The notes beneath the pieces are model-generated. The model searched no databases and was not told where the DNA came from. It saw nothing but the letters and a program-made list of their open reading frames with translations. Below are positions 1-38,799 of a DNA stretch of 38,799 nt, piece by piece. Made by a program: the position numbers and the translations under genes. The stretch comes from Clostridia bacterium (GTDB taxonomy: Bacteria; CBDUZB01; JAGLHV01): assembly GCA_030637025.1 (NCBI GenBank), contig DAOVVV010000025.1:1-38799 (forward strand), written 5' to 3'. Each line of letters starts with the position of its first letter. Within the stretch, counting starts at the first letter, position 1.

Positions 1-9
1 AAAACTATT

Positions 10-1239
10 TCATCCTGAAATTTCTTTAAATTTTTTGGTTAAGGCAGGAACTACTTCAAAGAGATCTCCTTCAATACCGTAAGTAGCAACTTTAAAGATA
101 GGAGCATTAACATCACGATTTATAGCCACGATAATATCCGAAGATTGCATTCCTACTAAATGCTGAATCGCACCGGAAATACCACAGGCAATATAAATCT
201 TAGGACAAACAGTACGGCCTGTCTGACCCACTTGATGCGAGTAAGGTATCCATCCTTCATCTACTGCTGCCCGGCTTGCACCCACTGCACCTCCAACGGC
301 CTGTGCTAATTCCTCAATAAGTTTAAAATTTTTGGGGTCACCTAATCCCCGTCCCCCGGAAACAATAATATCCGCATCAGCTATATTAATCTTCTGGGTT
401 AAATCTTCTACCATATCCAACAATTTAGTACGACAGGTAAATGAATTTTCATCATATACCTTACGAATAATTTCCCCTTTTCTTCCTTCTTCCGGAGGCC
501 TCTTTTTAAATACTTTATGCCTTACCGTAGCCATTTGAGGACGATGATACGGGGTTTTAATAGTAGCCATAATATTTCCCCCGAAAGCCGGCCGGGTCTG
601 CAATAAAATTTTTTCCTGCGTATCTATTTCCAATCCTGTACAATCCGCAGTCAAACCGGTATGTATACGCGCAGCTATGCGGGAAGCAAAAGAACGGCCT
701 ATGGTTGTAGCTCCCATAAGAATAATCTGGGGTTTTTCTTTCCTGATTAAATCAGCTAAAATATCAGTATAAGGATCGTCCTGAAATTCTTTCAATATTG
801 GATGTTCAACCAAATAAACTATATCCGCCCCATGGGCAATTAATTGATTAGCTTCTTTTTCTACGTTTTCACCCAACAGCACAGCAGCTACTTTTTCTTT
901 AAGCTGCCCGGACAGACGGCAAGCTTCATTCAATAATTCATAAGCTACCCCCTGTACTTTCCCTTTTTTCTGTTCGGCAAAAACCCATATATTTTTATAT
1001 TCCTTTAAATCGACTACCGGCTCTTTTACTTCTTTTTTAATAACTATTGCCCCAAAAGGACATGCCTCTTCACAAGCTCCGCACAAATTACACCCAGCAT
1101 CAATGACAGCAATCTTTTTATATTTAGAATGAGGTTTTCCTGCTTCTTCACGCGAAACAATCTTAATCATCCCAAAAGGGCAACTTTTCACACATAAAGA
1201 ACAACCCGTACATTTATCTTCTAAAATTTTTATGCTCAT
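10..1239 (-). CDS. etfA: Electron transfer flavoprotein alpha subunit with N-terminal 2x[4Fe-4S] ferredoxin domain (CarE-like)
   Basis: N-terminal CTGCSLCVKSCP and CNLCGACEEACP ferredoxin motifs; EtfA motifs GLTADCT, RPAFGGN, VSGGRG, GASRAAVD, QVGQTG, GISGAIQH. Confidence 0.95.
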   Translation of the reverse strand: MSIKILEDKCTGCSLCVKSCPFGMIKIVSREEAGKPHSKYKKIAVIDAGCNLCGACEEACPFGAIVIKKEVKEPVVDLKEYKNIWVFAEQKKGKVQGVAYELLNEACRLSGQLKEKVAAVLLGENVEKEANQLIAHGADIVYLVEHPILKEFQDDPYTDILADLIRKEKPQIILMGATTIGRSFASRIAARIHTGLTADCTGLEIDTQEKILLQTRPAFGGNIMATIKTPYHRPQMATVRHKVFKKRPPEEGRKGEIIRKVYDENSFTCRTKLLDMVEDLTQKINIADADIIVSGGRGLGDPKNFKLIEELAQAVGGAVGASRAAVDEGWIPYSHQVGQTGRTVCPKIYIACGISGAIQHLVGMQSSDIIVAINRDVNAPIFKVATYGIEGDLFEVVPALTKKFKEISG

Positions 1240-2024
1240 TAAATCACCTTTGTTTCTTTTAATTTCTCCACTATTTTTTCTACTTGCTCTTCCACAGTAC
1301 CTAAAATCATTTCTCCTTTTCCTTTAAAAGGAGGAGCAAAAATTTTACTTACTAAAGTAGGAGAACCCACCTGCCCGATTCTATTAGTTTCAGCAGCAAT
1401 ATCCGCTGCATTCAAAATAGTAATTTGTGTTTTCTTAGCTTTCATCATTCCTCTTAAAGAAGGAAGCCTGGGATCATTAATCTCTTTAACAACAGTAATT
1501 AAAGCCGGTAAAGGTAATTGAATTGCTGCATATCCTTCTTCCATTAATCTTTCCACACATATTTTATCTTCTTCTATCTTTTCAATTTTTTTAACATAAG
1601 TTACACAGGGAATATTTAATTCTTCGGCAATACCCGGTCCTACTTGCGCAGTATCCCCATCTATCGCCTGTTTACCGCAAATAATTAAATCAAAATCCCC
1701 AATTTTTTTAATACTTCTGGCTAAGGTATAAGCTGTGGCTAATGTATCCGAAGCGGCAAAAGCGCGATCAGAAACAAGCACGGCTTCATCACACCCAAGA
1801 GATATTGCCTCTTTTAAAGCAGTTTCTGCCTGAGGAGGACCCATAGTCAACACCGTAACGATACCCCCTACTTTTTCCTTAATCCGTAATCCCTCCTCAA
1901 TTGCATACATATCAAAAGGATTAATAATTGATTCTACCCCTTCACGAACAAGGGTATTGGTTTCCGGATTAATTTTCACTTCAGTGGTCGCAGGAACTTG
2001 CTTTATACATACTACAATATTCAC
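1239..2024 (-). CDS. etfB: Electron transfer flavoprotein beta subunit
   Basis: VCIKQVP, INPFD, MGPPQA, SDTLAT, GKQAIDGDTAQVGP, PRLPS; GTG start with GGAG upstream; stop overlaps the etfA ATG (TAATG). Confidence 0.95.
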   Translation of the reverse strand: MNIVVCIKQVPATTEVKINPETNTLVREGVESIINPFDMYAIEEGLRIKEKVGGIVTVLTMGPPQAETALKEAISLGCDEAVLVSDRAFAASDTLATAYTLARSIKKIGDFDLIICGKQAIDGDTAQVGPGIAEELNIPCVTYVKKIEKIEEDKICVERLMEEGYAAIQLPLPALITVVKEINDPRLPSLRGMMKAKKTQITILNAADIAAETNRIGQVGSPTLVSKIFAPPFKGKGEMILGTVEEQVEKIVEKLKETKVI

Positions 2025-2149
2025 AAAAAACTCCTTTTATTCTTTTACTTTGTATCTCTAGGCCTTGAACCTTCGTGCCTTTTTTTAATTGTCTTTTGCT
2101 TTTTATCTGTTATGGACTGTCCGTTGTCTTTGTCTTTTAACCGTCTTTA

Positions 2150-3310
2150 TTATTTGCTTCTTGCTGCTTCTTTAATCAAAGCAAGGGCTATTTCATCTCT
2201 CTGAATCTGACTGGTTCCCTCATAAATTTGAGTAATTTTAGCATCACGCATTCTCTTTTCCATCGGATATTCCTTCATATATCCATATCCACCAAAAACC
2301 TGCAAGGCATCAACAGTTACTTCCATCGCTACATCAGAAGCAAATAGTTTACTCATTGCCGAGCATTTAGTTGCTCTTGCTTTGGGATCATCATCTATCG
2401 TTCTTGCCGTAGCATAAATAAGAGCCCTTGCCGCCTCTACTTTGGTAGCCATATCAGCTAACATATGTTGCACTGCCTGAAAAGAGGAAATAGGCCGCCC
2501 AAATTGAATTCTTTCCCTGGAATATTTAACAGCATCTTCTAGGGCACCCGCGGCAATACCTAAAGCCTGTGCAGCTACACCCGGTCTGGAAGCATCAAAA
2601 GTTTTCATAGTGATAATAAATCCCTGTCCCTCTCTGGATATTAAATTTTCTTTCGGTATTTTACATTCATTAAATATTAATTCTCTGGTAGACGAAGCAC
2701 GAATACCCATTTTATTTTCTTTCTTTCCAAAGGAAAAACCAGGCGTGTCTTTTTCTACAATAAATGCTGAAGCTCCCCGCGGCCCCTTGGTCTTATTTGT
2801 CATGGCAATTATCACATACATTTCTGCTTCTCCTCCGTTAGTGATAAAACACTTGGTTCCGTTTAGTATGTAAAAATCCCCCTCTTTTCTGGCAGTAGTT
2901 TGAATACCTGCCGCATCACTCCCTGCATTAGCCTCAGTTACTGCAAAAGCAGCAATTTTTTTTCCACTGGCAATATCAGGTAAAAACTTCTTCTTTTGTT
3001 CCTCTGTACCAAAAAGAAGCAGGGGAAAAGTAGCCAGTGCAGTCGCAGCTACGCAAAGAGCAATACCTCCATCTATTTTACATAATTCTTCCACACATAA
3101 ACATAATTCTAAAACCCCACCCCCAAACCCTCCGTATTCCTGAGGAATATATAAGCCGCATAAATCAGCATCGGCTAAAGCTTTTACTACTTCCCAAGGA
3201 AATTCTTCACTTTCATCGTATTGTTCTCTGACCGGTTTCATCTTTTCCTCTGCTATCTTTTTAGCCAACTCTTTTATCATCTGCTGTTCTTCACTAAGAA
3301 AATAATTCAT
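2150..3310 (-). CDS. Acyl-CoA dehydrogenase (butyryl-CoA dehydrogenase / CarC-like)
   Basis: AFAVTEANAGSD, LNGTKCFITNG, KMGIRAS, RIQFGRPI, QVFGGYGY, IYEGTSQIQR; GGAGGAGG RBS; directly upstream of etfBA. Confidence 0.93.
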   Translation of the reverse strand: MNYFLSEEQQMIKELAKKIAEEKMKPVREQYDESEEFPWEVVKALADADLCGLYIPQEYGGFGGGVLELCLCVEELCKIDGGIALCVAATALATFPLLLFGTEEQKKKFLPDIASGKKIAAFAVTEANAGSDAAGIQTTARKEGDFYILNGTKCFITNGGEAEMYVIIAMTNKTKGPRGASAFIVEKDTPGFSFGKKENKMGIRASSTRELIFNECKIPKENLISREGQGFIITMKTFDASRPGVAAQALGIAAGALEDAVKYSRERIQFGRPISSFQAVQHMLADMATKVEAARALIYATARTIDDDPKARATKCSAMSKLFASDVAMEVTVDALQVFGGYGYMKEYPMEKRMRDAKITQIYEGTSQIQRDEIALALIKEAARSK

Positions 3311-3346
3311 ACTTTTCCTCCTCCAATAAACCTTAAATAATAGTTT

Positions 3347-4036
3347 TTATTTATTTTTTTTAATTTTATCCATTTTACTTAAAGCATCTTTTGCTGCTCT
3401 TTGTTCTGCTTCTTTTTTGTTTTTACCTGAACCCAAACCCATGACTTTATCTTTCCAAAAAACTTCTATCTCAAATATTTTTCTATGGTCAGGCCCCGCT
3501 TCCTTCACTACTCTATACTGAGGAACTACTTTATCACTACTTTGAACAATTTCCTGAAGATTACTTTTATAATCTTCAGGAGTAAAAGAAACTTTTTTTA
3601 TCCTTTCCTCAATAAACCCCTGCACAACATTAAAACCCTGGTCTAAATAGAGTGCACCAATTAAAGCTTCCATTCCATTAGAAAGTAATGAAGAACGTTT
3701 TCTCCCGCCGGAAAAAACTTCTCCTTTTCCAAATAATAAATATTTTCCCAGATCTATTTCTTTGGCCCAAAAAGCAAGAATAGCCCTGCTAACTAAATTA
3801 GCCTTTAATTTAGACAACTGTCCTTCGTCATATTCTTTATGCTTTTTATATAAAAAAGAACTTACCACTGCGGATAAAATACTATCCCCTAAAAATTCTA
3901 ATCGTTCATTCCATTCAGTCTTTTCGTTCTCAAAAGCATAAGACTTATGAGTTAATGCCTGTTCAAGCAATTTTTTATTATTAAATTTAATTTTTATTAT
4001 GTTCTCTAATTCTTTTCTCAAACTTCCCACATTCAA
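3347..4036 (-). CDS. rnc: Ribonuclease III
   Basis: ALTHKS, NERLEFLGDS signature, EALIGALYLDQG, C-terminal dsRBD (DYKSNLQE...GPDH...KKEAEQRAA); TTG start, exact start uncertain. Confidence 0.95.
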   Translation of the reverse strand: MNVGSLRKELENIIKIKFNNKKLLEQALTHKSYAFENEKTEWNERLEFLGDSILSAVVSSFLYKKHKEYDEGQLSKLKANLVSRAILAFWAKEIDLGKYLLFGKGEVFSGGRKRSSLLSNGMEALIGALYLDQGFNVVQGFIEERIKKVSFTPEDYKSNLQEIVQSSDKVVPQYRVVKEAGPDHRKIFEIEVFWKDKVMGLGSGKNKKEAEQRAAKDALSKMDKIKKNK

Positions 4037-4090
4037 TTATATCCTTATTACCCAATATTTTATAAAATTCAAACAAATTATTTAATTTTT

Positions 4091-5332
4091 TTATTTTTCA
4101 TATTTTTTCACTACCAGAGAAGCATTATGTCCCCCAAACCCTAATGAATTAGAAAGAGCAACTTTCACTTTTTTAGGACGACTTTTATTCGGAACATAAT
4201 CTAAATCGCAATCAGGATCGGGGAATTCATAATTCATAGTAGGATGAATAATTTCATCTCTCATGCTTAAAATGCAAGCAACGAACTCTACAGCACCGGC
4301 TGCACCTAAAAGATGACCTGTCATAGATTTAGTAGAAGAAATAGGTACTTTATAAGCATAGTCTCCAAAAACTTTTTTTATGGCTAAAGTTTCTGTTTTA
4401 TCATTTAAAGGAGTAGATGTTCCATGTGCATTAATATAATCAACTTCCCCGGGATTTATTCCTGCATCTTTTAAAGCTAATTTCATTGCCTCAGAAGAAG
4501 CCCCGGCTGTTGATTCCGGAGCAGTTATATGAAAAGCATCATCTGTTGCTCTATAACCTACCAATTCAGCATAAATATGAGCCCCTCTTTTTTGAGCATG
4601 TTCTAATGATTCCAGGACTACTATTCCCGCCCCTTCCCCCATTATAAATCCATCTCGCTGAGCATCAAAAGGACGGGAAGCTTTTTGCGGTGCGTCATTT
4701 CTCGTAGATAATGCTTTCAGAGAACAAAAGCCTGCAAAACCTAAGGGAGTAATAGCCGCCTCTGCTCCTCCGGCAATCATTACCTCTGCATCACCATAAC
4801 GAATAAAACGCATAGCTTCTCCTATAGCATGACTCGAACTGGCACAAGCAGAAGAAAGTGAAAAATTAGGACCTTTCATTCCATAAAGTATAGCAATTTC
4901 TCCCGGAGCTATATTAGTTATTATTTTCGGAATTAAAAAAGGACTCACCCGTCGCGGCCCTTTATCCAGAAGGACCTTATGTTCATTCTCAATAGTCTGA
5001 AGTCCTCCCATCCCGCATCCGAGAATGACTCCTACCTGGTAAGGATCTTCTTCTTCCATTTTCAATCGAGCATCTTCTATTGCCAGTTTACCTGAGGCTA
5101 AAGCAAATTGAACAAATCGATCCATTCGCTTTATCTTTTTTTTCTCTATATAAAGTTCCGGTTGAAAATCTTTCACTTCTGCATCAATGTGGGAATTATA
5201 TTTAGTTACATCAAAAAAAGAAAGTTGCCCCACTCCCGATTCCCCGGCTAATAATGCTTTCCAGAATTTATCCTTACCTATCCCAATAGGAGAAATAACA
5301 TCCATCCCGGTAATTACTACTCGTCGTTTCAT
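4091..5332 (-). CDS. fabF: 3-oxoacyl-ACP synthase II
   Basis: RRVVITG, catalytic SACASS (Cys), AHGTST and GHLLGAAG (His, His), NSLGFGGHN. Confidence 0.97.
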   Translation of the reverse strand: MKRRVVITGMDVISPIGIGKDKFWKALLAGESGVGQLSFFDVTKYNSHIDAEVKDFQPELYIEKKKIKRMDRFVQFALASGKLAIEDARLKMEEEDPYQVGVILGCGMGGLQTIENEHKVLLDKGPRRVSPFLIPKIITNIAPGEIAILYGMKGPNFSLSSACASSSHAIGEAMRFIRYGDAEVMIAGGAEAAITPLGFAGFCSLKALSTRNDAPQKASRPFDAQRDGFIMGEGAGIVVLESLEHAQKRGAHIYAELVGYRATDDAFHITAPESTAGASSEAMKLALKDAGINPGEVDYINAHGTSTPLNDKTETLAIKKVFGDYAYKVPISSTKSMTGHLLGAAGAVEFVACILSMRDEIIHPTMNYEFPDPDCDLDYVPNKSRPKKVKVALSNSLGFGGHNASLVVKKYEK

Positions 5333-5451
5333 CTTCTCTCCTTAATTTCTTTTATATTTAGCTTCTTTTTTAGTTTTATTTTTTGATTATTGGTATTCAA
5401 TATGAATTGAAAAATAAATTTTTCCCATAAATTATCTATAAAAGAAACTGT

Positions 5452-5487
5452 AAGGGTGGCAAGGTATAAACAAACCTTATCACCCTT
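5452..5487. terminator. Imperfect hairpin between acpP and fabF (possible terminator or processing/stability stem)
   Basis: aagggtg-gc-aaggt / acctt-at-caccctt inverted repeat with an 8-nt loop; T-rich sequence on both sides, but no clean U-tract directly after it on the minus strand. Confidence 0.4.
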
Positions 5488-5655
5488 TTACTTGTTCCAC
5501 CACCTTCAATTTGCTTTTCTTTTAAAAAGCTTTAAAAAACTTATCTGCTTACCTCTTTATCAAGACGAAAACAAACATTTTAAAACAATTGTATAGATTT
5601 ACAACCTATTCAAATCACCTATTTCAATCCATTATTTATTAATCAATACTAATTT

Positions 5656-5892
5656 TTATTGATTAACCCGAGCTTTTATATACTCAAGTGCTTTACCTAC
5701 TGAATCCAATTTTTCTGTCTCTTCTTCAGGTATTTCTATGTCAAACTCTTCTTCTAAAGCAATTATTAATTCTACTGTATCCAAAGAATCTGCACCCAGA
5801 TCGTTAACGAAAGAAGCTTGCGGAGTAACCTGCTCAGCATCCACTCCTAACTGGTCAACTATTATTTCCTTTACTCTATCTTCTACTCCCAT
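5656..5892 (-). CDS. acpP: Acyl carrier protein
   Basis: DLGADSLD phosphopantetheine Ser motif; start moved to the ATG at 5892 (MGVEDRVK) because GGAGGTG lies at 5901-5907. Confidence 0.96.
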
Positions 5893-5929
5893 TCTTTTCT
5901 CACCTCCTATCCTAAAACTATTTTTTTTT

Positions 5930-6670
5930 CTATATAGCCATTCCACCATCTAATTTAACTACCTCACCGGTAATATAATTAGATTCATCGGAAGACAAAA
6001 AAACACATAAATCAGCAACATCCTCTGCTTCCCCAAAACGCTTTAAAGGTATTTGTTGATTTATCTTTTCTTTTATTTCCGGAGATAACTTATCTGTCAT
6101 TTTAGTACGAATAAAACCCGGAGCAATAGCATTAACATTAATATTACGTGAAGCAAATTCCTTAGCCCATGACTTGGTTAAAGAAATTACTCCACCCTTT
6201 GAAGCTGCGTAATTAGATTGACCCGCATTGCCGATTATTCCTATAATAGAAGCAATGTTTACTATCTTTCCCCACCGCTGCTTCATCATCGACCGTATAA
6301 CTGTTTTTGTACAATTAAAAACACCTTTGAGGTTAATACTTATAACTTTGTCCCAATCTTCTTCTTTCATTCGTAGCAATAAATTATCGCGGGTAATCCC
6401 GGCATTGTTAATTAATATATCAATTCTACCAAATTTGTCAAGTATTTTTTTTACCATTTCTTCTACGGAAGAAATTTGCGACACATCTACAGCAACAGCT
6501 AAGGATTCTCCACCTTGCTCGGTTATTTGAGAAGCAGTATTTAAACTAAATTCTTCAATAACATCGGCTACTACGACTTTCGCGCCTAACCGGCTAAATT
6601 TTAAAGCAACAGCTTTCCCAATTCCTCCCCCCGCACCGGTAACCAAAACCACTTTTTCTGCTAATCCCAT
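5930..6670 (-). CDS. fabG: 3-oxoacyl-ACP reductase
   Basis: [30 protein letters not shown]; position in the fab cluster. Confidence 0.96.
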
Positions 6671-6756
6671 TTTTTACCTCCTCTCTTCCGATATACTTTA
6701 AATTATTTATTTTTATATTTTAAAATTAATCCAATAACAAAAATATTTTTCAATCT

Positions 6757-7743
6757 TTAATTTTTTAACACCTGTAATGCCTTTTCCAATGTACTTTGAT
6801 TTTCTATGTTTACTACTTTTACATCCTTATTAATCCGGCGCAAGAGACCTGATAAAACTCTCCCCGGACCTACTTCAATAAAAATATTTACACCATAATC
6901 AATCATTTTTAAAATACTTTTTTCCCATAATACAGGATTATCAATCTGTTTTATTAAAGCTTTCTTTATGTCTTGCTCTTTAAAACTTAATTCTGCATTA
7001 TAATTCATTATAACAGGAATCCTTGCATTTTTAAACTCTACCTTTTCCACTTCCCGGGAAAATTTTTCTTCGGCAGAAAACATTAATTTAGAATGAAAAG
7101 GACCACTCACATTTAAAAGAATTGCTCTTTTAGCCCCCGCCACGCGGGCAAGGTTTGTCACTCTCTCACAAGACTCATTATGTCCGGCAACAACAATTTG
7201 CTGAGGAGAATTAAAATTTACCGGCTCTACAACTAAATTCATTTCCTTTTCCACCTTGCTGCAAATTTCTTCTACTATTTCTTTTTTTAACCCAATAATT
7301 GCTGCCATTTTTCCGGGATTTTCCAAAGAAGCCTGTTTAATTAATTTTCCTCTTTGATTTATAAGAGCTAATATAGCAGAAAAGTCTAAAACATTTGCCG
7401 CAAATAAAGCAGAATATTCTCCTAAACTATGCCCTGCCACTGCTACTATTTTATCACTCAAATCCGGCAAACAATTTTGTATAAATACTTTTAAAAAAGC
7501 AATACTGGTAACAAAAATTGCAGGTTGAGTAATTTCGGTTTTTTGCAAATCAGCTTCATTTCCTTCGAAAATATATTTTTCTAAATCAAAATCCAGAAGA
7601 TCATTCGCTTGCTGAAAAACTTCTCTGGCTACATCATAATTATCAAAGAACTCTTTTCCCATACCAACATATTGAGACCCCTGTCCGGGAAAAAGTAAAC
7701 CGATTTTAATCCCCTGATCAATAGATTTTAATTCTTCTTGCAT
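6757..7743 (-). CDS. fabD: Malonyl-CoA:ACP transacylase
   Basis: FPGQGSQ, TQPAI, GHSLGEY, VSGPFHS, EVGPG. Confidence 0.96.
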   Translation of the reverse strand: MQEELKSIDQGIKIGLLFPGQGSQYVGMGKEFFDNYDVAREVFQQANDLLDFDLEKYIFEGNEADLQKTEITQPAIFVTSIAFLKVFIQNCLPDLSDKIVAVAGHSLGEYSALFAANVLDFSAILALINQRGKLIKQASLENPGKMAAIIGLKKEIVEEICSKVEKEMNLVVEPVNFNSPQQIVVAGHNESCERVTNLARVAGAKRAILLNVSGPFHSKLMFSAEEKFSREVEKVEFKNARIPVIMNYNAELSFKEQDIKKALIKQIDNPVLWEKSILKMIDYGVNIFIEVGPGRVLSGLLRRINKDVKVVNIENQSTLEKALQVLKN

Positions 7744-7820
7744 CTTTTATTTCCTATCTCTGCTAAAATATAAATACAGCTTGTTTAAACAAGATTATTT
7801 TCATTTTATTAAGTACAAAA

Positions 7821-8801
7821 CTACCAACGAATTAAACAAGCACCACTGGTAAAACCTGCACCAAAAGCCACCAACATCAAAAGATCGCCCTCCTTTATGT
7901 CCTTTTCTCTAATTACCTCATCTAATCCTACTGCCGTAGTCGCTGCTGACATATTTCCATATTTATGAATATTTAAAAAAACCCTTTCCATAGAAACCCC
8001 TACCCTCTTCGCCACAGCATTAATTATCCGGGTATTAGCCTGATGAGGAATAATAAATTTAACATCTTCCCATTTCAAATTATTTCTGCTGACAACCTCA
8101 TTTGCTGCTTTAATCATTGATTGAATAGCTATCTTAAAAACTTCATTCCCTTTCATTTTCAAAAAATGAAGCCTTTCCTTTACTGAATTTTCTGTTGCCG
8201 GTATCCTTGAACCACCGGCAGGCATATTTAATAGACCCTGATAATTCCCATCAGAATTTAAATATATCTCCATAAGCCCCCTCTGGGTTTCTTCTCTACG
8301 CAATACAGCAGCACCTGCCCCATCACCAAACAAAATACAAGTATTCCTATCCTGCCAATCAGTAACACTGGAAAGTGTCTCTGCAGCAACTACCAAAGCA
8401 GTCTTGTAAGTCCCCATCTGAAGATATTGCTTAACACAAGAAAGACCATAAATAAATCCGGTACAAGCGGCATTTAAATCAAAACAAACGGCATTCTTAG
8501 CCCCCAACTTAGCCTGAAGAACGCAGGCGGTAGAAGGAAAAGGCATATCCGGAGTAATTGTAGCAACAACCAGTAATTCTATTTCTTCCGGCTTAAGACC
8601 CGCTGTTATTAAAGCTTTTTTACTTGCTTCCAATGCCAGGTCACTGGTCGCTTGATTATCAGCAGCTATTCTTCTCTGTCGAATACCGGTCCTGGTAATA
8701 ATCCATTCATCATTAGTATCTACCATTTTTTCTAAATCAGAATTAGTCAAAATTTTTTCCGGCAAATAAGAACCGGTACCAATTATTCTTGCTTTATACA
8801 A
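7821..8801 (-). CDS. fabH: 3-oxoacyl-ACP synthase III
   Basis: WIITRTGI, AACTGF (Cys), FGDGAGA, PHQAN, GNMSAA, FGAG. Confidence 0.96.
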   Translation of the reverse strand: MYKARIIGTGSYLPEKILTNSDLEKMVDTNDEWIITRTGIRQRRIAADNQATSDLALEASKKALITAGLKPEEIELLVVATITPDMPFPSTACVLQAKLGAKNAVCFDLNAACTGFIYGLSCVKQYLQMGTYKTALVVAAETLSSVTDWQDRNTCILFGDGAGAAVLRREETQRGLMEIYLNSDGNYQGLLNMPAGGSRIPATENSVKERLHFLKMKGNEVFKIAIQSMIKAANEVVSRNNLKWEDVKFIIPHQANTRIINAVAKRVGVSMERVFLNIHKYGNMSAATTAVGLDEVIREKDIKEGDLLMLVAFGAGFTSGACLIRW

Positions 8802-8803
8802 TT

Positions 8804-9802
8804 TTATTCACCATTATATTTATTAATTTGGGCACAAATCTCTTGATTAATACTTTTAGAAATTAATTCAAAAGCTACCCTAATTGCACTTTTAATTGCT
8901 TTGTCACTGGAACTTCCGTGGCAAATAATAGAAAGCCCGCTAACGCCTAATAAAGGTGCTCCTCCATATTCTTCATAATTAATTTTCTTTTTGATATTTT
9001 TAAATGCTTTTTTTAATGAATATGCAGCTATTTTCCATAACGTTTTTCTCTTAATTTCCTCTTTAATCATGGTCAACATCATTTCAGATAATCCTTCTGC
9101 AAATTTCAAAATCATATTTCCCACAAAGCCATCGCATATTATTACATCGGCCTTTCCCTTGAGAATATCTTTGGCTTCTACATTACCCACAAAATTCAAA
9201 CCGCTTTTTTCTAATAAATTATAACTATTTACTCTCAGTTCATCCCCTTTAGTTGCTTCCCCTCCGATATTTAAAAGACCAATTCTGGGATAATCTATTC
9301 CAAAAATATCTTTAAAATAAACACTACCCATAATCGCAAATTGAAGTAAATGCTTAGCTTTACAATCAACATTTGCTCCTGCATCAATTACAGTACACAT
9401 GCCTTTTAAAGTAGGAAGTAAAGTAGCAATCGCCGGCCGATTTACCCCGGGTAATCTTTTTGAGTGCATTAAACTTGCGGCCATTATCGCCCCCGAATTA
9501 CCGGCGGAAACACACGCCTTTGCTTTCCCTTCTTTAACTAATCGTAAAGCAACCATAATGGAAGAATCTCTTTTTTGCCGGCAAGCATAAGCAGGTGAAT
9601 CATCCATGCTTATAATTTCCGAAGCGTGAACAACTTCTAAGGTTAGTTTGGAAATATCAAATAGTTTTAATTCTCTTTTTATTAGCTTTTCATCACCCAC
9701 TAAAACTACTTTGTAACCATACTCCTCACAAGACTGCACCGCTCCCCTTATTATTGCTTCTGGAGCATTATCACCACCCATTACATCAACTGCAATCCAC
9801 AT
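8804..9802 (-). CDS. plsX: Phosphate acyltransferase PlsX
   Basis: IAVDVMGGDNAP, SAGNSGA, RPAIA, DAGAN, DGFVGN, YGGAPLLG, HGSS. Confidence 0.96.
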   Translation of the reverse strand: MWIAVDVMGGDNAPEAIIRGAVQSCEEYGYKVVLVGDEKLIKRELKLFDISKLTLEVVHASEIISMDDSPAYACRQKRDSSIMVALRLVKEGKAKACVSAGNSGAIMAASLMHSKRLPGVNRPAIATLLPTLKGMCTVIDAGANVDCKAKHLLQFAIMGSVYFKDIFGIDYPRIGLLNIGGEATKGDELRVNSYNLLEKSGLNFVGNVEAKDILKGKADVIICDGFVGNMILKFAEGLSEMMLTMIKEEIKRKTLWKIAAYSLKKAFKNIKKKINYEEYGGAPLLGVSGLSIICHGSSSDKAIKSAIRVAFELISKSINQEICAQINKYNGE

Positions 9803-9823
9803 TTAATTCCTCCAGAAAATTTT

Positions 9824-10192
9824 CTATTTCTTCTTTTCCTTCTTTTTCTTCAGTTCCTTCAGTTCCTTCAGTTCCTTTTTTTCCTTCTTTCCCTTCTTTT
9901 CCTTCATTTCCTTCATTTCCTTCATTTCCTTCATTTCCTTCTTTTCCTTCAATTCCTTAATTTCTTTTGTTTCTTTTTTTTCTTTTGTTTCTTTTGTTTC
10001 TTTCTTGTCTTTCTTTTCTTTTATTTTAATTACCTCTTTCCCATTATAATAACCACACGATAAACATACATGATGAGGCAATTTAGACTGTTTACACTGT
10101 GGGCAAAAAGACACAGTAGATAAAGAAATTTTCCAGTTTGCTCTTCTTTTATCCCGCCTTGATTTTGAATGCCTTCTCTTTGGATTAGCCAT
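9824..10192 (-). CDS. rpmF: 50S ribosomal protein L32 (zinc-ribbon type) with long Lys/Glu-rich C-terminal extension
   Basis: MANPKRRHSKSRRDKRR, CPQC...PHHVCLSCGYY; start moved to 10192 (GGGAG RBS); upstream of plsX as usual. Confidence 0.93.
   Translation of the reverse strand: MANPKRRHSKSRRDKRRANWKISLSTVSFCPQCKQSKLPHHVCLSCGYYNGKEVIKIKEKKDKKETKETKEKKETKEIKELKEKKEMKEMKEMKEMKEKKGKKEKKELKELKELKKKKEKKK
9831..10015. repeat. Degenerate 9-bp tandem repeats encoding KE-x triplets in the L32 tail
   Basis: Consecutive ttccttcag, ttccttcat and tttcttttg units giving (KEL)n, (KEM)n and (KET)n. Confidence 0.85.
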
Positions 10193-10292
10193 TTTTTTCT
10201 CCCTTTTATTTACCAAAATACTTTATTTAAAACAAACACTAAAAATATTTTGTATTAAAATTAATCACTTCTTTTAAAAATAGATGCTTGTT

Positions 10293-10321
10293 ATCATACT
10301 TATCCCACTGCCATTTGTCAA
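10293..10321 (-). promoter_or_regulatory. Sigma70-type promoter for the rpmF-plsX-fab operon
   Basis: Minus strand TTGACA (10321-10316), 17-bp spacer, TATGAT (10298-10293); AT-rich tract upstream. Confidence 0.8.
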
Positions 10322-10347
10322 TAAAAAATATTTACTGTATCTTTTTA

Positions 10348-11580
10348 TCAATTTTTAGTTTCTTTATTTATTAAAATTTCAACTATTTTTTTTGTATCAC
10401 GCGCAATAATTAATTCTTCATTAGTAGGAATACAAAAGATTTTCACCTTCGACGATTGCTGACTAATAATAGCTTCTTTCCCTATAGCCAATTCGTTTTT
10501 CTCTTTATCTATTTTCACTCCCATAAAATCCAGTTTTTCACAACATTTCTGACGTACCAGAGGAACATTTTCGCCTATGCCGGCTGTAAAGACAAGAACA
10601 TCAACTCCCCCTAAAACTCCGGCATAAGAGGCAATATATTTACGTACCTGATAACAAAAAATTTCTAAAGCCAAAGAGGCCCGGGAATTATTTGCCTTAA
10701 CCTCTTGCAGTATTTCCCGCATATCATTACTAACTCCGGAAATACCATATAATCCACTCTGTTTATTCAAAAGAGTGACCACTTCTGATAAAGAAAGGCC
10801 TTCTCTCCCAATTAAATGAAATACAACCGTAGGGTCTATATTCCCACATCTGGTCCCCATAACTAAACCCTCTAAAGGAGTAAAACCCATTGAAGTATCT
10901 ACAGACTTACCTTTTTCAATTGCCGATATACTACACCCATTACCCAAATGACAGGTTATAATTTTAATATCCTCTATTGATTCTCCGCTTAATTCACTAA
11001 CCCGCTCCGACACATAACGATGAGAAGTTCCATGAAAACCATAACGACGAATATCATATTTTTGATAAAGTAAATAAGGAAGCCCATAAATATAAGCAAA
11101 CTTAGGCATCGTTTGATGAAAGGCCGTATCAAAAACAGCTACCTGTGGAATACCGGATAACAAAGTTTCACAGGCTTTAATTCCCCTTAAGTTATGAGGG
11201 TTATGTAAAGGCGCTAATTCTATACAATCTCTAATATCTTGCTTTACATCAGCATCAATTAAAACCGAACTGGCAAATTTTTCTCCTCCATGAACTACCC
11301 TGTGACCAATTGCACTAATTTCTTTTTCATCATTAATTACACCATATTTAGAATGAATTAAAGTGTTGATTATTAATTTTATTCCAATATTATAATCAGG
11401 GATTTCCATTACCAGTTTTTTTTCTTTTAATTCCCCTTCCTTTTGAAAATGATGATATAACAAACCATCATGCATACCGATTCTTTCCATTATTCCATAA
11501 GAAAGAGTTTGTTCGCCAATCATTTCAATTAATTTATATTTTATTGACGAACTACCACAATTCAATATTAAAATCTTCAT
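10348..11580 (-). CDS. ackA: Acetate kinase
   Basis: ILNCGSSSIK, GHRVVHGG, LAPLHNP, YGFHGTSH, CHLGNG, MGFTPLEG, FTAGIGEN, PTNEE. Confidence 0.97.
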   Translation of the reverse strand: MKILILNCGSSSIKYKLIEMIGEQTLSYGIMERIGMHDGLLYHHFQKEGELKEKKLVMEIPDYNIGIKLIINTLIHSKYGVINDEKEISAIGHRVVHGGEKFASSVLIDADVKQDIRDCIELAPLHNPHNLRGIKACETLLSGIPQVAVFDTAFHQTMPKFAYIYGLPYLLYQKYDIRRYGFHGTSHRYVSERVSELSGESIEDIKIITCHLGNGCSISAIEKGKSVDTSMGFTPLEGLVMGTRCGNIDPTVVFHLIGREGLSLSEVVTLLNKQSGLYGISGVSNDMREILQEVKANNSRASLALEIFCYQVRKYIASYAGVLGGVDVLVFTAGIGENVPLVRQKCCEKLDFMGVKIDKEKNELAIGKEAIISQQSSKVKIFCIPTNEELIIARDTKKIVEILINKETKN

Positions 11581-11629
11581 TTTTCCTCTTTTATCTTTTA
11601 TTTTTCCAATTCATAACTTATAAATACTG

Positions 11630-11723
11630 TGTCACAAATAATCACATACTCACTTCGCTGACGTCATACATTGTCATAAACGCAAACAGTCAAATACTAA
11701 ATCCGCTTTATCCGCCTTAGGCG
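11630..11723. repeat. Repeat C, copy 1 (short-tandem-repeat scaffold)
   Basis: tgtcacaaata.tcaca, a 22-bp identity gtcatacattgtcataaacgca (11663-11684 = 16802-16823) and ccgc.t.atccgcct.aggcg are all shared, in the same order, with 16743-16889. Confidence 0.85.
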
Positions 11724-11824
11724 TTCAATTCAACTGTCTTTTCCACCCGTCTTTATCTTTTACTTTGTGCCTCGGCACCTTTGTACCTATCTTTTTTTGT
11801 GGACTATGGACTAATTTTAGTTTT

Positions 11825-12265
11825 TTATTTCTTATATTCTTTTCTTTCCCAACTATAAATTTCTTCTTCAGAAAAAAAGAAATTTATCTCTCTGTGTGCA
11901 GATTCAGACGAATCAGAACAATGAATAACATTATGCCGGTTGTCACTAGCATACAACTTTCTTATTGTTCCTTCTTCTGCTAAATCAGGATTGGTATTAC
12001 CTGCCATTTTTCGCAATCCGGATATTATTTCCTCCCCCTGCCAAACCATTATTAAAGAAGGATTTGAACACATAAATTTAATCAAAGGAGAATAAAATTC
12101 TTTACCCCGATGTTCTCCATAAAACAATTCTGCTTTTTCCGGACTCAAAAAAATCATTCGGCAAGCCATCATCTTGAAATTTTCTTTTTCCATCGCAGTA
12201 ATAATTTTTCCTGCTATTTTTTTACTCAATCCATCCGGCTTAACTATTACTAAGGTCTGTTCCAT
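11825..12265 (-). CDS. ndk: Nucleoside diphosphate kinase
   Basis: EQTLVIVKPDG, FYGEHRGKEF, GNTNP..A..GTIR, NVIHCSDS (phospho-His). Confidence 0.96.
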   Translation of the reverse strand: MEQTLVIVKPDGLSKKIAGKIITAMEKENFKMMACRMIFLSPEKAELFYGEHRGKEFYSPLIKFMCSNPSLIMVWQGEEIISGLRKMAGNTNPDLAEEGTIRKLYASDNRHNVIHCSDSSESAHREINFFFSEEEIYSWERKEYKK

Positions 12266-12825
12266 TATTTCTTTCCTTTCCTGATAATTTCATATAAATC
12301 ATTTCCTTTCGTATCAATTCCCACAATAACAGGAAAACTCTCTACCTCTAATTTATATACGGCTTCACATCCTAAATCAGGATAAGCAACCAATTCCTGC
12401 CTGGTTATACAATTTGAATATAAAGCACCACATCCTCCATAAGCAATAAAATAAATTGCTTTATGTTTTTTTATTGCCTCCCTGACCACCACCGAACGCT
12501 CTCCCTTTCCAATCATCCCTTTTAGCCCATACTTTAACAATAAAGGAGTAAAAGAATCCATTCTATAACTGGTAGTTGGACCGGCAGATCCAATAATCAT
12601 ACCCGGTTTAGCCGGTGTTGCTCCTGTATAATAAATTACCTGATTTTTAAAATCAAAACAATTTCTTACTTTTCCTTTTAACCCTTTTTTATTTATATTC
12701 TCGGTAATTCTTTTATGTGCCTGATCTCTGGCAGTATAAATAACACCGTTGATTAAAACTTTTTGTCCCACCTTTAATTTATAGAACTTTTCTATATCCG
12801 AAGGAATAAATATTTTTGTATCCAT
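12265..12825 (-). CDS. Class I fumarate hydratase / tartrate dehydratase-type Fe-S hydro-lyase, beta subunit
   Basis: YTARDQAHKR, GSAGPTTSYRM, MIGKG, DLGCEAV, IDTKGNDLY. Confidence 0.92.
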   Translation of the reverse strand: MDTKIFIPSDIEKFYKLKVGQKVLINGVIYTARDQAHKRITENINKKGLKGKVRNCFDFKNQVIYYTGATPAKPGMIIGSAGPTTSYRMDSFTPLLLKYGLKGMIGKGERSVVVREAIKKHKAIYFIAYGGCGALYSNCITRQELVAYPDLGCEAVYKLEVESFPVIVGIDTKGNDLYEIIRKGKK

Positions 12826-12846
12826 AATCTTATCTTATCCTATTCC

Positions 12847-13716
12847 TTAAATTTCTATTTCCCTATACCGATTTGCCCAACAAGAAATACTTATTGCTAC
12901 GGGTAACCCGGCAATATGAGTAGGATGTGTTTTAATATGTAGTCCTAAAGCGGTAACCCTTCCGCCTAATCCTGCCGGACCGATACCCAACTTATTTATT
13001 TCTTCCAGCCATTCCCGTTCTAATTTATTAGTTTCCCCGATTCTACCCCAAACACTGCTTTTACTTTTAGCTTCTAAAACTACAGCTTCTTTAGCCATTA
13101 AAACTGCTTTATCCATTGTTCCTCCTATTCCTATTCCTACCATAATAGGAGGACAGGGATTAGCTCCTGCTTTCTTTACTGTTTCTACAACAAATTTTTT
13201 TATTTCTTCCTTTCCTTCGGCAGGACTGAACATTTTTACCGCACCCATATTTTCACAACCAAATCCTTTGATAGAAATTGAAATTTTTATTTTATCTCCG
13301 GGAACAATTACGGTATAAATAACAGCCGGTGTATTATCCTGTGTGTTTTTCCTGGTTAAAGGGTCCACAACTGATTTACGCAAAAAACCTTCCTTATATC
13401 CTCTCCTTACCCCTTCCTGAATAGCTGATTCTAAATCAGTATTTACATCAGCATTTTTGTATCTAATTTTTACTTTTGTACCAACCCGAATAAAAACCAA
13501 GACCATACCGGTATCTTGACAAAGAGGAATTTTAAGCTTTGAAGCAATCTTACAATTTTCTATTATCCGGGACAAAACCCCTTTGGCCAAATCTTCCTTT
13601 TCCGTTTTATAAGTTTTTTTTAATAACTTAAGAACCCGGGGAGATAAAAAATAATTAGCCTCTATACATAATTTATTTACCGCCTGAATAATTACATCTA
13701 TATCTATTTGTCTCAA
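12847..13716 (-). CDS. Class I fumarate hydratase / tartrate dehydratase-type Fe-S hydro-lyase, alpha subunit
   Basis: PLCQDTG, LRKSVVDP, NTQDNTPA, KGFGCEN, NPCPP, HIAGLPV, SCWANR (three Fe-S Cys); TTG start. Confidence 0.92.
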   Translation of the reverse strand: MRQIDIDVIIQAVNKLCIEANYFLSPRVLKLLKKTYKTEKEDLAKGVLSRIIENCKIASKLKIPLCQDTGMVLVFIRVGTKVKIRYKNADVNTDLESAIQEGVRRGYKEGFLRKSVVDPLTRKNTQDNTPAVIYTVIVPGDKIKISISIKGFGCENMGAVKMFSPAEGKEEIKKFVVETVKKAGANPCPPIMVGIGIGGTMDKAVLMAKEAVVLEAKSKSSVWGRIGETNKLEREWLEEINKLGIGPAGLGGRVTALGLHIKTHPTHIAGLPVAISISCWANRYREIEI

Positions 13717-13724
13717 AACTTAGC

Positions 13725-14915
13725 TTACACTCCTTTAATCCTGGCTACTTTATTCTCTATAGCTGCTTTAGCTACTGCTTCGGCAACAACTTTACCTATT
13801 TCTAAATCATCAACCGGTGGAATAAATTTGTCTTCCGATAAATTATCTTCCGGAATTAAATTAGCAATAGCAAAGGCCGCTGCATATTTCATGTCCTCGG
13901 TAATACGACTCGCCCGAACATCCAATGCTCCTCTCATAACCCCCGGAAAAGCTAATACATTATTAATTTGATTAGGAAAATCAGAACGTCCGGTAGCTAC
14001 TAATCTTACCCCTGCTTTTTTAGCTTCGTCCGGCATTATTTCCGGCACAGGATTGGCCATGGCAAAAATTATAGGGTCATCCTCCATTTCCTGTACCATT
14101 TCTTTGGTTAACAGATTAGCTACAGAAACGCCGAGAAAAACGTTTCTATTCTTTATAACTTCCCCCAGCAACCCTTTTATTTTATTTTTATTCGTAATTA
14201 AAGCAATTTTCTCTTTTTCCGGGTTCATTCTCTGCTCTCTTCCCTGATAAATAGCTCCCAGGGTATCACAGAGAATAACATCCTTTATTCCATAATCTAC
14301 TAAAAATTTAGAAATAGCAATTCCCGCAGCACCCGCCCCATTAACAATTACTTTGGCCTCATTTATTTTTCTGTTACTTAATTTTAAAGCATTAATTAAT
14401 CCTGCCAAAACAACAATTGCCGTCCCATGCTGATCATCATGAAAAACAGGAATATCTAATTCTTCTATTAATCTTTTTTCTATTTCAAAACAACGGGGAG
14501 AAGAAATATCTTCCAGATTTATTCCTCCGAAAGAAGGAGCTATATTTTTGACTATGTTTATAATTTCTTCTGTATCCTGAGTATCCAAACAAATAGGAAA
14601 AGCATCCACATTACCAAATCCTTTAAATAAAATAGCTTTACCTTCCATCACCGGCAAAGCCGCAAAAGGACCTATATTACCCAAACCTAAAACTGCTGAT
14701 CCATCAGTTACTATGGCAATCATCTTTCCCGAAGAACAATAATCATAAACCAACTCTTTATTTTTATGTATTTCCAGAGAAGCCCAGGCCACTCCCGGGG
14801 TATAAAGTAATTGCAAATTATCTCTGTCTATCTTAATTTTACTTTGTATAGTTATCTTACCCTGATATTGTTTATGTATTTCCAATGCTCTTTTTTTCAA
14901 TTCATTTACATTCAT
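13725..14915 (-). CDS. NAD(P)-dependent malic enzyme (short type, no PTA domain)
   Basis: [67 protein letters not shown]. Confidence 0.95.
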
Positions 14916-15993
14916 CGTTCTTTATCCTTTTAATAATGGCTTCAGTCATTTCTACCATACCTACTGCTGCTGAATCATTTCTACCTCTTTTTAAATCATA
15001 GGTTACAAACTTCCCCTCGGCAATAACATGAGCTACTGCCCTTTCAATTCTATCAGCCGCTTCTCTTTCGTTTATGAATCTTAACATCATTACCCCGGAT
15101 AAAATCATTGCAGTCGGATTTACTTTATTTTGATTTTTATATTTAGGAGCACTGCCATGGGTAGGTTCAAAAAGAGCAAGTTCCTCTCCTAAATTAGCTC
15201 CCGGAGCTAATCCCAATCCTCCGACTAAACCCGCACATAAATCAGAAACTATATCCCCGTAAAGATTAGGAAGAACTATTACATCATACAGCAAGGGCTT
15301 TTGTACTAACTGCATACACATATTATCTACAATACGATCTTCAAATTCAATATCAGAATATTCTTTAGCCACCTGGCGGGCTACTTCTAAAAAAAGCCCA
15401 TCTGTATATTTCATTATATTCGCTTTATGTACAGCAGTAACCTTCCTGCGCTTGTTCTTTATTGCATATTCAAAAGCAAATCTTACAATTTTTTCAGAGG
15501 CTGAATATGAAATAGGTTTTATACTTATTGCTGTATCCTTTTTCATTTCCACCTTTTTTTTATCTTTTATAAAATCCATAAGCTCTTGCGTTACTTCTTT
15601 TCCTTTTTCAAATTCAATACCCGCATAAAGATCTTCAGTATTTTCCCTGACAACCACTAAATCAATATCAGTGTATTTTGAACAAACTCCCGGATATAAT
15701 TTGCAAGGCCTCAAACAAGCATACAAATCTAACTGCTTTCTTAAACTAACATTGACACTACGAAATCCTTTCCCTACCGGCGTAGTAATCGGACCTTTTA
15801 TAGCCACTTTGTTTTTCCTGATTGCTGCCAGAACTTTATCCGGTAAAGGGGTACCTTCTTTTTCCATTACCCCTACACCGGCATGAACTTCCTCCCATTT
15901 AATATCCACCCCCGCCGCCTCAATACAACGCTTGGTCATCTCTGTGATTTCCGGACCAATCCCATCACCCGGAATTAAAGTAATAACATGCAT
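14902..15993 (-). CDS. icd: Isocitrate dehydrogenase, probably NADP-dependent
   Basis: [23 protein letters not shown] (isocitrate-type Ser-x-Asn), [31 protein letters not shown] and VTYD (NADP-type residues as in E. coli Icd). Confidence 0.85.
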
Positions 15994-16059
15994 AAAATAC
16001 TCCTTTTAATTAAAATTTTATGATTTTTAGGCCATTCTTAAATTATTGTACGCTAATTC

Positions 16060-16102
16060 AAAAATAAAGGTAAAATGTGTTTTTAACGATATAGCAAATT
16101 TT
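16060..16102. repeat. Repeat A, partial copy (left arm only)
   Basis: aaaataaaggtaaaatgtgtttttaacgatatagcaaatttt matches the first ~42 nt of 25851-26018. Confidence 0.8.
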
Positions 16103-16199
16103 CCAATCATATATCTGTTGTCTTTATTCCGTTATCTATGGGCTATCACCTGTCTTTTGTCTTTATGTCGATTAAATCTTAACAATAGAAAAAAATTTA

Positions 16200-16703
16200 T
16201 TATAATTTAAATCCTTTATGTTTCTTTATATGTTCTACTAACCCGCCGTCCTTTAATAAAACCTGCATTGTTTCCGGCAGTGCCTTTATATTTATTGTTT
16301 TTTCTTTAGTTAAATTAATTAATTTCCCTTTAGTTAAATCAATTTCTAATTTATCTCCTTCCTCTAAATCATCGGTATCACATTCTACCAAAGGCAATCC
16401 AATATTAAAAGCATTACGATAAAAAATTCGGGCAAATGACTTAGCAATTACCAGGGAAATTTTTGCATATTTTATTGCCTGTGGTGCCTGCTCCCGGGAT
16501 GAACCACAACCAAAATTAATCCCGGCTACAATAAAATCCCCTGTTTCTATCCGTTTATAAAAATCAGGTTCTATATCTTCCATTAAATGCTGCGCGAGCT
16601 CTGCAGGATCCTGAATTTTAAATTTATATCTACCGGAAATAATATAATCAGTATTAATATTGTCAAACTGTTTAATTCTTCTCGCTCCACCTTTAAAAAT
16701 CAT
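16200..16703 (-). CDS. LeuD/HacB-family dehydratase small subunit (aconitase swivel domain)
   Basis: [43 protein letters not shown]; no large subunit adjacent. Confidence 0.9.
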
Positions 16704-16742
16704 ATCTTTCTCCTTTTATAAGAAACTACTTCTTTACACAAT

Positions 16743-16889
16743 TGTCACAAATAGTCACAAATCCCCCTAACCCCTTTTCCAAAGGGAGGAAATTCGTCCG
16801 TGTCATACATTGTCATAAACGCAGACAGACAAATCCGAAATACTAATATCTAAATTCTAAACCCGCCTCATCCGCCTAAGGCGGAGAGG
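16743..16889. repeat. Repeat C, copy 2, expanded by internal modules
   Basis: Collinear with 11630-11723, plus atccccctaaccccttttccaaaggga (~16761-16787), a heptamer run aaatccg-aaatact-aatatct-aaattct, and the hairpin tccgcc-taa-ggcgga (16871-16885). Confidence 0.85.
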
Positions 16890-16907
16890 ACAAATAAATT
16901 CAAAACA

Positions 16908-17078
16908 AAAAAATGAAGGGGAAATGTGTTTCGAACGACTTAGCAAATTTTAGCGAAAATAAGCGTTAAAAAAATAAGCTTGTCTGAGCAAAGCGAGTTG
17001 CTTATTTTAGCTTGTTTTTGCGTGCCCGTAGGGTAAAATTATGCGTCTAGAGAGAAACATGTTTTTCCTTTATTTTTT
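16908..17078 (+). repeat. Repeat A, copy 1: ~170-nt multi-stem palindromic element (MITE-like or structured ncRNA)
   Basis: Highly similar to 25851-26018; ~24-bp terminal stem, three nested stems, apical ttgtctgagcaaagcgagtt, side hairpin ccc-gta-ggg. Confidence 0.9.
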
Positions 17079-17167
17079 AACCTTGTGCCTCTATGCCTTT
17101 GTGCCTTTTCTTTTTAGCTTGTGCCTGTCTTTTATCTGTCATCTGACGGACTATCTTTTGCTATTAG

Positions 17168-17866
17168 CTACTTTTTCAATCCCAATTCCGCTGTCGGCCT
17201 TCGTATATACAACGGAAAAATTTTATTATATTTTTTACCCTTTCCTCTTTGCAATTCTTCCTTACCTAACCAAGCAACATTAGATGCAGTGGGAAACACA
17301 TTTCTAAACGAAGCAAAAACAGCTTTTTTGCCTAACATGTTTTTAATTATTTCCCGATGCAGTGAAACCCCATCCCCTACAAATAAAATCTTTCCCTGAT
17401 GCCTTTGGTTAAATTCATATAAATTCTTTAATAATTCCTCTATTTTTATTAACTGATACTCCATTATTTTTTCTGTAACTTTTGTTCTATACAGTGCCGT
17501 ATAAACTTCTTTCCTTAAAGCATCGATAATAGGACACACAAAAAAATCACAAGGAAAAACACTCAAAGCCAGAATATCCAAACTGGAAACACCAACGATA
17601 GGAATTTTCAGAGCTTGTGCTAATCCTCTAACGGCAGAAATTCCTACTCGAATGCCGGTAAAAGAACCCGGACCTATGGATACACCAATGCCTTCTAAAT
17701 CTTTAATTTTAATCCCTAAATCTGTTAAAATTTTATTTAATCCCGAAAATAATTTCTCCGAATGTCTGCCTTTTATGTTTAAAATATATTCTGCGGCTAA
17801 ATTTTCGTTCTCTAAAACAGCAACACTACAAATTTTAGATGTAGTTTCTATCCCCAAAACTTTCAC
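17168..17866 (-). CDS. tsaB: tRNA t6A biosynthesis protein TsaB
   Basis: VLGIETT, HSEKL, GPGSFTGIRVG, IDALRKEVY, PLYIR; GTG start. Confidence 0.95.
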   Translation of the reverse strand: MKVLGIETTSKICSVAVLENENLAAEYILNIKGRHSEKLFSGLNKILTDLGIKIKDLEGIGVSIGPGSFTGIRVGISAVRGLAQALKIPIVGVSSLDILALSVFPCDFFVCPIIDALRKEVYTALYRTKVTEKIMEYQLIKIEELLKNLYEFNQRHQGKILFVGDGVSLHREIIKNMLGKKAVFASFRNVFPTASNVAWLGKEELQRGKGKKYNKIFPLYIRRPTAELGLKK

Positions 17867-17892
17867 AAAATATTATCCCTTTTATTTATAGA

Positions 17893-19347
17893 TTAAGAAG
17901 GACTGCTATCACCCATACAAATTCTATTTTTCCCTTCTCTTTTTGCCTGATACAAAAATTCATCAGCTTTTTTAATTAATTCATCCGTAGATAATTTATG
18001 CTGGAAACTAGATATTCCACCGCTTATACTTATTTCTTTTGAAGAGGATTCCTGCAGAAAAGTATCTCTTACCGCTTTTCTTATTTTTTCTGCTACTTCT
18101 TTTGCTTCCACAACCTTTGTCTCCGGTAAAATAATTATAAATTCTTCCCCTCCGTAACGACTTATTACATCTACTTTGCGACTATTTTTATTTAATATTC
18201 GAGCCACTTTTTTAAGGACAATATCCCCTTTAAGATGCCCATAGGCATCATTATATTGTTTAAAATTATCGAGATCGAACATAATCAAACATAAAAACCG
18301 TTTATATCTTTCTGCCCTATCAACTTCTACTTTTAGGCGTTCTTCAAAATAGCGCCGGTTAAAAAGTCCGGTCAAAGAATCCGTTATGGATAAAACTTTT
18401 ACTTCTTTATACAATCTTGCATTTTCAATAGATACAACAGCCTGGTTGACAATTATAGAAAGCAACCTTAAATCATCCATGGTAAAAACAGTATTTTCTT
18501 GATCGTTTTTATCAGTAATATTAATTACCCCTATTGTTTCATTTTCTTTTCTTAAGGGCATACTCAAAAAAGATTTACTTTTATAGGGCTCAGACCCTTT
18601 CTCTTCTTTAATTCTACGGGCATCGGTTTGTTTATCAACATCTAATACCAATAAAGGCTCCCCTGTTTTTGCTACCCAACCCACAATCCTTTCTCCTAAT
18701 TTTACTTGAGTATTTTTAATAATTCTATCCTTTAACCCTCTAGAAGCAACAATTTTTAAAACTTCCCCGGATTTATCCAATAACATTAAAGAACCTCTTT
18801 GCGCTTCTATAATGTCCGTAGCCTTCATTATAATAAAATCAACCAGTTCTTCTAAATTCAGAATAGAGCTCATCTTCTCCCCTATTTCTAAAATAGTTTC
18901 TAATTTGTTTTTTTCTTTTTGCAAATATTGTAATAATTCTTTATTTCTTAACGTTAATCTCCGCCGTTCTAATCCTTTCTTAATAATTAATTTTACCCGT
19001 TCCGGATCAAAAGGTTTAAGAATATAATCATAAACTTCCTCTTCCAAAGCTTTAATCGCTGTTTCTATATTAGCATAGGCAGTCATTACAATAACACAAA
19101 CATCCTGATCATTTTTCTTGGCTATTTTTAATATTTCCAGGCCACTCATATCCGGTAATTTTAAATCTGTAAGAATTAAATCAGGTAAAATTTCTTTTAT
19201 TTTAATAATTGCCTGAGCAGCATTCCCGGCAAGAGTAACCTTGTATTCTTCTTTCTCCAATAGATCCCTGATTGTCTCACCTATAAAAGCTTCATCATCT
19301 ACTATTAGTATATTAACTTTTCCCTCTGTTTTATTTTGAGCTGTCAT
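17893..19347 (-). CDS. Response-regulator diguanylate cyclase (REC-GAF-GGDEF)
   Basis: REC: ILIVDDE, LTDLKLPDMSG, MTA, KPF. GAF: GSLML, GWVAKTGEPLLV, SFLSMPL, IGVINI. GGDEF: TDSLTGLFNRR, DLDNFKQYND..GH..GD, RKVD I-site, RYGGEEF. Confidence 0.95.
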   Translation of the reverse strand: MTAQNKTEGKVNILIVDDEAFIGETIRDLLEKEEYKVTLAGNAAQAIIKIKEILPDLILTDLKLPDMSGLEILKIAKKNDQDVCVIVMTAYANIETAIKALEEEVYDYILKPFDPERVKLIIKKGLERRRLTLRNKELLQYLQKEKNKLETILEIGEKMSSILNLEELVDFIIMKATDIIEAQRGSLMLLDKSGEVLKIVASRGLKDRIIKNTQVKLGERIVGWVAKTGEPLLVLDVDKQTDARRIKEEKGSEPYKSKSFLSMPLRKENETIGVINITDKNDQENTVFTMDDLRLLSIIVNQAVVSIENARLYKEVKVLSITDSLTGLFNRRYFEERLKVEVDRAERYKRFLCLIMFDLDNFKQYNDAYGHLKGDIVLKKVARILNKNSRKVDVISRYGGEEFIIILPETKVVEAKEVAEKIRKAVRDTFLQESSSKEISISGGISSFQHKLSTDELIKKADEFLYQAKREGKNRICMGDSSPS

Positions 19348-19384
19348 TTCAAAACTTTCCTTTTAAAATTTTATACCATCGTTA

Positions 19385-19897
19385 CTAAAGAGATTCAAAC
19401 AACAAATCCAACTTTTTAAATTCACTACACCGTTTTTTGAAACTTTCTCCGCAAACCAATAATTTTATTTTCCTTAAATTCCCCCTGCCCGAAAAATATA
19501 TCTCTATTCTTTCCTCCGGCCAAACATCTACAATTTTATCCGCCCATTCAATAATGGTAATGCCCTCACTGTAAAAATACTCTTTATAACCTAATTCCTC
19601 AATTTCCAGGATTGAATCTATTCTGTACAAATCAAAATGATAAACAGGATATTTGCCTTTATATTCATTAATCAGTCTAAATGTAGGACTATTAACATAC
19701 TCATCCACTTTTAAACCTTTTGCGACTCCCTGGGTAAAAGTAGTTTTTCCCGCTCCCAATTCTCCCACTAAACAAATAACATCGCCCCCTTTCAAAATGC
19801 CCCCCAAATATTTTCCTATTTTTTTAGTTTGAGAAGCTTTGCGGGTCTGCAAATAAAATTCTTTTTTAAAATTCCGGATTATCCGTAAAGTGCTCAT
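19385..19897 (-). CDS. tsaE: tRNA t6A biosynthesis ATPase TsaE
   Basis: GELGAGKTT, VNSPTF, YHFDLYR, IIEWA; start uncertain (overlaps the thiL 3' end by 32 nt). Confidence 0.95.
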   Translation of the reverse strand: MSTLRIIRNFKKEFYLQTRKASQTKKIGKYLGGILKGGDVICLVGELGAGKTTFTQGVAKGLKVDEYVNSPTFRLINEYKGKYPVYHFDLYRIDSILEIEELGYKEYFYSEGITIIEWADKIVDVWPEERIEIYFSGRGNLRKIKLLVCGESFKKRCSEFKKLDLLFESL

Positions 19898-20900
19898 ATC
19901 CCTTTGCTTTTAATTTCAATACCTTCCCTTTTTTATCGAGAAACTTTATTCCTTCTTTTTTACTTACAATTTCTCCTATAACCGTTACCCCTGAAATCTG
20001 TTTCTTTATTTTTTTTGTTTTTTCAGGTGAAGCAGTAAAAACCAATTCATAGTCTTCTCCCCCGAATAAAGCAAACTCTAACGGATTTTTTTTAAAAGCG
20101 CTACTTGTTTTTTTTAATCCACCGGACAGAGGAATAGAATCTGTATAAATTTTTGCTCCTACTTTACTCTGCCTGCTAATAAATTTTATTGATAAATCCA
20201 AACCATCACTACAATCAATCATTGCTGTAGCACATTTTGTCCGGGCAATAATCCTTGCTTCTTTTATTCTCGGCTCAGGAAGCAAAAAGCGGTTAATAAG
20301 ATATTTCTCATAACGATTAAAAAATTTCAGATGTTTGGGATTTTTTAACAACCTTAAACCAGCTCCTGCATCTCCTATTGTTCCGGTTAGTAAAATTTTA
20401 TCGCCCAACTTAGCGCCTGATCTGGTCACTAATTCTTTTTTTTCTATTTCGCCCAATACAGTTATTGAGATTACAAAAAAACAAGGTGAAGATACTGTAT
20501 CTCCACCGATAATTTTTACTCTATATTTCCCGGCTAAACTTTCTATTCCTCTATATAATTCCTCTATTTCCTTTACAGCAGTATCTTGAGGAAAACCTAT
20601 CGAGACCAGAGCATATAAAGGAATCCCTCCCATAGCCGCAATATCACTGAGATTACAAGCTAATGCTTTCCAGCCAATTTGTCTCAAGGAAGCTGTTTTT
20701 TTACTAAAATGTACTCCCTCTATTAACATATCCGTAGTGGCCAAAAAAGCTTTTCTTGAATCTTTGGCCACTACGGCTGCATCATCACCAACACCTAAAA
20801 TTAACCTTCTTTTATTATAATTCCGGTGTTTTTTACCATTCTCAATTACTTTTTTTATCTTTTCAATTAAATTAAATTCACCCAAAGAAGAAACTTTCAT
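19866..20900 (-). CDS. thiL: Thiamine-monophosphate kinase
   Basis: LGEFNLI, GVGDDAA, DMLIEGVHF, NLSDIAAMGG, IGGDT, IDCSDGL, GGEDYEL, GYEHF. Confidence 0.96.
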   Translation of the reverse strand: MKVSSLGEFNLIEKIKKVIENGKKHRNYNKRRLILGVGDDAAVVAKDSRKAFLATTDMLIEGVHFSKKTASLRQIGWKALACNLSDIAAMGGIPLYALVSIGFPQDTAVKEIEELYRGIESLAGKYRVKIIGGDTVSSPCFFVISITVLGEIEKKELVTRSGAKLGDKILLTGTIGDAGAGLRLLKNPKHLKFFNRYEKYLINRFLLPEPRIKEARIIARTKCATAMIDCSDGLDLSIKFISRQSKVGAKIYTDSIPLSGGLKKTSSAFKKNPLEFALFGGEDYELVFTASPEKTKKIKKQISGVTVIGEIVSKKEGIKFLDKKGKVLKLKAKGYEHFTDNPEF

Positions 20901-20938
20901 TAATTTATACCAAATTTCTTATTTATTTCTTCTTTTCC

Positions 20939-21169
20939 TTATTCTGAGTTAGTATCAGTTTTCTCTTCGCTTTTACTCTCTTCTTCTTCTTTTTTTGCCG
21001 CTCTCTCATCCTTTACACTACTTATTCCCGCAGCAACAGCAACTAAACCGCCTAATACAGCCATAAGAGGCAAAGAACCCTTTAGTACTATCCACAAATC
21101 CCCCGACCATACTATCACACCTAAAAGACCTACTACCAGAAAAACTAATCCTCCAATAATTGACAACAT
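20939..21169 (-). CDS. Small hypothetical membrane protein (2 TM helices, charged tail)
   Basis: 76-aa ORF with AGGAGGG RBS, two Gly-rich hydrophobic segments and a Glu/Lys-rich tail; promoter-like sequence upstream. Confidence 0.8.
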   Translation of the reverse strand: MLSIIGGLVFLVVGLLGVIVWSGDLWIVLKGSLPLMAVLGGLVAVAAGISSVKDERAAKKEEEESKSEEKTDTNSE

Positions 21170-21227
21170 TTTTTTCCCTCCTTTCTCTTCTTTAATTTTT
21201 TAAAAGATATAACTTATTTGTTTTTTT

Positions 21228-21256
21228 ATAATACCATTTAAAATAAAAAAAATCAA
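21228..21256 (-). promoter_or_regulatory. Sigma70-type promoter (extended -10) for the small protein-thiL-tsaE-dgc-tsaB unit
   Basis: Minus strand TTGATT (21256-21251), 17-bp spacer ending in TGG, TATTAT (21233-21228). Confidence 0.6.
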
Positions 21257-21280
21257 TATTTTTCCTGAAATTTTTAACTT

Positions 21281-21400
21281 TTAATTCAATGAGACTTAGA
21301 ATTTTTTCAGCTACGCTGACAAAAACTCTGTAGTCGAATTGATCCTGAGTGACCGTAGAAAGTCGAAGTGGCCCGCAGCAAGCTGCGGGATAGTTGATTC
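21281..21400. repeat. Repeat B, copy 1 (non-autonomous palindromic element, IS200/IS605-end-like)
   Basis: Matches the reverse complement of 34698-34805 (ttaattcaatgaga.ttaga...aaaaactctgtagtcgaattgatcctgagt.accgtag...tagttgattc); internal hairpin and GC-rich hairpin cccgcagc-aa-gctgcggg. Confidence 0.88.
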
Positions 21401-21421
21401 AATGTCCCTGTTTACTTTCTT

Positions 21422-21874
21422 TTAATTTCCTTCGGCTATGGCTTTTACTATATCAGCTTTTCCTACAATACCTACTATTCTATCTTGATCCATTACCGGA
21501 AAAAGATGCACCTGTTTTTCAGTCATTAAAGTAGCAATCTCACAAACGGATGTATCTTCTTTAATAGTAATTACTTCCTTGGTCATTATTTCTAACACGT
21601 TTTGAGCCATAATTTTTTTTAATTCGTCATCAAAATGTTTAAAATTTTCCAGATATATCAATCCCCCTAAGATATTTACTACCGTAGGAAAATGTATCTT
21701 TTTATCCTGGAAAATTAAATCATCTTCTGTTACTATCCCGATTAATTTGCCCTGTTTATTTATTACCGGAGCACCACTTATTTTTTGGGCCAATAAAAAA
21801 GAAGCCACATCGGAAATACTCATTTCCGGAGAAACCGTAAAAACTTTTTTAGTCATTATCTCTTTAGCTTGCAT
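21422..21874 (-). CDS. CBS domain-pair protein
   Basis: AKEIMTK, ISGAPV...LIGIVTEDDL, EIMTKEVITI, FPV...IVGIVGKADIV. Confidence 0.92.
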   Translation of the reverse strand: MQAKEIMTKKVFTVSPEMSISDVASFLLAQKISGAPVINKQGKLIGIVTEDDLIFQDKKIHFPTVVNILGGLIYLENFKHFDDELKKIMAQNVLEIMTKEVITIKEDTSVCEIATLMTEKQVHLFPVMDQDRIVGIVGKADIVKAIAEGN

Positions 21875-21893
21875 AAATTTTCTCCTTTATACT

Positions 21894-23480
21894 TTAATTT
21901 TTCAAACTTATCGCTTGCGGTATTTTACTAAGTAAATCACTTGCTATTAAACTCACTTCTCCCATTTCTCCGGCGGCAAAATCACCGGCTAACCCGTGCA
22001 AATACACTCCCACTCTTGCTGCCGCGGCTAAAAGTTCCTGCTCAGAAGAAAATTTTATTTGATTCGCTTTCCCCGTCATCTGTGCAACCAAACCGGCAAT
22101 CATTCCGGTAAGCACATCTCCCATCCCTGCCGAAGCCATTCCCGGATTACCGGTAGAATTCAAATAAAGCATATCTCCATCGGTAATAACTGTTTGATAA
22201 CCTTTAAGTAAACAAATCAAATTATATTTCCCGGCAAATTCTTGGGCTAATTTAATCCTTTCTTTTTGAATCTGCAAAGTATCTTTAGCCATTAATCTGG
22301 CTAATTCACCCGGATGAGGGGTAATGATTAATTTTGCCTTTGTTTTTTTCAGTATTTCCTTTCTTTCCGCTAATAAATTCAAAGCGTCCGCATCCAAAAC
22401 ACAGGGTATTTGAACATTTAAAAGTATCTTTTCTATCAATTCACCCATTTGACTATCTGTAGACAAACCAGGCCCCATTACTAATACAGAAATCTTTCGT
22501 TTATCTATAAAACTTATAATTTTTTTAAAACTTTTTAAAGGTAAAATCTTTTGGTTCATTGCCGGCAAAGGTAACGTCATTACTTCCGTTAACTTAACTT
22601 CCATTATGTGATTAAGGTTTTCGGCAATTGCCAGAGTAACCAATCCCGCCCCTATTCTAATTGCTCCCCGACAGGTTAACGCAGCTGCTCCGGTCATCCC
22701 AATAGAACCGGCCAAAACCAAAACATGCCCAAAATCATTTTTACATACATCTTTTTTTTCTCTTTGCGGGAGAAAATATTCTATTTCCCGCCGGTTCAGT
22801 AATTTTTCCCTAACTTTTACCTTTTCTACTATTGAAGAAGGAATACCTATATCTGCCACCCTTACTTCTCCGATAAAATTTCTTCCCGGAAATAAAAACA
22901 AACCCCTTTTAGGTAAGCCAAAAGTTATTGTTAAATGCGCACATATACAAAAATTAGTTACTTTACCTGTAGTGCCATTCACACCTGAAGGAATATCACA
23001 GGCAACAATAAATTTCTTTGAATTATTTACCTGCCTAAATAATTCTATCATAAAATCGGGTAAACCGGATTTTAAACCCGTACCAAATACAGCATCAATA
23101 ATCAAATCTACTTTCTCAATCTCATCTTTAAAACGATCTTTTATTACTCCATTATATTCTATAAAATCTATTTCCAGCTTTCTTGCTTTATCAAAATTGG
23201 TCTTTGCATTTTCGGATAACTCATCTATCCCAAAGAGTACCGCTACTTTTACCCTGCTCCCTTCTTCAAATAATTTACGGGCTATAACTAATCCGTCTCC
23301 TCCGTTATTCCCTTTACCGGTTAAAATTAAAACTTTTTTATTCTGTAGATTTAGAAATTTACTTTTTAATATTTTTACAAAATTTTCTCCGGCTCTTTCC
23401 ATCAAAATCAACCCCGAAGTTCCCTGAACAACACAATCTTCATCGATTTTTTTCATCTGCTCACTGGAAACAATTTTCAT
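21894..23480 (-). CDS. nnr: Bifunctional NAD(P)H-hydrate epimerase/dehydratase (YjeF)
   Basis: LMERAG, GKGNNGGDG, DAVFGTG, DIPSG, GHVLVLAGS..MTGAA, GPGL, LDADAL, TPHPGE, GMGDVL. Confidence 0.95.
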   Translation of the reverse strand: MKIVSSEQMKKIDEDCVVQGTSGLILMERAGENFVKILKSKFLNLQNKKVLILTGKGNNGGDGLVIARKLFEEGSRVKVAVLFGIDELSENAKTNFDKARKLEIDFIEYNGVIKDRFKDEIEKVDLIIDAVFGTGLKSGLPDFMIELFRQVNNSKKFIVACDIPSGVNGTTGKVTNFCICAHLTITFGLPKRGLFLFPGRNFIGEVRVADIGIPSSIVEKVKVREKLLNRREIEYFLPQREKKDVCKNDFGHVLVLAGSIGMTGAAALTCRGAIRIGAGLVTLAIAENLNHIMEVKLTEVMTLPLPAMNQKILPLKSFKKIISFIDKRKISVLVMGPGLSTDSQMGELIEKILLNVQIPCVLDADALNLLAERKEILKKTKAKLIITPHPGELARLMAKDTLQIQKERIKLAQEFAGKYNLICLLKGYQTVITDGDMLYLNSTGNPGMASAGMGDVLTGMIAGLVAQMTGKANQIKFSSEQELLAAAARVGVYLHGLAGDFAAGEMGEVSLIASDLLSKIPQAISLKN

Positions 23481-23568
23481 CTTTTACCTGAAACCTTTCT
23501 TTTTCTTCTGTCTTTCTAACTAACTTCCTGCTGTTTTTTATCAGATTAAAAAACACTTCTATTTTAGT

Positions 23569-23931
23569 TTATTTATCTACGACCCATAAAGCTTGAGCTA
23601 CTGCACAATTATGTGTATGAGAGAGCGAAATCAATATACGCCCTTCTTTCAAAGGAGATATTTCTTCACCAAAAACTACCTGCGGTTTTCCGCTTTTTTC
23701 GTTTTTTATCCCAATATTTTTAAAATTTATTTTCAAATTTTCCAATGCTTTTAAAACGGCCTCCTTAGCGGCAAAGCGTACTGCAAAATGTTCCCACTTG
23801 TTTTTCTTTCCCTGACAATACGCAATTTCTTCCGGAGTAAAAACTTTAGATATAAACCGTCCGTTTTTATTTATTATTTTTTTAATCCGTTCAACTTCCA
23901 CAACATCTATACCACAACCTTTTATTTCCAT
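23569..23931 (-). CDS. acpS: Holo-ACP synthase
   Basis: GCGIDVVEVERI, FTPEE, RFAAKEA, GKP, ISLSH; start moved to 23931 (GGAG RBS). Confidence 0.95.
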   Translation of the reverse strand: MEIKGCGIDVVEVERIKKIINKNGRFISKVFTPEEIAYCQGKKNKWEHFAVRFAAKEAVLKALENLKINFKNIGIKNEKSGKPQVVFGEEISPLKEGRILISLSHTHNCAVAQALWVVDK

Positions 23932-23973
23932 AATTATCTCCGGCAACACTCTATATTACAAGTTATATTAAAT

Positions 23974-25806
23974 TTACTCCACCGTAACACTTTTAGCTAA
24001 ATTTCTAGGCTGATCCACATCACACCCCCTCTTAAGAGCAATATAGTAAGCTAAAAACTGAAGGGGAATCACATTAAGAAAGGGAGTTAAAATCTCCAGG
24101 GTTTTTGGTAAATAAAAAACATCTTCCACTTCTTTGGCTATCTTGCGATCTCCCTTGGTAGCTAAAACAATTACTATTCCATCACGCGCTTTTACTTCTT
24201 TAATATTACTTAAAATTTTATCATAAACCTTTCCCTGATTAGCAATAACCAGTATCGGCATATTTTCATCAATAAGAGCAATAGGACCGTGCTTCATTTC
24301 TCCGGCGGCATATCCCTCAGCATGAATATAGGCAATTTCCTTTAATTTTAACGCCCCTTCCAAAGCTATGGGATAATTTACATTTCTGCCCAAATATAAA
24401 AAATCGCTTTTTCTAAAAAATCTATGCGCATAATCCCGAATAATATCCTGCATTTCTATTGTTTTTTCGATTTTTACCGGCAATTCAAGAAGAGCAGAGA
24501 TAATTTGTTTAATCCGAAGAATAGAAAGGCATTTTCTAAATTTAGCGAAATAAAGACCGAGTAAATACAAAACAACAAGTTGTCCCATAAATGCCTTAGT
24601 AGAAGCCACCCCTACTTCCAATCCACAGCGGGTATAAACGACATAATCACATTCTTGTGCTATTGATGAATCCATTACATTACATATAGCCAAAGTCTTT
24701 ACCTTCTTCTTTTTTGCTTCCCTTAAAGCCGCCAAAGTATCCGCAGTTTCTCCTGATTGGGTAACAACTACTACTAAATCACCTTTTCTTAACAGAGGAT
24801 TCCTATATCTAAACTCTGAAGCAAGATCTACTTCGCACGGTATTTTAGCAAAATCTTCCAGTACATATTTCCCAATTAAGCCGGAATGATAAGATGTTCC
24901 ACAAGCAACAATAAAAATCCTGCTTATTTCATCAATCTCTTCTTTTTTCCAACCAATTTCTTCCTCTAAAAATACACCCCCTTTTTCCAAACAAATCCGT
25001 CCCCGCAAAGTATCCCGAACTACATCCGCCTGCTCACAAATTTCTTTGAGCATAAAATGTTTATATCCGCCCTTTTCAGCCATCATTGGATCCCACTCAA
25101 TTGTTCGGCTATTTTTGTGAATTTCTCTATCACAAGAATTAAAAAATTTAACCCCTTTAAAATCCAAAATTGCTGTTTCTCCGTCTTCCAGAGAAATAAC
25201 CTTTTTAGTATAAGCTAAAATTGCAGAAACATCCGAAGCAATAAAATTTTCCTTTTCGCTTATTCCCACAATTAAAGGACTACCGTGCCTGGCAGCAACA
25301 ATCTTTCCCGGATATAGGGTGCTAATTACTCCTAAAGCGTAAGAACCCTTCAAATCTTTTACTGCACGCTGTGTCGCTTTTAAGAGGTCCCCCTTAAAAT
25401 ATTTTTCTATTAAATGAGCAATAACTTCTGTATCTGTATCCGAGTTAAATTTATGCCCTTCTTTGACTAATTTTTTCCTTAGGGTTAAATAATTCTCAAT
25501 AATACCATTATGCACAACAACAAAATTTCCTTTACAATCGGTATGGGGGTGAGCATTTTCCCGGGTTGGTTTTCCATGCGTAGCCCACCGGGTATGTCCT
25601 AATCCTATTTTTCCCCGAATAAGAAATTTTTGTAATTCTTGTTCCAGATTGATTAATTTACCTGCACAACGGTGTAAGATTAATTTATTCTTGTTTAATA
25701 CTGTAATTCCTGCTGAATCATACCCGCGGTATTCCAGCTTTCTTAACCCATTTATTAAAACAGGAACTACTTCTTTATTTCCCACATAACCAATAATACC
25801 ACACAC
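23974..25806 (-). CDS. glmS: Glutamine--fructose-6-phosphate aminotransferase
   Basis: N-terminal CGIIG, LEYRGYDSAG, GHTRWATHG, HNGIIEN, QSGETADT, ALKLKE, DQPRNLAKSVTVE; GTG start. Confidence 0.98.
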   Translation of the reverse strand: MCGIIGYVGNKEVVPVLINGLRKLEYRGYDSAGITVLNKNKLILHRCAGKLINLEQELQKFLIRGKIGLGHTRWATHGKPTRENAHPHTDCKGNFVVVHNGIIENYLTLRKKLVKEGHKFNSDTDTEVIAHLIEKYFKGDLLKATQRAVKDLKGSYALGVISTLYPGKIVAARHGSPLIVGISEKENFIASDVSAILAYTKKVISLEDGETAILDFKGVKFFNSCDREIHKNSRTIEWDPMMAEKGGYKHFMLKEICEQADVVRDTLRGRICLEKGGVFLEEEIGWKKEEIDEISRIFIVACGTSYHSGLIGKYVLEDFAKIPCEVDLASEFRYRNPLLRKGDLVVVVTQSGETADTLAALREAKKKKVKTLAICNVMDSSIAQECDYVVYTRCGLEVGVASTKAFMGQLVVLYLLGLYFAKFRKCLSILRIKQIISALLELPVKIEKTIEMQDIIRDYAHRFFRKSDFLYLGRNVNYPIALEGALKLKEIAYIHAEGYAAGEMKHGPIALIDENMPILVIANQGKVYDKILSNIKEVKARDGIVIVLATKGDRKIAKEVEDVFYLPKTLEILTPFLNVIPLQFLAYYIALKRGCDVDQPRNLAKSVTVE

Positions 25807-25850
25807 AATAGCTACTCCTTAAAACAAATATATTCTAAATACTAAATGTA

Positions 25851-26018
25851 AAAATAAAGGCAAAATGTGTTTTGAACGACTTAGCGAATTTTAACAAAAA
25901 TAGGCGTTAAAAAAATGAGCTTGTCTGAGCAAAGCGAGTTGCTCATTTTTAGCCTGTTTTTGTGTGCCCGCAGGGTAAAATTACGCGTTTAGAGAAAAAC
26001 ATATTTTGCCTTTATTTT
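25851..26018 (+). repeat. Repeat A, copy 2
   Basis: Terminal inverted repeat aaaataaaggcaaaatgtgtttt / aaaacatattttgcctttatttt (22 of 23 Watson-Crick, one G-T); nested stems as in copy 1. Confidence 0.9.
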
Positions 26019-26159
26019 CCCTGTTCCAACCCCAAATTCCAACTTTTTTTAAAACTCATTTTTTTATCTTTTATTTTTTAACTTTGTGACTTTCTTTTTT
26101 CTTTTAACCAATCTAAACTAATTTAACCAATTCAACTGTCTTTATTAACTGTCTTTATT

Positions 26160-27542
26160 CTATCTCTTTACGGCACTGGACAAACCTGCTAATCCTAAAA
26201 GATAAGCTAAATCTTCATCGTCAAAAGTTAAATTAAGCGTTGTACTAATTGTCTTTTGTTCCAGGAGATCTTCTCCGTTTATTCCCAAAGACCACCAATC
26301 AGTTATTTTAACTTTTCCACCTAAGTTTACCCATGCTTTAGTTTCCTGACCAACTTTTCTGGAAAAACGAAAGGCTTCAATGTTCAATATAATATTCCCA
26401 ATATTAAACGGATAGTAATTTATTCCTAATCCACCTGTGGAACGGATTAACCCTCCGTAAAAAGTAAAATGCCCAATCCTCTTCCCTATCTGGGCAGAAA
26501 AAGAATTTATTTTCTGGTCCCCTTCATCATAATCAGAGTCTTCTTTTTCAGCAATATTATTTACTGAAAAATAGTAAAACTTAGAGGGATTAGGTTCTAT
26601 CCTTATGCCTAAATCATTACGAAATTCTTCTTCATCTATATTATAGTGCAATCGATAATCCCAGATAGTTTTAAATCCGCCTATCCTCCTTAGCACCTTC
26701 TTAGCTTCTTTAGAAGCACTCTGTATATTACTTAAAGTTTTTTTCAAATTTTCTGCTGATTGTTCATCAGTAAGCAATTTTCCTATCACACCTTCTCCGT
26801 TTTCTATTTTCTTGCTTATCACCGAAAATGAATCCATAATATTTTCTAATTTTTCAGCAATACGGTCAAACCGCTGTATACTTTTCTTTACCGTTTCTCC
26901 GCTTTCACCGCTAATTTCTTTCAAATCAGCACTAAACTGTTCAATGTTTTTAGAAAGGTTACGAAAACTAATTATTGTCTCTCTTAAGTCATTTTCCGTT
27001 GGTCCTAAAGCCAGATTAATTTTTTTAGTAATATCCCTGGTATTATGCAATATTTCCGTAAAAGATTCCCCTAAAGCATCTTCTCCTTTTATAGATTCCA
27101 AAATACCCATTAATCCATCCAATCCTCCCATAACTCTATCCACCATTTTATCAAAACTTATGGGGTTAATCCCTTCAATCATATCCCCTTCTTTTAACAT
27201 CAATTTATCTTCCGAGCCTATGGTCATTTCCAAGTATTTCGTTCCAATAACCCCTGTAGAAATAATTCTCGCTTTAGTGTCACTATAGATTTTAATTTTA
27301 GAATTAATCCACACTCCGACAGATGCTTTATTCTTTACTAACTTAATTTTTAATACTTTTCCCACTTCTACCCCGGCAATTTTTACCGGGGCCTTTTCCG
27401 GAAGTCCGGCAATATCATCAAATAAAATACTAATTTTATACCCTTTTTGAAAATGAATATCTCCCAGAAAAACAACCACTAAGGACAAAACCATCCCCCC
27501 CGCTAAAACTAATAATCCTACTTTCGTTTCCTGACTAAGCAT
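26160..27542 (-). CDS. mlaD: MlaD/MCE-family lipid transport protein with helical stalk and probable C-terminal beta-barrel
   Basis: ETKVG + TM helix, MCE motif FDDIAGL...VKIAGVEVGKV...GVIGTKY, helical middle with G.GVIGKLL.D, C-terminal amphipathic beta-strand pattern. Confidence 0.88.
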   Translation of the reverse strand: MLSQETKVGLLVLAGGMVLSLVVVFLGDIHFQKGYKISILFDDIAGLPEKAPVKIAGVEVGKVLKIKLVKNKASVGVWINSKIKIYSDTKARIISTGVIGTKYLEMTIGSEDKLMLKEGDMIEGINPISFDKMVDRVMGGLDGLMGILESIKGEDALGESFTEILHNTRDITKKINLALGPTENDLRETIISFRNLSKNIEQFSADLKEISGESGETVKKSIQRFDRIAEKLENIMDSFSVISKKIENGEGVIGKLLTDEQSAENLKKTLSNIQSASKEAKKVLRRIGGFKTIWDYRLHYNIDEEEFRNDLGIRIEPNPSKFYYFSVNNIAEKEDSDYDEGDQKINSFSAQIGKRIGHFTFYGGLIRSTGGLGINYYPFNIGNIILNIEAFRFSRKVGQETKAWVNLGGKVKITDWWSLGINGEDLLEQKTISTTLNLTFDDEDLAYLLGLAGLSSAVKR

Positions 27543-27545
27543 TTT

Positions 27546-28301
27546 TTACTCCCTTATTTTCATTTTTATAGGACCTTCGCTATTACCATTAATAAACTGT
27601 TTAACTACAGGATTTTTAGTGTTCTTAATTATCTCTACCTGTTCTACTTCAATAATTCTCCCCTCATAAAGCATAGCCAAACGGTCGGAAACTTTATAAG
27701 CACTTACCATGTCATGGGTAACAACAATAGAAGTTATTCTCATTTCTTTCTGAAGATGTAAAATCATATCATTAATTATATCCGCCATAATAGGATCTAA
27801 ACCCGTAGTAGGTTCATCATACATTATATATTCAGGATTTAAAGCAATTGCCCGGGCTAATCCTACTCTTTTTTTCATTCCACCTGAAAGTTCCGCCGGT
27901 TTTAAATTTTCAATATCTTTTAAACCTACCATATGTAATTTTTCAGAAACAATCCTTTGAATTTCGCTTTCCTTCAAACGAGTCAATCTTTTTAATCCAA
28001 AAGCTACATTTTCCCCTACGGTTAAAGAATCAAATAAGGCTGCTCCCTGAAAAAGCATTCCGAATTTTTTTTGAACACCGGCCATTTTTTCCTCATTCAT
28101 ATTAATAATTTCTTCTCCATCTACTTTTATGCTCCCCTTATCCGGTTTAAGCAAGCCGGTAATATGCTTTAACAAAACACTCTTACCGCTGCCACTACCA
28201 CCCAGAATAGTTATCGTTTCTCCTTTTAAAATTTTAAGATCTATCCCTCGAAGAACTTTATTGTTTCCAAAAGTTTTATGTAAATTTACAATTTCTATCA
28301 T
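27546..28301 (-). CDS. mlaF: MlaF-type ABC transporter ATPase
   Basis: GGSGSGKS, FQGAALFDSLTV.ENV, LSGGMKKRVGLARA, YDEPTTGLDP, VTHD; start moved to 28301 (GAGG RBS). Confidence 0.93.
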   Translation of the reverse strand: MIEIVNLHKTFGNNKVLRGIDLKILKGETITILGGSGSGKSVLLKHITGLLKPDKGSIKVDGEEIINMNEEKMAGVQKKFGMLFQGAALFDSLTVGENVAFGLKRLTRLKESEIQRIVSEKLHMVGLKDIENLKPAELSGGMKKRVGLARAIALNPEYIMYDEPTTGLDPIMADIINDMILHLQKEMRITSIVVTHDMVSAYKVSDRLAMLYEGRIIEVEQVEIIKNTKNPVVKQFINGNSEGPIKMKIRE

Positions 28302-28343
28302 AAAATTGCCTCGTATAAACAATCTGCTTATCTCTCTTATTCA

Positions 28344-29156
28344 TTATCCAATACCAATAGAAACCAACAAACTACTTAAAAAATAATCAGAAACTAAAAT
28401 GAGTACCATTGAAGCCACTACAGCCTGGGTAGTAGCCTTACCTACACCTTCTGCTCCACCATGGGTAAGAAACCCTTTATAACAACTTATTACTACAATA
28501 ATTACTGCAAAAACGAAACTCTTAATTATACCGTGAAAAAAATCACTTAATTGCATAAAATCTAAGATATCGTTCCAATAAACAGTGGAAGGAATACCTA
28601 ATTTATTTACACTCACCAATAAACCTCCCCATATTCCCAAAAAAGATGAAAAGATAGTTAATAAAGGAATCATAGTAACACAAGCCAAAAAACGAGGTAC
28701 TGCCAGATATTTTATCGGATTAGTACCCAGAGTATACAGGGCATCTAATTGTTCAGTAACCTTCATTGTTCCTATTTCCGCGGTTATAGATGCTCCTATT
28801 CTCCCGGAAATAACCAGGGCGGTAAGAGTAGGCCCCAATTCTTTAACCATAGAAAATCCAACTATTGACCCCACATAAAGTGGTTCACTAAATACATTCT
28901 TAAAAGAATACCCTGTTTGTAAGGCTAAAACCATCCCGGTAGATATAGAAGTCAGAGCAGTAACAGGAAAAGACTCCACCCCCACCCTTACCATTTGGTC
29001 AATAACTTCTTTAACATCCCATCTACTGCGAAAAAGCCAGCGTAAAATTCGTATTGTCAGATTTGTTATACCGCCCACACTATTGGAAAAACTTATGATT
29101 TTTCTCCCAAAAAATGGTATAGGTTTATTTATTTTTTCTATAATACTCTTATTCAT
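28344..29156 (-). CDS. mlaE: MlaE-type ABC transporter permease
   Basis: GMVLALQ, KELGP.LTAL...GRIG, AEIGTMKVTEQLDAL, YLAVPR, GGAEGVGKATT.AVV; ATGA overlap with alr. Confidence 0.94.
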   Translation of the reverse strand: MNKSIIEKINKPIPFFGRKIISFSNSVGGITNLTIRILRWLFRSRWDVKEVIDQMVRVGVESFPVTALTSISTGMVLALQTGYSFKNVFSEPLYVGSIVGFSMVKELGPTLTALVISGRIGASITAEIGTMKVTEQLDALYTLGTNPIKYLAVPRFLACVTMIPLLTIFSSFLGIWGGLLVSVNKLGIPSTVYWNDILDFMQLSDFFHGIIKSFVFAVIIVVISCYKGFLTHGGAEGVGKATTQAVVASMVLILVSDYFLSSLLVSIGIG

Positions 29157-30277
29157 TTTACATTTCCCGTATATATCCGCGGTATTCGCTTACTCAAGCC
29201 ACAAACGACTTCATAATTTATAGTTTTACTCCAGGAAGCAACCTCCTCTGCTGTAATCATCTCTCCTTTTTGATTTCCTATTAAAACTACTTCATCACCT
29301 ACAGCTGCCTGGGGTAAATCATTTACATCAACCATACACATATCCATACAAACCCTACCTACTATGGGTAACCGTTTACCTTTTATCAACACCTGAGCAT
29401 TATTAGACAATAAACGGTTATATCCATCGGCATAACCAATAGGCAAGGTGGCAATCCTGGTTGTTTTTTTGGTAATATAAGTTTTCCCATAACTTATCGG
29501 AGTTCCTTTTAATACCTTTTTAAGAAACACAATTTTAGTTTTAAGACTCATTACCGGCTTTAATTTTATTTTATTTAAAGCATCCGCACAAGGAATCAAA
29601 CCATACAGAATTAATCCAGGCCTCACCAAATCAAAATAGGATTCAGGAAAACATAAAACAGCAGCACTATTAGCAATATGACTGTACCTAATCTTTTTCT
29701 CTTTTATTTTTTCAACTATAGAAGCAAAATCATTAATTTGTTTTTTTGTAAACTCCTTATCAGTATCTGCACAAGAAAGATGGCTGCTTATTCCTTCAAG
29801 AACAACCCCGGGCAACAAAGAAATTTCTTCTATAAGTTTAAATACTGAGCTAACAGAAACTCCAATCCTGCCCATTCCTGTATCTATTTTAAGATGAAAA
29901 CCAATTCTTTTCCCATCCCTGCAAGCTATGGAAGAAAGTTCTCTAAGGCTGGATAAACTAGCAACAATAGGAATGAGATTAAAATTAATTAATTCTTTAT
30001 AGTTTTTAAAAGGATAAACACTCCCCATCACCAAAATAGGAGCATCTATCCCTGCCTTCCGTAACTCAATACCTTCTTCAATTAAAGCCACTCCCAAAAA
30101 AGAAGCCCCATTTTGTAAAGAAACCTTAGCGATTTCTACTGCTCCGTGGCCATAGCCATTTGCTTTTACCACCGCAAGTATTTGCACTTTATCTTTTACT
30201 ATTTTTCTTATTTGCTTTAAGTTATAGATACAATGTAAAAGATTAATTTCCATCCAGCTGGGACGTAAAAAACGCAT
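29153..30277 (-). CDS. alr: Alanine racemase
   Basis: AVVKANGYGHG (PLP Lys), HLKIDTGMGRIG, NSAA, VRPG, IGYADG, GRVCMD, TINYE. Confidence 0.97.
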   Translation of the reverse strand: MRFLRPSWMEINLLHCIYNLKQIRKIVKDKVQILAVVKANGYGHGAVEIAKVSLQNGASFLGVALIEEGIELRKAGIDAPILVMGSVYPFKNYKELINFNLIPIVASLSSLRELSSIACRDGKRIGFHLKIDTGMGRIGVSVSSVFKLIEEISLLPGVVLEGISSHLSCADTDKEFTKKQINDFASIVEKIKEKKIRYSHIANSAAVLCFPESYFDLVRPGLILYGLIPCADALNKIKLKPVMSLKTKIVFLKKVLKGTPISYGKTYITKKTTRIATLPIGYADGYNRLLSNNAQVLIKGKRLPIVGRVCMDMCMVDVNDLPQAAVGDEVVLIGNQKGEMITAEEVASWSKTINYEVVCGLSKRIPRIYTGNVK

Positions 30278-30280
30278 AAT

Positions 30281-31624
30281 TTACTCTACCCTTTTAGAAA
30301 CATTCTGGAATCTTGCATGTTCTTTCTGAAAAGAAAGAAGAATAGTCCCGGTAGGGCCATTTCTTTGCTTTCCAATAATTAACTCTGCTTTTCCTTCCAA
30401 ATCCGGTTGATTAGGCTTATAATATTCTTCTCTATAAATAAAAGCTACCACATCCGCATCCTGTTCTATCGCTCCTGATTCGCGCAAGTCAGCTAACTGC
30501 GGCCGAGGTTCCGTCCTTTTCTCCGGAGCACGGGAAAGCTGTGAAAGAGCAACGACAGGAACATTTAATTCCTTAGCCAGAATCTTTAAAGACCGGGTAA
30601 TTTCAGAAACATCTTGCTGCCTATACTCGGCTTTACCGGTTCTACCAGGCATTAATTGTAAATAATCAATAATTAATAAAGACAAACCTTTTTCAGCCTT
30701 GAGCCTTCTGGCCCTGGCCTTCATTTCCAAAACCGTTGGAGCCGGAGCATCATCAATGTAAATAGGTGCTTCTGATAATCTGGAAGCAGCATTAGTAAGA
30801 GCCGGCCATCCTTTTTTAGATAAAAACCCTGTTCTAACATGATGTAAATTTACCCTTGCTTCGGCACAAAGCATACGCAGTAAAACTTCTTCTTTAGACA
30901 TTTCCAGACTGAAAATAGCTACCGGCAACTTTTTTTCTATAGCAGCATGTTGGGCAATAGAAAGGGCAAAACTTGTTTTTCCCATACTGGGCCTTCCGGC
31001 TATAACAATTAAATTAGACGGATGCAACCCTCCTGTTTTTTCGTCAAAATCACAAAACCCGGTGGGAACACCAACTACATGTTCTTTTTCTTTATAAAGA
31101 TTCTCAATTAATTCAATACTGTCATGAACCATTTCACCCACGGGAACAAAACCCTGAGTTAATTTAGCTTGGGCAATATTAAAAATATACTGTTCAGCTC
31201 TATCTAACAAAACTCCTACATCTTCTTCTCCTTTATAACTTTCAGTAATAATCCGGGTCGAAACATTGATTAATTTCCTCAAAATATATTTTTCCCTTAC
31301 GATTTTTGCATAATATTCAACATTAGCAGCTGTAGAAACGGAATTTATCAAGGAAGTTAAATATTGTGCACCACCTACACTCACCAACGAATCCCCTGTT
31401 TTTTTCAGCTCCTCAGCTATTATTACAATATCTATTGCTTCATCACGGTCGTATAAGTTAACCATTACCTGAAAAATTTTTTGGTGATTTTCTTTGTAAA
31501 AACTTTTTTCAAGGAGAAGCTCTATAGATTTAGCAATAGCTTCTTTTTCAATCAACATTGACCCTAAAACTGCTTTTTCTGCTTCTATATTTTGTGGTAA
31601 AACCTTATCACCCAGAGTTGCCAT
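30281..31624 (-). CDS. dnaB: Replicative DNA helicase
   Basis: PQNIEAE.AVLG, GRPSMGKT, FSLEM, IDYLQL, SQLSR, DLRESGAIEQDAD, KQRNGP; 447 aa, no intein. Confidence 0.98.
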   Translation of the reverse strand: MATLGDKVLPQNIEAEKAVLGSMLIEKEAIAKSIELLLEKSFYKENHQKIFQVMVNLYDRDEAIDIVIIAEELKKTGDSLVSVGGAQYLTSLINSVSTAANVEYYAKIVREKYILRKLINVSTRIITESYKGEEDVGVLLDRAEQYIFNIAQAKLTQGFVPVGEMVHDSIELIENLYKEKEHVVGVPTGFCDFDEKTGGLHPSNLIVIAGRPSMGKTSFALSIAQHAAIEKKLPVAIFSLEMSKEEVLLRMLCAEARVNLHHVRTGFLSKKGWPALTNAASRLSEAPIYIDDAPAPTVLEMKARARRLKAEKGLSLLIIDYLQLMPGRTGKAEYRQQDVSEITRSLKILAKELNVPVVALSQLSRAPEKRTEPRPQLADLRESGAIEQDADVVAFIYREEYYKPNQPDLEGKAELIIGKQRNGPTGTILLSFQKEHARFQNVSKRVE

Positions 31625-31635
31625 ACCCTGCTCCT

Positions 31636-32088
31636 CTAAACCTCAGATTCTTTTACTACCCATACTCTTATTTTCCCTTTAAGGCGAGGATAAACTTTCA
31701 CTTCCACATTAAACACTCCTAATTCTTTTATTGGTTCCGATAAAAGAATATCTTTCCTGTCCAATTCTATCCCCTCCTTTTTCATAACCTGAACAATATC
31801 TTCACTGGTTACAGAACCAAACATTTTCCCGCTTTCCCCTGTTTTAACCGAAATCGTACAGGAAACACCACCTAATTTTTTGATAAATTCCTGAGCATCT
31901 TTTACTGATTTAGCTTCTTTCTGCTCATTTAACTTCTTTTCAGCTATTATCTTTTTTAAATTTGCAGGAGAAACCCCTACAGCAAACCCCTGTGGCAGAA
32001 GAAAATTTCTAGCATACCCTCTGGCAACATTTACTTTTTCACCTTCTTTACCCAGACCTGCAATTTCTTTGGTAAGTAAAACTTCCAT
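31636..32088 (-). CDS. rplI: 50S ribosomal protein L9
   Basis: LGKEG..VNVARGYARNFLLP, MFGSVT, PIKELG; start moved to 32088 (AGGAGGG RBS). Confidence 0.96.
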   Translation of the reverse strand: MEVLLTKEIAGLGKEGEKVNVARGYARNFLLPQGFAVGVSPANLKKIIAEKKLNEQKEAKSVKDAQEFIKKLGGVSCTISVKTGESGKMFGSVTSEDIVQVMKKEGIELDRKDILLSEPIKELGVFNVEVKVYPRLKGKIRVWVVKESEV

Positions 32089-32158
32089 AAAACCCTCCTT
32101 TTTCATAATACCACTACTTAAAATATAGTTTCTATACTATGATTTTTAAAATTATTAT

Positions 32159-33139
32159 TTATAAACCGATTTTTCCTTCTTTAGGTTTTTTTCTAAAATC
32201 AATCCATACATCTAATAATCCAAAGCCTAATAATAAAATAGGTTGTACAATAGTTAAAACGTAAATCAGATAACTCGTCATTTTTTGTATCTTATATTTT
32301 TTTAAAAAATAATTCAGTAAAGATAATCCATTGATAAAATAAACTGCCAAAAATATTACCAATATGTTTTGTCCAAAAAATTTTGTAGACTCAAAATCAC
32401 TATAAAATCCTATCCAATATATCCCCCCTCCGGCAATAAATCCAAAGACTAATTTCTCTTGGGGCCGCCAGGAAGAAAATAAAGGAAGATTATTTAAACA
32501 ATATCCTATTTTAGCAAAAGAAAACTGAGCCAGCTTATAAAACATAAATATCCCTAAAAAACAGTTTAAAAAAATAATAGAAAAAATAATATTTTCTAAA
32601 AATACCATTTTTTCTTTCAGAAAAGACAAAATATTTCTTAAATCATCAGGAGGGAGATTTCCTTTTTTATAAAACTCCAAAATATGGTTGTTATAAATTC
32701 TAAAAAATTCTAGTACCTGCCCCAAAACATCATAGCGGAAAAACAATAAGGATGAAATTTCAAACAAGCAAAGCATTACAAAACATAATAAGCTTCCCTC
32801 CAGTACTAACCATGAAGCAGAATACTTTTTTTTTATACTATATCCAAAAAACAACCCTATGCTTCCACAAACCAGAAAAAAAAAGAGAGTATAAATTACT
32901 CCCCACAAAACATAAATACCTGCACAACTAATCAATAAAGAAAAAAACGCTTTTTTATAACCATAATTCAAAATTAAATAAATAAAAGGTAGAATTGAAA
33001 AAAAATAAAAGAAAAACCCAATCGCAGGTAAAAAAATCGCACTACTAAACAATATTACGTTTAATACACTAACAATTATTAAATCAATTAACCGCAATTT
33101 AAATTTTTCTTTTTTATATAATATTTTTTCTAATAACAT
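32159..33139 (-). CDS. YybS / DUF2232-family membrane protein
   Basis: Multi-TM, very hydrophobic; FSSWR.P, GLS, GLLDVWIDFRK C-terminal motif; typical position between rpsR and rplI. Confidence 0.85.
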   Translation of the reverse strand: MLLEKILYKKEKFKLRLIDLIIVSVLNVILFSSAIFLPAIGFFFYFFSILPFIYLILNYGYKKAFFSLLISCAGIYVLWGVIYTLFFFLVCGSIGLFFGYSIKKKYSASWLVLEGSLLCFVMLCLFEISSLLFFRYDVLGQVLEFFRIYNNHILEFYKKGNLPPDDLRNILSFLKEKMVFLENIIFSIIFLNCFLGIFMFYKLAQFSFAKIGYCLNNLPLFSSWRPQEKLVFGFIAGGGIYWIGFYSDFESTKFFGQNILVIFLAVYFINGLSLLNYFLKKYKIQKMTSYLIYVLTIVQPILLLGFGLLDVWIDFRKKPKEGKIGL

Positions 33140-33273
33140 TGAAAACTATAATTTTATCCTTTTAAGATATGAAAATTCCGCAACAACATCTATTCTCTAA
33201 AAAAACCACAGTTTGTTTTTTCTAAAACTCTTATCTTTGTAATTATTTTTTCCTATTGTTGTAAATATAATAT

Positions 33274-33561
33274 TTACGCAGAAGAAAAAGGCAATAATCC
33301 AACAATTCTTGCCCTTTTTATTGCTTTACTTAAACACCGCTGATGTTTAGCACAGGCACCGGAAATTCTCTGGGATAATATTTTTCCCCGGTCTGTTATA
33401 TTCTTTCTAAACAATAAAACATCTTTATAATCTATCTCTTTTATCTTTTTCGCACAAAAATAACAAACTTTTTTCTTAAAAAGTTTTCTCTTTTTAAAAG
33501 CAAACCTTTTCTTAGTACTTCCTGAAAAACTCTTTTTAATCACATTTCTACCCTCTTTCAT
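33274..33561 (-). CDS. rpsR: 30S ribosomal protein S18
   Basis: KKVCYFC, IDYKD, TDRGKI...R.SG.CAKHQR, AIKRAR..GLLPF; exact start uncertain. Confidence 0.95.
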
Positions 33562-33664
33562 ATAAATTTATCAACTAAAAAACACTGATCAAACCCTATC
33601 TTTTCTTAAATAATAAAATCAAATATTTGCTGTATTCAATCTTTATTTTTAAATTTTAAACAAA

Positions 33665-34084
33665 CTAAAAAGGAATTTCTTCTTCTACCTTCCCGCTAAT
33701 ATTATTAGAAGATTGTACTTTGTCTCCGGTAGTAGACAAACCCGGTGCCCCGTCCAACATCTGCATAGTAGCTATCACTACTTCAGTAGTATACTTTTTA
33801 TTACCACTTCCATCCTCCCAAGAACGGGTTTCCATCCTTCCTTCTACATAAATGTGACTCCCTTTCTTAAGATATTCACTGCAAATTTCTGCTAATTTTC
33901 TCCACGCAATTATTCTGTGCCATTCAGTTTTTGTCTGTTGTTTCCCTTCTTTGTCTTTCCAAACTCTATTGGTAGCAATTCTAAAGCTGACCACAGCATC
34001 TCCTGCCGGGGTATACCGCAACTCAGGATTGTCCCCAAGATGACCCATTAATATTACCTTATTTACACTACCCTTGCCTGCCAT
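33665..34084 (-). CDS. ssb: Single-stranded DNA-binding protein
   Basis: SVNKVILMG.LG..PELRYT, TEWHRI, YLKKG..IYVEGR, C-terminal EEEIPF; start moved to 34084 (GGAGGGGG RBS). Confidence 0.96.
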   Translation of the reverse strand: MAGKGSVNKVILMGHLGDNPELRYTPAGDAVVSFRIATNRVWKDKEGKQQTKTEWHRIIAWRKLAEICSEYLKKGSHIYVEGRMETRSWEDGSGNKKYTTEVVIATMQMLDGAPGLSTTGDKVQSSNNISGKVEEEIPF

Positions 34085-34529
34085 TTTTCTCCCCCTCCAA
34101 TTCGTTTTTTCCCTTTTCCTTTGCATCTACTGCATCTACATTTTCTTCTGCAGGAAGATTACTTGTTTCTGCTTGTTTTTCCTGCTCTCCTGCTTCTTCT
34201 TTTGCTTCCTCTGTGGAAACAGCTGGCGATTGCTGAACCGAAATACTCTTTTTTTTAATAATCATATGCCGAATTATTTCATCCGCAATTTTACAATATT
34301 TATCTATCAATACTGAAATTGTAGGAGGAGCACTAATTCCCAAACAAACATAATTACCTTCTTTACAACCTTTAATCTCATAGCACATTTGCTTTTTCCC
34401 AAAAGGATTACAGAATAAAATTTCCCCTTCATTGGAAGAGATAATTTCCTTAATCTTCCCAATTGAATTATCTACATCTGCAGAACTCACCTGGGAATTA
34501 AAAACAACCATGACCTCATAAAAAGACAT
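34068..34529 (-). CDS. rpsF: 30S ribosomal protein S6 with acidic C-terminal tail
   Basis: YEVMVVF, GKKQMCYEIK...GNY, IIRHMII; GAGGAGG RBS; first gene of rpsF-ssb-rpsR. Confidence 0.9.
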   Translation of the reverse strand: MSFYEVMVVFNSQVSSADVDNSIGKIKEIISSNEGEILFCNPFGKKQMCYEIKGCKEGNYVCLGISAPPTISVLIDKYCKIADEIIRHMIIKKKSISVQQSPAVSTEEAKEEAGEQEKQAETSNLPAEENVDAVDAKEKGKNELEGEKNGRQG

Positions 34530-34627
34530 TTAATTAAGACCTCCTCTTATTTAACTAATTACTAAATTTTTATAAATATAAACCCATGCACTACAACCTT
34601 CTAACATAAAACACCAAAAGATATGAA

Positions 34628-34657
34628 AGTATACAACATTTTTCTCTCTCTTGACAA
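34628..34657 (-). promoter_or_regulatory. Possible sigma70 promoter for the rpsF operon
   Basis: Minus strand TTGTCA (34657-34652), 18-bp spacer, TATACT (34633-34628). Confidence 0.5.
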
Positions 34658-34697
34658 GGAAAAAATTCTGAGGATTAAAAAATCATTCAAAAAATTG

Positions 34698-34805
34698 GAA
34701 TCAACTACCCCTCACCCCTTCAAATCCCTACGGTTACTCAGGATCAATTCGACTACAGAGTTTTTTCAGCTATGCTGATAAAAACTCTAAATCTCATTGA
34801 ATTAA
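34698..34805. repeat. Repeat B, copy 2 (inverted relative to copy 1; GC-rich hairpin degraded)
   Basis: Reverse complement aligns with 21281-21400; hairpin agagttttttcagc-tat-gctga(t)aaaaactct. Confidence 0.88.
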
Positions 34806-35024
34806 ATGCCGTAATTCCCGACATGCACGATATGGTTTTAGATAAAAATACCAGAATTTCCCGTTTTAAAAATTCACTTTAAATCAAACACGGGTTATTC
34901 TGGTTATTTACCGCTTCCTCTGCCCAAAAATTTTAAGTAAATGTTCTTTTAAACCCTTATTTTATTCGCTGTCTGAGACAAATCAGACAACTATTTTCTT
35001 CTCTCAGCCAGTATATTTTATTTA

Positions 35025-38000
35025 CTACATCTTCTTTTTCACTTTTTTTATAAATTCTTTTACTTCCGGATCCCGTGAATCAAGAGTAAGAACCCTTTCC
35101 CACTCAGCAACAGCGAGCTTAAAATCGCCCTCCCGATAATAACAAAAGGCAATGGCATAAAAAAGATCCTTACTTCTATCTACAGGGGTAACCCCCTGTG
35201 CAATATTATCCATTTTTTTATTTATGTACTTAATATATCTTCTCGAATCATTAATCATTGATTTATCATCCGGCCCAAGATTTAATACCTGACTATATTT
35301 ATCATACGCTCTAAGCCATTTTTTATCTTTAAAATTTTCCTTCGCTTCGGCAAAAATGATTTTCGTTTTTCGCTTTATTTTCTCACCTTTCTCTTTAGCA
35401 ATTTCTTTATTAACTCTTGCCAGATATTTCAGAGCTGTTTTATTCTCCGGGTCCACTTTTAATACTTCATTTAAAGTTTTCTGGGCTTTTAGCCATTTAC
35501 CCTTTTTATAATATGCCTGCCCTTTTTCAAAAAGTTTTTCTTTGTTTTTAGAAATCGGTGCTAAAGAAACAAATAAGGTTATTTCTTTTTGACCCCAATT
35601 CAAACGTTTACTTACTTCTGCTGTTTCATATTCTTTTTGTTTTCCAATTTTTATTTTATATTCACCTGCCTTCATAAAACTTTTCCAAACACCATTTTTA
35701 TCCGTTCGCCCAACCCATTTATTGTTAATTAAAATATACGCGTTGTTGATATTATATTCATTTGTGAAATTTTTAACTACAATTTTTAACGAAATAGGTT
35801 TCTGTTTTAATGTCGCTTTAACAACTTTTCTGTCATTTATATTTACTTTAAAAGAACGACTCTCATATTTAGGATGTTTTTTAAAAGTTACCTCATATTC
35901 CTTTATTACCAAAGGATATTTAAACGGGGTTTTCTTCCCGTTTATTTTTGTTCCTTCTATATATACAGCCGCATTAATATCTTTCTTGGATTTTTTTTCT
36001 CCATAAGAATAAAAATAAACCCATTTTTTAAGAATAGGATTAATATCTATCTCAGTATCTGCATCAACTTTAATTACACCAACCCATTCTTGGAAATTAG
36101 GTTTTTCTAGTTTTATTTTATATTCTCCTATTTTAATACTAATTTTCTGAGGAGTAGTTCCCCATGAACTCTTAGAATCATCTACATAAATAGCAGCTCC
36201 CTGAGGACGAGAATCAAGAGATATCTCTTTCCAAAAAGTCCCTTTCAGAATATAACTTATTAATCCATCGTCAAGTACAGAAGAACTTATATCCCAGTAT
36301 CTACGGTCTACTCCTTCCTGATCCGATGCATCTTTAATAAGATTGAGATTACACTGACCCCTCATAGTAGTTTTTTCAACATTTCCTATAACATTAAATC
36401 CTTCCTTAACTAATTTGATTGTGTGTTCCCCTACTTTCATGTTCTGAATTAAAGGTGTTTTCCCCGGTAATTTATTCCCATCAATATAAACATCTGCGCC
36501 CTCAGGAAATGAATTAATTTCCAGGCCAATCTCAAAAGGAATAGTAATTAAATTTACCTTTTGCTTTTTTTCCTGACCTGATGCATGCATACCCTCAAGT
36601 CTAATATCCTGTTTTCCTCTTTCAATTCCAAATACCGTTATTCTTCGTTCAATATCTTTGTATCCTTCTTTTTTCAATATTAAAGTATAATTTCCAGGTA
36701 AAATTTTTGAAACATAAGCCGGTGAAAAGGCATTTTTTCTTATCACATCCTCTCCGTTATCATTAACAAGAGAAACAGATGCTCCTGAAGGGACAGAATC
36801 AATACTAAGAGTCGGCGGCCAGAAAAAATTATAAATTTTATCCCCTAAAGGAGTCCAATGTTGAAATGTATCCAGAGCTGCAAAACCAATCGCACCAATT
36901 AATAAACTTAAAGTTATTTTAATAATCATTTTTTTATATCTATTAGCTGTATCCAGAACAAAATCAAATACGGTTTTTTCCCTTGCTTCTTCATGGAATT
37001 CTATCTCTTCCTTCTCCTTTTCTTTTCTTATCTCTTTTTCTACTTTTATTTCTTTTTCTTCTACTTTTTCGTGTTTTATTTCTTCTTGTGCTTCTTTCAC
37101 TTCTTCAATTTCAGGAAGAGTAAAAAATGGTTTTTGCTTTGAGGAAAAATCATCGGTAATAGCCCTATCAGCAACATCCTCTTTTACCATTGCTTCCTGC
37201 TCAATTGCTACTCTGCGAGAAAGGGTACTCTCTTTTTTAGAACTTTTTTCTTCCTCTCTTATTTCTTTTCCAAGGATCTCATATATAAATTTCTTGAACT
37301 CCTGCATTAACATGTGAGAATATTTTTTTTGTTTATGGAGATATTCCTGTAAATCAACAAACATATCTTCATCATGTTGATATCTTTTTTCGCGGTCTTT
37401 TCTTAAAGATTCTGATACTACTTTAATTAAGCCGTCAGGAACTGTTAAATCTCCTAAAACATCTAGATCTATTTTCCCTTTCTTTACTTTTTCCCAGACA
37501 TTATAATCTGTATTGCCTTCAAACGGCCACCGACCGGTCAATAATCGATATAGAACTATACCTATAGAATAAATATCCGAACGATAATCCAGTTCAACAT
37601 CTCCCATGGCCTGTTCAGGAGACATATAAGCAACTTTTCCTCTCAAAGCCCCTTTCTTCGCCTTAGCTATATAACGGGTGGTTGCCTTAGCAATTCCAAA
37701 ATCAGTGATTTTAACCCTCCCATCAAAACAAATCATAATATTCCCCGGAGAAACATCACGGTGAACAATAGATAAAGGCTCTCCTGTGACTTCATCCACT
37801 TTAGAATGAGCATATTTAAGACCTTTTAAAACTTCGCTAATAATATGTGCTGCTAAATCCAAAGAAATTTTTTTATTCTTTTCCTGGCATCTTTTAAGAA
37901 TATCATGGAGATTGCAACCTTTAACATATTCCATGATAATATAATAGATATTGTCTTTTGTTTTTAAAAAATCAATAACCCGGACAATATTTTCATGCTC

Positions 38001-38799
38001 CAATTTAGAACTATTAACCGCTTCATCTCGAAACATATCCAAAAATTTAGCCTCTTGAGAAAAAGATTTATGTATTTTTTTAATTGCAACAAATTTCTCC
38101 AGGTTTACAGCCCACGCTTTATAAACAGAAGCAAATCCCCCTCTTCCTATTTTTTTAATTATATGATACCTATTCCCACTTGCTTTCAAAAATTCTTTTG
38201 CTAGTTGCTCCTGGTTTTCCTCTTCCTTAAAAATTATACTTTTTTGACTTGGTTTCTCCCATTTTTTTATTGCTTTCCTTATTATTTCTTTTAATTGATC
38301 ATCAAAAATAGGCTTAACCAAATATGTATCAATGTACTCTCCCATTTTTTTCTTCTTGAATTCTTCTGTATCAAATTCATCAAATATAATAATATAACAA
38401 GCATTCTTATCAACTTTTCTAAGTTTCTTAATAGTATCTATGCCTTTTCCCCCGGATAATTGTGATTCAACTAATATTACATTGAAAACAATTTTACCAA
38501 CACTTTCAATAGCTTTTTCCTGAGTAGAAGCACAGGTAACAGAATACCCTTCATTTTTTAAAATGTCAGACAAAAAAGTTGTTGATTGATTATCACTATC
38601 AACTATCAATATATTTTCGTTTCGATAAGTAGCTGGTTTAGAAACCTCTTTCTTATGCATTTTCTCTTCCTTTTTACGCATTTCTTCTTCTTTCTTCTCT
38701 GCGGCTTTTCTTTCTTCCTCTTCCTTCTTACGCATTTCCTCTTCTTTCTTCTCTGCGGCTTTTCTTTCTTCCTCTTCCTTCTTACGCATTTCCTCTTCT
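35025..38799 (-). CDS. Large membrane-anchored Hanks-type Ser/Thr kinase (E/K/R repeats, pseudo-receiver, kinase, TM, PEGA repeats, TPR); 5'-truncated
   Basis: IGRGGFASV, VAIK, HRDVSPGN, DFG, YMSPEQ, DIYSIG; TM IIKITLSLLIGAIGFAAL; PEGA-like SVPSGASV, SFPEGADVYIDG, SRPQGAAIYVD; TPR-like helices at the C-terminus; frame stays open to the window end. Confidence 0.92.
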   Translation of the reverse strand, partial: EEEMRKKEEEERKAAEKKEEEMRKKEEEERKAAEKKEEEMRKKEEKMHKKEVSKPATYRNENILIVDSDNQSTTFLSDILKNEGYSVTCASTQEKAIESVGKIVFNVILVESQLSGGKGIDTIKKLRKVDKNACYIIIFDEFDTEEFKKKKMGEYIDTYLVKPIFDDQLKEIIRKAIKKWEKPSQKSIIFKEEENQEQLAKEFLKASGNRYHIIKKIGRGGFASVYKAWAVNLEKFVAIKKIHKSFSQEAKFLDMFRDEAVNSSKLEHENIVRVIDFLKTKDNIYYIIMEYVKGCNLHDILKRCQEKNKKISLDLAAHIISEVLKGLKYAHSKVDEVTGEPLSIVHRDVSPGNIMICFDGRVKITDFGIAKATTRYIAKAKKGALRGKVAYMSPEQAMGDVELDYRSDIYSIGIVLYRLLTGRWPFEGNTDYNVWEKVKKGKIDLDVLGDLTVPDGLIKVVSESLRKDREKRYQHDEDMFVDLQEYLHKQKKYSHMLMQEFKKFIYEILGKEIREEEKSSKKESTLSRRVAIEQEAMVKEDVADRAITDDFSSKQKPFFTLPEIEEVKEAQEEIKHEKVEEKEIKVEKEIRKEKEKEEIEFHEEAREKTVFDFVLDTANRYKKMIIKITLSLLIGAIGFAALDTFQHWTPLGDKIYNFFWPPTLSIDSVPSGASVSLVNDNGEDVIRKNAFSPAYVSKILPGNYTLILKKEGYKDIERRITVFGIERGKQDIRLEGMHASGQEKKQKVNLITIPFEIGLEINSFPEGADVYIDGNKLPGKTPLIQNMKVGEHTIKLVKEGFNVIGNVEKTTMRGQCNLNLIKDASDQEGVDRRYWDISSSVLDDGLISYILKGTFWKEISLDSRPQGAAIYVDDSKSSWGTTPQKISIKIGEYKIKLEKPNFQEWVGVIKVDADTEIDINPILKKWVYFYSYGEKKSKKDINAAVYIEGTKINGKKTPFKYPLVIKEYEVTFKKHPKYESRSFKVNINDRKVVKATLKQKPISLKIVVKNFTNEYNINNAYILINNKWVGRTDKNGVWKSFMKAGEYKIKIGKQKEYETAEVSKRLNWGQKEITLFVSLAPISKNKEKLFEKGQAYYKKGKWLKAQKTLNEVLKVDPENKTALKYLARVNKEIAKEKGEKIKRKTKIIFAEAKENFKDKKWLRAYDKYSQVLNLGPDDKSMINDSRRYIKYINKKMDNIAQGVTPVDRSKDLFYAIAFCYYREGDFKLAVAEWERVLTLDSRDPEVKEFIKKVKKKM
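38672..38799. repeat. 54-bp tandem repeat (18 aa, MRKKEEEERKAAEKKEEE), at least 2.3 copies, runs off the window
   Basis: The cat triplets (minus-strand ATG) recur at 38679, 38733 and 38787, a period of 54, with near-identical units. Confidence 0.92.

Follow-up and report, generated by a model that had tools for sequence, protein, structure and literature searches.

A hairpin repeat with a fold conserved on one strand and a tip that recurs on unrelated hairpins in many bacterial phyla

Two intergenic copies of an element of roughly 170 nt, here named Repeat A, are found in contig DAOVVV010000025.1 of a Clostridia bacterium (assembly GCA_030637025.1). They raise the question of what such an element is, and on which strand and in which nucleic acid its fold matters. 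The window is the whole stretch of DNA analysed, 38,799 nt. A preliminary description had located two copies and a left-arm fragment, all of which are present in the sequence, and their parts are as follows.

16060–16102, + strand: left-arm fragment of Repeat A, followed at 16103–16160 by part of an unrelated module, M
16908–17078, + strand: copy 1, the full rod, between TsaB-like and leuD-like genes that are both on the − strand
16911–16932, + strand: 5′ arm of the outer stem of copy 1 (helix 1), partner 17054–17075
16943–16951, + strand: 5′ side of stem 2 of copy 1 (helix 2), partner 17035–17044
16953–16964, + strand: 5′ side of stem 3 of copy 1 (helix 3), partner 17010–17021
16970–16979, + strand: 5′ side of the apical stem 4 of copy 1 (helix 4), partner 17000–17008
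16981–16999, + strand: conserved tip of copy 1, TGTCTGAGCAAAGCGAGTT, the apical loop, nearly invariant across the Repeat A family
17025–17033, + strand: side mini-hairpin of copy 1, CCC-(G/A)NA-GGG (helix 5)
17054–17075, + strand: 3′ arm of the outer stem of copy 1 (helix 1)
25851–26018, + strand: copy 2, with its tip at 25922–25940; best match to model R1, 203 bits

Copy 2 is upstream of a glmS-like gene that is on the opposite strand and starts approximately 45 nt away. Genome G001 has the left-arm fragment at the orthologous site as well, and the arm-then-module M order matches the order seen in composite forms of the repeat (see below). A genome-wide search, suggested previously, recovered 43 near-full copies with units of approximately 161–170 nt, together with about 50 fragments or variants, in a genome of 2.36 Mb. 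Every copy and fragment is intergenic (0/43 near-full copies inside genes), and the copies have neither coding capacity nor an adjacent transposase. Repeat A is also found in all three congeners examined. Copies resemble others in their own genome more than those of other species, and between species they share 86–89% identity, compared with 81–82% for the adjoining genes. In G001, too, both window sites are occupied, an observation as compatible with old, retained copies as with mobility, and comparison between species yielded no clean insertion polymorphism.

The four-stem rod with a ccc-gNa-ggg mini-hairpin and compensatory changes was scored, exactly as first proposed, on 42 of the 43 near-full copies in this genome. 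Of the cells, 96.4% were paired and 16 pairs had changed on both sides, while none of 500 shuffles matched this and slid controls paired at only 38–57%. With 54 copies from four species, pairing was 97.3%, again unmatched in 500 shuffles, and both-side changes were found in 17 pairs (107 cells). Among the 42 copies, the outer stem (helix 1) has 22 pairs, seven of them changed on both sides, and 94.9% of its cells are paired. Helix 2 is 98.7% paired, and its pair 45:147 occurs as A-U 31 times and as G-C nine times. Helix 3 is 94.6% paired with both-side changes in three pairs, and helix 4 is 99% paired, with four adjacent covarying pairs that read AAGC/GCTT, GAGC/GCTC, GGGA/TCCC or GGAA/TTCC. 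The mini-hairpin (helix 5) is 99.2% paired and the third base of its loop is always A. Repeat A is thus a real element, and its rod fold is kept by compensatory change.

The stem mismatches had been described as G-T on the + strand, and this bias is strong: G·T outnumbers A·C by 144 to 23 cells in this genome and by 202 to 20 in the four-species set. Adding copies left both the covariation and the bias in place. No matching mutation bias is seen in unpaired columns, where G·T-making changes occur at nine positions and A·C-making changes at 16. Computed stability also favours the + strand, in 41 of 43 copies under RNA parameters and 40 of 43 under DNA parameters; the energy gap between strands is 12.3 and 4.3 kcal/mol, respectively. 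The − strand nevertheless folds, with z-scores of −2.1 and −5.8. As 74 of the 75 genes flanking Repeat A are on the strand opposite to the folding strand, the fold is maintained antisense to the operons, as had been proposed. Together, wobble bias and stability show that the constraint acts on the tip-bearing strand. That strand is the C-rich strand in 89 of 91 Repeat A pieces, and the same polarity is found at 28 of 30 loci in the congeners. By the convention usually applied to GC skew, the C-rich strand is the leading-strand template, and our use of that term rests on this convention rather than on a mapped origin. Gene polarity is inseparable from skew polarity here, because 1592 of 1728 genes follow the skew.

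The apical segment, said to be invariant, is nearly so: a few copies have TGTTTGAGC in its place, and one has GAGTGAAACGAG. In this genome all 44 strict matches to the tip motif are inside Repeat A. Elsewhere, the apical 19-mer is found exactly in at least 110 stretches of DNA from many phyla, with the consensus TGTYYGAGC-NNA-GCGAGTT, and it always caps lineage-specific complementary arms. Stems adjoining the tip have a median length of 8 bp at 103 sites, compared with 2 bp in the control, and across phyla they have been wholly rewritten around the constant tip. The wobble bias is weak across phyla (29 G·T versus 19 A·C). The tip itself can form a GC-NNA-GC mini-hairpin. A CGTTAA...TTTAG frame around the tip, noticed by eye, was true of only 8 of 100 sites and was discarded.

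Cultivable Marinobacter strains carry 20 or more copies of the tip. In one Marinobacter nirBD operon the two copies face opposite ways, evidence against any function that depends on the mRNA strand. The gene between these inverted hairpins was considered as a possible partner gene and rejected, as it is NirD-like, and the genes next to tip hairpins elsewhere are host genes. When hairpins lacking the tip were sought in seven Marinobacter genomes, nearly all alignments ran through the tip, though short split hits may escape the E-value cut-off. Tip sites in genome G012 are oriented with the gene direction in four cases and against it in four, with one ambiguous, and polarity is therefore not general to the tip class. 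A replichore-type polarity guessed from positions in G012 also failed, and in other phyla tip orientation followed no rule relative to crude ORF calls, which are unreliable in G+C-rich DNA. Literature searches with the tip sequence or its complement returned only unrelated primer papers, and a search for Omnitrophota intergenic repeats returned nothing relevant.

A resemblance of the tip to the Flavo-1 RNA motif had been suggested. The string given there, TGTYTGAGC-N3-GCGAGTT, is close to the real and widespread motif, but the assignment to Flavo-1 (RF01705) did not hold. The best scores in the genome, 19.8 and 17.4 bits against a gathering score of 42, are on contigs C39 and C5 and neither is at Repeat A. 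No Flavo-1 match was returned at E ≤ 10 for 16850–17130, or at E ≤ 5 for five Bacteroidota tip loci. Beyond the suggested likeness, Repeat A has nothing in common with Flavo-1 (Weinberg et al. 2010, PMC2864571). The wider Rfam 15 scan that had been advised found no family at its gathering score, either in the window or at 18 cross-phylum tip loci. The best sub-threshold scores were 20.3 bits for LLnc147 (threshold 127) and 19.7 bits for SpF43 (threshold 70).

How the repeat multiplies is indicated by a composite form in which the arms are kept and the apical ~50 nt is replaced by a foreign module of ~113 nt. This form is present at four unrelated loci in this genome and two in G001. As it recurs at unrelated loci, the arms are the copied part, which argues for REPIN- or MITE-like spread at the DNA level and shows that the arms alone suffice for copying. 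Tandem arrays are also present, one unit carrying an internal deletion, and a GTAG-REP hairpin is nested within some congener copies. Apparent empty sites were mostly tandem-array artefacts, but one filled-versus-empty comparison, within another repeat family, supports copying of DNA. Target-site duplications, which the preliminary description recommended looking for, did not exceed the control: the best flanking direct repeat was at least 7 nt in 18% of copies and in 17% of mismatched-flank controls. A single duplication of ~11 nt stems from one event.

The same description had called for a search for a co-occurring HUH/RAYT or other nuclease gene. Three Y1 hits were obtained in this genome. 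The Y1 genes belong to self-contained TIRtrons with ends unrelated to Repeat A, and none is flanked by it. The Y1 gene on contig C6 has 28-nt inverted repeats of its own on either side, and no Repeat A was found on contigs C6 or C26. The NCBIfam REP_Tyr_transpos score was 74 bits (cut-off 80). A 9-mer common to the TIRtron inverted repeat and the Repeat A outer stem had an E-value of 0.06 in a tiny search and is absent from the G001 TIRtron, and was put down to chance. Among the four genomes, TnpB was found in none, and classical IS200-type TnpA, a reverse transcriptase and an IS630-type transposase were found only in G001. DDE_Tnp_1 is in three of the four, the sole match here being a contig-end fragment. 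Four small GIY-YIG genes are present in this genome, one within 2 kb of a Repeat A copy. No autonomous parent with Repeat A ends was found in this genome, and between paired arms spaced up to 10 kb from each other there are only host genes. No mobilising enzyme is linked to Repeat A, which counts against a mobile hairpin.

Several known repeat systems share some of these properties. REPINs are REP doublets that form hairpins and are associated with RAYT transposases (Bertels and Rainey 2011, PMC3116915). Repeat A has the REP/REPIN trait of an intergenic long hairpin with compensatory changes. Like REPINs, it is non-coding, would form a long imperfect hairpin in ssDNA or mRNA, occurs in tandem clusters and persists within lineages, and compensatory changes are common (PMC3116915). 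Unlike REPINs, it lacks the GTAG tag, which occurs in only 4 of 54 copies and only where the mini-hairpin loop reads GTA; it also differs in its length (~170 nt), internal loops, conserved tip of ~19–20 nt, near-absolute polarity and lack of a flanked Y1 gene. The bacterial MITEs listed by Di Nocera et al. 2013 (PMC3733652) include bcr1, ERIC, Correia/NEMIS and RUP. Repeat A resembles these in its size range (70–300 bp), terminal inverted repeats, lack of coding capacity, position next to genes and composite subfamilies with common ends (PMC3733652). However, it has no target-site duplication and no parent IS here, its internal stems covary and its constraint is strand-specific.

Other comparisons concern hairpins used as single strands. 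Ssn nucleases, which are GIY-YIG enzymes acting on ssDNA, cut NTS/SRM hairpins (Chenal et al. 2025, PMC11893778). Their motif is likewise oriented, multi-copy and spread across phyla and, as proposed for Repeat A, read as ssDNA, with a small palindrome and three-base loop inside conserved asymmetric sequence (PMC11893778). The SRM pattern itself was found in none of 54 Repeat A copies on either strand (nine matches genome-wide), and the Ssn motif was rejected. The attC sites of integrons are imperfect palindromes that function in folded, single-stranded form, with a strong preference for one of the two strands, and in sedentary chromosomal arrays the folding strand is on the leading-strand template (Loot et al. 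2017, PMC5371416). The analogy concerns polarity only. IS200/IS605 elements and their hairpin-ended derivatives likewise make no target-site duplication, are recognised as hairpins on one strand and show a strong replication-orientation bias, in which the lagging-strand template carries the active folding strand (Lavatine et al. 2016, PMC5027513). The bias of Repeat A is the opposite, its folding strand being the C-rich strand.

We give an even chance to the explanation that Repeat A is a hairpin repeat, non-autonomous, with a putative trans-acting factor that recognises the tip of its single-stranded form. Of the two possibilities raised earlier, a dispersed ncRNA and a hairpin MITE mobilised in trans, a hairpin copied in trans fits best, given the multi-copy composite and the lack of coding capacity. 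Such a non-coding repeat would multiply at the DNA level, like REPINs and foldback MITEs, and would represent, in locally much expanded form, a widespread class of hairpin repeats that have a common 19-nt tip and lineage-specific arms. Its functional form would be single-stranded, more likely ssDNA than RNA, with the tip as the probable recognition or cleavage site of the trans-acting protein. The near-absolute polarity would reflect the position of the folding strand, which is the leading-strand template by the GC-skew convention. Copies placed there may fold rarely and hence persist, as is reported for the attC sites of sedentary integrons (PMC5371416). Counting against this explanation are the mixed orientation in G012 and the weak cross-phylum wobble bias, the greater strand energy gap with RNA than with DNA parameters, and a folding strand opposite to the one used in IS608-type ssDNA transposition.

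The remaining explanations place the constraint elsewhere. If the + strand encoded small structured RNAs that are antisense to the operons and bind protein or RNA through the tip and internal loops, this would account for the + strand covariation, the tolerance of G·U and the large stability gap with RNA parameters. A -35/-10-like module, identified by eye, is just upstream of approximately eight copies, and copy 2 alone has a terminator-like hairpin and T-run on the + strand. However, neither window copy has a + strand promoter-like site, left flanks vary among copies, the covarying pairs support the long rod rather than the terminator-like hairpin, and the composite multiplied without the apical part. 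With no Rfam match, and the tip in either orientation to genes in other phyla, we regard this as unlikely. Repeat A might instead act in mRNA as the co-transcribed − strand copy, as a stabiliser, processing site or attenuator of the kind reported for REP, ERIC and other MITEs. Read-through between co-directional genes would carry that strand, which does still fold, and according to Di Nocera et al. (PMC3733652) MITEs are frequently transcribed and adopt folds in mRNA. The strand that shows the wobble bias is the wrong one for this, as the 202 G·U cells would become A·C mismatches in mRNA. The − strand is also less stable in 41 of 43 copies, and conservation of the tip in both orientations across phyla is left unexplained, making an mRNA role rather improbable.

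Repeat A might also be a polar element of the chromosome that the host selects and that is linked to replication, such as a structure read on one template strand, rather than a selfish repeat. This could explain why 89 of 91 pieces and 28 of 30 congener loci follow GC skew, why both window sites are occupied in G001 and why copies are at least as well conserved between species as flanking genes. That polarity is confounded with gene polarity and is missing from the tip class in G012, and the arrays, composites, deletions and nested insertions resemble the dynamics of selfish repeats; we doubt this explanation strongly. Gene conversion within the hairpin had also been raised as a possible source of the covariation, and no single-stranded structure need then be under selection. 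The arms of a palindrome can correct one another, and copies are more alike within genomes than between species. Conversion alone would explain neither why one strand tolerates G·T 10 times more often than A·C, when the mutation bias in unpaired columns is, if anything, opposite, nor why the stems are entirely rewritten around a constant tip across phyla. We consider it highly improbable as the source.

Hairpin repeats such as REPs are abundant in many bacterial genomes, and to our knowledge only a few have a known partner enzyme. In Repeat A the fold is constrained on one defined strand, and ~98% of copies are co-oriented in a genome of extreme strand bias. From Proteobacteria to Saccharibacteria its tip is identical in every base, whereas the arms differ completely, which is the look expected of a site read on folded single-stranded nucleic acid. 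More broadly, and only tentatively, the tip might mark an undescribed pan-bacterial hairpin-repeat system in which a putative widespread protein reads or cuts it on folded ssDNA, by comparison with REP-RAYT and NTS-Ssn. The arms would then be freely rewritten, Repeat A would be the largest known expansion, and its polarity would arise because copies survive only with the folding strand on the leading-strand template. A constant tip on rewritten arms offers a concrete bait for the partner protein, and the multi-copy, cultivable Marinobacter strains make a search for it feasible. The presence of the same tip on unrelated hairpins in many phyla is a pattern in sequence pointing to what may be a widespread and undescribed kind of hairpin repeat.

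Both copies of Repeat A and the separate left-arm fragment named in the preliminary description are present in the window. The repeat units that the argument draws on are as follows:

16908–17078, + strand, Repeat A copy 1
25851–26018, + strand, Repeat A copy 2
16060–16102, left-arm fragment of Repeat A
16103–16160, part of the unrelated repeat module M, which ends ...CTATGGACTATCGACTGTGGACTATGGACT and is found both alone and inside composite copies of Repeat A; also at L115:220–330 and at L112:6470–6580 and 6820–6900

When the source genome (2.36 Mb in 77 contigs, 33.5% G+C, with the window as one entire contig) was searched with BLAST, 43 near-full copies and approximately 50 additional fragments or variants were returned. 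Many pieces are found at contig ends, and tandem arrays of ~185-nt period also occur. A core extending from AATAAAGG to CCTTT was recovered in 33/43 copies, the other 10 being unmatched by the end-finding pattern, and is 161 nt in 30 of the 33 (160, 166 and 174 nt in the remaining three). Close kin in our genome set belong to the same genus only, and all other relatives are listed as 'same domain'.

Other repeats are also present in the window. Further modules adjoin copy 1 at 16720–16900, including a 40-nt unit common to 11663–11702 (90% identity), and a small CCGCC-TAAG-GCGG hairpin lies beside it (~16871–16885). Two inverted-repeat arm pairs in opposite orientations, 13.3 kb apart at 21280–21371 and 34715–34806, belong to another family (complementarity 88% over 51 nt and 93% over 27 nt). 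A tandem run of approximately 27 units of 9 nt, whose + strand is T/C-rich, occupies 9795–10037 and may lie inside a − strand gene, with no ORF called there. Tandem 54-nt repeats reach the contig end (38661–38799), with a related single unit at 20960–21013.

The fold of Repeat A is real and strand-specific. The rod proposed in the preliminary description was set as dot-brackets and scored on 42 of the 43 copies, omitting the most divergent, and it held: 96.4% of cells were paired and 16 pairs had changed on both sides, while 0/500 shuffles matched and slid controls were paired at 38–57%. With 13 copies from three congeners added and two divergent copies from this genome removed (54 rows, four species), 97.3% of cells were paired, both-side changes were found in 17 pairs (107 cells), and again 0/500 shuffles matched. 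Four adjacent pairs of the apical stem covary as AAGC/GCTT, GAGC/GCTC, GGGA/TCCC and GGAA/TT(T/C)C. The expected excess of G·T over A·C was also seen, at 144 versus 23 cells in this genome and 202 versus 20 in the four-species set. Mutation bias is not supported as its source, because in the unpaired columns of this genome G·T-making changes account for 9 positions and A·C-making changes for 16. The + strand is more stable in 41/43 copies with RNA parameters (mean −51.4 versus −39.2 kcal/mol) and in 40/43 with DNA parameters (−30.5 versus −26.2). On the − strand, the right arm (e.g. 17010–17070) carries AAAGG, a 6–8 nt spacer, ATG and a ~17-codon open frame, noted by eye and likely just a consequence of how the stem reads.

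A role as RNA is a less likely possibility for Repeat A. In its favour, a −35/−10-like pair seen by eye (TTGACAC, a T-run, then TAAAA(A/T)) points into the + strand from a shared upstream module:

left flanks of ~8 Repeat A copies, e.g. G000:C8:38170, C22:26953 and C2:49612, module with the −35/−10-like pair

No + strand promoter-like site was found at either window copy, and the terminator-like hairpin predicted for copy 2 (+ strand) is distinct from the covarying pairing. Rfam returned no matches in the window at gathering scores and, at E ≤ 10, just two sRNA matches on Repeat A, both far below threshold. The suggested resemblance to Flavo-1 was not borne out: nothing in the genome scored above its cut-off, and no Repeat A copy was matched.

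Evidence that Repeat A is copied as DNA comes from its composite forms, in which the arms are kept and the apical ~50 nt are swapped for the unrelated ~113-nt module; this genome has them at four loci that are unrelated to one another. As an identical replacement is unlikely to recur, we conclude that the composite spread as one unit and that the arms suffice. In the window, the left-arm fragment is followed by part of this module, and the congener G001 has kept the fragment at its orthologous site. One Repeat A copy lineage sits within a second repeat family, of which uninterrupted members are also present, and is accompanied by a duplication of ~11 nt; no target-site duplication beyond control level was found in Repeat A flanks. 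In G001 the counterparts of both window sites are filled, each by a composite with a further nested GTAG-REP hairpin, and at site 2 the contig of a second congener, G002, begins within the right arm. These occupied sites count against recent mobility, as does the identity between species, 86–89% for Repeat A copies and 81–82% for flanking genes. A '192-nt subfamily' in G001 and G002 (e.g. L075:1270–1462) is Repeat A with a GTAG-tagged REP hairpin, GGGTGGGC-TT-GCCCACCC, nested within stem 3 (5' half). The GTAG tag is absent as a tag from Repeat A itself (4/54 copies have it incidentally, in the mini-hairpin loop), and an Ssn-related motif matches 0/54 copies.

Y1 (HUH) genes were the sole searched enzyme family found in all four genomes. 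TnpB was found in none of the four, IS630-type transposase and reverse transcriptase in G001 alone, and DDE_Tnp_1 in three, here as a contig-end fragment; of four small GIY-YIG genes in this genome, one is ≤2 kb from a Repeat A copy. Contig C6 carries an intact TIRtron (G000:C6:6387–7401; L086:1408–2422), in which 28-nt inverted repeats that begin with GGGGTCAG flank a Y1 gene exactly; the 315-aa product of this gene combines a Y1_Tnp domain with a weak DnaA-C-like tail. TIRtrons are described as having a GGGGWSAS motif (Di Nocera et al., PMC3733652), which these repeats fit. As a mobiliser of Repeat A this TIRtron was rejected: its ends are unrelated, and the 9-mer that it has in common with Repeat A is not kept in a G001 TIRtron. 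No nuclease or transposase among the enzyme families searched in the four genomes is linked to Repeat A, and arm pairs ≤10 kb apart in this genome, which might have marked an autonomous parent, hold host genes only. Of the alternatives in the preliminary description, the hairpin element mobilised in trans is the best fit, the composites being multi-copy themselves.

The tip, the conserved 19-nt apical loop, is more widespread than Repeat A. In contigs sampled at one genome per species, at least 110 stretches match the 19-mer TGTCTGAGCAAAGCGAGTT exactly, against a chance expectation by our own arithmetic of ~4 in 596 Gb; the viral collection has no match. Among the matches listed are Marinobacter, Clostridium, Lachnospiraceae, Megasphaera, Saccharibacteria, Gracilibacteria, Nitrospirales, Bacteroidota and others, including complete genomes. 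Only the tip is common across lineages, and in each it caps lineage-specific complementary arms. At 103 distinct sites, with four loci of Repeat A itself left out, the stem that adjoins the tip runs uninterrupted for a median of 8 bp, versus 2 bp with arms mismatched between sites, and is ≥6 bp at 76/103 sites versus 8% in the control; 80 different 8-nt arms are represented. A covariation score of 0.83 versus 0.20 was obtained for 40 rows chosen for ≥6 pairs, so their inner pairs are paired by construction. The wobble bias across phyla is weak (G·T 29 versus A·C 19). No Rfam family matches these loci, and a literature text search for the tip returned unrelated primer papers only.

Tip matches in five genomes with ≤3 mismatches, versus the reversed pattern as control
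Marinobacter: 23 versus 0
Nitrospirales: 16 versus 3
Megasphaera: 4 (three at 230-nt spacing) versus 0
Clostridium: 3 versus 0
Saccharibacteria: 2 versus 0

The consensus is TGTYYGAGC-NNA-GCGAGTT, the centre of which can fold into a GC-NNA-GC mini-hairpin; in DNA, hairpins with a three-base loop of this kind have unusual stability. This motif is present in 15/401 genomes of a broad sample, and in 11/397 outside the genus (33 matches versus 5 for the reversed control). The source genome is the richest, with 43 matches, and all 44 of its strict matches are inside Repeat A. In Marinobacter the entire hairpin, tip included, is present in multiple copies (2–31 matches per genome, 7/7 genomes). These copies are found in ordinary spacers, and a nirBD operon has them in both orientations. 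A further rod family of ~170 nt that bears the tip, in genome G012, has no polarity (four sites with gene direction, four against, one ambiguous). The Megasphaera genome G152 (C1:1854184–1856340; L247, L260) has three tandem tip units at 230-nt spacing and a fourth 1.7 kb off, each a G+C-rich hairpin within a longer repeated unit.

By crude gene calls, no Repeat A copy lies within a gene, and 74/75 flanking genes are on the strand opposite the folding strand. Gene-strand bias in this genome is extreme: one contig has 0 + and 105 − genes, another is 1/88, and all 35 crude genes in the window are on the − strand. GC skew is ~0.25–0.3 in spacers and genes alike, the G-rich strand being the gene sense strand. 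After four reverse-strand self-matches of the palindrome were set aside from 95 merged pieces, the folding strand was the C-rich strand in 89/91. The same holds at 28/30 congener loci (two overlapping each other), the exceptions being one opposite partial copy and one locus without skew. Simple chance does not fit this polarity. As 1592/1728 genes follow the skew, gene and replication polarity are inseparable here. By GC-skew convention rather than a mapped origin, the folding strand is the leading-strand template, an orientation that does not fit the IS608 rule, described as placing the active strand on the lagging-strand template (PMC5027513). A parallel to this polarity is reported for attC sites of sedentary chromosomal integrons, whose arrays place the folding strand on the leading-strand template (PMC5371416).

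The best-supported account of Repeat A is a hairpin repeat that is non-autonomous and multiplies as DNA, with its single-stranded fold under selection on the tip strand and the tip probably a recognition site for a factor acting in trans. We rate at even chances the full reading, in which the single-stranded form is putatively recognised at the tip by such a factor.
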